A stretch of 64,000 bases of DNA from Chitinophagales bacterium (GTDB lineage Bacteria; Bacteroidota; Bacteroidia; Chitinophagales; CAIOSU01). The stretch's first letter is position 1, and every line of letters begins with the position of its first letter. Shown one piece after another: positions 1-64,000 of this stretch. The notes under the pieces are model-generated. The model had not been told where the DNA came from. It did no database searches and saw only the letters and a program-made list of their open reading frames with translations. Location of the stretch: NCBI GenBank assembly GCA_018401955.1, contig JAGYJT010000009.1, positions 1,871 to 65,870 on the forward strand. Reading direction: 5' to 3'. The translations under genes and the position numbers were made by a program.

Positions 1-1
1 A

Positions 2-337
2 GAAGATGGTGGTTTCTACACAGTGCGCACCGATGCTTACTGGCCTAACGATTACGGTCTGTACAACATGGCAGGTAATGTAAGCGAGTGGACTTCTAGC
101 TTCTATCACGAGAACTCTTATGGATTCTTCCATGACATGAACCCGGATATCCGTTATGATGCCGACGAGAACGATCCAATCGCCAAAAAGCGTAAAGTTA
201 TCCGTGGTGGTAGCTGGAAAGATGTAGCTTACTTCTTGCAAGTTAGCACTCGCCACTGGGAGTATCAGGATACCTCAAAATCTTATGTAGGTTTCCGTAA
301 CGTACTTACCTTCTTGGGTCGCTCAATTAACGACTAA
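2..337 (+). CDS. gldK: GldK/PorK-family lipoprotein, C-terminal fragment (5' part lies upstream of the window); SUMF1/FGE-type domain
   Basis: The frame is open from the window edge to the TAA at 335-337. Motifs NMAGNVSEWT, IRGGSW and VGFR are typical of the formylglycine-generating-enzyme fold. It is directly followed by gldL-gldM-gldN. Confidence 0.8.
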   Translation, partial: EDGGFYTVRTDAYWPNDYGLYNMAGNVSEWTSSFYHENSYGFFHDMNPDIRYDADENDPIAKKRKVIRGGSWKDVAYFLQVSTRHWEYQDTSKSYVGFRNVLTFLGRSIND

Positions 338-426
338 GAACAATTCGACAATAAAAGATTAAGCAAAAAAATACAAACAACGTTATTACTAACCTTTAAT
401 CACCCCAAATTAAACGCGTGTAAATT

Positions 427-1158
427 ATGAAAGGACTAGCACTTTTCTTTGAATCTGAAAAAGGCCAGCGGGTAAAGAACCTCATCATTGGTGTAGGTGC
501 ATCTGTTGTGTTGATGGGAGCACTTTTTAAGCTTCAATCTTGGCCGTTTGCGAGTGAGATGCTTATCGCTGGTATGTCAATTGAGGCTTTTATCTTCTTC
601 TTACAAGGTATACTTCCACCTCACGCCAACTACTATTGGGAGAAATTTTACCCAGGTTTGGATGTACACCCTCACTTGGACGAGAATGCCATCCACGCTT
701 CTAAAAATGCCGGTCCTAAAAAATCAGTAACCGAGCAATTGGATACCATGCTTGAAGGAGCAAATGTTGAAACCAAATTGATTGAGAGCCTTGGTCGTAA
801 CTTGGGTAAATTGGGTGATAACGTTGCTAAAATCTCTGAGATTGGTGATGCATCTATTGCTACTAATGAGTATGCTGTTAAAACCAAAGAAGCTATTGGT
901 GCTTTGGGCGAAATGAGCAATGCTTACGCACATGCTACTAGCTCTATTAAAGCCCTAGGTGACTCTACTGTTAAGTTCCAAGAGTACCAAGCACAGATTA
1001 CTGACGTATCTAAAAACCTTGCTGCTATTAATAGCATGTACGAAGTTGAGTTGAAAGACACTACTAGTAGCCTTAAAAACTTGAACAAGAACCTTGCAGG
1101 TTTGAACACAGTTTATGGCAACATGTTGGCTGCTATGACTATGCAAGCACCTAAGTAA
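427..1158 (+). CDS. gldL: Gliding motility / T9SS motor protein GldL (PorL)
   Basis: 243 aa. It has two N-terminal TM helices (ALFKLQSWPFASEMLIAGMSIEAFIFF, with the TM2 Glu) and a helical cytoplasmic tail. It sits between gldK and gldM. Confidence 0.85.
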   Translation: MKGLALFFESEKGQRVKNLIIGVGASVVLMGALFKLQSWPFASEMLIAGMSIEAFIFFLQGILPPHANYYWEKFYPGLDVHPHLDENAIHASKNAGPKKSVTEQLDTMLEGANVETKLIESLGRNLGKLGDNVAKISEIGDASIATNEYAVKTKEAIGALGEMSNAYAHATSSIKALGDSTVKFQEYQAQITDVSKNLAAINSMYEVELKDTTSSLKNLNKNLAGLNTVYGNMLAAMTMQAPK

Positions 1159-1206
1159 CATCTGCTGAATAAGCTTTTGGTTTTAACACTCAAAAAGAAC
1201 TAAACA

Positions 1207-2856
1207 ATGTCTATTCCTAAGGAACCAAGGCAGCAGATGATTAACATGATGTACCTCGTGTTAACCGCCCTGCTTGCCCTTAACGTTTCCGCTGAAGTAC
1301 TGAATGCCTTTAAGCTAGTAGCTGATGGCATGGACAACAGTAACACAGTGGTTGACGAGAAAAACAATACAGTACTTACCGTATTTTCTAGCGCTGCTGG
1401 AAAAGGTACTGCTGAGCAACAGCAGCTTTATCAATCTGCTTTGAAAGCAAAGGAGCTTGCCGATGAATTTGATAAGTATATTATCGATTTGCGCGAAGAG
1501 CTAGTTGCTGCAAGCGGTGGCTGGGTTGAAGGCACTACCGACGAGCTTAAAGTAATGAAAAACTATGATGGCCCAACCCGCTTGATGATTAAGCAAGGTA
1601 AGGGTAAAGAGCTTGAGCAACGTATCAAAGATATGGAAACTCAGTTGCTTGCTTTGCCAGGTTTGTCGCCATCAGATGTTGAAGCTTTGAAGGCTCAAAT
1701 TACTTTGACTACCGAATATAATGTTGCCAATGCTAAAAAGCTAGGTAAAAAAGATTGGGCAGCTTACCACTTCGATCACGTGCCAATTGTAGCGGTTAAC
1801 ACTTTGCTTTACAAATTCCAAGGCGATGCGGTTAACTCTTCAGGTCAGGTAATCGAAACCTTGTACAAGAAGATTGGTGAGATGAAGTATGACTTTGACC
1901 AACTTTCTGCTATGGTTTCAGCTCCTGCTAGCTATGTAATGAAAGGTGATCCGTACAATGCGAACATCTTTTTGACTGCTAGTACTTCAAGTGCCACGCC
2001 TAAAGTATACGAAGGTGCTTTTGATAAGAGCACTGGTGTATATGATGCGAATGGTAGTTTGAAAATTAAGTTGGATAAAAATCCGCTAGTAGGTGGTGGC
2101 AAACAAGTACCACAAGAGCAGATTGTAGGCGGCCAATGGCAGTTTAAAGATGCGAATACCGGTACTGCTGGTGAGCGTGTTAAAACTGGTGTGGTAGAAA
2201 TACCTAAGCCGGGCTCTCAGGGTCAGTTTGAGTACTACCCGTTCGAGTTCCGTTACAACGTTGCTGACCTTGGTGTAGCCGTTTCGCCTGATAAGATGAA
2301 CGTGTTTTACATTGGTGTTGACAACCCGGTAACCATTACCGTAACTGGTATGACTTCTGATAAAGTAAGTGCTAGCTTAACTGGTGGTATGGGCTCTATC
2401 AAGAAGGTATCGGGTAGTGAGTACACTGTAAACGTTAACAAAGTAGGTACTACTTCGGTAGCAGTTAGCGGCGTAGGCCCTGATGGCAAAACCAAGCAGT
2501 TGGATACCAAAGAGTTCCGTATTAAGCGTGTACCAGATCCGATTGCTAAGGTGGGTACCAGCTCAGGCGGTAAAGTACCTGCAGCACAATTTAAAGTACA
2601 GCGTGGCGTTATACCTGTATTGGAAGACTTCGTATTCGACATCAAATTCGTTGTTGTTAGTTTCGAGTTGACCTATGCGGCCAAACGTCAAGATTTGATT
2701 ACCAAGAAGGCTTCTTCGGGCGCCTTTACTGGTGAGATGATCGAGATGCTTAACCGCTCTAAACCTGGTGACGTGTTCTATCTTGATGAGGTTCGTGTAA
2801 AAGGACCGGATGGACAGATACGTAAGTTGCCAAGTATTGCATACACATTGATATAA
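1207..2856 (+). CDS. gldM: Gliding motility / T9SS motor protein GldM (PorM)
   Basis: 549 aa. The N-terminus KEPRQQMINMMYLVLTALLALNVS is the characteristic GldM anchor with a conserved Arg. The rest is a long periplasmic region. Operon position fits. Confidence 0.85.
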   Translation: MSIPKEPRQQMINMMYLVLTALLALNVSAEVLNAFKLVADGMDNSNTVVDEKNNTVLTVFSSAAGKGTAEQQQLYQSALKAKELADEFDKYIIDLREELVAASGGWVEGTTDELKVMKNYDGPTRLMIKQGKGKELEQRIKDMETQLLALPGLSPSDVEALKAQITLTTEYNVANAKKLGKKDWAAYHFDHVPIVAVNTLLYKFQGDAVNSSGQVIETLYKKIGEMKYDFDQLSAMVSAPASYVMKGDPYNANIFLTASTSSATPKVYEGAFDKSTGVYDANGSLKIKLDKNPLVGGGKQVPQEQIVGGQWQFKDANTGTAGERVKTGVVEIPKPGSQGQFEYYPFEFRYNVADLGVAVSPDKMNVFYIGVDNPVTITVTGMTSDKVSASLTGGMGSIKKVSGSEYTVNVNKVGTTSVAVSGVGPDGKTKQLDTKEFRIKRVPDPIAKVGTSSGGKVPAAQFKVQRGVIPVLEDFVFDIKFVVVSFELTYAAKRQDLITKKASSGAFTGEMIEMLNRSKPGDVFYLDEVRVKGPDGQIRKLPSIAYTLI

Positions 2857-2875
2857 TAGTAGAAAATTACAGGCT

Positions 2876-3712
2876 ATGAAACTTAATCGTTGGATATTGA
2901 CACTAGGAGTTGCTGTTGGCATGAGCTTTGGCCTTGCCGCACAAGCTCAAGTGCTTCCTGATGCGCCTCGCGATGGTGCTTATGACGAAGAAACCGTAGG
3001 AGAAAAAGGCATCATTGAATACGACCATATTCGTGATTCGGATGTTTTCTTCAAAATGCGTGTTTGGCGCGTTATTGATGCCCGCGAAAAGATGAACCTT
3101 CCTTTCAAATACCCGAAAGAAATGTTTATCAGCGTATTGCGTGACGCGGCTATTGAAGGTAGCATTAGTGTATACGATGCGATTGACGACGAGTTTACCC
3201 GCAAATTGACTACTGATGAGGTAGCTAAGATTGGTGGTGGTGAGCCCGACACGGTTTACGTGGTTGACCCGATTACTTACGAGGAGAAAATGGAAATTGT
3301 AACTCGTGAGTTTGACCCTACCAAGGTTAACAAGTTCCGTTTGAAAGAAGATTGGATTTTTGACATCGAAACGTCAACCTTGATTGTACGTATCTTGGGT
3401 ATCGCTCCGGTAATGGAAGTGATTGATGACCAAGGTAACTACCGTGGTGACCAGCCTTTGTTCTGGGTATACTACCCTGAAGCTCGTACCGTGCTTTCTC
3501 AGCACCAAGTGTTCAACCCTAAGAACGGTGGATCGCGCAACAGCTGGGAAGACCTTTTTGAGATGCGCTACTTTGCTAGCTACATCATCAAAAAAGAGAA
3601 CGTGTACGACCGTCGTATCCAAGATTACTTGGTGGGCGTAGATGCCTTGTACGAGTCGGATAACATTACCAACGAGATTTTTGACTTCGAGCAAAACCTT
3701 TGGGAATACTAA
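2876..3712 (+). CDS. gldN: Gliding motility / T9SS ring protein GldN (PorN)
   Basis: 278 aa with a signal peptide. It is the last gene of the gldKLMN block and starts only 19 nt after gldM. Confidence 0.85.
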   Translation: MKLNRWILTLGVAVGMSFGLAAQAQVLPDAPRDGAYDEETVGEKGIIEYDHIRDSDVFFKMRVWRVIDAREKMNLPFKYPKEMFISVLRDAAIEGSISVYDAIDDEFTRKLTTDEVAKIGGGEPDTVYVVDPITYEEKMEIVTREFDPTKVNKFRLKEDWIFDIETSTLIVRILGIAPVMEVIDDQGNYRGDQPLFWVYYPEARTVLSQHQVFNPKNGGSRNSWEDLFEMRYFASYIIKKENVYDRRIQDYLVGVDALYESDNITNEIFDFEQNLWEY

Positions 3713-3760
3713 GATTGCCTGTAACAATCGCAAATTAATACGGCTTCGGCCTTACAATAC

Positions 3761-3794
3761 AAGAGCAAGCTCCTTCGGGATGCTTGCTCTTTTT
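3761..3794 (+). terminator. Rho-independent terminator candidate after gldN
   Basis: Perfect 10-bp stem AAGAGCAAGC / GCTTGCTCTT with an 11-nt loop, followed by a T-run. Confidence 0.75.
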
Positions 3795-3811
3795 AGTTAT
3801 AAAGTATTGCC

Positions 3812-4080
3812 CAGCTTACACGTCATTGCGAAGGCACAGCATAGCTTACAAGTAGCGCGTCATTGCGAGGAATGAGGTTGCGGAGCAACTGAATGACGTG
3901 GCAATCCCCTGAGTCGATGGGCGGTGCTCATGCGCGCAATGATGTTTGTGTTTAATGTGTGTGGGCAGCGGTATAGATAATGCAGTGCTTATCGTAAGGG
4001 GATTGCTACAAAATGCCGACTCGTGAAAAACTCGTTGTCATTTTTCGCAATGACGGCATGCGGGTATTTGCAATGACGGG
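3812..4080. repeat. Composite nested inverted repeat (CGTCATTGCGA / TCGCAATGACG type)
   Basis: CGTCATTGCGA(A/G)G lies at 3821-3834 and 3858-3870. Inverted copies lie at 4045-4056 and 4068-4079. GCAATCCCCT at 3901-3910 faces AGGGGATTGC at 3997-4006. Confidence 0.8.
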
Positions 4081-4086
4081 TTGGTT

Positions 4087-5883
4087 TTACCCCTGATGAT
4101 AATGCTTAAACACCACCTCAGCCTTGGCTTTGCCTACTACGGCCATTAGCTCATCTTTGGTAGCGGCCTTTATCTTCTTCTCAGAGCGGAAATGGTTAAG
4201 CAACGCTTGGCTGGTTTTGTCGCCGATGCCCTCAATTTCAGTAAGGCCGGTTTTGAAGGTGCTGTTACTGCGTTTTTGCCTATGGAAGGTAATGGCAAAG
4301 CGGTGTGCTTCGTTGCGCAGTTGCTGTATGAGTTTAAGGCTTTCGGAGCGCTTATTGATGTACAGCGGCATCGGGTCTTCGGGGAAGTATATCTCCTCCA
4401 ACCTTTTAGCAATAGAAACTATGGCCAGTTGCCCACGGATGCCCAACTTATCAATGGCCGCCATGGTGGAGCTTAGCTGGCCTTTGCCGCCGTCAATTAC
4501 TACTAATTGGGGCAGAGGCTTCTCTTCGTCAATAAGGCGCTTATAACGCCTATAAACTACCTCCTCCATGCTGGCAAAGTCGTTGGGGCCTACTACGGTT
4601 TTAATGTTATAGTGGCGATAGTCAGCCTTAGCGGGGCGGCCGTTCTTAAAAACCACCATACTGGCCACCGGGTTGGTGCCTTGTATGTTGCTGTTATCAA
4701 AGCACTCAATGTGCACCGGTAGCTCGGTGAGCCTAAAGTCAGCTTGCAATTGCTCTAGCACCCGGTTGCGGCCCTTTTGGTAGTCACGCTTGTGTTGCTC
4801 CTCCAAAAACTTGCTCTTCATGAACATAGCGTTCTTAAACGAGAGGTCTACCAGCTTTTTCTTATCGCCAATTTGTGGCACGGTAATTTTAATATTCGGG
4901 TCGGGATATTCAATCGGGAACTGCACGTATACCTCCTTCGAGTCGCTATGCATTACACTCCTTATTTCATTAATAGCGAAGACCAGCATGTCCTCCTTCG
5001 TTTCATCAATATTAGTTTTTAGCTCCAGTGCACGGGTGTACACTATGGAGCCGTTCATTACCTTAAAGTAGTTCACAAAGGCGTGTTCCCCCTCTTCGGC
5101 AATGGTAAACACCTCCACATCATCAATACTTGGGTTAACCACCGCCGTGCGCGAGTTGAAGGTTTGCAGGGTTTCAATACGCTTTTTGGTTTCGGCTGCG
5201 GCCTCAAACTCCATGTTTTCGGCTTGCCGCTTCATTTGCTCTTTCAGCTCATTGAGCACTACGTTACTTTGCCCTTTCAGTATCTTAATAATGAGGGCTA
5301 TCTGCTCGTTGTAAGCAGCTTCGTCAAACAGGTTTTCGCAAGGGCCGGCGCAGTTGCCTATGTGATACTCTAGGCACACCCGGTATTTGCCGTTTTCAAT
5401 GGCCTTTTCGCTAAGGTTGAGGCTGCAAGTGCGTATCTTAAAGATTACCCGTATCAGCTCCAGTATACTCTCCACGCGCCTTACTGATGTATAAGGACCT
5501 AAATAAGTACTGCCGTCGTCAATATACCTGCGGGTAAGAAACACGCGCGGAAACCGCTCGTTTTTGATGCAGATAAACGGGTACGACTTATCATCCTTTA
5601 GTTGGATGTTGTATTTGGGTTGGTATTGCTTAATGAGGGAGTTTTCGAGCAGCAAGGCTTCTTGCTCGGTTTGCACTACCGTTACCTCAATTTTGGCAAT
5701 CTTGCGCACCAGCATTCTTAGGCGTGCGCTGTCGTGTTCTTTTTGGAAGTACGATGATACCCGTTTCTTAAGGTCACGTGCCTTGCCTACATATAATATA
5801 CGGTCTTGGTCGTCGGAGTAGCGGTATACGCCCGGCGAATGGGGTAGTGTAGGTTGCGCAGCTTTGAAGGCTTCATTACTCAT
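4087..5883 (-). CDS. uvrC: Excinuclease ABC subunit C
   Basis: 598 aa. It has an N-terminal GIY-YIG motif (GVYRY...ILYVGKA), a central UvrC domain and C-terminal helix-hairpin-helix segments. Confidence 0.95.
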   Translation of the reverse strand: MSNEAFKAAQPTLPHSPGVYRYSDDQDRILYVGKARDLKKRVSSYFQKEHDSARLRMLVRKIAKIEVTVVQTEQEALLLENSLIKQYQPKYNIQLKDDKSYPFICIKNERFPRVFLTRRYIDDGSTYLGPYTSVRRVESILELIRVIFKIRTCSLNLSEKAIENGKYRVCLEYHIGNCAGPCENLFDEAAYNEQIALIIKILKGQSNVVLNELKEQMKRQAENMEFEAAAETKKRIETLQTFNSRTAVVNPSIDDVEVFTIAEEGEHAFVNYFKVMNGSIVYTRALELKTNIDETKEDMLVFAINEIRSVMHSDSKEVYVQFPIEYPDPNIKITVPQIGDKKKLVDLSFKNAMFMKSKFLEEQHKRDYQKGRNRVLEQLQADFRLTELPVHIECFDNSNIQGTNPVASMVVFKNGRPAKADYRHYNIKTVVGPNDFASMEEVVYRRYKRLIDEEKPLPQLVVIDGGKGQLSSTMAAIDKLGIRGQLAIVSIAKRLEEIYFPEDPMPLYINKRSESLKLIQQLRNEAHRFAITFHRQKRSNSTFKTGLTEIEGIGDKTSQALLNHFRSEKKIKAATKDELMAVVGKAKAEVVFKHYHQG

Positions 5884-5895
5884 GCCAAGGGTGGC

Positions 5896-8172
5896 TTATG
5901 GGTTTGGGTTGTCCCATGCATCGGGTGTACCTGTGCTGTTGCCACCGGGTAGGGTATTGGCGGCATCACGATACCTTGAACAATCCAACTCAACAGGAAG
6001 TTTCCCAGGTGGCACGGCGAACTTGATGCTTTCAGAAAACGCCAACGATTTATCGGCATAAAGTTTTTGTGCAAAAAGGCCCCATATAGGCAAAGCCATA
6101 TTGGCGCCCTGGCCCAAAGCCGTACTGCGGAAACGCACTACACGGTCTTCACCGCCGGTCCACACGGCACCGATAAACTGTGGCGTAAAGCCCATAAACC
6201 AGCCATCGGTGTTATCGTTGGTAGTACCTGTTTTGCCACATACATCAGCGGTAAGTTTATAGCGGTAACGTATTCGCCCGCCCGAGCCATGGTTTACCAC
6301 ATAGCGCAACAGTTCTACCATTACATATGCTTGCTCTTCGCTCATTACATCGTGGCTTTCGGGCGATGTTTTGTTTAGCTCCAGCCCATCTTTGGTTTGT
6401 ATGGAGGTAATGTAATTGGGTTGCGTGTATATGCCTTTGTTGGCAAACACGGTATAGGCACCGGCCATTTCCCAAGCGGAAATATCCACTGACCCGAGGC
6501 TAATAGCAGGTACAGGTTCAATTGGTGCGGTTATACCCATTTCGCGCATCATCTGTATTACCACTTCTGGCCCCAGCTGCTTCATCAGGAAAGCTGAGCA
6601 CGTATTTTTTGATTTGGCTAAGCACTCAAATAACGTTAAGCGCTCGTTGCTATACTCGTCTGAGTTTTTAGGCGTCCAATTGTTATAGTCTTCAAAAGTT
6701 ACCGGGGCATCGGTTATTTTAAAGCAAGGCGAGTAGCCGTTTTCGATGGCTTTGCTGTAGATAAACGGCTTAAAGGTTGAGCCTACTTGCCTGCGGCTGT
6801 TTATATGGTCGTATTGAAAGTACTTATAGTCGGCACCGCCAACCCAGGCCATAATGCTGCCATCTTCGGGGTTTACTACCAAAAAGCCGGTTTGCAAAAT
6901 CAAGCGGTGGTAATAAATGCTATCATAAGGACTCATGAGCGTATCCATCTCGCCCTCGTGCGTAAATATTTTCATGCGCACAGGTTGCTTCATTACCTTC
7001 ATTATGGAGTCTTCACCAATACCCGATTCCTTCAAATCCAGATACCTATCGCTCTTTTTAACCAAGGCAATAAAGCGCTTCTTTTCCACGGGGTCGGCAT
7101 ATACATCTTTGTCTTTCCAGTGCTTAAAGAAGTCTTTTTGCAAGGCAGATAAATGCTCGTGCACGGCCGCCTCGGCATGGCGCTGTACTTTACTATGGAT
7201 GGTAGTGTAAATTCTTAACCCGTCGCGATAGATATCGTACTTGGTGCTATCCAGCTTCATGTTTTCGGGCTGGTTGGCCCATTTCATCATCTCTAGGCGC
7301 AATACCTCACGGAAATAGGTAGCAATACCCTCAGTGTGCGTGCTCTTTTGAAAGTTGAGTACTATTGGGCAATCGTTGGGGTTTGATAGGGTTTCTTTAG
7401 TGCTTTCATCAATAAAACCGTAGCGCTCCATTTGGTACAGCACAATATTTCTGCGGGCGGTAGAGCGCTCAGGGAAACGGCGTGGGTTGAACCTTGACGG
7501 GTTTTGCAACATGCCTACCAATACGGCAGCTTCTTCAATATCTAAATTGCCTACGTCTTTTTTGAAGTAGGTGTATGCGGCTGAACTGATACCAAAGGCA
7601 TTGTCGTTAAACTCAACGGTGTTGAGGTACATGGCCAAAATTTCTTCTTTGGTATATCGGCTCTCTAACCTAACCGCGATAACCTGCTCTTTTAGCTTCT
7701 GTTTTAAACGCTCCAACAAGGTGGTTGAACGCACGTGGAACAAGTTAGTGGCCAGCTGCTGGGTGAGTGTACTGCCGCCACCTTTACTTTGAAGCGTAAG
7801 CACACCCGATAAGGCGCGCATGATGGCCCTAGCATCAACGCCGGGGTGTTTTAAGAAACGAATATCTTCGGTGGCCAACAGCGCATTTACCAGGTTGGGC
7901 GAAAGCTGTTCGAACTTTACATTGGTGCGGTTTTGAGAATAGAATTTGCCCAATAAAACTGAATCAGAGGAGTAAATTTCGGTAGCCAGAGCGGTGTGTG
8001 GGTTCTCCAGTTCTTCAAACGTTGGCAAATCGCCCAACGCGCCTAATGATACCATCCAAAAAGTGAAGGGTATAAACAGTATCATTAGCAGAAACAGCAA
8101 CCAAAAACCGATTACCTGCTTATAGTATCGTTTCCAAAGGGCCTTATCAAAAAAGTAGTTTACAATAGCCAT
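5896..8172 (-). CDS. mrcA: Class A penicillin-binding protein (PBP1A), bifunctional transglycosylase/transpeptidase
   Basis: 758 aa with an N-terminal TM helix. The GT51 motif is EDIRFLKHPGVD. Transpeptidase motifs are STFKP, SxN and KTGTTND. Confidence 0.9.
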   Translation of the reverse strand: MAIVNYFFDKALWKRYYKQVIGFWLLFLLMILFIPFTFWMVSLGALGDLPTFEELENPHTALATEIYSSDSVLLGKFYSQNRTNVKFEQLSPNLVNALLATEDIRFLKHPGVDARAIMRALSGVLTLQSKGGGSTLTQQLATNLFHVRSTTLLERLKQKLKEQVIAVRLESRYTKEEILAMYLNTVEFNDNAFGISSAAYTYFKKDVGNLDIEEAAVLVGMLQNPSRFNPRRFPERSTARRNIVLYQMERYGFIDESTKETLSNPNDCPIVLNFQKSTHTEGIATYFREVLRLEMMKWANQPENMKLDSTKYDIYRDGLRIYTTIHSKVQRHAEAAVHEHLSALQKDFFKHWKDKDVYADPVEKKRFIALVKKSDRYLDLKESGIGEDSIMKVMKQPVRMKIFTHEGEMDTLMSPYDSIYYHRLILQTGFLVVNPEDGSIMAWVGGADYKYFQYDHINSRRQVGSTFKPFIYSKAIENGYSPCFKITDAPVTFEDYNNWTPKNSDEYSNERLTLFECLAKSKNTCSAFLMKQLGPEVVIQMMREMGITAPIEPVPAISLGSVDISAWEMAGAYTVFANKGIYTQPNYITSIQTKDGLELNKTSPESHDVMSEEQAYVMVELLRYVVNHGSGGRIRYRYKLTADVCGKTGTTNDNTDGWFMGFTPQFIGAVWTGGEDRVVRFRSTALGQGANMALPIWGLFAQKLYADKSLAFSESIKFAVPPGKLPVELDCSRYRDAANTLPGGNSTGTPDAWDNPNP

Positions 8173-8178
8173 AAATAA

Positions 8179-11016
8179 CTACTTAGGGTATTTGGTGTCA
8201 AAGTATTCAAGGTACGTGCCAACCTCTTTGTTGATGATGATTTTGTTGAAGTTGATATCGCTTATCATCATAAACTCCATAGTACCCTCCGGAAACTTAT
8301 TAAACGTTTCGCTTTGGGTAATGGCATTAAAGTAGTTGCGTGCCTTAGCAAGGTCGTCAAAGCTCTTTACCATAATGAGGGTAATGCCATCGGGCAAAAT
8401 AAGCGGCTCAATTTTCAAACCCTCCAAGCTACGGTTTACATCATTGTACTGGGCAATGGCCGTAGTTATGTCGGTTATTTTCAACGATTGATCTTGCACG
8501 GCTATCATAAAGTAATGCCTGTTTTGGGCATCAAACTCATACCTGAGCATGTTGTTTTCTTTCTTGATAATCTCGTCCTCGCTTTTTTCAATATAGCTCA
8601 GTATTTCCTCTGCCTTGCTTTTTACCTCATCGCTAGGGTATTTGGCAATAATGTCTTTTAAGGCATCCTTATACTCGCCCAAGTCTTTGGTTTGGCCTAC
8701 AATAAAGGCATTCAGCAATTCAAACTTAGGTTTTAGGTAGTTTTCTTTTTTGTACAAGCTATCGGCCAAGTGTATTTGCGTTAACGCCTCCTCTAATCGG
8801 TTTTGCTTATACAACTCAAAGGTAGCCAGGTAGTGCGCATCCACCGCTACTTTAATTTGGTTACTGGCCTCAAGGTAGCTAGGGTCTTTAATAATCATGG
8901 CAGGCTTGCTGGTTGGGTATTTGGCCAGCAGCATCTTTTTGTATTCTTCGGCCTTGGCCGTGTTGCCTAGCTTATCGTATATGAGGTAAAGGTTGTACAG
9001 CACCTCTACATCATATTTACTATCGGGCATGCTCTTAAGCAGTGCTTCAAAGGTTTCGGCAGCTTTGTTGAGGTTGTATATATCGTAGCGATAAATGTTG
9101 CCTAGTTTAAAATAGGCTTCCACCATTTTGCCGCTTATGGCATTCCCTTCTTCGGCACCTGGCAGTCCGGCCAATAGTTTGTCGCGCTCGCCATAGTAAT
9201 CAAACACATCAACCGACAATGGTTGCTCGGTTTTGGTGCTATCGTCGGGGTTATCGTTAAACACTGCCGATTTATCCTTACGGCGCCAGTTGTCTTCTAG
9301 TTTTCTATTGCCCCACCGTTTTACAAAATCGTTGTAGCCAGAGCTTTTGGCTGAGTTGTTATAAAAATACCAATCGCCCGGTTTGCTGCTGCCACCGCCT
9401 TCGTTGCCGGCAGTTGGTTTATTGGTTATAGGGGCAACTGGGGTGTTTTCTTGGCTTTGTTTTTTATTGAATTCATCCTCTTTAGCCTTAAGTATTTTAT
9501 CCACCATTTTAAGCCTATCATCTTCGCTCATCATGGTTATTTGCAATAGGCTATCCTGCTCTTCAATAATGTTTACTTGGTCTACCAAGCGCTGCAATAC
9601 CTCGCTTCTGCCCAATACATCCAAGTAGCGTGGGTCTTCTTGCTCAAGCACCCCAACGGCACTTGCATAGTAGGGTTGTGCCTCAACATACTCTTCTTTT
9701 TCGTAGTGCAGCTGCGCCAGCTTTAGGTATGATAAGGCCTGCTGGTTGGTGTTGGTGGTTGATACCTCAATAGATTGCTCTAGGTAAGCTATTGCTTCAT
9801 CTTTATCGCCAACTTTAAGTGATAGCTCGGCAAGGGCGTAGTATATCTGGTCGTAGAAGTCAACGTTTTTGTTCTCCCTCAACATTTTCTTAAGCAGCTT
9901 CACAATATCTTTCTGCTCCATGCTATTGTCTTGCGAAGCAATGCGGGCCATGCTCATTTTGGCATTAAACGACATGCGGAAATCGGGCCGGCTTTTAAGC
10001 ACTTTTTTGTAATGCTCTACGGCCAAAGCGTTGTCTTGGCGCATTTGGTAAATTTGGGCCAGTATATAGTTGTACCGAGCCTTTTTACGCTTCTTTTTGA
10101 TATTGCTGGTTAACCAAATCAATGGCTGTATGGCCTTATCATAATCGCCTCTTTGCAAGTAATGGTTTGCCCGTGCAATTTCTAGGTCGTCCCACAACCA
10201 GTGCGGAAACTGCTCATCGGCATCAATCAGCGTTAATACGGCTTCAGCTTCTTTGTATTTTTTTAGTGCCGTGTAAGAGTCTACTATCCAAATTTTGGCA
10301 TCGGGGCGCATGGGCTGGTGCTTAAGCCACCACAGGCCATCTTTTTCGTACTCCTCGTTTTCTTTCTTTTTATCGTCATCACCAGCACTGTCAAGGTCTC
10401 CGCCCTCTTCAATTACTTTCAGCTTCTCTTCCATTTCCTTTTCTTGCTGCGCCAGTTTTTGCGAAGCCGTCATGGGTGGGCCTTTTTTCTTTTTGCTCGA
10501 GGAAGATTTGCTTTTGCTTTTTGAAGATGAGGTAGGTTTTTTCTTCTTCTTTTTTTTCTTTTTGCTGCTTTTCCGTATTGGCTTTTCTTTAAACTCGGTG
10601 TTTACAAATTGGAAGGTTTCTAGGGCCGTTACAAAATCCCCCTTCAAGTAATAGCTAATGCCCAGCAGCATGTAGTTGTTATCGGCGTATATGCTCTTCT
10701 CATGGTCTTCAATGCCCGTAGATGATTTCTTGATAATCATGTCTAAATCGGTGCTGTAAGAGGTAGCCAACTCAGGGTTGCGGTCAAGGTATATGGGCAG
10801 CACAGCGGTGTAATCATCAATATTGGCGGCACGCATGTTTTGTTGCACGGCAGCCAATTTAAGGTCGGCATTAAAATAAGCGTTGTTTCGCGCCGTTATA
10901 TCATGGTATACCTGCTTTACCAAGGGTAATTTCTTTTTTTGGATGGCATAGCAACCAGAAAAAGCAATGATGGTAGCACAGGCGGCCCCTATTATTGTTA
11001 ATTTCGCGAGTCTCAA
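8179..11016 (-). CDS. Large TPR lipoprotein, SprE/PorW-like (T9SS-associated); family assignment is tentative
   Basis: 945 aa with lipobox AFSGC. The N-terminal HDITARNNAYFNADL block resembles what I recall of SprE/PorW N-termini. Many TPR-like helices are present. An internal K/S-rich tract reads KKKKKKKKKPTSSSKSKSKSSSSKKKK. Confidence 0.55.
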   Translation of the reverse strand: MRLAKLTIIGAACATIIAFSGCYAIQKKKLPLVKQVYHDITARNNAYFNADLKLAAVQQNMRAANIDDYTAVLPIYLDRNPELATSYSTDLDMIIKKSSTGIEDHEKSIYADNNYMLLGISYYLKGDFVTALETFQFVNTEFKEKPIRKSSKKKKKKKKKPTSSSKSKSKSSSSKKKKGPPMTASQKLAQQEKEMEEKLKVIEEGGDLDSAGDDDKKKENEEYEKDGLWWLKHQPMRPDAKIWIVDSYTALKKYKEAEAVLTLIDADEQFPHWLWDDLEIARANHYLQRGDYDKAIQPLIWLTSNIKKKRKKARYNYILAQIYQMRQDNALAVEHYKKVLKSRPDFRMSFNAKMSMARIASQDNSMEQKDIVKLLKKMLRENKNVDFYDQIYYALAELSLKVGDKDEAIAYLEQSIEVSTTNTNQQALSYLKLAQLHYEKEEYVEAQPYYASAVGVLEQEDPRYLDVLGRSEVLQRLVDQVNIIEEQDSLLQITMMSEDDRLKMVDKILKAKEDEFNKKQSQENTPVAPITNKPTAGNEGGGSSKPGDWYFYNNSAKSSGYNDFVKRWGNRKLEDNWRRKDKSAVFNDNPDDSTKTEQPLSVDVFDYYGERDKLLAGLPGAEEGNAISGKMVEAYFKLGNIYRYDIYNLNKAAETFEALLKSMPDSKYDVEVLYNLYLIYDKLGNTAKAEEYKKMLLAKYPTSKPAMIIKDPSYLEASNQIKVAVDAHYLATFELYKQNRLEEALTQIHLADSLYKKENYLKPKFELLNAFIVGQTKDLGEYKDALKDIIAKYPSDEVKSKAEEILSYIEKSEDEIIKKENNMLRYEFDAQNRHYFMIAVQDQSLKITDITTAIAQYNDVNRSLEGLKIEPLILPDGITLIMVKSFDDLAKARNYFNAITQSETFNKFPEGTMEFMMISDINFNKIIINKEVGTYLEYFDTKYPK

Positions 11017-11024
11017 TTGTTATG

Positions 11025-11179
11025 TTATTGGTTAATCCGTTATTTGTTATTGGTGCATTATTGCCTGCATTATTGGCTATGATGATTAACTTAGCTACGG
11101 TAGTGTAGTTACAACCTGTTATTACCACCACAAGATACCACTACAAAATACCAATAACTAATAATCAATCAACCAATAA
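11025..11179. promoter_or_regulatory. Phased heptamer array TTATTGG / CCAATAA in a divergent intergenic region
   Basis: TTATTGG lies at 11025, 11047 and 11070, with TTATTGC at 11058 and TTATTAC at 11119. CCAATAA lies at 11151 and 11173. Spacings are 11, 12 or 22 bp. Confidence 0.5.
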
Positions 11180-11256
11180 CCAGTAGACCATACTATAACT
11201 GTATTTTGACAAAATTATTTTAAATTTCCCAATTAGGGCGGATGCTAAACAAATAA

Positions 11257-12138
11257 ATGAGCACAAACAAAGCTAAGGGTAGTCGGTTTTTCCGGAAGTT
11301 GAAGGATAAGTATCGCCTGGTGATACTAAATGATCAAACCTTTGAGGAGCGTGCATCAGTGCGCTTATCACGGTTTAACGTGTATGTAATTGCAGGAACC
11401 GTTTTCTTTTTGTTCACCATTTTTATCTTCGTTATTATAGCGTTTACGCCTATTAAGCAGTACATACCTGGCTATGGCGATTTGAGCGTAAGGCGTAACC
11501 TTATACAGTTGCGGCTTGAGGCCGACTCGCTGCAAAGTAGGGTGCACCAGCAAGAACTTTGGATAATAAATGCCCGAAACGTGCTGGCCGGCAACGATAC
11601 CCTTAACTTGGATACCACAGGCTTTGTGAGCCAGCCACCTAAGTATGATACCATAAAACTAGATGAGGTGCCGGCTGCCGATATGCTGTTGCGCGAAGAG
11701 ATGGAAAAGGAAGAGGACTATGCGCTGATGTTTACGCCCGATAACGGCAAACAAACGGAGAGCTTGAGCAACCTTAAACTGTTTCCACCGGTGTTGGGTT
11801 TGGTGTCGGCCTCGTTTGACCCATTAAATGACCACTTTGGCACCGATATAGTGGCCAAAGAAAAGGAAAGCATTAAAACGATATTGAACGGCACTGTGAT
11901 AATGGCCGACTGGACCGTGGAAACGGGCTATGTAATAGCCATACAGCACGAACACGACCTTATTAGTATATATAAGCACAACTCGGTATTGTTGAAAAAA
12001 GTTGGTACATTTGTTAAAACGGGTGAAGCCATTGCCATTATAGGAAATAGTGGTGAACAAACTACCGGGCCACACCTGCATTTCGAACTTTGGCGCAACG
12101 GCGTTCCGGTTGACCCGGAAAGTTATATTGTGTTCTAA
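11257..12138 (+). CDS. M23 (LytM-type) peptidoglycan endopeptidase with N-terminal TM anchor
   Basis: 293 aa. The C-terminal GNSGEQTTGPHLHFELW carries the M23 HxH signature. A TM helix lies near residue 45. Confidence 0.85.
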   Translation: MSTNKAKGSRFFRKLKDKYRLVILNDQTFEERASVRLSRFNVYVIAGTVFFLFTIFIFVIIAFTPIKQYIPGYGDLSVRRNLIQLRLEADSLQSRVHQQELWIINARNVLAGNDTLNLDTTGFVSQPPKYDTIKLDEVPAADMLLREEMEKEEDYALMFTPDNGKQTESLSNLKLFPPVLGLVSASFDPLNDHFGTDIVAKEKESIKTILNGTVIMADWTVETGYVIAIQHEHDLISIYKHNSVLLKKVGTFVKTGEAIAIIGNSGEQTTGPHLHFELWRNGVPVDPESYIVF

Positions 12139-12149
12139 ACGTTTACTGC

Positions 12150-12575
12150 ATGTTTGGGAGTAATAAAAATGATCAAAACGGCGCGGCCAAATCAGGTAAA
12201 GGCGCTAACCTTATCAATCAGTTCTCTGAAGGGACTTTTATACAAGGTGATATTCAATCATCGGGCGATATTCGTGTGGATGGCTCTATACAAGGTACCG
12301 TAAACTGCGCCTCGAAAATTGCCATTGGCAAAGCGGGCAAGGTAGAGGGCGATATTGTATGTGGTAGTGCCGATATTGAAGGCCGCATAAAAGGTACCCT
12401 GAAGGTAAACGATATATTGGTGCTTAAAAAAACGGCCGTAATTGATGGGGACATTATTGCTGCCAAGTTTGTTATGGAAGAAGGTGCCGTATTTAATGGC
12501 ACTTGCACAATGGGTACCCGAGAGCTGAAACATGAAAAACAAGGAAAACCAATCCTCCAAAAAGAAGCCGTTTAA
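12150..12575 (+). CDS. Bactofilin (polymer-forming cytoskeletal protein)
   Basis: 141 aa. Repeated beta-helix pattern G(D/T)I..(S/D)G.I.V.G.(I/V).G throughout. Confidence 0.8.
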   Translation: MFGSNKNDQNGAAKSGKGANLINQFSEGTFIQGDIQSSGDIRVDGSIQGTVNCASKIAIGKAGKVEGDIVCGSADIEGRIKGTLKVNDILVLKKTAVIDGDIIAAKFVMEEGAVFNGTCTMGTRELKHEKQGKPILQKEAV

Positions 12576-12771
12576 TAACTACATCAAGTATTCTACTGCT
12601 GGTTTTCAAATGCTGGCGGCCATAATGATTGGTTATTTCATCGGCTCGTGGCTGGATAAAAAGTTTCCGCTAAATAGTGACGGCACCCCCATTTTTACCG
12701 CTATTAGTTCATTAGTGTTTGCTGGCATTGCTATGTACCTTTTTATTAGGCAAGTAACTCGCGAAGAATGA
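12532..12771 (+). CDS. AtpZ/AtpI-like small membrane protein
   Basis: 79 aa. It has a basic N-terminus, then YIKYSTAGFQMLAAIMIGYFIGSWLD and a second TM helix. It overlaps the bactofilin 3' end by 44 nt and is ATGA-coupled to the next gene. Confidence 0.6.
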   Translation: MKNKENQSSKKKPFNNYIKYSTAGFQMLAAIMIGYFIGSWLDKKFPLNSDGTPIFTAISSLVFAGIAMYLFIRQVTREE

Positions 12772-13160
12772 CCAAGTTCCGCCATTTTGTAAAATCGTTG
12801 CTCAAGCTTACGTTTGCCATGGCGGTGGTGCTATTTGCGTTGGGCTTTTTCAATTTCTTTATACCCTACATAGTGGTTAGCTGGTTTAGCTTGGCGTTTT
12901 TTTTAGGGCTTACCCTGTTTAGTGGCTACTACAATTCGCGTAGCATTAAAAAACCGTTTTTCCTCAATATCTTTTTTGGTACGCTGGCCGTAAAGTTTTT
13001 GCTGAGCCTAGGGTTTATATTTACCTACTTTATCCTTTTTGACCCTACCAAGTGGGTAATACTGCCCATAATGTTCATCTTTTTTGCCTACAAATCGTCA
13101 GAAACCCTGCTGTTGGTGCGCTTTGCCAAAGATTTGCCCGATGATGGGATGGAGGGTTAG
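12768..13160 (+). CDS. Hypothetical polytopic membrane protein (4 TM)
   Basis: 130 aa and hydrophobic. The start overlaps the upstream stop (ATGA). Confidence 0.55.
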   Translation: MTKFRHFVKSLLKLTFAMAVVLFALGFFNFFIPYIVVSWFSLAFFLGLTLFSGYYNSRSIKKPFFLNIFFGTLAVKFLLSLGFIFTYFILFDPTKWVILPIMFIFFAYKSSETLLLVRFAKDLPDDGMEG

Positions 13161-13197
13161 CAACGTGAGATATTCGCACAAACTATTAAAATGCAAA

Positions 13198-13222
13198 GAG
13201 CCCGGGTGGCTAATCCAGGCTC
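13198..13222. terminator. Hairpin between convergent genes (possible bidirectional terminator)
   Basis: GAGCCCGG / CCAGGCTC stem (one mismatch) with a 9-nt loop. There is only a weak T-run on the minus-strand side. Confidence 0.4.
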
Positions 13223-13301
13223 CTTGCTCTCGCAGGTTATAATAAGGCTACTTATTATCACAAATAAAAGAAACACAATTGAATAAAAGATTTAAAAAAG
13301 G

Positions 13302-15575
13302 TTAAGGTTTTGCGTTTATAGACGAAAATCCGCTGCTGTTAGACGAAACTATTGGCTCCCCCCTATAATCAATATTGCTGGCCCCAACGGCCTGTGCCTT
13401 AAGGTTGGTAAGTGCAAATACCTCGGCATTGCTGGCACCGCTTGCATGCACATCAACTTTGGTGCTTGTAAAATTAAAGGCTTCAAGGTTTGAGGCGCCG
13501 TTTAGCTCAGCTTTCAATTGGTTGGCGAGGCCGGTAAGCACCATGTTGCTGGCGCCACTTAAGTGCACGGTAAGTTTATCGGCCTCTATGTTCATTGTGC
13601 AATCGCTGGCTCCGGCAAGCTCAATGTATAGCTTGTTGGTTTTAAAACCATTTATGTCGCCCTCGCTGGCACCCAGCGCTATAATGTTATCAATTGATGG
13701 GGTGTATATCCAAACTTCGACTATTTCATTGTTAAATAAACCGAATTTTTCATCTTGCTCAAGGGTAAGTTTTTTACCGTCGGTATTTACGGTGGTATGC
13801 TTAAGCATATCAGCATCCCTAAATATTACTTGGCTGGTGTTTGCATACACTACATGGAATTTGATAGCCCCGCTAATCTTCATTTGGTTAAACTCGGGCA
13901 TCTCCATTTTGTACCCGTTGTTGGGTGGCGCGGGGCTTGTGCCAGTATTTGCTGTAAGGCCATCTTGCACATCATCGCCACAATCAAGACACGTAAGGCC
14001 AGCAGGCATCATTTTCCAGGTATGGCCTACCATTTTGCCATCGTACATGTTGGTTACGTTTTTAATGTCGTAAATCAGCTCACGGATGTTGTGGCTCAGG
14101 TATACCGATTGGCCAAGCGGAACCAATACATCTACCCTTACCTTTTGGCCGCGTATTTTATCGGCTGCGGGGTAAGCGTAGTATAGCGGAAGGTAAAGGT
14201 TAGCGCTGTCTTGGCTAACGTTGTAGGTGATGTTTTCGGTGCGGTAGTAGGCCATATCCCTATCTTGGCCCGCAGCTATGTAGGTTTTCTCTATAATAAA
14301 GTCGTTGCCGGGTGCTTTTTTTACGTTTATTATTATCTGGTGCTCATCTGCATCATCGGCACCATCAATTTGTCGTACATATAGCGTGTCTTGCTCTTCG
14401 CGAAACTTGCCCCAATCGCCAAAGGTTTTAAAATTGTCCTCGCTTCTCTCGTCATTAGCCACTTTTAGGCGCAATATGCCATCAATAGGCATGGCCAGTA
14501 CTTGCGTTTCTACTCTTTTGCGCGTGGCATCTGAGTGGCTGTTTACATTCGAGATGGAGTATATCACCAACACAATGCCCACTATCATTAACCCTGATGC
14601 CATAAGGCCAGTGCCTTTTAGGTTAATGCGCTTGTTGAGTAAAATGGCAATACCGGCGTACAACATGTATAGGCAGGGTATAAAAAACAACAGCCCAAAC
14701 CCGATAATAGCCGCGGCAAAAGTGCTTGTGGAGTCGAATAGATGAGGTAGCATGTTAAAGGCTATGCCATCTTCTACCATTGAGGGTATGCTAATGCCCA
14801 ATAGCAGGCTAATCATAAACAAGATGCTGAGCACTACAAACAACAAACCGATGAGCTTGCCTAAAACCTTAAAGAAGAGCCCTAGTATGGTAGCGACAAA
14901 ATCAACCAAGCGAGCTAATACCCCCCTCGCCCTTTCGCCTTTGCGGCTGTTGTTTATTCGGTTTTCTAGGTCGCTTAACTCTTCGCGTATGGTTTTCTCA
15001 ATATTGTCAATATTGATAGGCTCGCCGCGCATCTGTAGTTTTTCTGATGCGGTGCTGGCTTTGGGTACCAATACCAGTAAAACCAGATACACCAAAAAGC
15101 TACTGCCGATACCAAAGAAAAAGGTAAATAAAAACAGCAAGCGAATCCAAATGGGGTCGGTAATGCCAAAGTAGGCCGAAAGGCCAGAGGCTACACCACC
15201 GATTATTTTATCGTCCTCGTTGCGGAACAGGCGGCGCTGGGTGTTGGAGCCGCTGCCTGAGGTACCAGTAGTTTTCTTTGAACCTCCCGGTATTTCCTCA
15301 TCATCCTCTAGCGGAATTTCAAAGTCATCAGGATGCCCCATGGTGCCAATGGTAAGCTCCACATCTTCCATGGTAACTACCTTGCGATTGAAGCCTAAAT
15401 ATTCAAAGAACATTTCGGCCAAGCGGCTCTCAATATCTGCAATTATATCGCTACCGCCCTTGGTATTGGCGTACTTTGCTTTTATCGATTCAAGGTATTT
15501 CCAAAGCCGTTCATAGGCAAGTTCATCTATTTGAAACACTTGCCCGCCTAGGTTAATTGAAACCGTTTTATTCAT
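13302..15575 (-). CDS. PspC-domain membrane protein with C-terminal GIN/DUF2807-like beta-helical domain
   Basis: 757 aa. The PspC motif is RLFRNEDDKIIGGVASGLSAYFGITDPIWIRLLF. Several TM helices follow. The C-terminus has repeated GASN..(V/L) strands typical of the head GIN domain. Confidence 0.8.
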   Translation of the reverse strand: MNKTVSINLGGQVFQIDELAYERLWKYLESIKAKYANTKGGSDIIADIESRLAEMFFEYLGFNRKVVTMEDVELTIGTMGHPDDFEIPLEDDEEIPGGSKKTTGTSGSGSNTQRRLFRNEDDKIIGGVASGLSAYFGITDPIWIRLLFLFTFFFGIGSSFLVYLVLLVLVPKASTASEKLQMRGEPINIDNIEKTIREELSDLENRINNSRKGERARGVLARLVDFVATILGLFFKVLGKLIGLLFVVLSILFMISLLLGISIPSMVEDGIAFNMLPHLFDSTSTFAAAIIGFGLLFFIPCLYMLYAGIAILLNKRINLKGTGLMASGLMIVGIVLVIYSISNVNSHSDATRKRVETQVLAMPIDGILRLKVANDERSEDNFKTFGDWGKFREEQDTLYVRQIDGADDADEHQIIINVKKAPGNDFIIEKTYIAAGQDRDMAYYRTENITYNVSQDSANLYLPLYYAYPAADKIRGQKVRVDVLVPLGQSVYLSHNIRELIYDIKNVTNMYDGKMVGHTWKMMPAGLTCLDCGDDVQDGLTANTGTSPAPPNNGYKMEMPEFNQMKISGAIKFHVVYANTSQVIFRDADMLKHTTVNTDGKKLTLEQDEKFGLFNNEIVEVWIYTPSIDNIIALGASEGDINGFKTNKLYIELAGASDCTMNIEADKLTVHLSGASNMVLTGLANQLKAELNGASNLEAFNFTSTKVDVHASGASNAEVFALTNLKAQAVGASNIDYRGEPIVSSNSSGFSSINAKP

Positions 15576-15918
15576 GGCTGTCGTTATTTTCTCGTTTAGA
15601 ATTGGTAAGGTTTACGGCATACACCAAATCTTCCCAGGTTTGGTCTAGCTCTTCTAAAAATGCTTTGCCTTCCGGCGTAAGGTTGTAATACTTGCGTGGT
15701 GGGCCCGATACGCTTTCGCGCCACTCGTAGCTTAGCAAACCGCTGTTTTTAAGGCGGGTAAGCAACGGGTATAGGGTGCCTTCTACTACCAGTAGCCGGG
15801 CATCTTTAAGCGTCTCTAGTATATCCGAAGCATACACCTCTCCTCTGGCAATAATGGAAAGGATGCAATACTCCAGTATTCCCTTCCGCATTTGCACTTT
15901 GGTGTTTTCTACGTTCAT
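15568..15918 (-). CDS. PadR-family transcriptional regulator
   Basis: 116 aa. It carries the winged-helix PadR signature (ILEYCILSIIARGEVYASDILETL...GTLYPLLTRLKNSGLLSYEW). It overlaps the pspC-domain gene start by 8 nt. Confidence 0.85.
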   Translation of the reverse strand: MNVENTKVQMRKGILEYCILSIIARGEVYASDILETLKDARLLVVEGTLYPLLTRLKNSGLLSYEWRESVSGPPRKYYNLTPEGKAFLEELDQTWEDLVYAVNLTNSKRENNDSHE

Positions 15919-15991
15919 GTTATCTTTTTTAGTTGGCCCATGGCCAACGGTACAGGGTAATGGGGTTGGGTTGCCAGTTGCGTTTTGGGTA

Positions 15992-16339
15992 TTACCTTAT
16001 TACAAAGTCTACTGTCATCTGGTAGTTTTGGCCTTGTACCGGCAAGTCAAGCTGCAGCCCCTCCAACTGTTGCTTAACATATTGTGCTAGTTGGCCTTCT
16101 TTTGATAGCACGCGCACCACCTGTATGGTTCCTGCGCTATTTACATGAAATAGGATATCAACCTTTGCAGTTAACCCATCACCTATGGCAAAGGCAGGGT
16201 AGGGTATCTGTTTGGTTACCTCTGTTTTTACGGTTTCCATTGTAGCTGCTTTGGCGCTATCGCCGCCCGCACATGCATGTGGGCTGTTGAACAAAATCAA
16301 AAATCCGCCAAAGAACAGGGTAATCATGAGCTTTTTCAT
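15992..16339 (-). CDS. Small secreted protein, possible TonB-C-like fold
   Basis: I take the start at the internal MKKLMITLFF signal peptide rather than the ORF-track start at 16489. The segment IPYPAFAIGDGLTAKVDILFHVNSAGTIQVVRV is reminiscent of TonB C-terminal domains. Confidence 0.4.
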   Translation of the reverse strand: MKKLMITLFFGGFLILFNSPHACAGGDSAKAATMETVKTEVTKQIPYPAFAIGDGLTAKVDILFHVNSAGTIQVVRVLSKEGQLAQYVKQQLEGLQLDLPVQGQNYQMTVDFVIR

Positions 16340-16610
16340 AGCTGTGGTTTTATTGGTTAAAAAGATACTACCTGCGAGATACAGGTTTAGGTACCCTTTT
16401 ATTACCGATCTACGAATAGCCATTTCACAGATAACTAACTTAAGGTACTTGTTGATACAAAGATATGCACAAAAGAAGGTACTATGCAATACAAAGTACT
16501 ATAATTATTTTTAAAATTGACGTAATTGTTTGATTGTCAGTGGTAAAAAAATAATTGGAGAGAATTACTATTTTTGCCAAAAATTATTTCTTTACCATTT
16601 AAAGGCACAC

Positions 16611-17570
16611 ATGAAAATTTTTACGCTACCTATTTTTTGGCTGTTTGTTTTAATGTTTGGTTGTTTTGGTGCGTTCGCTCAAAGCAATGACGATTTAAAG
16701 CCAAAATTTATTGACCCAACTGCAAAAGACTCGATTAAGTATTGGACCTATGATGGCAATGCGGCCATAAACCTTAACCAAGTGGCCCTTAAAAACTGGG
16801 CCGGTGGTGGACAAAGTTCTATTGGCATAGGCGCTATATTTGGCTTAAAGGCAACATATGCCAAAAACAACTTTAGCTGGGATGTGAAGGCCGATATGGC
16901 TTTTGGCTTGCAAAAGTTGGGCAAACAGGAGTTTCGCAAGTCAGATGACTTTTTTGAAATAAGCTCACAGCTCAATTATAAATTTAAAACCGGATGGCGT
17001 TTTGCGTTTCTTACCACTTTGCGCAGCCAGTTTGCCCCCGGCTACGAATACCCCGAGGATACCACTAAAGTGCTCATTTCTAAAGGGTTTTCGCCAGCAT
17101 ATAGTATTATTGCCCCAGGTATTGAGTACCGTGCACCCAAGTACTTCAGTATCATGATATCGCCTATCACCAACAAAAACAACATTGTAATTGATAACGT
17201 GAATATTGACGAAACCCGCTATGGTGTTGAAGAGGGGAAAAATGTGTTTGCCCAGGCAGGTGCTTTTGTAACTACTACTTTTGAGATAGAAGTGGTGAAA
17301 AACGTAACCTACAAAACCAAGCTCGATTTGTTTAGCAATTACCTTCAAAACCCAGAAAACGTAGATGTAAACTGGACCAATAATGTAGTGATGAAGGTAA
17401 ACGACTTTTTGAACGTAACAGTAAGCACCGAGTTGGTGTATGATGATGATGTGTTTGTGCCCAAAACCCGCGATGATGGGAGTATTTACCAAGGCAAGGG
17501 TACCCAATTTCGCCAAGGCTTAACCATTGGTATTGGCTATAAATTTAAGAGCAAGGAGGAGCCTAAATAA
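16611..17570 (+). CDS. DUF3078-like outer-membrane beta-barrel protein
   Basis: The start is moved to MKIFTLPIFW, the signal peptide ending AFAQ. The motif NLNQVALKNWAGGGQSSIG matches my recollection of DUF3078. It has an alternating beta-strand pattern. Confidence 0.6.
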   Translation: MKIFTLPIFWLFVLMFGCFGAFAQSNDDLKPKFIDPTAKDSIKYWTYDGNAAINLNQVALKNWAGGGQSSIGIGAIFGLKATYAKNNFSWDVKADMAFGLQKLGKQEFRKSDDFFEISSQLNYKFKTGWRFAFLTTLRSQFAPGYEYPEDTTKVLISKGFSPAYSIIAPGIEYRAPKYFSIMISPITNKNNIVIDNVNIDETRYGVEEGKNVFAQAGAFVTTTFEIEVVKNVTYKTKLDLFSNYLQNPENVDVNWTNNVVMKVNDFLNVTVSTELVYDDDVFVPKTRDDGSIYQGKGTQFRQGLTIGIGYKFKSKEEPK

Positions 17571-17594
17571 TTTAAACCCTTCTTAATAATATAC

Positions 17595-17628
17595 ACGGTC
17601 CATCCTTTTTGGGTGGACCGTTTTTTTT
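17595..17628 (+). terminator. Rho-independent terminator
   Basis: ACGGTCCATCC-TTTTT-GGGTGGACCGT followed by T8. Confidence 0.85.
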
Positions 17629-17640
17629 GTTTGTGTTTTG

Positions 17641-17816
17641 TACATGTTTCGTACATAGGGAAAAACCCTATGCTATTGGTATTTTGAGCCCGTTGGGCTA
17701 AAACCGCTGATATGGAAATATGTACTTCCCCAACGGGGATATATAACGCTAGCACCGCCCTATGTACGTATTTTGTTGCGGGTGTGCGGGTGAATCTTAC
17801 ACAGGGCATCGCCTAT
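17641..17816. repeat. Modular hairpin-repeat family, copy A (inverted relative to copy C, plus a third partial module)
   Basis: 17641-17698 is the reverse complement of the L module. 17728-17770 is an S-type module. 17802-17816 (GGCATCGCC-TAT) is a fragment. See findings. Confidence 0.8.
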
Positions 17817-18063
17817 TTGCCATAACCATCAACAAAAGTATACACTTCTCGCATCTCGTTTATAACAACTAGCCGGGGTTCCGCAGCCCTCGCTTTGGTT
17901 TTTATATCTTTAAGTTTCTAAAGTTATTTTTTAGGCTGCTTTAGCTTTGCAATCTGCCCCAAAAGGTAAGGTGGATTGATATAGCTTAACAATTTTTAAC
18001 GGGCATTAGCATTTGTGCCTATTATTTTTGTACGATTGAATTATTGAAACAAGACCATAACAA

Positions 18064-19065
18064 ATGGAACAAACCGCACACACCGACATTAGGGCATTGA
18101 ACGAAAAAATACAAGCCGAGAGTGCTTTTGTTGATTTGATTCAGGTTGAACTGGGCAAAGCCATCATTGGCCAAAAATATATGGTAGAGCGCTTATTGTT
18201 GGCACTATTGGGTCAAGGCCACATTTTGCTCGAAGGGGTGCCGGGCTTGGCTAAAACCTTGGCCATTACCTCACTATCAAAAGCCATTGATGTAAAGTTT
18301 AGCCGCATACAGTTTACACCCGACCTGTTGCCTGCCGATTTGATTGGTACCATGATATATAACCAGGCCAAAAACGACTTTACGGTAAGGCGAGGCCCCA
18401 TATTTGCCAACTTTGTACTGGCCGATGAAATAAACCGTGCCCCGGCTAAGGTGCAGAGTGCCCTACTAGAGGCCATGCAAGAGCGCCAAGTTACCATCGG
18501 GCAGCAAACCTATCCGCTGGAGAGCCCGTTTTTGGTGCTCGCTACACAAAACCCAATTGAGCAAGAGGGTACTTATCCGTTGCCAGAGGCGCAGGTTGAC
18601 CGTTTTATGCTGAAGGTGGTGGTAACCTACCCAAGCAAAGAGGAGGAGCGTTTGATTATGCGCCAAAACGTAAACCAAGAACGCATCAATATTCAGCCAG
18701 TGGTATCGCCAGAGGAGATATTGAAAGCCCGTGAGCTGGTGCGCATGGTATATATGGACGAAAAGATAGAGGCTTATATACTGGATATAGTGTTTGCTAC
18801 CCGCAACCCTGATAAATTTGGCTTGGGCAAATTAAAACCATTGATAAGTTATGGTGGTTCGCCAAGGGCCAGTATCAACCTAGCATTAGCGGCTAAGGCT
18901 TATGCCTTTATTAAGCGCCGTGGCTATGTAATACCAGAAGATGTAAAGGCGGTATGCTACGATGTAATGCGCCACCGCGTGGGGGTAACCTACGAGGCCG
19001 AAGCGGAGAACGTTACCAGCGAAATGATTATTAGCGAGATATTGAACAAGGTAGAGGTGCCTTGA
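18064..19065 (+). CDS. MoxR-family AAA+ ATPase
   Basis: 333 aa. Walker A is GVPGLAKT and Walker B is LADEINR. It is the first gene of the Bat-type operon. Confidence 0.9.
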   Translation: MEQTAHTDIRALNEKIQAESAFVDLIQVELGKAIIGQKYMVERLLLALLGQGHILLEGVPGLAKTLAITSLSKAIDVKFSRIQFTPDLLPADLIGTMIYNQAKNDFTVRRGPIFANFVLADEINRAPAKVQSALLEAMQERQVTIGQQTYPLESPFLVLATQNPIEQEGTYPLPEAQVDRFMLKVVVTYPSKEEERLIMRQNVNQERINIQPVVSPEEILKARELVRMVYMDEKIEAYILDIVFATRNPDKFGLGKLKPLISYGGSPRASINLALAAKAYAFIKRRGYVIPEDVKAVCYDVMRHRVGVTYEAEAENVTSEMIISEILNKVEVP

Positions 19066-19130
19066 TGGTAATTTAAAATTCAAAATTTAAGATTGAAAAT
19101 TAAAAATTGAGTTTAGCCCATAACAAGTTA

Positions 19131-19264
19131 GCTCCTCACCATTTTTAGGGGGAGGTTGGGACGAGGACAGAAGTTGAGAAAACACATAATGGTTCCCCCT
19201 CCTTTGCGTGGCCTTTTTTAAGCGATTGGCCAAGGAGGGGATAGGGGTGGTTGCACGTACCACC
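19131..19264. other. Hairpin-rich insert inside the Bat operon
   Basis: Three stem-loops: CTCCTCACC...GGGGGAGG; CCCCTCCTT(TGCG)TGGCC-N13-GGCCAAGGAGGGG at 19195-19240; and GGTGGT-TGCACGT-ACCACC at 19246-19264. Confidence 0.6.
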
Positions 19265-19284
19265 GACAAGATTTAAAAGCACAA

Positions 19285-20151
19285 ATGGAAACAAAAGAAC
19301 TCCTTAAGAAAGTACGGAAAATTGAAATCCGCTCGAAAGGGCTGAGCAATCACCTGTTTTCGGGAGAGTACCATACAGCCTTCAAAGGCAGGGGCATGTC
19401 TTTCAGTGAGGTGCGTGAGTATCAGTTTGGCGATGATGTGCGCACCATCGACTGGAACGTAACCGCCCGGCTCGACCACCCCTATGTAAAGGTATTTGAG
19501 GAGGAAAGAGAGCTAACGGTAATGCTGATGATTGACATAAGCCACTCATCTTTGTTCGGCACTGAAGGTCGCTTTAAGCGCGATTTGATTACCGAGGTAA
19601 GCGCAATACTTTCGTTTTCAGCCATCAACAATAATGATAAGGTTGGGGTAATATTTTTTAGTAATAAGGTAGAGAAGTTTATCCCGCCCAAAAAAGGCCG
19701 CAGCCACATATTGCGCATTATTCGCGAACTGATTGAATTAGAGCCCCAAGAAAGCGGCACCAACCTTGGCGAAGCCCTGCGCTATCTTAACAATGTAATG
19801 AAGAAAAAGGCCATTGTGTTTGTGCTGTCAGATTTTATTGATCGCGGCTATGAAGATGCCCTGAGCATTGCCCGCCGCAGGCACGATGTGGCCGGCATAC
19901 ATGTATACGACTTGTGGGAGAAAGACCTGCCACCATTGGGACTGGTAAGGGTGCTTGACCCAGAGACCAAAGAAGTGCGCTGGGAAGATTTTTCGAGCAA
20001 AACAACCCGAATGAAGCACAACAAGTGGTTTGAAGACAACCGCCAACATACACGAAACGCATTTCTTAAGGCTGGTGCCGATATGGTGAGCATTTGCACC
20101 AACGAAGACCATATTTTGCCACTCTTAAAATTCTTTAGAAAACGGGGATGA
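19285..20151 (+). CDS. DUF58-family protein (MoxR partner)
   Basis: 288 aa. It has the conserved FxGxxxSxxxGxGxEFxxxRxYxxGDDxRxIDW-like block (FKGRGMSFSEVREYQFGDDVRTIDW). Confidence 0.85.
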   Translation: METKELLKKVRKIEIRSKGLSNHLFSGEYHTAFKGRGMSFSEVREYQFGDDVRTIDWNVTARLDHPYVKVFEEERELTVMLMIDISHSSLFGTEGRFKRDLITEVSAILSFSAINNNDKVGVIFFSNKVEKFIPPKKGRSHILRIIRELIELEPQESGTNLGEALRYLNNVMKKKAIVFVLSDFIDRGYEDALSIARRRHDVAGIHVYDLWEKDLPPLGLVRVLDPETKEVRWEDFSSKTTRMKHNKWFEDNRQHTRNAFLKAGADMVSICTNEDHILPLLKFFRKRG

Positions 20152-21122
20152 TGAATTGGTGGAAGCGGAATAGTAAGCAATTAGCAACGCCAATAATGGT
20201 AGTGGCCATGCTATGTTTATACGGCACAACCGCTGCCCAGCCCGAAATAGAAGCCACTATTGCACCTAAAGAGGTGCTTATTGGGCAGCCAGCTACCCTT
20301 ACCTTGCAGGTAAAGCATAAGCCTGATGTTACCGTTTTTTGGCCGAATATGGATGTCGAAATAAGGGTAGATAGTAATAAGACCATAGAGGTACTGGACA
20401 AAAGCAGAATAGATACGCTTAACGTTGGTGGCTACGTACAAGAAAAATTGGAGCTACAAGTTACCGCTTGGGATACGGGGTTTTATATCATTCCACCGTT
20501 CAATTTTCTGTATCAAAACCCAACCGATACGGCACCCATTGCCATACAAAACTATCCGGTGCTGTTGCAGATAAATACCATAGCCGTGGATACCACACAA
20601 GCATTCAAGGGGCTAAAGGCACCCATTGATGCTCCATTTAGTATTTGGGAGTATAAGTATTGGATTGGTGGCGGCATAGTAGCGCTGGCATTAATAACCT
20701 TCTTGTTCTACATCATGTTCCGTAAAGTTGATATTGCGGCTAAGGTAGCCCCTAAGGCCAAAAAGCCCGCCCATGAGGTTGCCATGGAAAAGCTGCAAGC
20801 TTTGGAGCAAGCACAATACTGGCAGCAGGGCGATATAAAAAGTTATTACTCGGGCCTGAGCGATATCATGCGTGAATATCTGGAGATTCGATTTAGGTTC
20901 TTGGCCATTGAGAGCACTACCAACGAGATATTTGTGAGCTTGGATAAGCTAGATTTGCCAGCCAAGCAGCGCGACCAGTTGAAAGAAATGTTTACGCTAT
21001 CAGATTTGGCAAAGTTTGCCAAAGTGCAACCACTGCCCGATGAGCACATAAATGCCATGCGCACCGCAACTGAGTTTGTAAACGCAACACAAAAACGAAA
21101 CACAGATAATGCCGATGTTTAG
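20148..21122 (+). CDS. Bat-operon membrane protein (unnamed ORF between DUF58 and batA)
   Basis: 324 aa with a signal peptide and one central TM helix. It overlaps both neighbours (ATGA at 20148; 14 nt with batA). Confidence 0.6.
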   Translation: MMNWWKRNSKQLATPIMVVAMLCLYGTTAAQPEIEATIAPKEVLIGQPATLTLQVKHKPDVTVFWPNMDVEIRVDSNKTIEVLDKSRIDTLNVGGYVQEKLELQVTAWDTGFYIIPPFNFLYQNPTDTAPIAIQNYPVLLQINTIAVDTTQAFKGLKAPIDAPFSIWEYKYWIGGGIVALALITFLFYIMFRKVDIAAKVAPKAKKPAHEVAMEKLQALEQAQYWQQGDIKSYYSGLSDIMREYLEIRFRFLAIESTTNEIFVSLDKLDLPAKQRDQLKEMFTLSDLAKFAKVQPLPDEHINAMRTATEFVNATQKRNTDNADV

Positions 21123-22101
21123 TTTTTGGCAACATATCGATTTTGCAGAGCCAAGGGCTTTTATGCTGCTGGTGTTGCCAGGGCTGTTATTGCTATGGAA
21201 TGCTTGGCGGTACAATAAACAATATGCTGAGTTGCGCATGAGTACCATGCAAAGCTTTGGTGATAGCAACGGTGGCTACAAAGGCTGGTTTAAGGGGGCA
21301 CTTTTTCTATTGCGGATAATAACCTTTTGCTTGCTGATTGTGGTTTTGGCGCGCCCACAAAGCAATCTTAAAGAAGAGAATATAACCGCTGAAGGTATTG
21401 ATTTGGTTATCGCACTGGATGTATCTACCAGTATGTTGGCTGAAGATTTTCAGCCTAATAGGTTATCGGCTGCCAAAAGCTTAGCCGCCGATTTTATTGC
21501 CAATCGCCCCAGCGACAGGGTAGGCCTGGTAGTATTTGCTGCCGAAAGCTTTACCCAGTGCCCCATTACCACCGATAGGCAAGTGGTACTTAATCTATTG
21601 GCCAAAATTAAGGATGGGTTGATTGAAGACGGCACCGCCATAGGTATGGGCCTTGCCACAGCGGTAAGCCGGCTAAAAGAAAGCGAGGCGAAAAGCAAGG
21701 TGGTGATATTGCTTACTGATGGTATTAACAACACTGGTTTTATCGACCCCGTAACGGCATCTGATGCGGCGCTGGAGTATGGTGTGCGGGTGTATACCAT
21801 TGGCGTGGGCACCATAGGCAAAGCCCGCCACCCGCAAAGCCCTGTACCAGTAGATGTGAAAATTGACGAGCCGCTATTGAAAGATATTGCCCAGGCAACT
21901 GGTGGCAAGTATTTCCGTGCTACCAACAACGAGAGCTTGAAGCAGATATATGATGAGATTGATACCTTAGAGAAAACCAAAATCGAGGTATCAACCATAC
22001 AGCGGGTATCTGATGAGTTTTATTGGCTTTTGTTTGCAGCGGGCATGTGTTTGCTGCTTGAAATGATATTGCGTTACACCCTAGTAAGAAGTATACCATA
22101 A
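21109..22101 (+). CDS. batA: VWA-domain membrane protein BatA
   Basis: 330 aa. It has N- and C-terminal TM helices and a VWA domain with MIDAS motif DVSTSM. Confidence 0.8.
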   Translation: MPMFSFWQHIDFAEPRAFMLLVLPGLLLLWNAWRYNKQYAELRMSTMQSFGDSNGGYKGWFKGALFLLRIITFCLLIVVLARPQSNLKEENITAEGIDLVIALDVSTSMLAEDFQPNRLSAAKSLAADFIANRPSDRVGLVVFAAESFTQCPITTDRQVVLNLLAKIKDGLIEDGTAIGMGLATAVSRLKESEAKSKVVILLTDGINNTGFIDPVTASDAALEYGVRVYTIGVGTIGKARHPQSPVPVDVKIDEPLLKDIAQATGGKYFRATNNESLKQIYDEIDTLEKTKIEVSTIQRVSDEFYWLLFAAGMCLLLEMILRYTLVRSIP

Positions 22102-23147
22102 TGATGCGTTTCGAACATCCGGATCACCTATATGGGCTGTTGCTGGTATTATTGCCAGCGGTTGCCTTTATTGCCTATGCCGTATGGAGGAAACGAGCAT
22201 TAAGCAAGTATGGCGACCAGCGCTTGATTGAGATGCTGATGCCCGAGCGCTCTAAATATAAAGTCTACATTAAGTTTGTATTGTTGGTGCTGGGGTACAG
22301 CTGTTTGGTACTGGCCTATGCCAATCCGCAGTTGGGTAAGCGTGTTGAGAAGGTGAAGCTTAAAGGCGCCGATGTGTTTATCGCCATTGATGTATCCAAT
22401 AGCATGATGGCCGAAGATTTAAAGCCTAACCGTATAAGTCGCGCCAAGCAATTTGTATCGCGCTTGGTTGAGCAAATGAAAAACGATAGGGTAGGGCTTA
22501 TAGTGTTTGCTGGCCATAGCTATATGCAAATGCCGCTTACCAGCGATAAGGCTGCCGCCAAATTGTTCCTCAATAGTGTATCAACCAATATTGTACCTAC
22601 ACAAGGCACCTCTCTATCAGAGGCCATCCGTATGGCTATGGAGAGCTATAGTGAAGAGCAGGGAAAATACCGCGCCCTAATAATACTTACTGATGGAGAA
22701 GACCATGAGGGCGAGGCGCTAGTAGCTGCCGAAGAGGCCGATAAAGCAGGTATAGTAATTCATACCATTGGCGTTGGTGACCCTAAAGGTGCCCCAATAC
22801 CGGTTAAAAAGAATGCCTATAAGGAAGACTTTAAGCGAGCCAGTGACGGCAGCATTGTGTTATCAAAGCTCAACGAGACCATATTGCAGCAAATAGCCGC
22901 TACGGCACATGGTAAGTATTTTAGGATGGGCACCGGTTCTGAAGAGCTAAGTTTGATTATGAAGGAGCTTGAAGGGCTGGAAAAACGCGAAATGAGCGAG
23001 CGTGAGGTAACAGACTATAAGAGCTACTATTTCGTTTTTGTTATTATCGGAATGGTTCTGTTAACTTTGGAGTTCTTGTTGGCGGAGCGCAGAAGCAATT
23101 GGTTGCGTAACCTAAATCTGTTTGGAACCAAGGAGGAAACGGCATGA
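22101..23147 (+). CDS. batB: VWA-domain membrane protein BatB
   Basis: 348 aa. MIDAS motif is DVSNSM. It is a paralog of BatA, with stop/start overlap. Confidence 0.8.
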   Translation: MMRFEHPDHLYGLLLVLLPAVAFIAYAVWRKRALSKYGDQRLIEMLMPERSKYKVYIKFVLLVLGYSCLVLAYANPQLGKRVEKVKLKGADVFIAIDVSNSMMAEDLKPNRISRAKQFVSRLVEQMKNDRVGLIVFAGHSYMQMPLTSDKAAAKLFLNSVSTNIVPTQGTSLSEAIRMAMESYSEEQGKYRALIILTDGEDHEGEALVAAEEADKAGIVIHTIGVGDPKGAPIPVKKNAYKEDFKRASDGSIVLSKLNETILQQIAATAHGKYFRMGTGSEELSLIMKELEGLEKREMSEREVTDYKSYYFVFVIIGMVLLTLEFLLAERRSNWLRNLNLFGTKEETA

Positions 23148-23938
23148 TGAACAGGGTGTTTATATTTTCTTTGATGATACTGCTGCCCGTTATGCTGTGG
23201 GCGCAGGCAGAGCGTAAATATATACGTGAGGGCAACGCACTATACCAAAGTGGTAAGTTTAAAGAGGCTGCTGCAATGTATGCCGAAGCCATGCGCATTA
23301 AAAAAGATTACTTGGCAGCATACCTAAACCAAGGCAATGCGCTATATCAACAAGATAGCTTAGATGCTGCCATCAAGCAATTTGAGCTTGCCGCGAGTCT
23401 TTCTACTGATAAGGATTTGAAGGCAAAGGCCTTTCATAATATGGGCAACTCTTATTTGAAAGCGGGCAAGTACGAAGAGAGTATTGAAGCCTATAAAAAT
23501 GCACTGCGCAATAACCCCAACGACCCGGATACTCGATACAACTTGGCTTACGCCCAAAGTAAACTGAAAAACCAACCGCCGCAAGACCAAGACAAGGAAG
23601 ACCAAAAGAAGGATAAGGACGAGGATAAGGATAAAGACAACAAGAGCGAGCAGCAAGATAAGGATCCGCAAAAAAACGACCAGCAAAAAGACGACAAAGG
23701 CAAGAAGAACGAGGACCCTAAAGACCCTAAAGACGGCGATAAGGGAGACCCTAACGACGCGGAGAAATCTAAAGATGAACAGGACGAAAAGAATATGCAG
23801 CCTAAGCCTGGGCAAATAAGTAAGGCCGATTTGGAGAAGCTGCTGGAGGCTTTGAAAAATGAAGAGCTGAAGCTGCAAGAAAAGCTGCTACGAAAGGATA
23901 CGCCAAACGAGCAGAATAAGATTGAGAAAGATTGGTAA
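23144..23938 (+). CDS. batC: TPR protein BatC with K/D/E-rich tail
   Basis: 264 aa. A signal peptide is followed by TPR repeats and then a long charged low-complexity region. Confidence 0.7.
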   Translation: MMNRVFIFSLMILLPVMLWAQAERKYIREGNALYQSGKFKEAAAMYAEAMRIKKDYLAAYLNQGNALYQQDSLDAAIKQFELAASLSTDKDLKAKAFHNMGNSYLKAGKYEESIEAYKNALRNNPNDPDTRYNLAYAQSKLKNQPPQDQDKEDQKKDKDEDKDKDNKSEQQDKDPQKNDQQKDDKGKKNEDPKDPKDGDKGDPNDAEKSKDEQDEKNMQPKPGQISKADLEKLLEALKNEELKLQEKLLRKDTPNEQNKIEKDW

Positions 23939-23969
23939 TAGCATTATTGCCTAAAATACAACGCGAGAA

Positions 23970-25754
23970 GTGATTGGTAAAAAACTAATACCGTTTTTAA
24001 TGTTGCTGCTGCTGGCATTTGCCGCCTCAGCGCAGACTGGTTCATTTAAGGCAATTGTGTCTAAAACTACCTTTGCCGAAAATGAATCTATACAGGTTAC
24101 GTTTTCTATCGAGAACATGAGCGACCGTAACTTTGCCCCGCCCGATTTTAGAGGCTTTAATGTATTGTCGGGCCCCATGAAGGGTATGAGTAATATGAAC
24201 ATTAATGGGGTGCGCACCTCATCGGTTACCTATGTTTACCTTTTGCAGGCCCAAGCGCCTGGTAAGCTTACCATTGGGCCCGCATCTATTGAGCATAATG
24301 GCAAAACGGTAAGGAGCAATAGCATTACCCTTACGATTACCAAAGCTGGCTCGCGCAATAATAATAGTGGGGGAGGCAATAACGGAGGTGGCAATGAGAA
24401 TGTGAGCGTAAACGACTACCTCAACGAAAATCTTTTTGTAAGGCTATTTGTTGACAAAAAAGAGGTGTACAAAGGTGAGCAGGTTACGGCAACCTACAAA
24501 CTATACCGTAAGCTACAAGTAGACCAATATAGCATTACCCAAGCCCCTGCCTTCAATGGTTTCTGGACCATTGATATCGAGGATTCAAAAACCATCGATT
24601 TTGACGTTGAAACGCTTAATGGTGTACAATACTATGTTGCCACGGTGCGCAAAGTGGCTTTGTTTGCTCAAAAAACGGGTGAGTTGGAGATTGACCCAAT
24701 GGGTTTGGAATGCATGGTAGTGGTGCCTACCGGTGGTTGGAGTTACCGTAAGTTCCAGCATAAATTTAGCAGCGGTAAGGCAAAAATTACCGTAAAGCCA
24801 CTGCCAGGCAATCAGCCAGCTGATTTCAGCGGATTGGTTGGTGAGCTGGATATGCAGGTTACCATGGATAAAACCAATGCCCAAACCGATGACCCCATTA
24901 CTTTGAGCATCAAATATAGCGGCAAAGGAAACCTTAAGTTTTTAGAGAACCCGCAGCCAGAGTTACCCAAAGATTTTGAGATGTTTGACCCTAAGCTTTC
25001 TGAGCGGTCTACAAGGCAGGGCAATGTGGTTGGTGGTACCCGTCAAATTGATTATTTATTGATACCTAGGCGGGCCGGTACGTATAAGCTACCACCAATA
25101 ACTACCAGTTATTTTGACTTGAAAAAGGGCGATTATGTAACCTTGCGTTCACCCGAAATTGTATTATCCGTAAAAGGAGAATCATCTGTAACTACACCAG
25201 CTACCACGGGCATTAACAAAGAGGAGGTGGAGCTTTTAGGGAAAGATATAAGGTATATAGAAACTGGCGAACCAGAATTGACCACCGAAGGCAGCTTTGT
25301 GATGCCATTGCCGCTATACGCAGGGGTATATGCTACTCCTTTCTTGCTGTTTTATGGGCTACTGGCTTTTAAGCGCAAGCGAGATAAGGAGTTGGGCAAT
25401 ACTAAACTAATGAAGCGCCGAAAGGCGGGTAAAGTGGCCGCTAAGCGACTGAAGCAGGCCGAAGAGCGCATGAACGCGCAAGATAAACGAGGTTTTTATG
25501 ATGAGTTGCTGAAAGCTACTTGGGGCTATCTAAGCGATAAGCTGGGTATTCCTCCTTCAGATATGAACAAAGATATGGCATTAAATGCGTTGCGTGCCCG
25601 GAGCATTGATGAGGCACAATTAAATGAGCTGGGTATAATGCTTGATACTGCTGAGATGGCTTTATATGCTCCATCAACCGTTAATGAGAGTTTGCAGCAA
25701 ACATATGATAGGGCTACGGCTATTATTGACCAACTTGAAAACTCATTATCATGA
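23970..25754 (+). CDS. batD: BatD-like protein
   Basis: 594 aa with a GTG start, a signal peptide and a TM helix near the C-terminal third. Operon position fits. Confidence 0.7.
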   Translation: MIGKKLIPFLMLLLLAFAASAQTGSFKAIVSKTTFAENESIQVTFSIENMSDRNFAPPDFRGFNVLSGPMKGMSNMNINGVRTSSVTYVYLLQAQAPGKLTIGPASIEHNGKTVRSNSITLTITKAGSRNNNSGGGNNGGGNENVSVNDYLNENLFVRLFVDKKEVYKGEQVTATYKLYRKLQVDQYSITQAPAFNGFWTIDIEDSKTIDFDVETLNGVQYYVATVRKVALFAQKTGELEIDPMGLECMVVVPTGGWSYRKFQHKFSSGKAKITVKPLPGNQPADFSGLVGELDMQVTMDKTNAQTDDPITLSIKYSGKGNLKFLENPQPELPKDFEMFDPKLSERSTRQGNVVGGTRQIDYLLIPRRAGTYKLPPITTSYFDLKKGDYVTLRSPEIVLSVKGESSVTTPATTGINKEEVELLGKDIRYIETGEPELTTEGSFVMPLPLYAGVYATPFLLFYGLLAFKRKRDKELGNTKLMKRRKAGKVAAKRLKQAEERMNAQDKRGFYDELLKATWGYLSDKLGIPPSDMNKDMALNALRARSIDEAQLNELGIMLDTAEMALYAPSTVNESLQQTYDRATAIIDQLENSLS

Positions 25755-26524
25755 AAAGGTGGTTGATACATATTGCCATGTTGTGGGTGTGCCTTAGCGC
25801 TGCCGCTAACGAAACGGTTGATTTTACGGCCATATACAATACAGCCAACGATGCATATGTAGCCAAGGATTACCAAAGCGCAATTGAAGGCTATGAGCAG
25901 CTGTTATCAGTAGGTAAAGTATCGCCTGCCGTATATTACAACTTGGGCAATGCCTATTTTAGGGTGGGCAGTATGGGTTTTGCAATACTCAACTACGAGC
26001 GTGCCTTAAAATTGGAGCCAGAACACGAAGATGCCGCATTTAACCTAAAGCTTGCCAACCTACAAATTAATGATAGGGTAGAGCCAGCTACCGAGTTTAT
26101 CCTAATTACTTGGTTCAATAAGCTGGTGCATGGCCGCTCGGCATCGGGCTGGGGTATTTGGGCCCTCGCTGCTATTTGGTTGGCATTGGTAATAGGGGTG
26201 CTCTACATTTTTAGTGGCAACTTAGCGCTGCGCCGAGTGGCGTTCGCGTTTATGGCTATGTTTATAGTAGGTTCGGTGGTGTTGATGGGTTTTGCTAAAA
26301 TCCAATACCAATATGAGAATGTAACTACCAAAGGCATTATTACCGTAACTAATACCTATGTAAAGGCCGCTCCTGACCAAAGCAGCACCGATTTGTTCAT
26401 TTTGCGCGAAGGTACCAAAGTAACCCTAATGGGCACCGAAAACGGCTGGCAAAAAGTTAAAGTTGCCGACGATGCCGGCGATAAGGTTGGCTGGGTGCGC
26501 GAAGATGTTTTAGGGCTTATCTAA
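25751..26524 (+). CDS. batE: BatE-like protein (TPR, TM helices, C-terminal SH3b)
   Basis: 257 aa. TPR repeats, then two TM helices, then an SH3-like C-terminus (GWQKVKVADDAGDKVGWV). Confidence 0.7.
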   Translation: MKRWLIHIAMLWVCLSAAANETVDFTAIYNTANDAYVAKDYQSAIEGYEQLLSVGKVSPAVYYNLGNAYFRVGSMGFAILNYERALKLEPEHEDAAFNLKLANLQINDRVEPATEFILITWFNKLVHGRSASGWGIWALAAIWLALVIGVLYIFSGNLALRRVAFAFMAMFIVGSVVLMGFAKIQYQYENVTTKGIITVTNTYVKAAPDQSSTDLFILREGTKVTLMGTENGWQKVKVADDAGDKVGWVREDVLGLI

Positions 26525-26527
26525 CTA

Positions 26528-27532
26528 CTACTTAGCGTTGTTTTCTGGTTTGCTTAGGTAAGTATTTACCCTCAGTTTTACATTCTGCCTTATATCGTGC
26601 CAAAAGAGGTTGTAATCCAGTATATGCAATATATTGGTACGCCTAAACAATGGGGTTTTGGTATCCACCCAAAGCATGTTGTGGTGTATGCGGGCACTGG
26701 TTTTAAATAGGTTCTTGCGGTTCAATTTCAACAGGAAAGCACCTTTGCCTTGCGCCTCAGTAGTATCTATGTTCCAAGTAATGGGATTAACAATTACCTT
26801 GCCTACCAGTAGGTCTTTAGCGGTATCGGGGTAATAAAAGTTTTCATCAAAGCTGCTCCAGGTAACGTAGCAATTGGTTTCGTTGGCTTCTTTGCAAGGG
26901 GTAAGTACTTCATATTGCTCTGGGTAAATTGCGTAGCCCACTATATAGGCGCATACCAGTTGCTGCTTCATTTCGGGCGTATCAAAGTATTCTTTAAGCA
27001 GCAGGCGGGTATGGTAAGTGCCTTGGCTGTGCCCGGCAATAATTATTGGGCGGCCTTGGTTGTAGTGCTCCATGTAATACTCAAATGCCGCTTTTACATC
27101 TTGGTAAGCAAATGCCAACGCTTTAGGCCCATCTGTTGAATCTGTAAAGCTCTTATAAGTTGCTTGGCGGTAGCGTGGCGCATATACCCGGCCCATTTCG
27201 TTAAACACCGTTGCCTGAAACTTCACGGGCAGGTTGTCAATCTTACGGTTCAGTTTGGTATCGCTCAAGTCGGCATTCCAAGTATCGCCTTTACGGTATA
27301 AGGTAGGGTATATGTAAAACACATCCACCTGTTTCAACGAGTCGTTAACCGTTTCTATATACTTCGGTACTACATCTACGGCATCATCCCTAAACGGTAG
27401 GCCCAGCCAATTGTCCTCATTGCTATAATCAGGTGCAGCAGGTTGGTTTTCGGCCTTGAAAGCAGGCAAGGTATGTGAGCAGCCCGCCCAAAACAAGGCA
27501 GACAATAGCAATAAAGGATAGAAGGATTTCAT
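26528..27532 (-). CDS. DUF3089-like alpha/beta-hydrolase lipoprotein
   Basis: 334 aa with lipobox WAGC and nucleophile-elbow motif GHSQG. Confidence 0.65.
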   Translation of the reverse strand: MKSFYPLLLLSALFWAGCSHTLPAFKAENQPAAPDYSNEDNWLGLPFRDDAVDVVPKYIETVNDSLKQVDVFYIYPTLYRKGDTWNADLSDTKLNRKIDNLPVKFQATVFNEMGRVYAPRYRQATYKSFTDSTDGPKALAFAYQDVKAAFEYYMEHYNQGRPIIIAGHSQGTYHTRLLLKEYFDTPEMKQQLVCAYIVGYAIYPEQYEVLTPCKEANETNCYVTWSSFDENFYYPDTAKDLLVGKVIVNPITWNIDTTEAQGKGAFLLKLNRKNLFKTSARIHHNMLWVDTKTPLFRRTNILHILDYNLFWHDIRQNVKLRVNTYLSKPENNAK

Positions 27533-27621
27533 GAGGAGGTTTGAGGCAACTAATTTACAGAAACATGGAACAATATGCAGGAGTAAAGGTTTAGATGGCC
27601 TTAGTATTGCATATTGTGGTT

Positions 27622-27749
27622 CACCCCAAAGGGGTTTTATATCATTAGCATGGGGTCATTTCCCCATGTACGAAACACGTATAAATATTACGTAGGGCGA
27701 TGCCCCATCCTAGTGTTATGCATCCCCGTTTGGGGGACATACGTATTTT
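27622..27749. repeat. Modular hairpin-repeat family, copy B (module order L then S)
   Basis: CACCCCAAAGGGG...ATTAGCATGGGG...CCCCATGTACGAAACACGTA is followed by GTAGGGCGATGCCCCATCCTAGTGTTATGCATCCCCGTTTGGGGG. Confidence 0.8.
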
Positions 27750-27773
27750 GGATTTATCTCAACAATCCAACTC

Positions 27774-28781
27774 TTAAAACCCATTAACCCCGTTCACGGT
27801 AGTGTATTTCAAGTTTACCTTTTTATCAGGGTTAAGGTACTTGTAAGCACCATGGCACATCAAAGCCGCTTCATGGAAACCGCAAAGTATTAGCTTGAGC
27901 TTTCCAGGGTAAGTATTGATGTCGCCAATGGCATAAATGCCGGGTATGTTGGTGCTGTAGTCGTGTACGTTTACCTCAATGGCGTTCTTGTCAAGGTTCA
28001 AGCCCCAGCTTTCAATAGGGCCCAGCTTGGGGCTAAGGCCAAAGAGAGGAATCAAGTGGTCGGTAGCTACTTCGGTAATTTCATCGCTTTTGTTAATGAA
28101 GCTCACGCTTTCCAACTTGCTTTCGCCGTTTAGTGAGTGTATGTTGGAGTCCAGTAACAATTTGATTTTACCAGCTTCTGCCAAAGCCATTACTTTCTCC
28201 ACCGAATCGGGCGCACCACGGAACGATTGGCTGCGGTGTACCAAGGTAACCTCAGCGGCCACATCTGCCAAAAAGATGGTCCAGTCCAATGCTGAATCGC
28301 CGGCACCAGCAATAATCACACGTTTGTCGCGGTATACCTCAGGGTTCAGTACCATGTAGGCCACACACTTGGAACTTTCATATTGGGCCAGGTTTTCTAC
28401 CTCTGGTTTGCGAGGCTCAAAACAACCCAATCCGCCAGCAATACAAATTATTTTGGCATTTATCTCGGTGCCCTCATTGGTTTTGATAAGGAAACTGTTG
28501 TCTTCCAAGCGTTCATAACTTTCTACACGCTCGCCCAAGGTATAGGTGGGTTGGAAAGGCTCGGCCTGCTTCACCAAATTGTCAACCAGCTCTTGCGCTA
28601 ATACGCTCGGGAAGCCTGGGATGTCGTAAATAGGCTTTTTGGGGTATATTTCCGACAATTGACCGCCAATTTGCGGTAGGGCATCCACTAGGTGGCAGCG
28701 CATTTTCAACAATCCTGCTTCAAAAATGGCAAACAAGCCCACGGGTCCGGCACCTACTATGCATATATCGGTCTGTATCAT
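27774..28781 (-). CDS. Thioredoxin-reductase-type ferredoxin-NADP+ reductase / NAD(P)/FAD oxidoreductase
   Basis: The start is moved to MIQTDICIVGAGPVGL (GxGxxG). A second dinucleotide motif is GAGDSA. There is no CxxC redox pair, which favours the FNR type. Confidence 0.7.
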   Translation of the reverse strand: MIQTDICIVGAGPVGLFAIFEAGLLKMRCHLVDALPQIGGQLSEIYPKKPIYDIPGFPSVLAQELVDNLVKQAEPFQPTYTLGERVESYERLEDNSFLIKTNEGTEINAKIICIAGGLGCFEPRKPEVENLAQYESSKCVAYMVLNPEVYRDKRVIIAGAGDSALDWTIFLADVAAEVTLVHRSQSFRGAPDSVEKVMALAEAGKIKLLLDSNIHSLNGESKLESVSFINKSDEITEVATDHLIPLFGLSPKLGPIESWGLNLDKNAIEVNVHDYSTNIPGIYAIGDINTYPGKLKLILCGFHEAALMCHGAYKYLNPDKKVNLKYTTVNGVNGF

Positions 28782-28941
28782 AACTAATTGAGTGATATTT
28801 CTGGGGGCAAAATTACGGATTAAAAGTATAAACAGGCGTACTGTATTGGCATTAATAGCCCATTTTAACATCCAAGTAAGTGATTTGTTCCTTACAATTT
28901 AGATTTAGGTATCTACCTTTGTGTTAAGCCAACTTTAAGAA

Positions 28942-30153
28942 ATGAAATTGATGCGGAAGATTGTTTTAATCATCAACCTATTGCTTGTGGGAGTTTTTGC
29001 CACCCAAGCCCAAAACCCTTTGGAGCGAGACGAAAAAGCGATGATTGAAAATTTCAAAGGCTTGCAGGTAATGTCTAAGGATAGCAGTTTTTACATCAAT
29101 TTCCGTTTCAGGATGCAAAACAGGCTAGGCTACTATAGCAAAAGTGCAACCGACTTAGGCGTTGATCGTTGGGAGGCCCGTGTGCGCAGGCTGCGCTTGA
29201 GGTTTGATGGATATTTGCTTTCGCCAAAGCTTAGTTATAGCATTCAGCTCTCGTTTACACGTGGCGACCAAGATGCAGAGAATACTGGTGTGGCCAATAT
29301 TGTACGCGATGCCATAATATATTATAAGCCACACCCTAAGTTGGTTTTTGGTTTCGGGCTGAACAAGCTTCCGGGTAACAGGCAACGGGTAAATTCATCG
29401 GGCCAGCTCCAGTTTGCCGACCGCTCGATAGTAAACGGTGCCCTTACTGTGGATAGGGATTTTGGTGTAAAGATATACTACTATGGCGATTTTGGAGGCC
29501 GTTTGCATTACAACTTAAAGGGAGCAGTGAGCACTGGCGAAGGTAGAAGCGCCAACTTTACTGATGAGGGCTTGGCGTATACCGGTAGGGTAGAAATTTT
29601 GCCGCTGGGTAATTTTATGAGCGGTGGCGATTACAGTGAGGGCGACTTGGAGCGCGAGCCTGCCCCAAAAATTTCGATTGCTGGCGGGTACAGCTACAAC
29701 CACAAGGCCATGCGCACTGGTGGTCAGCTTGGGGCGGCTTTGTATGGCCAACGCTCTATGGGTACGCTTATTACCGATTTTTTGTTTAAATACAAAGGCT
29801 GGGCCTATGCTGCAGAGTATTTGCGCCGCACTTCGGCCAACCCTATTACCATAAATGATGAAGGTGATATAAGGTATGTGTTTGCTGGGCAAGGCACCAA
29901 CCACCAAGTATCATACACGTTCCCTAAAAATTACGAACTGGCTTTCCGTTATTCATGGCTCGACCCGCAGGATAAAATAGAAAGCTTGGCCGATACCCGT
30001 GAGATACTGGAGCTGGGTGCCACCAAGTACTTAAAAAAGCACCGAATAAAAGTGCAATTGAGCATGTTTTACGATGTGCGCGATAATAATTATAGCCTAA
30101 ACAACGACAAAAACTCATGGGGCGGGCTGTTCCAAATTGAGTTGGGCATATAA
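28942..30153 (+). CDS. Outer-membrane porin (phosphate-selective porin O/P-like)
   Basis: 403 aa with a signal peptide, an alternating beta-strand pattern and an aromatic C-terminal strand (GGLFQIELGI). Confidence 0.55.
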   Translation: MKLMRKIVLIINLLLVGVFATQAQNPLERDEKAMIENFKGLQVMSKDSSFYINFRFRMQNRLGYYSKSATDLGVDRWEARVRRLRLRFDGYLLSPKLSYSIQLSFTRGDQDAENTGVANIVRDAIIYYKPHPKLVFGFGLNKLPGNRQRVNSSGQLQFADRSIVNGALTVDRDFGVKIYYYGDFGGRLHYNLKGAVSTGEGRSANFTDEGLAYTGRVEILPLGNFMSGGDYSEGDLEREPAPKISIAGGYSYNHKAMRTGGQLGAALYGQRSMGTLITDFLFKYKGWAYAAEYLRRTSANPITINDEGDIRYVFAGQGTNHQVSYTFPKNYELAFRYSWLDPQDKIESLADTREILELGATKYLKKHRIKVQLSMFYDVRDNNYSLNNDKNSWGGLFQIELGI

Positions 30154-30196
30154 TGATGTGTCAGGGTTTTGTTATTTTTAGCCAAAACATTGAGAT

Positions 30197-30892
30197 ATGA
30201 AAAGGGTGGTTTTTTTCCTAGTTATTGTATCTATACTGATGCAAGGTTGTGTTTTTTCTGAAACCGAAAGAGGTGCGCTTACAGAGATTGCAGAATCTTA
30301 TGGTGGCAAGATTACCATTGCAAAAGGTACAAGTACCAGTGGCAAATATTATGAGGTAACACTCAGCGAAACCAGCACTCCATTGCAACTAGATAGGTCA
30401 ATGGAGATTGCGGCGCACAATATATCTATGATGGTGTACAAATCCATGGATACTATCAATCGTAATACTTATGATGAGATAAGGATAGTGCTAAATACAG
30501 GTGATATTGAGATTTCGCGAACGGTATCGGTGGCGTTGGCAAAAATATTGGTTGAAGGGGTCGAAAAAAATCGTAAACATGCTGATGAGATAAAATTGGG
30601 CCAGTTTGAGAGCTTTTATACCCAAATGGATACAGGTATAAGAAACACCTACCCGTTGGATAGTTTTTTGTTGTTAACCGATAAGGTATTCTCGCGCTCG
30701 GGCGCAGTTGAAGCGGCATACCCTATAGGTGTGGATACGGTTTTGTTGGATGACATAGTATATGCAAGGTATATCGACATTTATCGTGCCATTGATGATA
30801 CCTTGTCCGATGTGTTGATTACCAGGGTGTATAAGTTAAACGAAATGGACAGTGTTTATGGCTTTACTTTTGATTTAAGAAAGCGCGAATGA
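30197..30892 (+). CDS. Hypothetical lipoprotein, paralog 1
   Basis: 231 aa with lipobox LMQGC. It is clearly similar to the next gene product. Confidence 0.6.
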   Translation: MKRVVFFLVIVSILMQGCVFSETERGALTEIAESYGGKITIAKGTSTSGKYYEVTLSETSTPLQLDRSMEIAAHNISMMVYKSMDTINRNTYDEIRIVLNTGDIEISRTVSVALAKILVEGVEKNRKHADEIKLGQFESFYTQMDTGIRNTYPLDSFLLLTDKVFSRSGAVEAAYPIGVDTVLLDDIVYARYIDIYRAIDDTLSDVLITRVYKLNEMDSVYGFTFDLRKRE

Positions 30893-30977
30893 TATCGGTT
30901 TGTGCCTCTATAAGCACAGTTGTTGATTGCCCTTGGGCATATATTCCTTACCTTGTTGCCGAACTAAAAAGTTGCTG

Positions 30978-31673
30978 ATGAAAGGCGTAATTTGGGCTTT
31001 AGTTGCAGTATTGCTTATGCAATCTTGCGCTGCGGAATACAGCGATACGGAGCTTGCGGGCATTGAGGCCGTGCATGAGTTGTACCAAGGTAACATTACC
31101 TATAGCAAGCATTTTGGGGATGAGGGCGATTATTTCCTGATAAAGCTTACCGATACCGAGGTGCCGCTAGAGCTGGACAATACCCTAGAGATTGCTGGTC
31201 ATAATGTAGGCCTTATCATGTTTGAGCATTTTAGCAAAGAAGAACGTGGGTTATACGATTGGATAAAGTTGGAGGTGGTTACCTCTAAAGGACCTCAAAA
31301 CCGGACCGTAAGTATGGGTATGATACGTACTATATGGAATATGGAGGCGCGCAGTAGGGATGACTTAAAATTACTGGAAACCGGTAAATACGGTGATTTT
31401 TATGTAAAACTAAAAGCACATCAGCAACGGCAATTTGCGCCAGCGGTATTTGATAGTTTGGTAGGTGTAGTGTTTGCAGAAACGGGCGCCCTTAACCCAC
31501 CTATTGCATTGGGTGTAGATACTTTGGGTTATAAGGATACGATTATCGGCACTTACTATTTTGTACTTAAATCTGCTATTGATAGTACCCCTAGATTGGC
31601 ATACCGTGCATCGTATTTGCTAACCGATAACGATAGTATTATTGACTTTGGCTTACAATCGCTGATACAATAA
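30978..31673 (+). CDS. Hypothetical lipoprotein, paralog 2
   Basis: The start is moved to MKGVIWALVAVLLMQSC (lipobox). It shares blocks with paralog 1: PLELDNTLEIAGHN vs PLQLDRSMEIAAHN. Confidence 0.6.
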   Translation: MKGVIWALVAVLLMQSCAAEYSDTELAGIEAVHELYQGNITYSKHFGDEGDYFLIKLTDTEVPLELDNTLEIAGHNVGLIMFEHFSKEERGLYDWIKLEVVTSKGPQNRTVSMGMIRTIWNMEARSRDDLKLLETGKYGDFYVKLKAHQQRQFAPAVFDSLVGVVFAETGALNPPIALGVDTLGYKDTIIGTYYFVLKSAIDSTPRLAYRASYLLTDNDSIIDFGLQSLIQ

Positions 31674-32174
31674 AAATCTAAAAAGTAACCCTATTATAAG
31701 CAATATAGCTATCGCTTTTTGGCGCTTACGTAGCCAAAGTACTATCATAAACTGGGCGGTATTGGGGGCAGGGTGGGTTCTTATGTAATCATAGATAAAG
31801 GTGCCTACCACGCCTACGAGTGCCGTTATTCTGATTGCATCAAGAAAAAAGCTGAGGGCCGGGGTCCAAAAGAAAACTTTTGTAATAAGTGACAGTACTA
31901 TGCTGGCAACAAACAAACCAATACTGATGCCCGCAGCCATTGCGTAATTGAAATCGTTGCGAGGCAATATACTTTTAAGTGCAAACAAGCGCATGGGGAA
32001 CAATACCAGATAAGAAGCACATAACCCAAGGCCCCCTAGTAACAACATCTCGGTGGCATAGGGCCAGCTTTGCAGCTTAAACAGTATCCCGATTAAGTAA
32101 ACGGCAATGGAGAAAAACTCCAATGGCCCACTGATGCGGGCTATGAATAGGTTGGGTGGTTGGGGTTGGGTCAT
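31653..32174 (-). CDS. Polytopic membrane protein with GldL-like TM-hairpin motif
   Basis: 173 aa. LFKLQSWPYATEML matches GldL LFKLQSWPFASEML at 12 of 14 positions. A second degenerate hairpin reads LITKVFFWTPALSFFL. Confidence 0.6.
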   Translation of the reverse strand: MTQPQPPNLFIARISGPLEFFSIAVYLIGILFKLQSWPYATEMLLLGGLGLCASYLVLFPMRLFALKSILPRNDFNYAMAAGISIGLFVASIVLSLITKVFFWTPALSFFLDAIRITALVGVVGTFIYDYIRTHPAPNTAQFMIVLWLRKRQKAIAILLIIGLLFRFLLYQRL

Positions 32175-32177
32175 GGT

Positions 32178-32723
32178 TTATAACTTAATGCCTATAACGG
32201 TATACGCCATCACAAATATAGCCACCAAAAAGAAAAGCCTAGGCCAGAGAATAAATGCAAACTGATATGCTTGTGGCTCTTTTTTACCTATGCGATGCCA
32301 AACAAACAGGCAATAAAAACAAGTAGTTACAATTCCTATTGTAGAGATAATTTTTAAGACCTCAATAATATCATGTAGCAATATCAAGCGCTCAATGCTC
32401 AGTGTTGGATAATAAGTCATTTTTCCCACCATCAAACTCAAAACATATAGTGCCAAAGAACCAAATGCCAAAACAAACATAGAGGCTTGAGTCTTTGAAA
32501 TAGAATCTATTATTTTAACAACCCACAATGGATAGACAATGGCATAGGTAAGCAGCCAGCCCAATGTACCAATATATACAGGGATAACATAATAGGGTAA
32601 GGCGGCAAGCTGCATAAGGCTGCCAATAACGTATATGCCGAAGAAAACAATTTCCATCCACTTTGCGTACCTGGCCGACCAATGCAATGGATTGTATTCG
32701 TTAGGTCTATCTAATATTTCCAT
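32178..32723 (-). CDS. Polytopic membrane protein, distant paralog of 31653-32174
   Basis: 181 aa with the same helix layout (IGSLMQLAALPYYVIPVY...; VLSLMVGKMTYYPTLS...). It is AT-rich relative to its neighbours. Confidence 0.5.
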   Translation of the reverse strand: MEILDRPNEYNPLHWSARYAKWMEIVFFGIYVIGSLMQLAALPYYVIPVYIGTLGWLLTYAIVYPLWVVKIIDSISKTQASMFVLAFGSLALYVLSLMVGKMTYYPTLSIERLILLHDIIEVLKIISTIGIVTTCFYCLFVWHRIGKKEPQAYQFAFILWPRLFFLVAIFVMAYTVIGIKL

Positions 32724-32741
32724 GGGCCCTTTTTGTCCAAT

Positions 32742-34304
32742 TTATAAAACAATTCCCATTTGTATGGCAATGGCTTCCGCACACCGTTCCCCATCCATAG
32801 CTGCCGACATGATGCCGCCCGCATAGCCAGCACCTTCGCCGCAAGGGTATAGGCCCTTTAGTTGTGGGTGCTGCAATGTTTCATCCCTTGGTATGCGCAC
32901 AGGTGTGCTGGTGCGGCTCTCTACGCCCACCAATACTGCCTCTTCGGTTACATAGCCACGCATCTTTTGTCCAAATGCTTGTAACCCCTCACGCAAGCGC
33001 AAGTGTACCTCGCTAGGCAGCACTGCTTCTAAATCGTAAGAAGTTAGCCCTGGATGGTACGAGCAGTTGGGCAGGGTAGTGCTCACCTTGTTGCGAATAA
33101 AGTCGGTAACGCGCTGTGCTGGGGCTTTTAATTTTCCGCCACCAGCCGCAAACGCTTTTTGCTCCACTTCGGCTTGGTAGTGCATGCCCGCCAATGGGCC
33201 AAAACGTTGGTAGGCCTTAAAGTCTTTATCACCCACGCTCACCACCATGCCTGAGTTGGCGTAAGGGTTGTTACGCTTACTCGGCGACCAGCCATTTACC
33301 ACCACTTCGCCTGGGCTAGTGCTTGCCGGGGCAATAATGCCACCCGGGCACATGCAAAACGAAAACACCCCTCGGCCCATCGCTTGGTGCACTAGGCTAT
33401 AGCTGGCTGCTGGCAGCAAATCGCCACGCACGTCGCATTTGTATTGTATGCTGTCAATTAGTTCTTGTGGGTGCTCAATGCGCACGCCTAGGGCAAAAGG
33501 TTTGGCCTCCACTTCAAGGCCCATGCCGTGCAGCATCTCAAATATATCGCGTGCACTGTGGCCCGTGGCTAGTATTAGCGCTTGGGCTATGTGCTTTTCG
33601 CCATCGGCACAGGCAATGCCCGTTAGTTGCCCACCTTTATGAAGTATTTGGGTGAGTTTGGTGCTAAAATGCACTTCGCCACCGCAATCCTCCACATACT
33701 GGCGCATGGCACTAATAATTTGCGGTAGCTTGTTGGTACCTATATGTGGATGTGCTTGGTAATTGATGGCGCTATCGGCACCAAAGCGGGTAAAAAGATC
33801 GAGTACCCGTTGTATATCACCACGCTTTTTGCTGCGGGTGTATAGTTTACCATCGCTGTAGGTGCCAGCACCACCTTCACCATAGCAATAGTTGCTTTCG
33901 GGGTTTACTTCGCCCAGTTTGTTTATGGCAGCCAAATCACGGCGACGGTTGCGCACATCTTTGCCACGCTCTAGTATCACGGGTTTCAACCCTAGCTCAA
34001 TCAATCGTATGGCGGCAAACAACCCGGCAGGGCCAGCACCAGCAATCAATACGGGCTTGGCGTTGCGTACATCTATAACTTGTGGGATGGTATAGTTTTC
34101 GGGGGTATATGGTTCGTCAACCACCACCTCTACCATCACCTGCATCATTACATGCTTCGAGCGGGCATCAATCGATTCGCGAACGCGGCGGATGCCTGTT
34201 ATACGGTTTGGCGATACGCCAACTGCTTGGGCGCATTTAGCTATTACGGTATGCGCTTCGGCATTTTCTTGCGGCGTTATCCGCAGTTGTATTTGTTTTC
34301 TCAT
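32742..34304 (-). CDS. FAD-dependent oxidoreductase (COG2509-like uncharacterised dehydrogenase)
   Basis: 520 aa. It has GAGPAGL dinucleotide fold motifs and the C-terminal GEGAGYAGGI signature. Confidence 0.8.
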   Translation of the reverse strand: MRKQIQLRITPQENAEAHTVIAKCAQAVGVSPNRITGIRRVRESIDARSKHVMMQVMVEVVVDEPYTPENYTIPQVIDVRNAKPVLIAGAGPAGLFAAIRLIELGLKPVILERGKDVRNRRRDLAAINKLGEVNPESNYCYGEGGAGTYSDGKLYTRSKKRGDIQRVLDLFTRFGADSAINYQAHPHIGTNKLPQIISAMRQYVEDCGGEVHFSTKLTQILHKGGQLTGIACADGEKHIAQALILATGHSARDIFEMLHGMGLEVEAKPFALGVRIEHPQELIDSIQYKCDVRGDLLPAASYSLVHQAMGRGVFSFCMCPGGIIAPASTSPGEVVVNGWSPSKRNNPYANSGMVVSVGDKDFKAYQRFGPLAGMHYQAEVEQKAFAAGGGKLKAPAQRVTDFIRNKVSTTLPNCSYHPGLTSYDLEAVLPSEVHLRLREGLQAFGQKMRGYVTEEAVLVGVESRTSTPVRIPRDETLQHPQLKGLYPCGEGAGYAGGIMSAAMDGERCAEAIAIQMGIVL

Positions 34305-34367
34305 AGGGTTAGGTGGTTATCCTAAAACACTGCTGCAAAATTACCATTTTGTTATTGCATAATGCAG

Positions 34368-34500
34368 ATAGGGCGATGCCTCATCCTAATGTTATGTTTC
34401 CCCGTTGTGGAAGGTTTATATTTTCATAATGCGTTTTCACCCCAACGGGGTTTAATTACCAATAGCATAGGGTCTTTTTCTTATGCACGAAACATGCACA
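34368..34500. repeat. Modular hairpin-repeat family, copy C (S then L; most complete)
   Basis: ATAGGGCGATGCCTCATCCTAATGTTATGTTTCCCCGTTGTGG...CACCCCAACGGGGTTTAATTACCAATAGCATAGGGTCTTTTTCTTATGCACGAAACATGCACA. Confidence 0.8.
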
Positions 34501-34696
34501 AAAACACCGTTTTAACCCACCCACCATATTAAATTTCACTTTGGTTAAAATATTTACCCCACCGCTTCGTACTTCCATACCACGAGCGGCTGATAAAAGT
34601 TATGTATTCATTTTTGGTGGGTAAAAAATTGACGTTGGTCGAGAAAACTTTAAAAAACTTTGGAAACTATTTAACATTTTTTGGTTTCCTGCGTTT

Positions 34697-35344
34697 TTGT
34701 GCTATAACTTTGCCGCTGAAATTAAAATTAGGTGCTTTTTGGATACACTGGATAAAATTCTTTTTAAAGCAGAGGAGCTGTTTTTTACCTATGGGGTAAA
34801 AAACACTACTATGGACGATCTCTCTAGGGCATTAGGGGCATCTAAAAAAACCTTGTATCAGTTTGTAACTGATAAGGCCGACCTAGTGAATCGTACCATG
34901 GAAAGCCACCTGATGCTTGAGCAAGCACAAATTGGCGAGTTGGTTTCTCAAGCACCCAATGCTATTGAGGAATTACTATCGATTGCTCGACACGTAACCA
35001 GCCACATGAAAGGCATAAACCCCGCTATTGTTAGCGATATGATGCGCTTTTACCCAGCAGCATGGCAGCGGTTTACTGATTACAAAATGACCTTTATATA
35101 CAACACCATGTTAAATAACATCAACAGGGGGATAGCAGAGGGTTTGTATAGAGACGACATCAATCCGGATATAATAGCCAAAATTTATATCGCTCGCATG
35201 GATGTGATTATCGATCAAAAACTGTTCCCGTTTGCCAAATATGATTTTGTATCCGTTTATACTGAAACTATAAACTACCATTTGCACGGTATTGTCTCAG
35301 CCAAGGGGCAGGCCTATCTGGAAAAAAAGAAAACACTGGAATAA
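34697..35344 (+). CDS. TetR/AcrR-family transcriptional regulator
   Basis: 215 aa. The N-terminal HTH is ILFKAEELFFTYGVKNTTMDDLSRALGASKKTLYQF. The exact start is uncertain. It is the first gene of the efflux operon. Confidence 0.8.
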   Translation: MCYNFAAEIKIRCFLDTLDKILFKAEELFFTYGVKNTTMDDLSRALGASKKTLYQFVTDKADLVNRTMESHLMLEQAQIGELVSQAPNAIEELLSIARHVTSHMKGINPAIVSDMMRFYPAAWQRFTDYKMTFIYNTMLNNINRGIAEGLYRDDINPDIIAKIYIARMDVIIDQKLFPFAKYDFVSVYTETINYHLHGIVSAKGQAYLEKKKTLE

Positions 35345-36699
35345 TGAAACTACCCAACACTCTGCTCAAAGGTCTTTTAGCAATGCTTGTTGCTATAAGT
35401 ACTTTTGCAGCAAATGCCCAGACCGAAACACTAACCGACACGGTTACCTTTACGCTAGAGCAAGCCCAAGCTTATGCCTTTGAGCATAATGTTTCTATTA
35501 TGAATGCGGCACTAGATACGCGCATTACCAAAATGCGCACCGTTGAAATATTATCAACAGGGCTACCGCAAATTTCTAGCAAGCTAAACTATCAAAACAA
35601 CTTTAAGCTGCCCGTAAATATTATCCCTGCAGGTGCTTTTGGCAATCCTGAAGACTTAGAGGTAAGGTTTGGTACCAGCAACAATGCTACCTTGAGCGTT
35701 GAGGTGAACCAACTGATATTGGATGGTAGATACTTTATCGGATTAAAAGCAAATAAAGCCTTTATGGCTGTTTCGCAAGATCAGCAAGAGCTAACGGAGA
35801 TAGAGGTTAGAGAAGAAATAGCCAAGGCATTTTATGGTGCATTGGTGGCCGAGGAAAGCAGAAGCATACTAGAGGCGAACATAAAAACCATTGAGCGCTT
35901 GCAATTTGAAACATCACAATTGTATGAAGCCGGACTTACCGAAGAACTAGATGTTGACAGATTGACTTTGAGCTTAAATAACCTCCGCTCTAAATACATG
36001 GAGGCTGAAAATGCGGCAGCTTTGGCACTTAATGTATTGAAATATCAAATGGGCATGTCTCAAAATCAGCCGCTAAAATTAACCGGCGATTTGAACGATA
36101 TGTTGATAATGAATGCCGATACTAGCTTTGGCGAATTCAATTTTGAAAACCGTGTTGAGTATCGATTATTAAAAACGCAGCTAAAGGTGCGTGGTTACGA
36201 TGCGCAACAAACTAGGGCCAACTACTTTCCTTCTTTGGTGGGTTTCTTTGGGTATGGTTTTAATGCCCAGCGCGAGGCGTTTAACTTTTTTGACTTCAAT
36301 TTGCCTTGGTTTCAAAACGGGTATGCCGGTTTCCAGTTGAACATCCCAATTTTTGATAGCTATAAAAATGGGGCTGTGTATCAGCAGAAGCGCTTGGATA
36401 TGATGAAAATACAGAACAACATCGACAATTTTGGAAACCAAGCAACGCTGCAGTATAGAAATGCACTTACCGATTTTAAAAATGCATCGTTAGAGTATCA
36501 AATTCAAGTGGGCAATTTGGAGCTAGCCGAGAAGATATTTAATAAGGTAACGATTATGAATAAAGAAGGCTTGTCATCGAGCTTAGAACTAGCCGATGCA
36601 GAGTCTTCGCTTACCCAAACCCAAGCCAATTACACCAACGCTATATACAACCTATTGGTAAAACGTATAGCGGTTGAAAAAGCATTAGGAAAACTATAA
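35344..36699 (+). CDS. TolC-family outer-membrane efflux protein
   Basis: 451 aa with a signal peptide and two TolC repeat halves. It overlaps the TetR stop in TAATG. Confidence 0.85.
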   Translation: MKLPNTLLKGLLAMLVAISTFAANAQTETLTDTVTFTLEQAQAYAFEHNVSIMNAALDTRITKMRTVEILSTGLPQISSKLNYQNNFKLPVNIIPAGAFGNPEDLEVRFGTSNNATLSVEVNQLILDGRYFIGLKANKAFMAVSQDQQELTEIEVREEIAKAFYGALVAEESRSILEANIKTIERLQFETSQLYEAGLTEELDVDRLTLSLNNLRSKYMEAENAAALALNVLKYQMGMSQNQPLKLTGDLNDMLIMNADTSFGEFNFENRVEYRLLKTQLKVRGYDAQQTRANYFPSLVGFFGYGFNAQREAFNFFDFNLPWFQNGYAGFQLNIPIFDSYKNGAVYQQKRLDMMKIQNNIDNFGNQATLQYRNALTDFKNASLEYQIQVGNLELAEKIFNKVTIMNKEGLSSSLELADAESSLTQTQANYTNAIYNLLVKRIAVEKALGKL

Positions 36700-36724
36700 A
36701 CAAAGCAATTAAACTACCCATAAA

Positions 36725-37858
36725 ATGAAATATACTCTCACTGCCGTAATAATAGCGGCTATGTTTTTGGCAGGTTGTGGTGGCGATAGCCGCGAAGCTA
36801 AGGAAAAGGAACTTAAGGAGCTCATTAAAGAAAGAGATGAACTCGTATCCAAAATTACCAAGCTAGAAACAGAGCTGGGTAAAGATACCATTACAGAGGC
36901 CGGACGCTTGGTAACCACCATGCCCGTTAAGCAAGAGCATTTTAAGCATTATATCGATATTCAGGGTAATGTTACTTCTGACGAGAACGTATCCGTAACT
37001 ACCGATATTGGCGGAACCGTAATGCAACTGCTAGTGAAGGAAGGCGAAAACGTGAGCAAAGGCCAAGTATTGGTGGTGCTTGATGATGATGTAATTAGAA
37101 AGCAAATTGAAGAGCTAAATGTTGCATTGGGTTTAGCCGAAATAGTTTTCCAGAAACAGAAGAAGCTTTGGGACCAGAAAATCGGTTCCGAAATCCAATT
37201 CTTGCAGGCTAAAAATAATTATGAGGCTTTGCAAAGCAAATTGGCATCGGCAAAAGCGCAACAAAACCGTACCCGTATCAAATCGCCGATTAATGGCACC
37301 GTAGATATGATTGACGTAAACATTGGTGAGCTAGCCAGCCCAGGCCGCCAAGTGTTGAGAGTAGTTAACCTTAGCGAATTGAAAATAAAAGCAGATGTGG
37401 CCGAAAATTATATTGGTGCGGTAAGCCAAGGCGACTATGCTACTATTAAGTTTCCAGCATTAAACCTAACCCGCAATGCCAAGGTGAGTTATGTAGGCCA
37501 AGTAATAAACCCCACCAACCGTACTTTTCCGGTAGAGATTAGGTTAAACAACAAGGATAACTCATTAAAGGCCAACTTGCTTGCAGTAATACAAGTAGTA
37601 GACTATCAAAACGATAGCGCCATAGTAGTACCAACACGCTATGTAATGGAGATAAATAATGGCTATGCGGTATACTTATCTGATGTAGACTCTACGGGCG
37701 CGCCTACGGCACGCCGCCAGATAGTTACTACCGGCAAAAGCTATAATGGCCAAACAGAGATTCTTGAAGGACTTAAGCCTAGTGATGTTATTATTGCTGA
37801 AGGATCGCGCGATGTAACCAATGGCGAGAGTATCAAAGTAGTTGAAAATTTTAAGTAG
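36725..37858 (+). CDS. RND efflux periplasmic adaptor (MFP/HlyD family) lipoprotein
   Basis: 377 aa with lipobox LAGC, a coiled-coil hairpin and lipoyl/beta-barrel segments. Confidence 0.85.
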   Translation: MKYTLTAVIIAAMFLAGCGGDSREAKEKELKELIKERDELVSKITKLETELGKDTITEAGRLVTTMPVKQEHFKHYIDIQGNVTSDENVSVTTDIGGTVMQLLVKEGENVSKGQVLVVLDDDVIRKQIEELNVALGLAEIVFQKQKKLWDQKIGSEIQFLQAKNNYEALQSKLASAKAQQNRTRIKSPINGTVDMIDVNIGELASPGRQVLRVVNLSELKIKADVAENYIGAVSQGDYATIKFPALNLTRNAKVSYVGQVINPTNRTFPVEIRLNNKDNSLKANLLAVIQVVDYQNDSAIVVPTRYVMEINNGYAVYLSDVDSTGAPTARRQIVTTGKSYNGQTEILEGLKPSDVIIAEGSRDVTNGESIKVVENFK

Positions 37859-37892
37859 AACGGCGGGCTATCCTGCCATCGAAATATAAGCC

Positions 37893-40800
37893 ATGAGCGC
37901 TGCCAACAAAAAGAAAAAAGAAGTAGTACGTTCCTTTGGGATAAGTAACTTCGCCGTTGATAACTCAACGAGTATTTTCATCCTTACCTTCCTCATTTTC
38001 ATTGGTGGACTGATTGCCTATAAAGGCATGCCACCAGAAAACTTCCCGGAAATAACCATTCCTAAGGTATATGTAGGTACCACTTACCCTGGTAACTCGC
38101 CAGTGGATATTGAGAACCTCATTACCCGCCATTTGGAGAAGGAGATGAAGGGCTTGAAAGGTATCAAAAAAATTACTTCAACCTCGGTGCAAGATTACTC
38201 TACCATTGTTGCCGAGTTTAATACCAATGTAGACCCAGACAAGGCCTTGCAAGAGGTGAAGGATGCAGTTGATAAGGCCAAGAGCGACTTGCCTACCGAC
38301 CTTGACCGTGAGCCCAATATCTTCAAAATGGAGTTCTCGGAGTTCCCGATTTTGAACGTAAACATCTCAGGCGATTTGAAACTGGATGTGCTAAAAGAGC
38401 ATGCTGAGTACTTGCAGGATGAAATAGAGAAACTATCAGAAATATCAGAGGTAGAAATTAAAGGTGCACCTGAAAAGGAAGTGCAGATTAAAGTTGATGT
38501 TTATAAAATGAATGCCCTCGAAATCAGTTTTACTGATATCGAAAATGCCATCCGCTCAGAGAATGTAACCATCTCTGGTGGCGATTTGCTTACTGATGAG
38601 GTTCGCCGTAACATACGCGTAGTAGGCGAGTTTAAAACGATGGAAGAGATTGGCAACGTAATTGTTAAGGCCAAAAATGGCGAAGCGGTTTTTCTTAGGG
38701 ATATTGCTGAGGTTGCATACACCTACGAAGACCCCAAAAGCTATGCTCGTATGGATCACCTACCGGTTATTTCGCTTGACGTTAAAAAACGTAGCGGTGA
38801 GAACCTAGTAGCAGCGGTTGATAAAATAAACGAGATAGTTGAAAAGGCTAAGTTGGAGCATTTCCCTAAAGGGATTGATGTGAAAATGACCAATGACCAA
38901 AGTAAGCAAACACGTAGCAACCTTGCCAACTTGGAGAACAGTATCATTTCGGGTGTAATACTCGTAGTATTGGTGCTGTTGTTTTTTATGGGCTTGCGTA
39001 ATGCTTTGTTTGTAGGTATAGCCATTCCACTATCCATGCTCATGGGCTTTATCGTTCTTGCAGCAATGGGCATCACGCTCAATACCATGGTGCTTTTCTC
39101 GTTGGTGTTAGCCTTGGGTATGCTCGTGGATAACGGTATTGTGGTGGTAGAGAACATCTACCGTATGCTCACTGAAGAGGGTAAGAGTATTTTGCAAGCA
39201 TCTAAACAAGGTGTGGGCGAGGTAGCGGTGCCAATTATAGCTTCCACGGCTACTACGGTTGCGGCTTTCTTGCCATTAGTGTTTTGGGATGGTATAATGG
39301 GCGAGTTTATGAAATTCCTCCCCATTACCTTAATGATTACGCTTGCAGCATCTTTATTTGTGGGCCTGGTAATCAATCCAGTGCTTACCAAAATGTTCAT
39401 GAAAAAAGATGACCCTAACAAGAAGGTAAACTATAGGGCATTGCTTATTTCGGTAGTAGCTATGGTAGCATTGGCGGTGGTAGCCTACTTTACAAAATAC
39501 AATTCATTGGGCAATGGCCTGGTTATACTTATAGGTTTAATTATTGTAAATACCTTTTTGTTGCGTCCTGGTGCTGCTTGGTTCCAAAACAAACTGTTGG
39601 TGCGCATCGAAAATGGCTACTCAAAGGTTGTGCGTTTTGCCTTGCGCGGCTGGAACCCATTGTTCTTTCTAATTGGTACGGTTGCCTTGTTGTTCTTATC
39701 AATTCAGTTGGTGGGTATTAGGCAGCCCAAAGTAACGTTCTTCCCAGAGGTTAATCCACGGTATGTAAACGTTTTCTTGGAGATGCCTTTAGGTACTGAT
39801 ATTGAGCGCACTAACGAAGTTGCCATGTATGTGGAGAACAAGCTCGATAGCATATTGGCACAAAAAGACTCAGTTACCGGTATACCTTATGTAGAAATCG
39901 TAGAGGCAGTAATTGCCAACGTGGGTGAAGGCACTAGCGACCCGATGGATGACCCAAGTGGTGGTCGTACCCCACACAAGGCTCGTATTACCATTAGTTT
40001 TGTAGATTTTGAGTATCGCCAAGGCATCTCCTCTTCAGATGCAATGCGTGTGATAACTGATGGGGTGGGCACTATGCCGGGCGTTACAGTAACCGTATCA
40101 AAAGACCGCAATGGCCCACCAGTGGGTAAACCTGTAAATATTGAGGTAAGCGGCGAAGACTACGATAAATTGATAGCCACTGCCGAAGATATACGTAACT
40201 ATTTGGATAAACTCAATGTGCCTGGCATTACTGAGCTTAAAACCGACCTTGAAGAAGGTAAACCAGAGTTGTTGATTGACGTTGACCGCGCGGCCTCTCG
40301 TCGTTACGGGGTGTCTACCGCTGCGGTAGCTACTGCCATTCGTACGGCATTGTTCGGTAAAGAGCTATCTAAGTTTAAAGACGGGGAAGATGATTTTCCT
40401 ATAATGTTGCGTTTTCAAGAAGATGTGCGATATGATTTGCAAACTCTTTTAAACCAGCGAATTGCCTTTAAAGACCAAGGTACGGGTAAGCAAGTATCGG
40501 TGCCAATTGCCTCGGTGGCTACTATGAAGTATACTTCATCTTATGGCTCTATTAAGCGTAAAGATTTGGATAGGGTAATTACCGTATGGAGTTATGTAAA
40601 AGAAGGATACAACGCCAACGAAATAAACGAAGTATACAAAAATGCCCTCGAAACTTATAAAATGCCAGATGGCTACACTGTGAAAATTACCGGTGAGCAA
40701 GAAGAGCAGGCGGCAAGTATGGAGTTTTTGAGCACAGCCTTTATGATTGCGCTGGGTTTGGTGTTCCTTATTATTGTGGCACAGTTTAACAAGGTTACCT

Positions 40801-41372
40801 CGCCTATTATTATTATGCTTACGGTATTGTTTAGTACCATTGGCGTGTTTATGGGTATTGCCATATTCAATATGGAAATCGTGATATTAATGACGGGCAT
40901 CGGTATTATCTCACTGGCGGGTGTGGTAGTTAACAATGCCATTGTATTAATGGACTATGCTGACCTATTGCGTAAGCGCCGCAGAGATGAATTGGGGCTT
41001 AAAACCAATCGTTTGCCATACAAAGAAATATTGAACAGTATTGCCGAGGCTGGCCGTACCCGTTTGCGTCCGGTATTGCTTACGGCTATAACCACGGTAT
41101 TAGGATTAATTCCTTTGGCAATTGGTCTTAACATCAACTTTGCCACCCTTTTGAGCGATTGGGACCCACAGATATATATCGGCGGTGATAACGTTGCCTT
41201 CTGGGGCCCTATGTCGTGGACGGTAATTTTCGGTCTTACCTTTGCCACCTTCCTTACGCTTATTATCGTACCGGTGTTGTACCTAAGTGTAGATTTGGCT
41301 AGCAACTGGGTATCGAACAAGTTCAGAGATGTTGAGAGAGAATACATTGATGAGGATGAAGATGATGAGTAA
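37893..41372 (+). CDS. RND efflux permease (AcrB/HAE1-like)
   Basis: 1159 aa with 12 TM helices and two large periplasmic loops. The GLLVDNGIVVVENI-type motif is GMLVDNGIVVVENI. Confidence 0.9.
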   Translation: MSAANKKKKEVVRSFGISNFAVDNSTSIFILTFLIFIGGLIAYKGMPPENFPEITIPKVYVGTTYPGNSPVDIENLITRHLEKEMKGLKGIKKITSTSVQDYSTIVAEFNTNVDPDKALQEVKDAVDKAKSDLPTDLDREPNIFKMEFSEFPILNVNISGDLKLDVLKEHAEYLQDEIEKLSEISEVEIKGAPEKEVQIKVDVYKMNALEISFTDIENAIRSENVTISGGDLLTDEVRRNIRVVGEFKTMEEIGNVIVKAKNGEAVFLRDIAEVAYTYEDPKSYARMDHLPVISLDVKKRSGENLVAAVDKINEIVEKAKLEHFPKGIDVKMTNDQSKQTRSNLANLENSIISGVILVVLVLLFFMGLRNALFVGIAIPLSMLMGFIVLAAMGITLNTMVLFSLVLALGMLVDNGIVVVENIYRMLTEEGKSILQASKQGVGEVAVPIIASTATTVAAFLPLVFWDGIMGEFMKFLPITLMITLAASLFVGLVINPVLTKMFMKKDDPNKKVNYRALLISVVAMVALAVVAYFTKYNSLGNGLVILIGLIIVNTFLLRPGAAWFQNKLLVRIENGYSKVVRFALRGWNPLFFLIGTVALLFLSIQLVGIRQPKVTFFPEVNPRYVNVFLEMPLGTDIERTNEVAMYVENKLDSILAQKDSVTGIPYVEIVEAVIANVGEGTSDPMDDPSGGRTPHKARITISFVDFEYRQGISSSDAMRVITDGVGTMPGVTVTVSKDRNGPPVGKPVNIEVSGEDYDKLIATAEDIRNYLDKLNVPGITELKTDLEEGKPELLIDVDRAASRRYGVSTAAVATAIRTALFGKELSKFKDGEDDFPIMLRFQEDVRYDLQTLLNQRIAFKDQGTGKQVSVPIASVATMKYTSSYGSIKRKDLDRVITVWSYVKEGYNANEINEVYKNALETYKMPDGYTVKITGEQEEQAASMEFLSTAFMIALGLVFLIIVAQFNKVTSPIIIMLTVLFSTIGVFMGIAIFNMEIVILMTGIGIISLAGVVVNNAIVLMDYADLLRKRRRDELGLKTNRLPYKEILNSIAEAGRTRLRPVLLTAITTVLGLIPLAIGLNINFATLLSDWDPQIYIGGDNVAFWGPMSWTVIFGLTFATFLTLIIVPVLYLSVDLASNWVSNKFRDVEREYIDEDEDDE

Positions 41373-41408
41373 CATCATTCAATAAAGATTTTTGGTAGTT
41401 AGTGTTGT

Positions 41409-41446
41409 GAGGTTCGGGGAATGCAGGCCCCGAACCTCTTATTTTA
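41409..41446 (+). terminator. Rho-independent terminator after the RND pump
   Basis: GAGGTTCGGGG-loop-CCCCGAACCTC (11-bp perfect stem) followed by TTATTTTA. Confidence 0.8.
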
Positions 41447-41498
41447 CCTCAACGGGGTTTCTTATCATTAGCATAGGGTTTATCCCCATATACGTAAT
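41447..41498. repeat. Modular hairpin-repeat family, copy D (solo L module)
   Basis: CCTCAACGGGGTTTCTTATCATTAGCATAGGGTTTATCCCCATATACGTAATG. Confidence 0.7.
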
Positions 41499-41599
41499 GT
41501 CAAACAGATAACACTTAAACCATTTACCCGTGTCGGTGTTTTCCGCAGAATCATTGCTCATTAGCCCCAATTATTGGTAGTTTTATAGTCTAATCAAGC

Positions 41600-42580
41600 A
41601 TGTATATGTTTTCGCTTTCACAGTTAGCAGATATTTATCAGCAGTATCACCATTCATCGGGTGTAACGGGTAGTCCGGCAGAGCTGTACACCCCAATTGA
41701 CTATATTATGAGCCTTAGCGGTAAGCGGGCGCGGCCAGTGTTGTGTTTGGCGGCCAACCAAATGTTTGATGGCGACATGCAACAAGCTTTGCCATTGGCT
41801 TATGCTATTGAGCTGTTTCACAACTTTACACTGGTGCACGATGATATTATGGACGAAGCGCCCCTGCGCCGAGGCAAACATACGGTGCACAAAGAGTTTG
41901 GTACAGCCCGCGCCATATTGAGTGGCGATGTGATGCTGATATACGTGTACGAGTACTTTAAGCACTTACCCGACGCAGCTTTTAGGCAAGTGATGGAAGT
42001 GTTTAACAAGGCTGCCATTGAAGTGTGCGAAGGCCAGCAAATGGATATGAACTTTGAGGAACGCCAACAGGTGGCCTTAAACGAGTACCTGCAAATGATT
42101 TCGTGTAAAACGGCAGTGCTTTTGGGCGCAAGCCTCCAAATTGGAGCTATAGCCGCGGGTGCGAGCCTACACGACCAGCAAGCGCTTTACAAAGTAGGTG
42201 TTGACACAGGTGTGGCTTTCCAAATACAGGATGATATATTGGATAGCTTTGGCGATGAGGCTACTTTTGGCAAATCGATAGGTGGGGATATTAGACAAAA
42301 CAAGAAAACCTATTTATTGATACGTGCATTGGAGCTGGCAACCGGCGACGATAAAAATCAACTGGACTATTATTTGCACGTAACCGACACCGATCCGGAA
42401 GAAAAGGTAGCTGCGATTAAGCAAATTTATACCAAACTAAATGTGGTGCAAGCTGCCGAGGCAATGCAGCAAGAGTATCATAAAGGTGCACTTGATGCGC
42501 TACACTCTTTGAGTTTGGATAAGGCGCAAATAGCCCCGCTAGAAGATTATATTAATACGTTGCTTAAGCGCAAGGTGTAA
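41600..42580 (+). CDS. Polyprenyl diphosphate synthase (trans-isoprenyl, GGPP/long-chain type)
   Basis: 326 aa. The first Asp-rich motif is LVHDDIMD and the second is FQIQDDILD. Confidence 0.85.
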   Translation: MYMFSLSQLADIYQQYHHSSGVTGSPAELYTPIDYIMSLSGKRARPVLCLAANQMFDGDMQQALPLAYAIELFHNFTLVHDDIMDEAPLRRGKHTVHKEFGTARAILSGDVMLIYVYEYFKHLPDAAFRQVMEVFNKAAIEVCEGQQMDMNFEERQQVALNEYLQMISCKTAVLLGASLQIGAIAAGASLHDQQALYKVGVDTGVAFQIQDDILDSFGDEATFGKSIGGDIRQNKKTYLLIRALELATGDDKNQLDYYLHVTDTDPEEKVAAIKQIYTKLNVVQAAEAMQQEYHKGALDALHSLSLDKAQIAPLEDYINTLLKRKV

Positions 42581-42585
42581 GAAGT

Positions 42586-43128
42586 TTACCGCTCGTCAGT
42601 ATTAAAAATGTATACGTTGGTAATGCTGTGCTTCTGGCTGTACTCCAGTAAGTTATTTAAGTAGTTGGTTCCAAATTTACCTGTCCATACTTGCGAGTAG
42701 ATAAAGAGGCTAAACCCGGGCTTTGGCTCAATAGCCTTCACGCCTATATCCACCATTTTCAGTTCATTTTCAAGAGTTAAAAATGAATCGATGGGCATTA
42801 TGTTGGTAGGCGGGAAAGTCTCTAATACCTTAAATTGTTTCAAAAAGCCTTCGCAACTAACGTGCTGTGCTGCAATGCTGCCATCGGGCGCAAATAGGCG
42901 AAATTGTATGGGCCGAAAACCTACTTCCATACCTTTGGATGACTGCAGTTTTAAACTATCCAAATAAGTAGGGATTAGAAAAATCACCTTTGCGGTATCT
43001 ATATGTTTGCGGTTGTAGTACTTGTAAATACTGGCTACCGTTTCTATTTTGGGCTCTTTGGCCCCAAATAGAAATGCACAACCCGAGAGGATGCAAGCCA
43101 AGAACAACCCAAATAGCCCAATTTTCAT
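42586..43128 (-). CDS. Hypothetical lipoprotein
   Basis: The start is moved to MKIGLFGLFLACILSGC (lipobox). The longer ORF-track start would overlap xerD. Confidence 0.5.
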   Translation of the reverse strand: MKIGLFGLFLACILSGCAFLFGAKEPKIETVASIYKYYNRKHIDTAKVIFLIPTYLDSLKLQSSKGMEVGFRPIQFRLFAPDGSIAAQHVSCEGFLKQFKVLETFPPTNIMPIDSFLTLENELKMVDIGVKAIEPKPGFSLFIYSQVWTGKFGTNYLNNLLEYSQKHSITNVYIFNTDER

Positions 43129-43204
43129 GCAGGCAAAATAATACTTATTGCCAATAGTATGTGGCTTATAGCCCGTATATTTACAACAACCACATGGTGT
43201 TGTT

Positions 43205-44122
43205 ATGGATTGGAGAAGCAGTATCAAAGGATTTAAGGCATATCTTAAGCTAGAGCGTTCGCTCTCTGAAAACTCTATTGATGCCTATATGCGCGATATA
43301 AGCAAGCTAGTAGACTATGTTGAGCAAGAACACCCCACTGTAACGCCTACTAAGGTTGATTTGGCGCTGCTAGATGGTTTTGTTACTCACCTGTATGAGC
43401 TTAACCTTAACGACCGTAGCCAGGCCCGCATTTTATCTGGTGTGAGGGCATACTATAGATATTTGTTGATGGAGGACATGATAGACCATGACCCTACCGA
43501 ACTGCTAGAAGGACCTAAGGTAAAGCGTAAGTTACCCGATACCCTTAGCTACGAGGAGATAATGCGCATGATAAATGCCATTGACATGAGCGCACCAGAA
43601 GGGCCAAGGAATAAGGCTATGCTCGAAACGCTGTATAGCTGTGGCCTCCGTGTATCAGAATTGATAAACCTTAGGCTGAGCAAATTGCATTTCGAAAATG
43701 AGTATGTGCGTATTACCGGCAAGGGAGATAAAGAGCGGCTGGTACCTATTGGGCACGATGCGGTAAAATACATCACTATATACATCAATGAGGTGCGCAG
43801 GCAACAGTCTGTTGCTAAAAATAGCGAGGATTATGTATTCCTTAATCAGCGTGGCGGTAAAATTAGCCGCATGAGCGTATTTAATATTATCAAAGATTTG
43901 GCTCAAAAGGCGGGTATCCACAAAAGTATAAGCCCGCATACACTGAGGCATTCATTTGCTACGCATATGGTTGAGGGTGGTGCAAACCTGAGGGCCGTAC
44001 AGCAAATGCTTGGGCACGAATCTATTACTACAACTGAGATATACACCCATTTGGATAAAGATTTTCTGCGCGATACCGTTGATAGGTTTTTGCCAAAGCA
44101 TGGTAAAGAAAATGGCAAGTAA
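43205..44122 (+). CDS. xerD: Tyrosine site-specific recombinase XerD
   Basis: 305 aa. It has an N-terminal SAM-like domain (YLKLERSLSENSIDAYMRDI) and the catalytic R...HTLRHSFATH...TTEIYTH tetrad. Confidence 0.85.
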   Translation: MDWRSSIKGFKAYLKLERSLSENSIDAYMRDISKLVDYVEQEHPTVTPTKVDLALLDGFVTHLYELNLNDRSQARILSGVRAYYRYLLMEDMIDHDPTELLEGPKVKRKLPDTLSYEEIMRMINAIDMSAPEGPRNKAMLETLYSCGLRVSELINLRLSKLHFENEYVRITGKGDKERLVPIGHDAVKYITIYINEVRRQQSVAKNSEDYVFLNQRGGKISRMSVFNIIKDLAQKAGIHKSISPHTLRHSFATHMVEGGANLRAVQQMLGHESITTTEIYTHLDKDFLRDTVDRFLPKHGKENGK

Positions 44123-44285
44123 AAGTTTAAGAACCTTTTTATAGGTTAGTAACCTATCGCTTCGCTAAACATTCTTTATATTCACAGCGCACTATACACT
44201 ACCTCCTTTTTTAATGTTTAACGAAAGCTAGGCATCATTGTTGCTAATTACTGACATTGATTGCTTAAACCGTTGGGGGTAATAA

Positions 44286-44651
44286 ATGAATAAAAAGACC
44301 ATATTGATAGCCGACGACGACCAAGACATTTTGGACTTAGTTGCTGCTTTGCTTATGGGTAGTGGTTATCGCGTGCATACCTCATACAACGGTGATGGCC
44401 TGGAGGATTTAGCCTCTGACGAATTGCCAGATTTGCTAATACTCGATATTAGGATGAGACATGGCAGAAATGGGAAGGAAATAGCTACACGGTTGAAACA
44501 AAATAATGCTACCAAAGACATTCCTATCATACTTATATCGGCCAACGATGATATAGTTGAAGCAGTTGAAGTATCAGGCGCTGACGCCTTTGTGCCCAAA
44601 CCCTTTAATGTGAAACAATTGCTAGAGGTGGTTAGGCAGTTTGTAGGATAG
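44286..44651 (+). CDS. Stand-alone response-regulator receiver domain
   Basis: 121 aa. It has the ADDD acidic pocket, phospho-acceptor D in LLILDIRM, and conserved K (VPKP). Confidence 0.8.
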   Translation: MNKKTILIADDDQDILDLVAALLMGSGYRVHTSYNGDGLEDLASDELPDLLILDIRMRHGRNGKEIATRLKQNNATKDIPIILISANDDIVEAVEVSGADAFVPKPFNVKQLLEVVRQFVG

Positions 44652-44654
44652 GAG

Positions 44655-45170
44655 TTAATCCAGTTTTATCCAAAAGTAACAATGTTGCCCTCGGTAGTTA
44701 CCTTGATTATCGTATATATTGTAAACAGGAGCAAAAGCATAGTTACTTCGTTCTAAAATCTTCAATTCTTCATTCCATTTCCATTCTTCATTTACCCTAA
44801 TGGCCTTTATATTTTTCTGTTTTAGAGAAGTAGCATAAACAATTTCAATCTTCTCTTCATAGGTTATAGGATCAATTACATAAACCGTATCAGGATATGG
44901 GTCAACCTCAAAAATGTACATTTTGGGGTTTACGGGCTTATTGGAGGTTGCTTCATAACCAATCAGTTTACCAGATTCAAAATCATCTAGTAGCCTCTCC
45001 AACCAATGTTTTCCTCCAGCAACCTGAATGTAGTTTTGCAACCACGGTATGCTTGTTTTGCTTGCGGCTTCTATTGTTAGGTCGTATACAATCTTCTTCG
45101 ATAGGGTATCTTGGGCACTAGCAGCATAGCCAAATGTAAGGGTAATGATTATGGTTAGTATGGTTTTCAT
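44655..45170 (-). CDS. Short secreted GldN/PorN-domain paralog
   Basis: The start is moved to MKTILTIIITLTFGYAASAQ. PDTVYVIDPITYEEKIEIV matches GldN PDTVYVVDPITYEEKMEIV at 17 of 19 positions. DNQGNYRG..FWI aligns with DDQGNYRG..FWV. It ends where GldN still has about 75 more residues. Confidence 0.7.
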   Translation of the reverse strand: MKTILTIIITLTFGYAASAQDTLSKKIVYDLTIEAASKTSIPWLQNYIQVAGGKHWLERLLDDFESGKLIGYEATSNKPVNPKMYIFEVDPYPDTVYVIDPITYEEKIEIVYATSLKQKNIKAIRVNEEWKWNEELKILERSNYAFAPVYNIYDNQGNYRGQHCYFWIKLD

Positions 45171-45252
45171 AAAGCCGTTTTCAATAGAAAACGCCGAAGT
45201 ACCAAAAAGATACAATGATTGGTTAAGCTGGTTTGCTAAACATTCATCACTT

Positions 45253-45293
45253 TTAACCCTTAACCCTTAACCCTTAACCCGTAACCCGTAACC
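45253..45293. repeat. Tandem heptamer microsatellite (TTAACCC)4(GTAACCC)2
   Basis: Read directly: ttaaccc ttaaccc ttaaccc ttaaccc gtaaccc gtaacca. Confidence 0.95.
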
Positions 45294-45330
45294 AAAAAAT
45301 AAAGGGAGCCAGCTCTCGCTAACTCCCTTT
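45293..45330 (-). terminator. Rho-independent terminator of rpoD
   Basis: On the minus strand: AAAGGGAG-loop-CTCCCTTT followed by ATTTTTTGG. Confidence 0.7.
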
Positions 45331-45360
45331 CGGTCGAAATACAACGCTTGGTTGTTGTTC

Positions 45361-46230
45361 TTATTGGGCCAGGTAGGCCTTCAATGCATCGCACTTATTA
45401 GTTGCACGAAGCTTGTTGATTGCTTTGTCTTTAATTTGGCGCACACGCTCGCGTGTAAGTCCAAACTCCTCACCAATATCTTGCAAGGTCATAGGGTGTT
45501 CTACGCCAATGCCAAAGAAAAGTTTTAGCACACCGCGCTCGCGCTCGGTAAGGGTAGCCAAAGTACGCTCGGTTTCTTTACGAAGCGAGTCGTGGTACTC
45601 CATGCCCATATCAGTGCGGTCGGTATCGTGGTTTTCCAATACATCAAGCAAAGAGTTACTCTCGCCATCGGTAAACGGGGCATCCATTGATACGTGGCGG
45701 GTGCTAATGTTCATGGTAGCCGCCACTTCTTCTGGAGAAATTTCCAACAACGTAGCCAACTCCTCAGCGGTTGGTTCGCGCTCGTACTGTTGCTCAAGTT
45801 CGGCGAGTGCCTTGTTAATTTTAGTAAGAGAGCCTACCTTGTTTAGAGGCAAACGTACCAAACGGCTCTGCTCTGCCAATGCCTGGATGATAGATTGACG
45901 AATCCACCATACGGCATAAGAGATAAATTTGAAACCTTTGGTTTCATCAAAACGCTGTGCAGCTTTTACCAAGCCCAAGTTGCCTTCGTTAATCAAGTCG
46001 TTAAGCGACAAACTCTGGTTTTGGTATTGTTTTGCTACCGATACCACGAAACGCAAGTTGGCACGGATAAGTTTTTCCAAAGAGCGCTGGCAACCCTCAC
46101 GTATTCGTTGCGCCAAGTACACTTCTTCTTCTGCCGTAAGTAGTTCCTCACGACCAATTTCCTGCAAATACTTCTCCAGTGACTGGCTGTCACGATTGGT
46201 AATAGATTTCGAGATCTTTAGCTGCCTCAT
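45361..46230 (-). CDS. rpoD: Primary RNA polymerase sigma factor (Bacteroidota SigA/RpoD type)
   Basis: 289 aa. Regions 2-4 are conserved: [44 protein letters not shown]. Confidence 0.9.
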
Positions 46231-46512
46231 TACTGATCCGGTTTTTAGTTTTTTACTTTTTGTTAGGATTGATATTTTTTCAATGGCACTTAATAACTGT
46301 TAATCTAGCAAGTAAGTTCACCACATATAAACATTCTGATTTTGTATTATAAGGCAATACCTATAAAGCTTCTAGCCATTTTTTGTTACAAAAGTGTGCG
46401 TAAGTTACGGATATTATCTTTATTGCGCCACAAAAATTTTACAGGGCGATTTCTAAAACGCAAACCTACGGATAATATTATCTTAAGACTAGGTTAATTT
46501 TCAGCGTATTAT

Positions 46513-47544
46513 TCATTTTGTTGTAATCAACTCGGGTTTTCCGTCAAGGGGGTAAAACTGTTTAGCCCAAACCCTGTACTGGCCAACTGGTCCATCTCCG
46601 GCGGCAAGTGCCGGCGGTTGCACATAAACTTTGTTCTCCCATATTTTAAAATCTTGCCCCACATCGTTAATAAAACCTTTAAAAGCCCCTTTGCCAACTA
46701 TATTGGTGGCTACCTTGCTTGGTAAAAACACCATAAATGGTGAAACCTTGCTTGGCCTGGCAATATACTCAACAGCAAGTGCAATGCGCAAGTTTATTTT
46801 ATTGTCGCTCACCGGGGTTGATAGCACAAACTGGCGCAGGCGCAATCCCATTTTGGGTATTTCAACCTGCACAAATGAGTAGCCCAGGCCATGCACATGC
46901 ACCTCAAAGTTTGCCTTGATTTTACTAAAGTCCATGCCCACAAAATCGGCTTTGCGGGTCATGGTATACTTGCTATATAGGTAGGGGCCTTCAGTTTTTA
47001 GGGGTTCAAGGGTATCTACTTCTTCATACCCGTGTACAATGCTTAGGTGCCCAATGTCAACACTGTTTTCAGTAGTTTCTTGCGGATGGCTATCTAGTTC
47101 CCACATGGTATGTCGCAATGGCGCATACCCGCGCATATCAAGCGTTGGTATTTCCCAATCGGGCGACTCATTGGCATAGCTATGATAGATAAGTATAATC
47201 CCGTTTTTTTCTTGTACTTGGTATATGTGCAGTTTCCCATTAGGGTTGGGCCTGGTGCCGTATCCGGTTTTTACACAATCGCCTTTGGTGTTAAAGCAAA
47301 AGCCATGAAAAGGGCAGCGAATAGTTTCACCCTCAACAGTACCGCCATGCCCTAGGTGAGCGCCCAAGTGGGGGCAAAATGGCTCTGTAACGCATGCCTC
47401 GCCTTTCTCGGTGCGAAACAGTATAACTTCTTTGCCCATAAATGGGCGAGTCAGCAATTCGCCGTTTTTTAGCTCATCGCTAAAACCAAGAGCATACCAA
47501 CCATCAGGGTATGGATATAATTTATATGGTTGTACTTGTGGCAT
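46513..47544 (-). CDS. Rieske [2Fe-2S] non-heme-iron oxygenase, alpha-subunit type
   Basis: 343 aa. The Rieske motif is CPHLGAHL...CPFHGFCF. The mononuclear iron motif is ENSVDIGHLSIVH (D-x2-H-x4-H). Confidence 0.85.
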   Translation of the reverse strand: MPQVQPYKLYPYPDGWYALGFSDELKNGELLTRPFMGKEVILFRTEKGEACVTEPFCPHLGAHLGHGGTVEGETIRCPFHGFCFNTKGDCVKTGYGTRPNPNGKLHIYQVQEKNGIILIYHSYANESPDWEIPTLDMRGYAPLRHTMWELDSHPQETTENSVDIGHLSIVHGYEEVDTLEPLKTEGPYLYSKYTMTRKADFVGMDFSKIKANFEVHVHGLGYSFVQVEIPKMGLRLRQFVLSTPVSDNKINLRIALAVEYIARPSKVSPFMVFLPSKVATNIVGKGAFKGFINDVGQDFKIWENKVYVQPPALAAGDGPVGQYRVWAKQFYPLDGKPELITTK

Positions 47545-47602
47545 ATTGAGGGTTGTAAAATTACAAATTCAATAAGCGGTGCGGCAATAATTTTGCATTT
47601 AA

Positions 47603-47636
47603 AACTAAAAAAGGAGCACCGCTTGGGTACTCCTTT
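47603..47636 (-). terminator. Rho-independent terminator
   Basis: The minus strand reads AAAGGAGTACCCAAGCGGTGCTCCTTT followed by TTTTTAG. Confidence 0.7.
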
Positions 47637-47662
47637 CAAGACGATTAAATCGTGTTTTTGTT

Positions 47663-48421
47663 TTATTGAGCGGTCACAAATAAGCTACGGTGCTCTTCTA
47701 CGCTCATGTTCATAAACTCTTTCAAGGTTAAGTGTTCGTCAATTAAGCCGTTTTCTTGTGCTTCGTAAAAAAACGTTTGTGCGGTAATTGGTTTGCCTTT
47801 TCTCAATTCTTGTACCAGTTTGTCGTTACCACCAAGCCTATTTGCATCAAAGTAGCGGTAGGTGTTATCTTCAGTGATAATAAAGAATTTGCCTTTTGCA
47901 GTGCCAATTGTGTAGTTGCTGGTAGTACTGTAAGTATAAGTATTTTCTACATCAACTGATGACAGCTCAATAGCGGTTAAGGTGCTCATTACAAGCGGAT
48001 TCTGTCTATCCTCTTTGCTTACCTCAATGTATCGTTTTTCTTTATCCATAGTATTGGTCACCGAGCCAATCACCACGTCAGAAAGGTACATACCATTTAG
48101 GTTAACCACCTCAATCTCTCTGTAATCTTTTTCAGGGTTTTTGGTCGTAGCTAGGTCAGGGTAAAAGGGCTTGTTGCCCACCTGTGCTGATGAACCATTG
48201 GTGTTTGTTGTACCTGTTTTTGAGCTATTATAGTTGTCTATATTAGCATCATCACTCAGGGGTATCATATCACCTTCATAATTGGCAGTTAGTAGTAACC
48301 TTACCACCTCCGTGCGGGAATATCCTTCCACCGACGCTATCGCGTAGCTTAGATCCGCTTGTGCTACTGTATTTCCATACAGGCATCCCACAAAAGCCAT
48401 TGTTCCTAGTATCTTTTTCAT
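47663..48421 (-). CDS. Hypothetical secreted protein
   Basis: The start is taken at MKKILGTMAFVGCLYGNTVAQA (signal peptide). I recognise no family. Confidence 0.55.
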   Translation of the reverse strand: MKKILGTMAFVGCLYGNTVAQADLSYAIASVEGYSRTEVVRLLLTANYEGDMIPLSDDANIDNYNSSKTGTTNTNGSSAQVGNKPFYPDLATTKNPEKDYREIEVVNLNGMYLSDVVIGSVTNTMDKEKRYIEVSKEDRQNPLVMSTLTAIELSSVDVENTYTYSTTSNYTIGTAKGKFFIITEDNTYRYFDANRLGGNDKLVQELRKGKPITAQTFFYEAQENGLIDEHLTLKEFMNMSVEEHRSLFVTAQ

Positions 48422-48918
48422 CTCGCTCTCCACTCTTGGTTTGGTTACTTATTTTCTCTACCAAACTCAAGTCAATCTCTATGCCACGCTCTTTTTTACG
48501 GTTACGATAAACAAATGTTGCAAAAAGGGTATGAAATAATGGTGGTGTTGCTTTAGAGGCTTCACAAACCCTTGTGTGCCCTATGTTTTAGCGAATGCTC
48601 ATTTTTGTGTACGTGTCCATTTGGCGACACATATTGTGTAATTGTGCGCACAAATTAGTGGTTTTTTGGGGTGCCTGTTTACACAGCGAAAGGTTTATCT
48701 ACATATTGAGGAAATGAATACACACTATACTTAGTGGATGGTAATGCGATAGGAGCAATATATATTGAGGCATTGCAACCCAAACACTAGCAATAAGTAG
48801 GTTAGCTTAAACAACCGTGTAAAATATAGCAAGTATCTAAATAAAAAAGGGTATGCCGTTTGCTCTAACAGTAGCCAAACTTAATATCAATTGCTTTATT
48901 AAAAAACGACGGAAGATT

Positions 48919-49554
48919 ATGAAATCTGTTTTATTAAAATTGACAACCTGCATGGTCATAATATGCATGGCAGCATGTGCAACAAGCCTGATGGCTCAAT
49001 CTACATTTGGTGCGAAGGCGGGGTATACCGCTTCCACATTTAGGGGCACTGATGCTAATAACGTTGATTGGCAAAGCGGTTATGCCGGTGGCCTGTTTGT
49101 GAATATTGGCGTACTCGACTTTTTTACCATTCAGCCTGAAGTGCTCTTTAGGCAGCGCGGTGCATCCAACCAAAACGAAACCTTCAACATAAACCAAAAT
49201 GTGCGCTTAAGTTATATGGATGTTCCTGTATTGTTTAAGCTACGCATACCTATTGCCGAAACATTTTATCCGCATATATATGCCGGGCCTCAGTTTAGCT
49301 ACAACATTAGGGGAGATTATGAGATATCGGGCGGTGGTATTATTGCTGGTAGTGAGCTGGATGTTAGAAAAATTGACTTTGGAGGGGTTATGGGCTTTGG
49401 ACTTGATTTGGTTATAGATAAGCTTTTCTTGACCGCTGACTTTAGGTACGGTATTGGCGCATTAACTATTGATAAAAGTGATAATTCTGCCAGTTTACGA
49501 AATGAAGATTTATCTATTCTGCTAGGTGTCGGAGTGAACTTTGGCGGCAAGTAA
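48919..49554 (+). CDS. Small outer-membrane beta-barrel protein (OmpW/porin-family type)
   Basis: The start is moved to MKSVLLKL...SLMAQ (signal peptide). It shows an amphipathic strand pattern, with GYTAS, FTIQPEVLF and LTADFRYGIG strands. Confidence 0.7.
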   Translation: MKSVLLKLTTCMVIICMAACATSLMAQSTFGAKAGYTASTFRGTDANNVDWQSGYAGGLFVNIGVLDFFTIQPEVLFRQRGASNQNETFNINQNVRLSYMDVPVLFKLRIPIAETFYPHIYAGPQFSYNIRGDYEISGGGIIAGSELDVRKIDFGGVMGFGLDLVIDKLFLTADFRYGIGALTIDKSDNSASLRNEDLSILLGVGVNFGGK

Positions 49555-49590
49555 TTTGAATATATTAAACAACAATTAAAATATAATGTT

Positions 49591-49746
49591 ATGAGAGATT
49601 TACTATGGTTAATTGCTATCATCCTGCTTATTGGTTGGTTGGTAGGTTTTATTGGGTTCCCTTCGGCTGTAGGTGGGTTCATTCACATTCTTATAGTGTT
49701 GGCCATTATTGCTGTATTGATAAGAATTATTGGAGGGCGTGGCTAA
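49591..49746 (+). CDS. lmo0937-family small membrane protein (51 aa, below the ORF-track cutoff)
   Basis: Translated by hand: MRDLLWLIAIILLIGWLVGFIGFPSAVGGFIHILIVLAIIAVLIRIIGGRG. It has two TM helices and a GGxIHxLLV-type core, and is followed by a terminator. Confidence 0.6.
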   Translation: MRDLLWLIAIILLIGWLVGFIGFPSAVGGFIHILIVLAIIAVLIRIIGGRG

Positions 49747-49796
49747 CAGGTTTATTTGCAAACTGATTTTGAGGAGTATAGTCATCCCTTTAGTTT

Positions 49797-49828
49797 GGGC
49801 TACAGCATGAGCTGTGGCCCATTTTTTT
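49797..49828 (+). terminator. Rho-independent terminator
   Basis: GGGCTACAGC-ATGA-GCTGTGGCCC followed by ATTTTTTT. Confidence 0.8.
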
Positions 49829-49895
49829 GGCCATTTACAACATTTGGCAAGGATAAAACCTTATTATTGACAAAACCCGCTAAAACAAAACTGCC

Positions 49896-50459
49896 ATGGT
49901 AATAAAGCAAATAAGTGTTTCAGTGGCATTTGCTGCGGTGCTAATGTTAAGTATGGTATCGTGTAAAACTGCCAGTGTAACTGAGTTGCAAACGGTGCCC
50001 AAAGTGGATGTAGATAAATATATGGGCACTTGGTACGAGATTTCATCTTTTCCACAGCGGTTTCAGCAAGACTGTTACTGTACCATGGCCGAGTATAGAT
50101 TTAATGACCAAAAGGGGTATGTGGAGGTGTTGAACAGTTGCCGCAAGTACAGCCCCACCGGTGTTATTGATACTGCTAAGGGCAAAGCCTTTGTAACTGA
50201 TAAGGAAACTAATGCTAAGCTGAAAGTTCAGTTTTTTTGGCCATTTAAGGGCAAATATTGGATAATTGCCTTGGCAGATGATTATTCGTATGCAATGGTA
50301 GGCCACCCCAATAGAGAATATTTATGGATACTAAACCGCATGCCGCAAATGGAGGAAGCACAATATAAAGAGCTGGTGGGTATTGCGGCAAAATTGGGAT
50401 TTGATACGCGGCTACTGCAACGCACTGATCAAAGTTGCTTTATAAGTGGCAAAAAATAG
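49896..50459 (+). CDS. blc: Bacterial lipocalin (Blc-like)
   Basis: 187 aa. It carries the signature VDVDKYMGTWYEISSFP and the later YWILALADDYSYAMVG-type block. Confidence 0.85.
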   Translation: MVIKQISVSVAFAAVLMLSMVSCKTASVTELQTVPKVDVDKYMGTWYEISSFPQRFQQDCYCTMAEYRFNDQKGYVEVLNSCRKYSPTGVIDTAKGKAFVTDKETNAKLKVQFFWPFKGKYWIIALADDYSYAMVGHPNREYLWILNRMPQMEEAQYKELVGIAAKLGFDTRLLQRTDQSCFISGKK

Positions 50460-50480
50460 GCTTACACAGTATTGACCGTT

Positions 50481-51425
50481 TTAATTGTCGTTTTTAGTGC
50501 TGGTTTCCGTTTTGTCGATTTCTAGATGTGGCTCCTCGCGCAAAAATATGCGAACTGCGTTTTTGCTGGGCCTTATTTTGCTACCAAATATATTGGCGTA
50601 CACATAGGTTACCTGGGCCCCAAAAAAGAAAATGCTTGAAGAGTAAAATATCCAAACCATGATTACTAATACCGAGCCGGCGGCATCGTAAAGCGATCCT
50701 ACATTGCTGTTGCCTACATAATAGCCTATCAATAATTTGCCTAAGCTAAAAAGTATAGCGGTAATGGTTGCACCCACAAAGGCGTCTTTCCAGTTCATTC
50801 GGGCATCGGGCAATAGCCTAAAAATGAGGGCAATAAGCACAATGGTGATGAGCAGGGGCAACAAAAAGGATGAAATGCTGATGTACCAGGTTTCGGTAAT
50901 GGGTGTAAACTGGGCGAGCAGTTCGCCAAGGTACGATACCAAAGCATTGAGGATTAAGGATATTAGCAGTATAAAGGATAAGCTCAGCACCATCGTAAAC
51001 GAGATAACCCTATCAATGGCTATTTTCAAAATACCGATTCGTGGTTTGGCCTTAACCCTAAAAATGTGGTTTAGAGACCTTTGTATGGTAACAAACACAG
51101 TGGTTGATGCAAATACCAGCGCAATAATACTGATGCCTGTAGCCCACCATTCTTTCTGAAAAACCCCAATGTTACTGATAGTTTTCATTAACTCTTCAGC
51201 ACCACTTGCACCAACTAGGTCGCTTAACTCTTCTTGAAGCTGTACCTGAAAACGCTGTTCTTCTAAAAAAACACCGGCAATATTAATAATGATGATAAGT
51301 ATGGGCGGCAGCGAAAAAATGGTGTAGTAAGCTAGGGCCGCAGCCATATTCATGGTGTTTTCATCACCAAACTTTTCGAATGAGAGCTTTAACAGTTTCC
51401 ATATATTAACAAAGGTTTGTTTCAT
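50481..51425 (-). CDS. YihY/BrkB-family membrane protein
   Basis: The start is moved to MKQTFVNIWKLLKLSF. It has AAALAYYTIFSLPP and a 6-TM layout. The longer ORF-track start would overlap the next gene. Confidence 0.8.
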   Translation of the reverse strand: MKQTFVNIWKLLKLSFEKFGDENTMNMAAALAYYTIFSLPPILIIIINIAGVFLEEQRFQVQLQEELSDLVGASGAEELMKTISNIGVFQKEWWATGISIIALVFASTTVFVTIQRSLNHIFRVKAKPRIGILKIAIDRVISFTMVLSLSFILLISLILNALVSYLGELLAQFTPITETWYISISSFLLPLLITIVLIALIFRLLPDARMNWKDAFVGATITAILFSLGKLLIGYYVGNSNVGSLYDAAGSVLVIMVWIFYSSSIFFFGAQVTYVYANIFGSKIRPSKNAVRIFLREEPHLEIDKTETSTKNDN

Positions 51426-51555
51426 GTTGCCGCAATTTACGCTACATATCTGCCACAATATGCCACAATTGATACTTTCTTCAAAAAACAGGCACTTTTT
51501 TTGAATAGTGAAAAGTGTAGCAAGAAATTTATGAGATGGAAATAACAATATCGTT

Positions 51556-51927
51556 ATGAATTTTAAAAAAGCACTGGTAATAGATGACGAGCAAGAAATA
51601 GGCATGTTGCTTTGTGCAATGCTAACTAAACTGGGTGTGGAAACTATGTATGCAGGTAGCTTAGATAAAGGCTATGCAGTGTTTGAAGAGCTGCGCCCAC
51701 AAGTGGTTTTCTTGGATTTGAACTTGCCTGACGGCTCAGGTTTTAGCCTGGTGCCGAATATGAAAAGCGCACATCCCGCCCCCAAAGTAATAATTATTAC
51801 TGCCAGAGATGGCGCCAACGAACGCTCAATAGCCCAAAGCCTAGGTGTAGACTATGTTTTGCCTAAGCCGCTTAGCCGAAATGGGGTAATGGAAGCACTG
51901 GAGCTAGTGGGTGGCAATATAAAATAG
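51556..51927 (+). CDS. Stand-alone response-regulator receiver domain
   Basis: 123 aa. It has DDE acidic residues, phospho-acceptor D in VFLDLNLPDGSG, and conserved K (LPKP). Confidence 0.8.
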   Translation: MNFKKALVIDDEQEIGMLLCAMLTKLGVETMYAGSLDKGYAVFEELRPQVVFLDLNLPDGSGFSLVPNMKSAHPAPKVIIITARDGANERSIAQSLGVDYVLPKPLSRNGVMEALELVGGNIK

Positions 51928-52026
51928 ATTATGGGCAATTAATTCTACAATGTGTATTTTGTTTTGAGGATAATTTACACAGTGTTAAAATCGATAAAAT
52001 AAATACACCAACTAAACTGTGATAAC

Positions 52027-53409
52027 ATGGCAAATAAAAAGATATTAATAGTTGACGACGACCAAGATATTTGTGCCCTGCTAAAACGTTTTTTAAGTAG
52101 GCACGATTACGAAGCAGATACCTGCCAAAGAGGAGAAGATTGCTTACAAAAACTTACCAAAGAGAAATTCGATTTGGTGCTGTCTGATTTTAGGCTTCCG
52201 GATATTGAGGGGTTGGAGCTGCTCAAATCTATAAAAGCGATAGACGTGAGTATTCCTGTTATTATCATAACTGGCTACTCTGATGTAAAGGTGGCAGTTA
52301 CGGCCATTAAGCTAGGCGCCTACGATTATGTAACCAAGCCCATTTACCCAGAAGAAATACTGAATACTATTAAAAGTGCGCTTGCTGCCAAGGCTAATCC
52401 AACTGCTGCTCCAGCTTCGCCTGTAAAAAAATCAGCAATAGAGGCAGCCAAAGCAGGCAAAAGCACCTATGTAATTGGCGATAGTCCGCAGGCACGCAAA
52501 GTGTATCAAGAAATTGAGCTAATAGCCCCTACCAACATGTCTGTAATTATTAATGGTGAAACAGGTACGGGTAAAGAATACGTGGCCAATGAAATCCACT
52601 TAAAGAGTAAGCGCTCGGGCGCAGCGTTTGTTGCTATTGATTGTGGTGCTTTGCCTAAAGATTTGGCCAGTAGCGAGCTATTCGGTCATGAGAAAGGCTC
52701 TTTTACCGGTGCAGTTAAAGACAAAGAAGGTAGTTTTGAAATGGCAAACGGTGGTACGCTTTTCCTTGATGAGATAGGTAACCTGTCGTACGATATCCAA
52801 GTAAAGCTGCTGCGGGTACTGCAAGAAAAGAAAATAAGAAGGGTAGGCGGGGTTAAAGACATTCAGGCCGACGTGCGCATATTGGCTGCAACTAACGAAG
52901 ACTTGAAAGCGGCTGTGAAAGAAGGTAAGTTTAGAGAAGATTTGTACCACAGGCTCAACGAGTTTTCCATTGAAGTATCGCCGTTACGCAGGCGCAAGGA
53001 CGATATTTGGTCTTTTGCCCATCATTTTTTGCGCTTATCAAACGAAGAGCTTGAAAAGAGTGTACTCTCTTTTAATGATGAAGCCCGCGAAGCCTTATTG
53101 CGCTATCCATGGAGCGGTAACTTAAGGGAGCTTAAAAATGCCGTGAAGCGAAGCGTACTTTTGTGCCAAGGCGAGCAAATTGAACTTGCCCACATGCCAC
53201 CTGATGTGGTGCACTACGACCATAATGCTGCTGACCATCACCGAGATTTAGGGGGCGACCTTAAAGGTGCGGCTATTGAAGCGGAGCGCGATGCTATTTT
53301 AAAGGCACTTGACGAATGCCGCGGAAACAAGTCTAAGGCGGCAAAATTGTTAAATATTGATAGAAAAACACTTTACAACAAGCTTAAAAGCTACAGTATT
53401 ACTGCGTAG
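52027..53409 (+). CDS. Sigma-54-dependent response regulator (NtrC family enhancer-binding protein)
   Basis: 460 aa. It has a receiver domain, an AAA+ domain with GETGTGKE and the GSFTGA loop (GAFTGA variant), and a C-terminal Fis-type HTH (SKAAKLLNIDRKTLYNKL). Confidence 0.9.
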   Translation: MANKKILIVDDDQDICALLKRFLSRHDYEADTCQRGEDCLQKLTKEKFDLVLSDFRLPDIEGLELLKSIKAIDVSIPVIIITGYSDVKVAVTAIKLGAYDYVTKPIYPEEILNTIKSALAAKANPTAAPASPVKKSAIEAAKAGKSTYVIGDSPQARKVYQEIELIAPTNMSVIINGETGTGKEYVANEIHLKSKRSGAAFVAIDCGALPKDLASSELFGHEKGSFTGAVKDKEGSFEMANGGTLFLDEIGNLSYDIQVKLLRVLQEKKIRRVGGVKDIQADVRILAATNEDLKAAVKEGKFREDLYHRLNEFSIEVSPLRRRKDDIWSFAHHFLRLSNEELEKSVLSFNDEAREALLRYPWSGNLRELKNAVKRSVLLCQGEQIELAHMPPDVVHYDHNAADHHRDLGGDLKGAAIEAERDAILKALDECRGNKSKAAKLLNIDRKTLYNKLKSYSITA

Positions 53410-53432
53410 TTTTTAATTGTAAATGATTTAGC

Positions 53433-53464
53433 ACGCGCCGTGGGTTTCCTCGGCGCGTTTTTTG
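53433..53464 (+). terminator. Rho-independent terminator
   Basis: ACGCGCCG-loop-CGGCGCGT followed by a T-run. Confidence 0.8.
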
Positions 53465-53639
53465 TTCCACAGTTGTAGAGGCATTTTCACACCCTGTAGT
53501 TTCTATTGTTGGGCATCCTATTTATTTACCGTGTTGTGTTGGGCTTATAGCAGGCGTTTGCGGTAGGCAATTTTATTTTTACTGGCTTTGATGGTACTTA
53601 GGTATGGTTTTTTCACTAGTTAAGGCAAAATGACCAGTT

Positions 53640-53822
53640 ATGATTTACGAAGGTAGCAACGGAATATATAATAGCCCCGCCTTAAGTGCACAGCTTGATA
53701 AGGAGGCTAAAGAAAAACGCGATGAAATGCGCGACTTGATAAATGGTACAAAAAGAAACCCTGTATTAAAAAAGGAGCAGCATAAGCCTCACCCAAACGA
53801 ACCCAAACAGGGCAAACAGTGA
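53640..53822 (+). CDS. Possible small basic protein upstream of dps
   Basis: A 60-aa ORF ending 30 nt before dps. It is low-complexity and K/E-rich, with no family recognised. Confidence 0.3.
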   Translation: MIYEGSNGIYNSPALSAQLDKEAKEKRDEMRDLINGTKRNPVLKKEQHKPHPNEPKQGKQ

Positions 53823-53852
53823 GCATATTTTGTAAACAATAAAAAAAGTAAA

Positions 53853-54401
53853 ATGAAAGCGATTACACTAGAAAAATTGGATATAGATACTACCAAAACC
53901 TTTAAGCCCGAAGCTGGAAACGGATCTACCGTTGACCATCGCAAAACTATTGCCATGGGCTTATCGCAAGTGCTTGCGGATAGTTATAAGGTAATGTTGA
54001 AAGTGCAAAATTACCACTGGAATGTTACTGGCCCCAAGTTCTTTATGATTCATAAAATGACTGAAGAGCAGTATAACAATATATTTGCCGCCATTGACGA
54101 TTTAGCGGAGCGAATACGCGCTATCGGATATTTATCTCCGGGCACTTTTGCTGCGTTTAACAAGCTGTCGACCATTAAGGATAGTGATATGGAGCTTGAC
54201 GAAAACGGCATGTTAAAAGATTTGGTAGCATCGCACCAAACTCTGGCAATGACAGCCAAGGCTGTAGCGTTAAAAGCTGATGAGTTAAAAGATTTGGCCA
54301 CCGCCGATATGCTTACCGGCCGCATTGAAGTGCACGAAAAATTTGCATGGTTGCTTGGCAGCCTTATTGAAGAGTTAAGCCCTAAGAAAAACAGTAAGTA
54401 A
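53853..54401 (+). CDS. dps: Dps (DNA starvation/stationary-phase protection, ferritin-like)
   Basis: 182 aa. It has the ferroxidase-site pattern NYHWNVTGPKFFMIHKMTEEQY...DDLAERI. Confidence 0.85.
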   Translation: MKAITLEKLDIDTTKTFKPEAGNGSTVDHRKTIAMGLSQVLADSYKVMLKVQNYHWNVTGPKFFMIHKMTEEQYNNIFAAIDDLAERIRAIGYLSPGTFAAFNKLSTIKDSDMELDENGMLKDLVASHQTLAMTAKAVALKADELKDLATADMLTGRIEVHEKFAWLLGSLIEELSPKKNSK

Positions 54402-54421
54402 ACCCAACAAAATATAGCGTT

Positions 54422-54898
54422 ATGGAAAGCAAGAAAAAACTTAGCAAACTACCCAGCACTGCAAAAGTGGTGGGTGGCTTCGCTTTGGTTGTGGGTATCG
54501 TTGCAATCGCTTTTTACATATTTCAACGTAGGGTAGTGAATGAAAATAATACCCTTAGCGATGGTAAACCCGGCAATATTGGCGAAAATATCAATAAAAA
54601 AACATCAAACGTAGATAAAGAAGAGGTTGTTGAATGGTACGAGGCCAGTATAGCAACGCTTGAACGACGTGCTGGCGAGATGAAGAAAAAAGCTATTGAC
54701 GCTGGTGAGGATATGCAAGATGTTTACCAAACTAGCCTTGACAAAACCGAGGCAGAAATCGAAGCTTTGCGAATGGAACTTAAACAGGTGCGAGAAGCCA
54801 CAGCAGATAATTGGGATGCCTTAAAAGCAAAGATTGATGAAACGAGGGCCCGAGTTGAAGAGCAGCTGAAAAACGATTCTATTGATTACCCCTCTTAA
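54422..54898 (+). CDS. Membrane-anchored coiled-coil protein
   Basis: 158 aa with one N-terminal TM helix followed by a helical, charged C-terminal half. Confidence 0.55.
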   Translation: MESKKKLSKLPSTAKVVGGFALVVGIVAIAFYIFQRRVVNENNTLSDGKPGNIGENINKKTSNVDKEEVVEWYEASIATLERRAGEMKKKAIDAGEDMQDVYQTSLDKTEAEIEALRMELKQVREATADNWDALKAKIDETRARVEEQLKNDSIDYPS

Positions 54899-54910
54899 AA
54901 ATTTAACGAT

Positions 54911-55249
54911 ATGTATGAACATTTGAAACAAAGCACCTTGGCCGCAACCACTGCGCTGTTGCGCGAAAAAGGGTATAAGCACGATGTGGAGGTTGATGAT
55001 ATGGGACTTTATATAATGGGCCACAAAGAAAAGTACTACCAGCCTAAAGAAGTACATATTGTATCGGTAATTAGATTTGAGGGTGCTAGTGACCCTGGCG
55101 ACATGTCGGCCATTTATATGGTAGAGCTTGCCGATGGCTCCAAAGGCCAATTAATTGATGCCTATGGGGTGTATGCCAGTAAAAAGGTAGGCGAGTTTTT
55201 GAAACAATGTGAGTTTGATTATGATGCAAGCACGCATGGGCTAAAATAA
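54911..55249 (+). CDS. Conserved small hypothetical protein
   Basis: 112 aa. The block VIRFEGASDPGDMSAIYMVELADGSKGQLIDAYGVY resembles a Bacteroidota family that I recall being mislabelled as PRPP-synthetase-like. Confidence 0.55.
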   Translation: MYEHLKQSTLAATTALLREKGYKHDVEVDDMGLYIMGHKEKYYQPKEVHIVSVIRFEGASDPGDMSAIYMVELADGSKGQLIDAYGVYASKKVGEFLKQCEFDYDASTHGLK

Positions 55250-55273
55250 TTATGGCATAACCCGCTGTAATGC

Positions 55274-55309
55274 AAACGGCCCTTGAAACTTACGTTTCGA
55301 GGGCCGTTT
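55274..55309. terminator. Long hairpin between convergent CDS and tRNA
   Basis: AAACGGCCCTTGAAAC-TTAC-GTTTCGAGGGCCGTTT forms a 16-bp stem with one G-U pair. Confidence 0.7.
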
Positions 55310-55317
55310 GGCGTGTG

Positions 55318-55391
55318 TACCGAGAGGGAGAATTGAACTCCCGACCTCAGGGTTATGAATCCTGCGCTCTAACCATCTGAGCTACCTCGGT
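55318..55391 (-). tRNA. tRNA with CAT anticodon (elongator Met, or Ile2 if lysidine-modified)
   Basis: The minus strand reads ACCGAGGTAGCTCAGATGGTTAGAGCGCAGGATTCATAACCCTGAGGTCGGGAGTTCAATTCTCCCTCTCGGTA. It folds as a cloverleaf with a 7-bp acceptor, GCTC/GAGC D-stem, TTCATAA anticodon loop and GGGAG/CTCCC T-stem. No CCA is encoded. Confidence 0.85.
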
Positions 55392-55628
55392 AAAAATTGG
55401 ACTGCAAATATACACCCATTTTGCAAGCAGCGCAATTTGTTGCTCAAAATTGTTTTTTCAAGCGTAATTTTAGTCGCAATGGCTACTTTAAGTTCCTTTT
55501 GGGGCACTTGTAGGGTATGCTATTGCAAGCACAAAAGGGTTAATAAAGCTAAGCAAATACTTTACTTAGCATATTTGGGGTTGTCGTCCCGATTATTTCC
55601 GTTAATTTTGAGAGCAAAATCAAGAATA

Positions 55629-56006
55629 ATGAGTAACTATCCAGCTAACCTTAAGTATAGCAAAGAGCACGAATGGGTTCGTGTTGAAGGCGATGAAGCC
55701 TATATTGGTATTACACACTTTGCACAGCGCGAGCTGGGCGACATTGTATACGTAGATGTTGCTACCGTTGGCGATGAGCTAGACCAAGATGCGGTGTTTG
55801 GCACAGTGGAAGCGGTTAAAACCGTTTCTGATTTGTTTATGCCGGTATCGGGCAAAATTTTGGAATTTAACGAAGACTTGAACAACGAGCCAGAGCAGGT
55901 TAACACCGATCCTTATGGAAAAGGCTGGATGATTAAGATTGCCTTAAGCAACAAGGCCGAGCTCGATGGGTTATTTGATAGCGAAGCATACGAGGCGCAA
56001 CTGTAA
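55629..56006 (+). CDS. gcvH: Glycine cleavage system protein H
   Basis: The start is moved to [17 protein letters not shown]. The lipoyl-lysine motif is VEAVKTVSD. The ORF-track N-terminal extension is implausible. Confidence 0.9.
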
Positions 56007-56015
56007 ATAAATTAT

Positions 56016-56393
56016 ATGCTGCTACGTTTTAGCATTCCGGCTATTCTTTGGGCAGCATTTATTTTGTTGGTTTCTATTTTGCCGGGTGGCAATGTTCAAC
56101 AGGCGCACTTATTCAACTTTTTACCTGTTGACAAGGCAGTGCATGCTGCATTTCATGCGGCTTTGGTGTTTTTGTTGATGGTTGGTTTTAGCAAACAACA
56201 TAGCCATCGAAAAATTCGTTATAACCCTGCGCGGTATGCTGTTACCTTGTCGTGTTTATATGGAATAGGAATTGAACTGTTACAAGAATTTGTTATTGTA
56301 CAGAGAAATTTTGAAATTTACGACCTCGTTGCTAATTTCTCCGGAGCCATCATCGGTTATGGAGTTTTTCAACTGGTCTACTTTAAACTTTGA
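56016..56393 (+). CDS. VanZ-family membrane protein
   Basis: 125 aa with 4 TM helices. The D/H-containing helix is DKAVHAAFHAALVFLL. Confidence 0.6.
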   Translation: MLLRFSIPAILWAAFILLVSILPGGNVQQAHLFNFLPVDKAVHAAFHAALVFLLMVGFSKQHSHRKIRYNPARYAVTLSCLYGIGIELLQEFVIVQRNFEIYDLVANFSGAIIGYGVFQLVYFKL

Positions 56394-56396
56394 CCT

Positions 56397-57200
56397 ATGC
56401 TAGTAGTATTTGGAGTTGTATTTGGCTTAGCGGCAATAATAGCCTTAATCGTATTAGGGATTAAGCTGTTTTTTGACCGCAATAGCACACAATCAATCAT
56501 GAACACCCATGCAGCTTCTGCTGATGGCAGTTCTATTTTCGTAAAAAAATACAAAGAGGCCGATGTGTTTAGGCACTCAGATACCTTTGTATTGATTGGT
56601 TTGGTGTTTGCTTTAGGATTGGTTTTGGCTTCGTTCCAAATTTCAAACAAACCTGAAGTAGAAGAAATAAAAGTTGAATTTGAAGGTATCGACGATATCG
56701 AGGTAGAAGTGCCACCTACTTTCCGTGAGCCAACACCTCCACCACCGCCACCACCGCCAGTTATTGAGGTGGTAGAAGATGAAGAGATTATTGAGGAGCA
56801 ACCTAAATTTGAAGTTGAGGAGATTGAAGTGGATGAGGTAATTGCTCCGCCTGCCCCTGTAATTGAAGAGGTAGTAGTAGAAGATGAGATTTTTAAGGTA
56901 GTAGAAGATATGCCGGAGTTTCCGGGTGGACAAAGTGCTTTGATGCAGTTTTTGGCCAAGACTACCTACCCACCATTTGCCCGTGAGAACGATTTGGAAG
57001 GCACGGTTTATGTACAATTTGTAATTGATAAAAGTGGTAAAGTTACCGAAGCGGTAATTGCCCGTTCTTCTGGTCACAAAATATTGGATGACGCTGCTTT
57101 GGCCCACGTTAAAACCATGCCTTCATGGAAACCTGGTAAGCAACGTGGTAAAGCGGTACGTGTACAATATGTAGTACCTATCAAATTTAAACTTAGCTAA
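56397..57200 (+). CDS. tonB: Energy transducer TonB
   Basis: 267 aa. It has an N-terminal TM helix, a Pro-rich spacer (PTPPPPPPPPV) and a C-terminal TonB domain (MPEFPGGQSALMQFLAKTTYPPFARENDLEGTVYVQFVIDKSG). Confidence 0.85.
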   Translation: MLVVFGVVFGLAAIIALIVLGIKLFFDRNSTQSIMNTHAASADGSSIFVKKYKEADVFRHSDTFVLIGLVFALGLVLASFQISNKPEVEEIKVEFEGIDDIEVEVPPTFREPTPPPPPPPPVIEVVEDEEIIEEQPKFEVEEIEVDEVIAPPAPVIEEVVVEDEIFKVVEDMPEFPGGQSALMQFLAKTTYPPFARENDLEGTVYVQFVIDKSGKVTEAVIARSSGHKILDDAALAHVKTMPSWKPGKQRGKAVRVQYVVPIKFKLS

Positions 57201-57250
57201 GCCATCCTTACGCAACACTTTTTTTGTAAACCCTGCGTTAATATTGGCAG

Positions 57251-59071
57251 GTGAGATACATCCAAGTCATAATAGTACTACTCCTAGCCTGCACAGTATC
57301 TGTGCAGGCTCAGGTAGGTACTGACCAAAGCCTAGCTTTGCAGTACTACCAAAACAGCGAATACGAGAAGGCGGCTGAACTTTATGAAAAGCTGCACAGT
57401 AAATACCCCGAATCAGAAATATACTACCGCTATCTCTACAACTCTTGGATAAACCTAAAAGAGTATGATAAGCTTGAAAAGGTAGTTAAGCGTGCAGTCA
57501 AAAAGAATCCTGGAACTTTATATTTTTTAGTAGACCTTGGATACCTGTATAAGCAAACAGGTGAAATGGCCGGTAGCCAAAATGCCTATAAAGAAGCACT
57601 TGATAAGCTTACGGCTGACGAAAAAACTACCAGAGAATTGGCCAATGCCTTTATGGGTTACGGCGAAAACGAATTTGCTGCTCAAGCTTTTTTAAAGGGT
57701 CGGCAGCTGCTCTCAAATAGAGGGGGCAATCAGGCACTGTTTGCTTTTGATTTGGCAGACCTCTATCGCCGTTTGAATAAAAAGCCAGAGACTATTGAGA
57801 GCTATTTAGACTTTGTAAAGTTCAACCCCCAAGCCCTACAAGATGCCCAAAGTAGGCTGCAAGACCTGATACAGGAAGATGCTTGGTACGATGAGCTGCA
57901 ATTGCAATTGCTTGGCCGTATTCAAAAAAACGGCGATGTAGTATATTCAGAGATGCTGATATGGCAATACATACAGCGCAGCAACTACAAGGCGGCCTTT
58001 ATACAAACCAAGGCCTTGGATAAGCGATTTAAAGAAAATGGATTTAGGGTAATTACCCTTGCCCGGGCGGCCAGCAACACAGGTAACTATGATGCGGCTA
58101 TTGAAGCTTATCAATACATTATTGATAAGGGTAACTTGAGCACCATGTATCAACTTGCCAAGCAAGAATTGCTGCAAACCAGAAAACAAAAGGTAACCAA
58201 GGGGTTTGATTATACCGATGAAGACCTTAACCAACTGCTGGTAGGGTACAATGCCTTTATAGAAGAGTTTGGGCTAAATAAACAAACGGTGCAGGTGCTA
58301 ATGGATAAAGCCCAGCTTAAGGCATTTTATATGCACGATATTGATTCGGCCATAATGATAATTGACGGCTTGGTAAGCATTGTTGGCTTAGATAAGAGCT
58401 TCAAAAATACGGCTAAACTTGAGCTTGGAGATTATTACCTACTCAAAGGAGAAGTTTGGGAAAGCACACTATTGTACTCTCAAGTAGATAAGGATATGAA
58501 AGATGAGCCGCTTGGTGAGTTAGCTCGTTTTAAAAATGCGCAGTTAAGCTACTATATGGCTGATTTTGAGTGGGCACAAGCCCAGTTAAACATTTTAAAG
58601 GGAGCTACTACGCATTTAATATCAAACGATGCGATTGCGCTTTCGGTGTTTATTACTGATAACATGGGCTTGGATACCACCTTTTACCCTATGCAGAAAT
58701 ATGCCCAGGCGGAGCTATTGTTGTTTCAAAACCAGTTTGATCAAGCATTGTCAACTTTAGACAGCATTTCTACTGTTTTTCCGCAACATACTTTGGCTGA
58801 TGATATTGTAATGATGCGCGCCAAAATTTCGCTTAAAAGGCGCGATTACGCCAAGGCTGCGCAGTTTTTAACTACCATTCGCGAAAAGTACGGTGAAGAT
58901 ATCTTGGGCGATGATGCTACTTTTATGTTGGCCGAGTTGTACGAAACCGTGCTTGATGACAAAGCCAAAGCCATGGAGCTATACCAAGATTTATTGGTTA
59001 CCTACAAAAGCAGTGTACTGGTGGTTGAGGCCCGTAAACGTTTCCGTAAACTGCGCGGCGACGAGCTTTAA
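57251..59071 (+). CDS. TPR-repeat protein (secreted)
   Basis: 606 aa with a GTG start and a signal peptide ending VQAQ. TPR-like helices run throughout. Confidence 0.7.
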   Translation: MRYIQVIIVLLLACTVSVQAQVGTDQSLALQYYQNSEYEKAAELYEKLHSKYPESEIYYRYLYNSWINLKEYDKLEKVVKRAVKKNPGTLYFLVDLGYLYKQTGEMAGSQNAYKEALDKLTADEKTTRELANAFMGYGENEFAAQAFLKGRQLLSNRGGNQALFAFDLADLYRRLNKKPETIESYLDFVKFNPQALQDAQSRLQDLIQEDAWYDELQLQLLGRIQKNGDVVYSEMLIWQYIQRSNYKAAFIQTKALDKRFKENGFRVITLARAASNTGNYDAAIEAYQYIIDKGNLSTMYQLAKQELLQTRKQKVTKGFDYTDEDLNQLLVGYNAFIEEFGLNKQTVQVLMDKAQLKAFYMHDIDSAIMIIDGLVSIVGLDKSFKNTAKLELGDYYLLKGEVWESTLLYSQVDKDMKDEPLGELARFKNAQLSYYMADFEWAQAQLNILKGATTHLISNDAIALSVFITDNMGLDTTFYPMQKYAQAELLLFQNQFDQALSTLDSISTVFPQHTLADDIVMMRAKISLKRRDYAKAAQFLTTIREKYGEDILGDDATFMLAELYETVLDDKAKAMELYQDLLVTYKSSVLVVEARKRFRKLRGDEL

Positions 59072-59103
59072 GTTGCTACTTACCCTTTATCCCCATTAGG
59101 CAA

Positions 59104-59406
59104 ATGATTATTTACAACGTTACCATCAAAATTGACTTAGACGTTCATGATGAATGGCTGAGCTGGATGAAGCTTGAACACATACCGCGTGTATTGGAAA
59201 CTGGTTTGTTTAACGACCACCGCATGTTGCGCATACTTGAAGACGACCAAAGCGACGGCATTAGTTACGCAGTGCAATATACCGCCAAGGATATGAGTGA
59301 TTATTTTACCTATGAGGCAGAGCATGCACCGGCACTCAGGCAAGAGGCCGCCGACAAGTACCCTAATAAATTTGTGGCTTTTAGAACCTTGCTAAAAGTA
59401 GTGTAG
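59104..59406 (+). CDS. DUF4286-family protein
   Basis: 100 aa. MIIYNVTIKIDLDVHDEWLSWMKLEHIPRVLETGLF matches my recollection of this family. Confidence 0.6.
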   Translation: MIIYNVTIKIDLDVHDEWLSWMKLEHIPRVLETGLFNDHRMLRILEDDQSDGISYAVQYTAKDMSDYFTYEAEHAPALRQEAADKYPNKFVAFRTLLKVV

Positions 59407-59418
59407 CACTTTGTGGCA

Positions 59419-60258
59419 CTACAGTATAGCCGACAGAGGCATTGCTTCGTCCATCCTTACCCCTTTTTCGGTCATTTGTAGCGTGCAGCACTCAATTTTG
59501 GCATCGTGCTCAAAGTATAGCACGTGGCCTTGCTCATGTGCGTGTTGTAAAAATGATTTCTTCTCGGCCATAGTAACCAATGGCCTTACATCGTAGCCCA
59601 TAACGTAGGGCAGCGGCATATGTCCAGGTGAGGGTAGGAGGTCGGCCATATAAACAATGGTTTTATCCTTATAGTGTATATGCGGTATTATCTGAGCTTC
59701 GGTATGGCCATTGGCTAAAATAAAATCAACATCTGGCACAATAGGTTGCCCATCGGTAACAAACTGAAGCTGCCCAGAGGCTTGCAGTGGCAGGAAATTC
59801 TCTGGTAAAAACGATGCTTTTTCCCTGTCGTTTGGCGTTACTGCCCAATCCCAATGAGCCGGGTGGCTCCAATATACCGCATTCGGGAAAGTAGGTGCAT
59901 AGCTTCCGTCTGGCTTTCTTTTTACGGCGCCACCGCAATGGTCAAAGTGCAAATGGGTAAGTATTACATCGGTTACATCCTCTGGCGAGAAACCATGCTT
60001 TTTCAAGGAGCTTATCAAGTTGGCATCGCCATGGGGGTAATAATAGCTAAAGAACTTTTCATTCTGCTTGTCGCCCATGCCAGTATCAATCAAAGTAAGT
60101 CTGCCTTGGTTTTCAATTAGCAAGCAACGCATGGCCCAGGTGCATAGGTTGTTACTATCAGGCTCGTGTATTTTCTGCCAGATAACTTTGGGTACCACGC
60201 CAAACATGGCTCCACCATCTAGCTTAAAAAATCCGGTATCAATTGTATAAAGGTTCAT
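59419..60258 (-). CDS. MBL-fold metallo-hydrolase
   Basis: 279 aa with the zinc-binding motif THLHFDHCGG. Confidence 0.8.
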   Translation of the reverse strand: MNLYTIDTGFFKLDGGAMFGVVPKVIWQKIHEPDSNNLCTWAMRCLLIENQGRLTLIDTGMGDKQNEKFFSYYYPHGDANLISSLKKHGFSPEDVTDVILTHLHFDHCGGAVKRKPDGSYAPTFPNAVYWSHPAHWDWAVTPNDREKASFLPENFLPLQASGQLQFVTDGQPIVPDVDFILANGHTEAQIIPHIHYKDKTIVYMADLLPSPGHMPLPYVMGYDVRPLVTMAEKKSFLQHAHEQGHVLYFEHDAKIECCTLQMTEKGVRMDEAMPLSAIL

Positions 60259-60357
60259 AGCGTTGTTAACATCAAGATATTTGTATCAAGTATCGAAAAA
60301 GATGTGAGTTTTACGATGCACGATAAAAGAGTGAAAGATGGAAATGAAGTTAATCAA

Positions 60358-61671
60358 TTACATCGATTCGCTCTCTATTTCGATATTGCTGCTTACCGGT
60401 TTTTTAGTAAAGGGCCTAATGATAAGGCGGATGCCTCTGTCATAATTGATGTAGTTCCATATCCAGTTTATTAGCACAATAACCCTGTTGCGGAAGCCCA
60501 CTAATGATACCAAATGTACAAACATCCAAACATACCATGCAAACAAACCCTGAAACTTAAACTTTGGCAGCTCAACCACCGCTCTATTACGGCCTATAGT
60601 AGCCATACTGCCCAAGTCGTTATACTTAAAGGGTTTCATGGGCTTACCTTGGGTTTGGTTGGTTATGTTTTTAGCCAGCAGTTTACCTTGCTGTATGGCC
60701 ACTTGCGCTAGCATTGGGTGGCCTTTAGGCGTAGCTGGGCTGTTAACTTGTGCCACATCGCCAATAGCATAAATGTTGCTATGTCCTTTCACTTGGTTAA
60801 ACTCATTTACCTCAATTCTATTTGGCCGGGTAAGTGCTTCATCTAACCCATCAATGGCGGCACCTACCACCCCTGCGGTCCATATTATATTGTCGGTTAC
60901 AAATACCTTGTCTTTATTGGTAAAAACCTTATTGCCTTGCACATCTTTAACGGCAGTATCCAGCCAAATATTTACGTCTAAATCTTTCAAGTATTTATCG
61001 GCCTTGGCAGACGATTCCGGATCCATAGGAGAGAGCACCCGTGGTGCGGCTTCGATAAGGTGAATCTGCATTTTCCTTAAATCTAGGTCAGGATAATCTT
61101 TTGCCAGCACATGGGTTTTTAGTTCACCCAAAGCACCGGCCAGCTCAACCCCAGTAGGCCCGGCACCAATAATTACAAAAGACATTAAGCTACGTTGCTT
61201 GGCCAGGTCTGCGGTTAATAGGGCCTTTTCAAAATTTTGAAGTATAAGGCTTCTAAGGTTTAGTGCCTCTGGTATGGTTTTCATGGCCATACTTTGCTCC
61301 TGCATACCTTCTATACCAAAATAATTGGTTTTTGAGCCGGTAGCTATTATCAGGTGGTCGTAGGTAAGGTTGCCAATTGACGAGTTAATGGTGTTTTTTT
61401 CAGGATCAACACTTTTTACCTGTGCCATCCGGAAGAAGAAATTGTTATGTTTTTTGAAGATTTTCCTTATCGGGAAGGCAATAGCATCGGGCTCCAAACC
61501 AGCAGTAGCAACTTGATATAAAAGCGGCTGAAAAGTATGGTAATTGTGCTTGTCTATCAATACTACTTGAAACCTATTTCCGCTTAGAGTTCTGGCCAGT
61601 GAAAGTCCAGCGAAGCCACCGCCAATTATAACTATTCTAGGAAGACTAACCTCAGGTATGTTCATGCCCAT
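60358..61671 (-). CDS. ndh: Type II NADH dehydrogenase (NDH-2) / NAD(P)/FAD oxidoreductase
   Basis: 437 aa. It has two dinucleotide folds (IIGGGFAGL and IGAGPTGVE) and a C-terminal membrane-associating helix. Confidence 0.85.
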   Translation of the reverse strand: MGMNIPEVSLPRIVIIGGGFAGLSLARTLSGNRFQVVLIDKHNYHTFQPLLYQVATAGLEPDAIAFPIRKIFKKHNNFFFRMAQVKSVDPEKNTINSSIGNLTYDHLIIATGSKTNYFGIEGMQEQSMAMKTIPEALNLRSLILQNFEKALLTADLAKQRSLMSFVIIGAGPTGVELAGALGELKTHVLAKDYPDLDLRKMQIHLIEAAPRVLSPMDPESSAKADKYLKDLDVNIWLDTAVKDVQGNKVFTNKDKVFVTDNIIWTAGVVGAAIDGLDEALTRPNRIEVNEFNQVKGHSNIYAIGDVAQVNSPATPKGHPMLAQVAIQQGKLLAKNITNQTQGKPMKPFKYNDLGSMATIGRNRAVVELPKFKFQGLFAWYVWMFVHLVSLVGFRNRVIVLINWIWNYINYDRGIRLIIRPFTKKPVSSNIEIESESM

Positions 61672-61956
61672 AATTTGGCGATATTTGTTGTTAAGCTACA
61701 AAGTTAACCATCATATTAATTGCTTCGTTCTTTTGAAATAACGATTTACGTTTTTATATTAGAGAATGTCTTGCAGAAGCTACGTTCGTAGCGAGTCAAA
61801 AGTTATTTGATAATCGCGTTAAACGGCAAATGGATTAAAATATTGTAAAAGGGGGTATTTGAAATCAAATTTTAAATGTTACCTTAGCACACTGATTGCA
61901 TATTATTGTTTTGTATATAGTATAGGAATTACAACCAACAACTAACCGCTAACCAC

Positions 61957-64000
61957 ATGAAAAGCATTTTACGGCTATTGATATGTCTGTTGCTAATCAC
62001 GGCATCTATTAGTGTTCCAAATTATGTGAGTGCCCAGTGCGGCCTTACTGGATTTACCGAGCCCTCTGTGCCAGTAAACATTAACCCACCTTGCGCAACA
62101 TTTGCTAACGTAAGTGTAGGGCCTGGCACACAAACCTCTTTTCAGGTTTTGAATGGAGCTAGTTACACGTTTTCAACTTGTAGCAGTTCTTTCAACACGC
62201 AACTGACCGGAAGAAACGCTGCCAACACACAGCAATTTTTCAACGACGATAACGGTCCGTTGTGTGCCACTAACAGGGCATCAGTAAACTGGACAGCAAC
62301 TTATACCGGCGTAGTATTTTCAATTGTAACCACCTCAGGTTGTGGTTTAGGAGGCACCTCAGGCGGTGCTTCTGCTATTTTAAGCTATCGCCAAAACAAT
62401 AACTTGAATATCACTTCTGCTTCAACTGCGATGTGCCCAGGTCAAACAAGGGGTTTAACCGCAACTCCATCAGGTGGTACTTTTACTGGTACTGGTGTAA
62501 GTGGTTCTACCTTTACCGCACCTACTTCGGGTCCAGTAATTATTACTTACACGTATGGCGCTTGCAGCACTACCCAAACAATAAACATCAACACGCCTCA
62601 AACAGCTCCAACAGGCGCAACTGCAAATCCTGCAACTATATGCAGCGGCAATAGTGTGCTGACAGCTAATGGCGGTGCACTTGGTACTGGCGGTACTTAC
62701 CAATGGTATGCTGGTGGTTGTGGCAATGGTTCGGTTTTAGGAACTGGCTCAAGCATTACAGTTACGCCAAGCAGTACAACAAACTATTTTGTGAGAATTA
62801 CAGGTGCATGTAGCACTACAAGTTGCGTAAGCACTACCGTAAATGTAAACTCACCATCTACCGACCCTACAGGTATTGGTACTAACAACAACAATTTCTG
62901 CGCAGGTGGAAGTGCGATATTAACTCGCCAAGGGGGCTCACTAGGAACGGGTGCTACATGGCGCTGGTATTCTGGCACTTGCTGTGCTGGTCCAGTAATT
63001 GGTACTGGTAACACTATTACTGTTACCCCAACTACTACCACTAACTACTATGTACGTGCTGAAGGTGGTGCTTGTGGCAACTCAAACGAAGCAACAATTA
63101 CTATCAATGTAAGTACAGCCTCTACCGCACCAACTGGCATTACCTCTTCAAATGGTACTACTTTCTGTAATGGTTTGGGTACAACAGTACTAACACTTCA
63201 AGGTGGTTCATTGGGAACAGGTGCTTCATGGAACTGGTACAGCGGTTCTTGCGGCGGTTCATTCATCTCTTCTGGAACTAACTCAATTACAGTTAATCCA
63301 ACTAGCAACACTACATATTATGTGCGCGCTGAAGGTACTTGTCCTCCACCTACAGCTTGTGCACAGGTGACCATAAATGTGAGCGTAGGTTTAGCCATTG
63401 ATTCAATCAGCAGAACAAATATAACTTGTAATGGTGCTGGCGACGGTACTGCTACAGTAAACGTTTCAGGTGGTCAAACACCATATACCTATGCTTGGAA
63501 CCCAGGTAGTGGCGGTGCTACTCGCCCTGGTCTATCTGCAGGCACTTACAATGTAACCGTTTCTGATGCTATTGGTTGTACTACTACTAGCAGCGTAACT
63601 ATAACTGAGCCGCCTTTGCTACAGGTTACTGCTGTTGCCAAAACAGATATTAGCTGTAGTGGGGCAAACGATGGTACTATTACCATTACTGCAATTGGTG
63701 GAACAGGTCCTTTGCAATATACTATCAACAACTTTGGTTCGTTCCAATCTTCAAATCAGTTTACTGGTTTAGGTACCGGAGCCTATACCATTGGAGTGCT
63801 TGATGCAAATGGTTGCACGGCTGTTTATAATGCCAACCCGGTAACCATTAATCAACCAACACCACTTACAATAACCGTAACTAGCAGCACTGATGCAAGT
63901 TGCAGCGGTGTTAACAATGGGTCAATAACAGTAAGTGCCTCTGGCGGTACTGGTAGCTATCTGTATTCATTAAATGGCAGTCCTTTCCAAATTGGTACCG
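61957..64000 (+). CDS. Giant cell-surface adhesin, N-terminal 681 codons (3' end beyond window); Ig-like CHU_C-associated repeats then SprB repeats
   Basis: This gene is not in the ORF track because no stop lies in the window; I translated it by hand. The signal peptide is MKSILRLLICLLLITASISVPNYVSAQ. Three repeats of about 87 aa have the form PTG...C.G.S..L...GG.LGTG..W.WY.G.C....GTG..ITV.P...T.Y.VR..G.C. They are followed by SprB-type repeats (I.C.G..DG.....V.GG..PY.Y). Confidence 0.85.
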   Translation, partial: MKSILRLLICLLLITASISVPNYVSAQCGLTGFTEPSVPVNINPPCATFANVSVGPGTQTSFQVLNGASYTFSTCSSSFNTQLTGRNAANTQQFFNDDNGPLCATNRASVNWTATYTGVVFSIVTTSGCGLGGTSGGASAILSYRQNNNLNITSASTAMCPGQTRGLTATPSGGTFTGTGVSGSTFTAPTSGPVIITYTYGACSTTQTININTPQTAPTGATANPATICSGNSVLTANGGALGTGGTYQWYAGGCGNGSVLGTGSSITVTPSSTTNYFVRITGACSTTSCVSTTVNVNSPSTDPTGIGTNNNNFCAGGSAILTRQGGSLGTGATWRWYSGTCCAGPVIGTGNTITVTPTTTTNYYVRAEGGACGNSNEATITINVSTASTAPTGITSSNGTTFCNGLGTTVLTLQGGSLGTGASWNWYSGSCGGSFISSGTNSITVNPTSNTTYYVRAEGTCPPPTACAQVTINVSVGLAIDSISRTNITCNGAGDGTATVNVSGGQTPYTYAWNPGSGGATRPGLSAGTYNVTVSDAIGCTTTSSVTITEPPLLQVTAVAKTDISCSGANDGTITITAIGGTGPLQYTINNFGSFQSSNQFTGLGTGAYTIGVLDANGCTAVYNANPVTINQPTPLTITVTSSTDASCSGVNNGSITVSASGGTGSYLYSLNGSPFQIGT

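Follow-up and report, generated by a model that had tools for sequence, protein, structure and literature searches.

Among the mobile DNAs of bacteria, REP/REPIN-RAYT systems best exemplify long persistence and vertical inheritance. To our knowledge, nearly all of the characterised systems are from Proteobacteria and combine class-2 RAYTs with palindromes headed by GTAG. The REP/BIME sequences of E. coli with TnpA-REP, and the REPIN-RAYT system of Pseudomonas, are made of short extragenic hairpin repeats occurring as solo, paired or clustered copies (Nunvar 2010; Bertels & Rainey 2011, PMC3116915; Ton-Hoang 2012, PMC3333891; Messing 2012, PMC3479197). Two flavours pair in inverted orientation in the Y/Z REPs of the E. 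coli BIMEs or in the REPIN, and in the REPtron inverted repeat copies flank a Y1 HUH gene; no target duplications accompany the copies, which persist for long at orthologous sites. The canonical REP is one palindrome of 20-40 nt with a GT[AG]G or CGTC head, repeated tens to hundreds of times per genome, and RAYTs carry the class-2 motif Y---NP. The insertion sequences of the IS200/IS605 group, e.g., IS608 and ISDra2, encode a Y1 HUH transposase of ~150 aa, possess subterminal hairpins and transpose as single strands without target duplication; their ends are two different same-strand hairpins, and they are often associated with tnpB and present in multiple, near-identical copies.

Y1 proteins have been classified in a number of subclasses, among which subclass 1.2 groups proteins with a median length of 148 aa, from Cyanobacteria and Bacteroidetes, with a mean of 1.7 copies per genome and a 'no' in the REP column (Quentin et al. 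2018, PMC6006769, Table 1). The automatic REP search of that study needed a GTAG or GTGG head. The same authors reported 'atypical secondary structures' for subclass 2.6 (Bacteroidetes) and class 3 (e.g., Solibacter, ~600 copies), i.e., weak hairpins devoid of GTAG which occur at the Y1 gene and in further copies elsewhere in the genome. [quoted passage not shown] 2017 (PMC5581495) shows no duplicates, is not found on plasmids and is accompanied by abundant flanking 16-mers; it may be the same clade as the Y1 proteins considered below.

The repeat described here was found in a window of 64 kb, i.e., the whole stretch of DNA that was analysed, from the genome of a Chitinophagales bacterium. Taken together, the data make it probable that the repeat is a REP/REPIN-like non-autonomous family which owes its mobility to an IS200-like Y1 enzyme, the two types of unit, named L and S, being the hairpin flavours that flank the gene of this enzyme. 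Like the E. coli and Pseudomonas repeats, the units are short, extragenic and hairpin-forming, they occur solo, paired or clustered, and their two flavours pair inverted. In genomes other than that of the window, inverted copies enclose a Y1 HUH gene as in a REPtron, and the lack of target duplications and the long persistence at orthologous sites are also shared. The element thus works like a REP/REPIN system, but it is not a member of the canonical family, because the units are devoid of the GT[AG]G or CGTC head, because they contain 2-3 hairpins of 4-9 bp spread over 50-100 nt instead of one palindrome, and because the associated Y1 protein displays the class-1 motif Y---Q--HH, closest to IS608 TnpA, in place of the class-2 motif. 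The IS200/IS605 elements resemble the present one by their transposase, their hairpins and the mode of transposition proposed here; they differ by their ends, since the flanks here are inverted copies, and by the fact that neither tnpB nor a high-identity multi-copy IS was seen here. As to subclass 2.6, its proteins are different (~179 aa, with NH[LIV]H and YIH[QN]NP motifs). Its atypical structures resemble the present units, being weak hairpins devoid of GTAG which flank a Y1 gene in the same phylum and recur elsewhere in the genome.

Using a profile built from the copies, nhmmer identified in the 64-kb window seven units of one repeat of ~50-65 nt, distributed over four intergenic loci, with E-values ranging from 1e-18 to 3e-13, the next-best match having E = 0.66. 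In a pattern search, the L and S core patterns gave no match in shuffled sequence, and the H1 pattern was observed 6 times versus 0.89 expected from shuffles. The count of seven units at four loci is therefore far beyond chance. The features are as follows:

34358-34414, minus strand: locus A, S-type unit, a diverged L (nhmmer E = 3.9e-14; covariance model 52 bits)
34436-34503, plus strand: locus A, L-type unit (nhmmer E = 1.4e-16; covariance model 47.2 bits)
17637-17702, minus strand: locus B, L-type unit (nhmmer E = 1.5e-17; covariance model 56.6 bits)
17724-17781, plus strand: locus B, degenerate unit (nhmmer E = 3e-13; covariance model 33.8 bits)
17800-17816, unstranded: possible H2-only remnant, CACAGGGCATCGCCTAT (direct sequence reading; weak)
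27620-27685, plus strand: locus C, L-type unit (nhmmer E about 1e-18; covariance model 57.9 bits)
27685-27738, minus strand: locus C, S-type unit (nhmmer E = 3.7e-14; covariance model 47.9 bits)
41443-41509, plus strand: locus D, solo L-type unit (nhmmer E = 1.8e-17; covariance model 56 bits)

Depending on the locus, the units are arranged in the order L-S (locus C), S-L (locus A) or L on the minus strand followed by a unit on the plus strand (locus B), or occur as a solo unit (locus D). The initial annotation had recognised four intergenic composites, and all four loci are indeed present, but they resolve into seven units plus the possible H2-only remnant, which is similar to the H2 modules adjacent to Y1 genes (CACAGGGCGTTGCCCTGTG). 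The region 34368-34500 of locus A had been taken for the most complete copy. It is in fact decayed: in its L unit, H1 reads CACCCCAACGGGGT, H2 reads AGCATAGGGT..CTTATG, its 3' arm being decayed, and the tail reads CACGAAACATGCAC, while its S unit, which reads TAGGGCGATGCCTCATCCTAATGTTATGTTTCCCCGTTGTGG on the plus strand and is 89% identical to the S unit at 27693-27730, has CCCCGTTGTGG as H1. The best-preserved composite is instead the REPIN-like L-then-S doublet of locus C, at 27620-27738. The degenerate unit of locus B, at 17724-17781, has kept an intact H1 and has lost the 5' arm of H2. Compared with shuffles, loci C and B fold with z-scores of -2.9 and -3.0, respectively, versus -0.09 for locus A and ~0 for locus D. 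The centroid structure of locus C is a long L/S hairpin, in agreement with the earlier proposal that neighbouring modules could pair into a long imperfect hairpin. The window and its relatives L001+L049, L002 and L050 have a local density of one locus per 14-21 kb; a genome-wide number of ~200-400 loci would be a pure extrapolation from this figure.

Each unit consists of a first hairpin H1, a linker of ~8-10 nt, a second hairpin H2 and a short tail (TACGAAACATGTA). H1 corresponds to (N)CCCC-AAC-GGGG(N') with a stem of 5-6 bp, and H2 to (T)AGCATRGGG(T)-loop-(A)CCCYATG with a stem of 8-9 bp, followed by the tail or by a third hairpin, H3. The whole unit spans 50-65 nt in the window and ~100 nt beside Y1 genes, and the consensus of 34 aligned units is nTAGCCCCAACGGGG. 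As already suspected in the initial annotation, S is a degenerate reverse complement of L: the covariance model scores S units at 48-52 bits on the minus strand. Since S is a diverged L lying on the opposite strand, there is one single unit type. In the alignment of 34 units, neither GTAG, GTGG nor CGTC is conserved at the foot of either hairpin; GTAG is present in some S units (ACGTAGGGCG) and absent from the S units flanking Y1 genes.

The modular organization and the small internal hairpins, both proposed beforehand, are borne out by compensatory changes, which support both H1 and H2. Among the 34 units, pair 7-19 of H1 occurs as GC in 15, AU in 11, GU in 4 and UA in 3, with one unpaired; pair 37-58 of H2 as AU in 22 and GC in 7; and pair 34-61 of H2 as CG in 27 and GC in 2, which represents the L-to-S switch. 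The covarying columns were not fixed by the search pattern. The covariation score reaches 0.211 versus 0.136 +/- 0.011 for shuffles, none of the 500 shuffles attaining 0.211, and sliding the partner columns lowers it to no more than 0.099. In addition, the H2 loop accommodates inserted stems or insertions of variable length (L013, L019, L020, L030), and G-T wobble positions are confined to one strand.

The window has a G+C content of 43.6% and encodes functions typical of Bacteroidota, such as a Bat/MoxR aerotolerance-type operon and a TetR-TolC-MFP-RND efflux operon, together with DUF3078 and DUF3089 proteins and a polyprenyl synthase; the nearest named homologues belong to Saprospiraceae and Chitinophagales MAGs, at ~50% identity. 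Every unit sits between ORFs of at least 80 aa, in line with the strictly intergenic location first reported, and the ORF 17537-17809 which crosses locus B on the minus strand, already held to be spurious, has no Pfam match and overlaps a terminator of the opposite strand. Locus A is located between divergent genes, upstream of the TetR-TolC-RND operon. Locus B begins 16 nt past a complete intrinsic terminator (17595-17621). Locus C is bounded on one side by the 3' end of a gene resembling thioredoxin reductase and on the other by the 5' end of the DUF3089 gene. Locus D directly follows another complete intrinsic terminator (41409-41438) and precedes the polyprenyl synthase gene by ~90 nt.

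To look for the repeat in other genomes, a first pattern, TAGCATRGGGTN{3,8}CCYATRTACGWA, gave no match in the genome collection because it is too lineage-bound. The pattern CCCCAAYGGGN{8,14}AGCATRGGGT yielded 28 loci with one genome per species, and the complementary 3' arm of H2 (ACCCTATG), which lies outside this pattern, is present in 16 of them. These 16 loci belong to Chitinophagales, Saprospiraceae, Prevotellaceae and other Bacteroidota MAGs, and a few of them to MAGs labelled Planctomycetes, Desulfobacteraceae or Pseudomonadota. A metagenome scan gave 6 matches, all 6 genuine, one of which, L032, is the key locus containing a Y1 gene. Arrays of units occur in L021, L022 and L038; in L022, three units are lined up 20 nt upstream of a TolC-like gene. 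A CRISPR was considered for the arrays of period 82 to 90 in L021 and L022 and was ruled out, the 'spacers' being themselves repeated. A cis-regulatory leader or riboswitch, considered in view of the TolC-type genes found downstream in two cases, was likewise discarded, both the orientation of the units and the neighbouring genes being inconsistent over the 16 loci: L023 and L026 each have a unit that runs antisense to the genes on its two sides, and the unit of L006 converges on the 3' end of a gene. L005 is a gene-less doublet with the ends of a Y1 element, forming a palindromic element of ~190 nt.

In the metagenome contig L032, an ORF of 150 aa coding for a Y1 protein (Pfam Y1_Tnp, E = 3e-23; NCBIfam IS200/IS605 model, 63.8 bits for a cut-off of 55) lies between inverted copies of the unit at 167-207 and 841-881, 41 nt long and 88% complementary. 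Seven independent loci of this type were collected, namely L032, L038, L039, L040 (identical with L041 and L042, Balneolaceae), L045 (identical with L046 and L047, Bacteroidetes GWF2_38_335), L048 and Plasmid3 of Persicobacter sp. JZB09 (L051). They share a layout consisting of an L-type unit on the plus strand, H3, the gene, H3 on the minus strand and an S-type unit, except that in L039 H3 alone is recognisable. H3, AGCCCTG(A/T)AAGGGC, thus forms an inner third hairpin on each side of the Y1 gene. The left flank is of the L type; on the right lies the S-type unit, in which CAYAGGGCGTTGCCCYRTG precedes TAATGCT and a short GC hairpin. As inverted repeats, the two flanks extend over 40-59 nt with a complementarity of 76-88%.

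The covariance model was built from dispersed units, and L038, L040, L045, L048 and L051 were outside its seed. In these five loci it matches both flanks of the Y1 gene (E = 1e-8 to 2e-2), always in the arrangement unit(+), gene, unit(-), and gives no other match in them, L038, L040, L045 and L048 spanning 12-20 kb. Therefore, the L and S units of the window correspond to the left- and right-flank flavours of the Y1 element, in a way reminiscent of the alternating Y and Z REPs of the E. coli BIMEs. The S-L junction of locus A is also found between adjacent units beside the Y1 gene of L045, and the units at Y1-gene loci are mostly clustered around the gene. No tnpB-type Pfam family adjoins any of the Y1 genes. 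Within the window, the Pfam and NCBIfam scans revealed no transposase among 20 ORFs, so that the earlier statement that a transposase is lacking holds for the window and has to be amended for other genomes, where a Y1 HUH gene is flanked by the units. Since a tblastn search of the window and of all loci fetched from its close relatives disclosed no Y1 gene, the link to the transposase rests on other lineages.

The Y1 proteins are ~148-150 aa long and contain the motifs DH[VI]H, WQ and YI(K/R)NQxEHH, with YDERYVWD at their end. Nine diverse members are 70-81% identical, with invariant catalytic motifs. More than 7,900 homologues occur at E <= 1e-10, and the best 120 of them all have ~150 aa and are 69-99% identical; an identity of ~70% maintained across thousands of sequences is unlike the turnover of an IS. 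In a PDB profile search, the nearest solved structures are those of IS608 TnpA (2A6M, 2VJV; E = 5e-12), whereas E. coli TnpA-REP (4ER8) was not matched, and among the NCBIfam models the IS200 model is the sole match. As judged from their sequence, the Y1 proteins encoded between the units carry the signature of subclass 1.2 (Quentin et al. 2018), with the same motifs and length, a Bacteroidetes host and a low copy number, e.g., one gene in the 632-kb Persicobacter replicon; this subclass has been recorded without REPs, whereas inverted hairpin units flank the gene in seven independent loci here. Full-length relatives were found on only 2 of 72,556 plasmids, both Bacteroidota replicons of ~600 kb. 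The gene is low-copy and chromosomal and its protein is conserved, as in a domesticated gene.

Plasmid3 of Persicobacter sp. JZB09 (CP012861.1), a complete replicon of 631,941 bp with one Y1 gene (286852-287301), contains both the gene and gene-less copies of the repeat:

286719-286826: L unit flanking the Y1 gene
287293-287402: S unit flanking the Y1 gene
279-292 kb: six gene-less L/S doublets
475367-475603: distant gene-less doublet
477497-477584: distant solo unit

On their outer sides, the six nearby doublets have mutually paralogous flanks (up to 97% over 400 nt), so these doublets may have been copied together with larger segments. The two distant copies, ~190 kb away from the Y1 gene, have unrelated flanks. 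With six of the eight gene-less copies lying in paralogous segments, the replicon supports dispersal modestly.

Among the relatives of the window organism, syntenic loci were compared in L001 and L049 (one MAG), L002, L003 and L050, and show both retention and turnover of copies. The unit of locus D occupies the orthologous site in all four genomes (window, L001, L002 and L003); in L002 it is accompanied by an extra S-type module of ~58 nt, and the comparison of L002 with the window revealed no target duplication at the junctions of this module, in keeping with the absence of target-site duplications noticed from the window. Locus A is kept in L001, with an extra insert of 150 nt, and in L002, with a different module order. 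The relatives sharing these orthologous A and D copies display 87-97% protein identity. Locus B is kept in L049, where the second unit is intact with its H2 arm, and is missing from L050; a unit occurs elsewhere in L050, at 18389-18439. At the position of locus C, L049 has a DUF433-PIN gene pair and no unit. Short-read contigs of near-identical relatives stop at the edges of the repeat, that of L002 starting inside H1 and that of L043 at window position 17812; such breaks are expected for a multi-copy repeat.

A mechanism can be proposed which is modelled on the biochemistry of IS608 TnpA and E. coli TnpA-REP (PMC3333891, PMC3479197). In transiently single-stranded DNA, the unit would fold into H1 and H2, plus H3 or the tail, and a Y1 enzyme, the product of a gene located elsewhere in the genome, would recognise the folded hairpins and would cut and rejoin the DNA beside them without creating a target duplication. 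The copies would land in intergenic DNA, twice right behind intrinsic terminators, and would thereafter be long-lived and decay. Along these lines, the doublet of locus C might be regarded as a Y1 element minus its gene, i.e., a REPIN, loci A and B as BIME-like S/L or L/L junction pairs, and locus D as a solo derivative. By analogy with these systems, we infer a cognate Y1 gene in the genome of the window, acting on the copies in trans, together with the cleavage sites and chemistry.

Other explanations have to be weighed against mobilisation by a Y1 enzyme, among which the exaptation of individual copies by the host is the main rival. The units could be host-selected, non-mobile structural or regulatory elements, acting either as protein-binding palindromes or as RNA structures at 3' or 5' ends, which would tune neighbouring genes such as the TetR-TolC-RND operon, the Bat operon or the polyprenyl synthase gene. 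The maintenance of the units of loci A and D at orthologous sites in three relatives fits this idea, and so does the covariation of both hairpins; at least one unit per locus points to the start of a downstream gene, and the array of L022 and locus A of the window both lie upstream of genes connected with TolC. Selection for a host function would equally account for this retention. The copies of loci A and D fold no better than shuffles, which also counts against mobilisation by a Y1 enzyme. However, the orientation of the units with respect to genes is inconsistent (L023, L026, L006), the neighbouring genes are functionally unrelated, and copies are present or absent depending on the relative, several of them being visibly decayed. 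Loci B and D are probably poorly transcribed, because both lie behind complete terminators and locus D is upstream of a conserved promoter-proximal block. Finally, a transposase gene is bracketed by units in seven loci. A purely host-selected origin is considered unlikely, though individual copies may have been exapted.

It is more doubtful still that the units represent a structured non-coding RNA family outside Rfam, i.e., a small RNA, a ribozyme or a riboswitch-like motif. Two conserved hairpins with compensatory changes, variable insertions in the H2 loop, G-T wobbles on one strand only and a wide taxonomic spread are features that such a family would display, but if a Y1 enzyme recognises the units as single-stranded DNA, the covariation and the strand asymmetry are to be expected just as well. 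With Rfam 15, a tRNA-Met is the sole match over the whole window at gathering thresholds, and a search of 34300-34700 (locus A) with E up to 10 returned four chance-level matches of at most 15 bits; the earlier failure to place the element in an Rfam family is thereby upheld. Inverted pairs, tandem arrays with identical 'spacers', solo copies in either gene orientation and an inconsistent promoter/terminator context also argue against an RNA, as do the inverted units that flank the transposase gene. Least probable of all are MITEs derived from a classical IS with a DDE transposase, L and S being its terminal inverted repeats. Inverted L and S can indeed pair into a hairpin of ~120-130 nt, and the palindromic element of L005 points the same way. 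Nevertheless, no target-site duplication was detected where a module is present or absent between relatives, solo units and both pair orders coexist, the scanned parts of the window contain no gene for a DDE transposase, and the ends were found to enclose no other gene than that of a Y1 HUH transposase, which is not a DDE enzyme. Of the two affinities suggested initially, REP/BIME-like or MITE-like, the former is sustained by the solo units, the two pair orders and the Y1 flanks, and the latter is given up for want of terminal repeats of the DDE type and of target duplications. Relatives and many other genomes contain further copies, the two hairpins show covariation, and the searches matched no described family.

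Mobilisation by an IS200-like Y1 enzyme therefore remains the preferred reading of the repeat. From there, a broader view is proposed tentatively, and is judged slightly less probable than its contrary: the Y1 proteins of subclass 1.2, described up to now as 'orphans' devoid of REPs in Cyanobacteria and Bacteroidetes, might be a second, independently domesticated RAYT-like lineage in the IS200 class. This lineage would maintain, throughout Bacteroidota and now and then outside them, a distinctive REP family with H1-H2-H3 hairpins and with left and right flavours, the window offering a view of one host population of these elements. A REP-like reading is not surprising in principle; what is new is a DNA partner for a protein subclass recorded as REP-less. 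If the link holds, a large and conserved IS200-like family, with its more than 7,900 homologues at E <= 1e-10, would gain a cognate DNA substrate, and the conserved hairpins would become a concrete target for the biochemistry of recognition and cleavage. It would also explain common assembly breaks in Bacteroidota MAGs and those of their intergenic 'structured' motifs that can be mistaken for novel RNAs.

The REP-like unit, consisting of hairpin H1, a linker, hairpin H2 and a tail, also occurs in tandem, and full two-hairpin copies were found on contigs that are assigned outside the Bacteroidota or display an unusual G+C content:

L021:1-215, Bacteroidota MAG060: three-copy tandem array of the unit
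L022:2440-2665, Bacteroidota MAG060: three-copy tandem array of the unit
L019, Pseudomonadota MAG: full two-hairpin unit
L020, Planctomyces MAG: full two-hairpin unit
L030, Desulfobacteraceae MAG: full two-hairpin unit
L025 and L027, contigs with 58-64% G+C labelled Prevotellaceae/Alloprevotella: full two-hairpin units

The arrays of L021 and L022 have periods of 82 and ~90 nt, and a TolC-like gene begins 20 nt past the end of the latter. A CRISPR was ruled out for both arrays, since the "spacers" between the units are themselves repeated; the arrays are therefore tandem duplications. In other loci, H2 alone is tandemly reiterated 3' of the unit (L004:2051-2125, L035:6116-6190 and L036), e.g., as ATAGGGTgccaACCCTATGaaac x2, with a 17-nt period in L035, and short microsatellite-like repeats of the CGTATT/CGTGTT or TGTGTTA type come directly after the unit in L010 and L023. 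As for the units on contigs not assigned to Bacteroidota or of odd G+C content, either the family has spread horizontally or these contigs were mis-binned.

Long arrays of modules also occur on both sides of the Y1 gene, an IS200-like HUH transposase gene, in L038 (9600-11050), a locus from a 6.5 Mb genome. These arrays have a period of ~62 nt and are built from the modules [CAYAGGGCGNTGCCCTRTG][TAATGCTG][GAACCCTTTCAGGGTT], and a ttattaatagactatcta..GCCCTGAAAGGGC block is present twice, directly 5' of the Y1 gene and again past the downstream array.

Besides the repeat, the window contains the following features:

11024-11180, intergenic: inverted repeat pair of 31 nt, 84% complementary, 95 nt apart
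18064-26524: complete Bat/MoxR-type ("Bacteroides aerotolerance"-like) operon
55317-55391, minus strand: single tRNA-Met (CAT) gene, the only match of Rfam and ARAGORN in the window

The operon, named from Pfam hits in L049, the syntenic locus of a close relative, comprises a MoxR ATPase, a DUF58 protein, the VWA proteins BatA and BatB, a TPR protein, BatD and a TPR/SH3 protein. The inverted repeat pair, located upstream of the gene at 11257, is rich in TTATTGGT / ACCAATAA, and a similar ATTATTGGTA block at 41570-41585, which precedes the polyprenyl synthase gene, is strictly conserved in all relatives. This motif may correspond to a promoter or regulator site.

In Persicobacter sp. JZB09, paralogous gene cassettes separated by doublets, i.e., inverted pairs of the L and S flavours of the unit, occur near the Y1 gene of the replicon CP012861.1 (279-292 kb; L057, L051). 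The flanks of these doublets share up to 97% identity over 400 nt, their upstream ends read ..tcttccgataaaatggtcaaagcc.., and the region might represent an array of polymorphic cassettes with doublets marking the junctions.

The L/S doublet of locus C lies within window 27533-27773, the counterpart of L049:15433-16540. Where the window has this doublet, L049 contains a DUF433-PIN toxin-antitoxin-like gene pair and a small ORF, and the part shared by the two sequences is restricted to the first ~60 nt adjoining the DUF3089 gene. The intergenic region at this position appears to be an insertion hot spot.

Follow-up and report, generated by a model that had tools for sequence, protein, structure and literature searches.

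Why should a genome that already carries a complete gldKLMN operon hold a second, much shorter gene with a GldN-like domain, standing at 44.6 kb, some 41 kb from that operon? The question is raised by a stretch of Chitinophagales DNA of 64,000 nucleotides, which we call the window. An earlier note on this DNA had described the gene as a truncated, AT-rich and secreted GldN/PorN-domain paralog, and had proposed that its product caps or modulates the GldK/GldN ring, or that it is a decaying duplicate or a horizontally acquired piece. Until now GldN and PorN have been regarded as serving one purpose only, that of a ring or track subunit, and as having a fold found in no other protein. We analyzed the gene, its relatives and its surroundings by profile, structure and comparative genomic searches. 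The features of the locus are given in Table 1; the gldKLMN operon (2-3712) lies only partly inside the window.

Table 1. Coordinates of the short GldN-core gene, its upstream elements and the resident gldKLMN genes
Feature	Position	Strand	Remarks
gldK, C-terminal end	2-334	+	FGE-sulfatase-like (...VIRGGSWKD...); runs off the window start
gldL	427-1158		
gldM	1207-2856		
Canonical gldN, full-length comparator	2876..3712	+	278 aa; TIGR03523 190 bits (cut-off 85.9); PDB PorN matches E 1e-14
Short GldN-core CDS	44655..45170	-	From the ORF list; 171 aa, starts MKTILT, stop codon included
Region homologous to the GldN/PorN folded core	44658..45020	-	Residues 51-171; hhalign, PDB profile match, Foldseek
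Beta-hairpin motif DTxxVxDPxTxEE, family-wide	44838..44894	-	Residues 93-111, PDTVYVIDPITYEEKIEIV; kept in short, tandem and canonical forms
Predicted signal peptide	45114..45170	-	Residues 1-19, MKTILTIIITLTFGYAASA|QDTL; read directly from the sequence
Perfect hairpin/palindrome CGTTTTC-TATT-GAAAACG	45176..45193	-	7-bp stem; 5 nt before the ATG
Candidate Bacteroidota-type -7 promoter element, TGTATCTTTTT	45204..45214	-	Conserved in three genomes
Intrinsic terminator of the upstream rpoD	45301..45330	-	13-bp stem followed by a T-run; nearly invariant in loci L001 and L003; separates rpoD from the short gene

The open reading frame at 44655-45170 is genuine and undamaged, and its product is a small, exported GldN-core protein. 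One gene caller picked an alternative TTG start 45 nt upstream, resulting in 186 residues; the MKTIL start is common to all orthologs, and the 45 nt between the TTG and the ATG hold conserved non-coding elements. That the product is secreted, as had been claimed, agrees with its predicted signal peptide, helical over residues 2-16 in the AlphaFold2 (AF2) model and followed by Gln20. The predicted SPI cleavage exposes this residue and fits the Bacteroidetes Q-rule (PMC5837995). There is no Cys, so the protein is not a lipoprotein, and the residues Q20-D21-T22-L23 are invariant within its subfamily. A domain-family search detected no T9SS CTD (Por_Secre_tail or type B), and the chain ends with FWIKLD directly after the core. 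Having a signal peptide and no T9SS CTD, the mature protein of about 152 residues should stay in the periplasm.

The gene is indeed strikingly AT-rich. Its GC content of 36.2% (GC3 33.7%) is the lowest among the 52 ORFs of the window (mean 43.5%, sd 2.9, z about -2.5), and the adjoining rpoD stands at 47.2%. The orthologs at five other loci lie 4-9 points under their surroundings, and in the family the low GC is accompanied by a low GC2 and a composition rich in Lys, Ile, Asn, Tyr and Glu. The low GC is thus a trait of the family that follows amino-acid composition.

A search with GldN profiles, suggested in the earlier note as a check on homology, gave a divided answer. Single-profile searches fell short: the Pfam GldN family PF19841 scored 17.3 bits (E 0.0038), below its gathering score of 23 bits and over profile positions 29-145 of 228 only, and no NCBIfam model, including the equivalog TIGR03523 (cut-off 85.9 bits), matched the short protein at E <= 1. 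Profiles of the family and structure were therefore needed to establish the relationship; a single-sequence search of the PDB with the short protein found nothing. Several of its family relatives pass PF19841, among them P0009 with 44.7 and P0011 with 34.8 bits. Profile-profile comparison bore the homology out, as hhalign aligned 26 short forms with 13 canonical GldNs at 99.9% (E 2.7e-34) over 125 columns, residues 51-171 of the short protein corresponding to 79-207 of GldN. The short-family profile also found the Porphyromonas gingivalis PorN chains in the PDB (E 1e-9), its positions 52-169 matching PorN 95-214 of 359.

The AF2 model of the short protein, built on the short-form alignment, had a mean pLDDT of 84.1 and a pTM of 0.69. 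In Foldseek its only PDB matches at E <= 1e-3 were five PorN chains (7PVH, 9OTS, 9MZU, 9MYJ; prob 1.00, TM 0.49-0.51), and all non-PorN matches had E >= 0.67. In the model, a strand at 24-32 and four helices accompany the motif hairpin (94-99 and 106-111), and three long strands span 121-133, 138-153 and 159-170. The topology of PorN has been described as beta1-alpha1-4-beta2-beta3-beta4-alpha5-alpha6-beta5 (PMC8861641). Of this series the model contains the elements from beta1 to beta4, roughly the N-terminal two-thirds of the core, with alpha5-alpha6-beta5 absent; the first ~30 mature residues are unaligned with GldN at the sequence-profile level. Profiles and predicted structure together show that the short protein is homologous to the PorN core and similar to it in fold.

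The closest comparison at hand is the resident GldN. BLASTP between the two proteins gave 34 identities over 76 positions (45%, E 2e-19), aligning residues 93-168 of the short protein with 124-198 of GldN, and reproduced the two blocks on which the earlier note had based its assignment: PDTVYVIDPITYEEKIEIV in the short protein against PDTVYVVDPITYEEKMEIV in GldN (17/19) and DNQGNYRGQHCYFWI against DDQGNYRGDQPLFWV (9/15). The note had put the missing C-terminal part at roughly 75 residues; the short protein ends 3 residues past the LFW motif, leaving about 77 residues at the C-terminus of GldN unmatched. The term 'truncated', taken to mean a cut-down copy of the resident gene, did not hold. At the DNA level the 17/19 block is identical at only 43 of 57 nt (75%), with most third positions changed. 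This rules out a recent duplication of the resident gldN or gene conversion from it, and the concentration of differences at third positions indicates that the identity of the block reflects selection on the motif, which also occurs in canonical GldN from other taxa. Identity to host-clade GldN was somewhat raised (0.30 vs 0.24); a special affinity to the host's own GldN was considered and discarded, because 86% of the 273 other short or tandem domains are likewise closer to the three host-clade GldNs, which marks it as a central-sequence effect. By these comparisons the short protein is not a cut-down copy of the resident gldN.

To what, then, does it belong? An exhaustive phmmer search of 1.84 billion representatives gave 232 clusters (50% identity) at E <= 1e-3, with matches spanning query residues 1-171 in many proteins of 165-195 aa. 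The best 150 of these 232 matches, together with three found earlier (n = 153), were classified with a short-form HMM and a test for the GldN C-terminal segment. In this set of the best 150 plus three, 108 were two-module tandem proteins of 320-410 aa, 35 were single short forms of ~165-200 aa, 8 were canonical GldNs with the C-terminus and 2 had three module matches. The 26 short forms mentioned above align over their full length and all end just after LFW, and about a third of the single short forms carry a lipoprotein box, which the window protein does not have. All named relatives are annotated as 'hypothetical protein'. They include the single short forms CAN5210039.1 and its neighbour BH09BAC1_20650 from a soil metagenome and the tandem two-module form MK207_01690 from a Saprospiraceae MAG, all of which match PF19841.

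The QDTL-type subfamily of the query is small and divergent, with 4 word-index matches and 5 loci in GTDB representatives (Sphingobacteriales and Chitinophagales MAGs). A neighbour-joining tree (119-column core, 144 domains, 200 bootstraps) placed the query among the short forms and not among canonical GldNs, with bootstrap values of at most 6% at the deep nodes. In the literature searched (GldN-like, PorN-like, GldN paralogs, gldO), no description of short or tandem GldN-core forms was found. Taken together, the searches show the window protein to be a member of a large, widespread and uncharacterised Bacteroidota family, as judged from sequence, in which a module of roughly 150 aa occurs alone, as gene pairs and, mostly, fused twice.

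Several loci illustrate these arrangements. On a soil-metagenome contig (L002), two adjacent genes at 3412-3927 and 3963-4478 encode P0005 and P0004, short-form paralogs of 171 aa each, which mirror the tandem proteins in unfused form. Locus L022 holds four adjacent two-module genes between 5771 and 10902 (378, 381, 375 and 394 aa), which form a lineage-specific paralog array. In a tandem-type homolog from Saprospiraceae (L011, 5203-5514) an apparent in-frame stop, which may be an assembly error, lies just before the LFY motif (NGNFLF*APLFY). The model of the tandem protein P0007 had a pLDDT of 85 and a pTM of 0.81, compared with 0.69 for the single module, which is consistent with a fixed two-module unit.

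What the module might do can be approached from the parts of PorN that it has lost. In the cryo-EM study of PorKN, which numbers residues as full-length minus 21, PorN is anchored to PorK by its N-terminal helix (25-37), loop 38-47 and beta-turn 156-162, as well as by the C-terminal helix (249-270), the distal loop (271-283) and D220, which can be cross-linked to PorK; the N-helix, C-helix and distal loop are crucial for ring formation and for anchoring PorN to PorK (PMC12421860). In the same work A241 cross-links to PorM, PorN-PorN contacts lie partly in region 9 (E235/N236), and W154 packs on L263 of the C-terminal helix (PMC12421860). According to the study that described the topology of PorN, PorM and cargo CTDs bind to its folded core, and PorK binds to its disordered C-terminal region (PMC8861641).

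The short protein ends opposite PorN ~214 of 359, or ~193 in the numbering of the PorKN study. The C-terminal helix, the distal loop and the D220 region are absent from it, as are the PorM-contact region around A241 and the PorN-PorN region 9. The N-terminal docking helix is likewise absent, since in the model strand beta1 opens at residue 24, too close to the mature N-terminus at Q20 to leave room for it. Among the PorK-anchoring elements only the beta2-beta3 turn (PorN F156-D162) is retained, in a different sequence, and weak docking of the short protein on GldK may occur through this turn. PorN W154 corresponds to W130 of the short protein, one of four near-invariant positions of the short family.

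Since the PorK-anchoring and PorM-contact segments are absent, the short protein is probably not a ring or track subunit. We infer that it would act as a free binding module in the periplasm. In PorN one face of the sheet is covered by the protein's own C-terminal helix; in the short protein this face, where W130 lies, is presumably free, as no helix is supplied in cis, and it could bind a partner supplied in trans. Given that PorM and cargo CTDs are reported ligands of the PorN core, the leading candidate for this partner would be some T9SS component or cargo. That tandem fusions predominate, that genes also lie side by side in pairs and that P0007 has the higher pTM suggest a module pair as the working unit, so that the short protein would probably work as a dimer or module pair. 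On the whole, we think it fairly probable that the gene encodes a functional, Sec-exported periplasmic GldN-core protein acting as a free binding module, probably dimeric and accessory.

The partner may also have nothing to do with secretion, if the GldN core has been reused simply as a general-purpose scaffold, in a periplasmic role that has no bearing on the T9SS or gliding. Across 8 family loci no conserved neighbourhood and no adjacency to T9SS or gliding genes was found, the neighbourhoods being of a housekeeping kind, and paralog arrays such as the four genes in a row of L022 are commoner among diversified binding proteins than among components of a machine. We hold the generic scaffold to be rather unlikely. 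A more far-reaching version of the binding-module reading would unite the single and tandem proteins in a class not recognised so far, of periplasmic factors, either soluble or lipid-anchored, that are accessory to the T9SS and gliding apparatus. They would bind a partner in trans (a cargo CTD, the GldM tip or the GldN C-terminal helix) on the helix-binding sheet face, chaperoning cargo or regulating the assembly of the GldK/N/J track, with the paralog arrays giving specificity. In this extended form the proposal is speculative and, in our estimation, unlikely.

The suggestion that the short protein modulates the ring or track, by inserting into, capping or competing for the GldN position on GldK/GldN(/GldJ) and thus tuning secretion or gliding, appears improbable. 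It can draw on the shared core fold, on the retained beta2-beta3 hairpin with its PorK-contacting turn and on the presence of a canonical gldKLMN operon alongside the gene, both in the window and in two further genomes (L003 with L006 and L004 with L007). Against it, the N-helix, the C-helix, the distal loop and the D220 and A241 regions are all absent, so that, the turn excepted, the PorK-docking elements and the PorM-contact region fall outside the short protein and the ring-capping role proposed in the earlier note finds no structural support. Moreover, the short-family genes are unlinked to gldKLMN in every genome examined, and the short gene is disrupted in relatives (L003 and L004) whose genomes retain an intact canonical gldN on other contigs (L006 and L007, respectively).

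These disruptions bear as well on whether the gene is a decaying duplicate, or pseudogene remnant, of gldN. The earlier note had looked to a lack of expression together with an absence of orthologs of the short form in related genomes as a refutation; orthologs were found, with identities from 78% to 37%. On a 418-kb metagenomic scaffold (L001), the ortholog P0002 is 78% identical, has 171 residues and uses the same start. The ortholog of L003 is 70% identical, and P0005 and P0004 are 44% and 37% identical, all with the start and length of the window protein. The dN/dS of the short gene was 0.10 against L001 and 0.16 against L003. For the neighbouring genes the comparison with L001 gave similar values, 0.04-0.07 where it was computable, rpoD being 100% identical and the dS of the Rieske gene saturated. 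The short gene is intact and under purifying selection.

Three of about eight subfamily orthologs are disrupted. In L003, a Sphingobacteriales MAG, a TAG at 6388-6390 replaces the codon of the near-invariant W130; the truncated product occurs on 15 contigs, so the stop codon is probably real, and since the codons past it still show a dN/dS of 0.13-0.20, the lesion is recent. In L004 there is an in-frame stop at ~1009, on a low-coverage contig where a sequencing error is possible. In L009 a frameshift at ~6185-6275 is combined with a degraded or lost EEW motif. Disrupted copies in relatives imply that the gene is accessory and dispensable, and it could be minor in function; by this pattern of presence it is an accessory gene, lost or disrupted in some relatives. 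A pseudogene reading can point to these three copies with a nonsense codon or frameshift, to a length below that of GldN and to the low GC. It is nevertheless very improbable for the window copy, which is intact, keeps its signal peptide, matches in length orthologs as distant as P0004, evolves under the constraint given above and represents the very unit of a large family, the lesion of L003 being recent.

The DNA upstream of the gene also carries conserved elements. The Bacteroidota -7 consensus is TAnnTTTG, and the conserved TGTATCTTTTT resembles this box; we take it to be a candidate promoter element on account of this likeness. The hairpin in front of the ATG is identical in the window, L001 and L003, is unique within the window and folds at -14.4 kcal/mol (z -3.3). 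It could be a 5'-UTR, translational or operator element. In all three genomes the ~45 nt directly preceding the ATG are conserved, and the stretch between TGTATCTTTTT and the rpoD terminator is variable. The terminator and the conserved upstream elements argue for a predicted independent transcript of the short gene, possibly regulated. An Rfam search around the gene returned only sub-threshold chance matches. Between the rpoD terminator and the conserved upstream region, at 45253-45293, the window contains 5.9 copies of the heptamer TTAACCC (GGGTTAA/GGGTTAC on the minus strand, telomere-like). L001 has part of this repeat and L003 has none of it, the mark of a fast-changing spacer.

The order rpoD - short gene - response regulator - xerD is kept in L001, and rpoD - short gene is kept in L003. 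The response regulator (44286-44651, plus strand) is a stand-alone receiver-domain protein of 121 aa whose gene converges on the short gene with 3 nt between the stops; it is conserved in L001 and appears to be missing at the same place in L003, so that it is probably not a functional partner. Beyond it, ~530 bp from the short gene, lies a tyrosine-recombinase gene 92% identical to that of L001 (dN/dS 0.04), consistent with a housekeeping XerD. The remaining claim of the earlier note, a recently and horizontally acquired fragment, is highly improbable, since the lowest GC of the 52 ORFs and the nearby recombinase, which might suggest it, are offset by the synteny in two other genomes, the equally low GC of the orthologs, the housekeeping look of the recombinase and the lack of any tblastn match of the short protein in plasmid and phage collections.

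We return to the free binding module. As read from profiles and structural models, the short gene encodes a core-only GldN variant and is a member of a sizeable, unstudied family; the mechanism proposed for it is deduced from structure. Hundreds of sequence clusters, to which this locus leads, use the GldN core singly or in duplicate and lack the segments that fasten it to GldK. Should these proteins prove to contact components of the T9SS or its cargo, a secretion and motility machine whose structure is being actively studied would gain new soluble players; otherwise, the 'PorN fold' serves more widely in the periplasm. In both cases, annotation should stop calling such genes truncated gldN.

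Compared with GldN/PorN, the short protein has the core beta-sheet with its helical layer and the DTxxVxDPxTxEE hairpin, RxxExW, AP and G..RG..PLFW motifs in common, and both are Sec-exported proteins of Bacteroidota. It differs in ending at LFW, without alpha5-alpha6-beta5, the C-terminal helix, the PorK-anchoring loop and the N-terminal docking helix, in the distance of its gene from gldKLMN and in scoring below the family cut-offs. GldO of Flavobacterium johnsoniae is a full-length GldN paralog whose gene adjoins gldN and which is partly redundant with GldN. The short gene is likewise a second GldN-domain gene in a genome already having gldN, but GldO is full length, adjacent and very similar to GldN, whereas the short protein is core-only and distant in both sequence and location (171 vs 278 aa for the resident GldN, 41 kb apart), a difference that the earlier note had rightly drawn. 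With the other uncharacterised GldN-core proteins it shares the module boundaries, from the signal peptide or lipobox to LFW, and among them it is distinguished as a QDTL-type protein and a predicted soluble SPI substrate.
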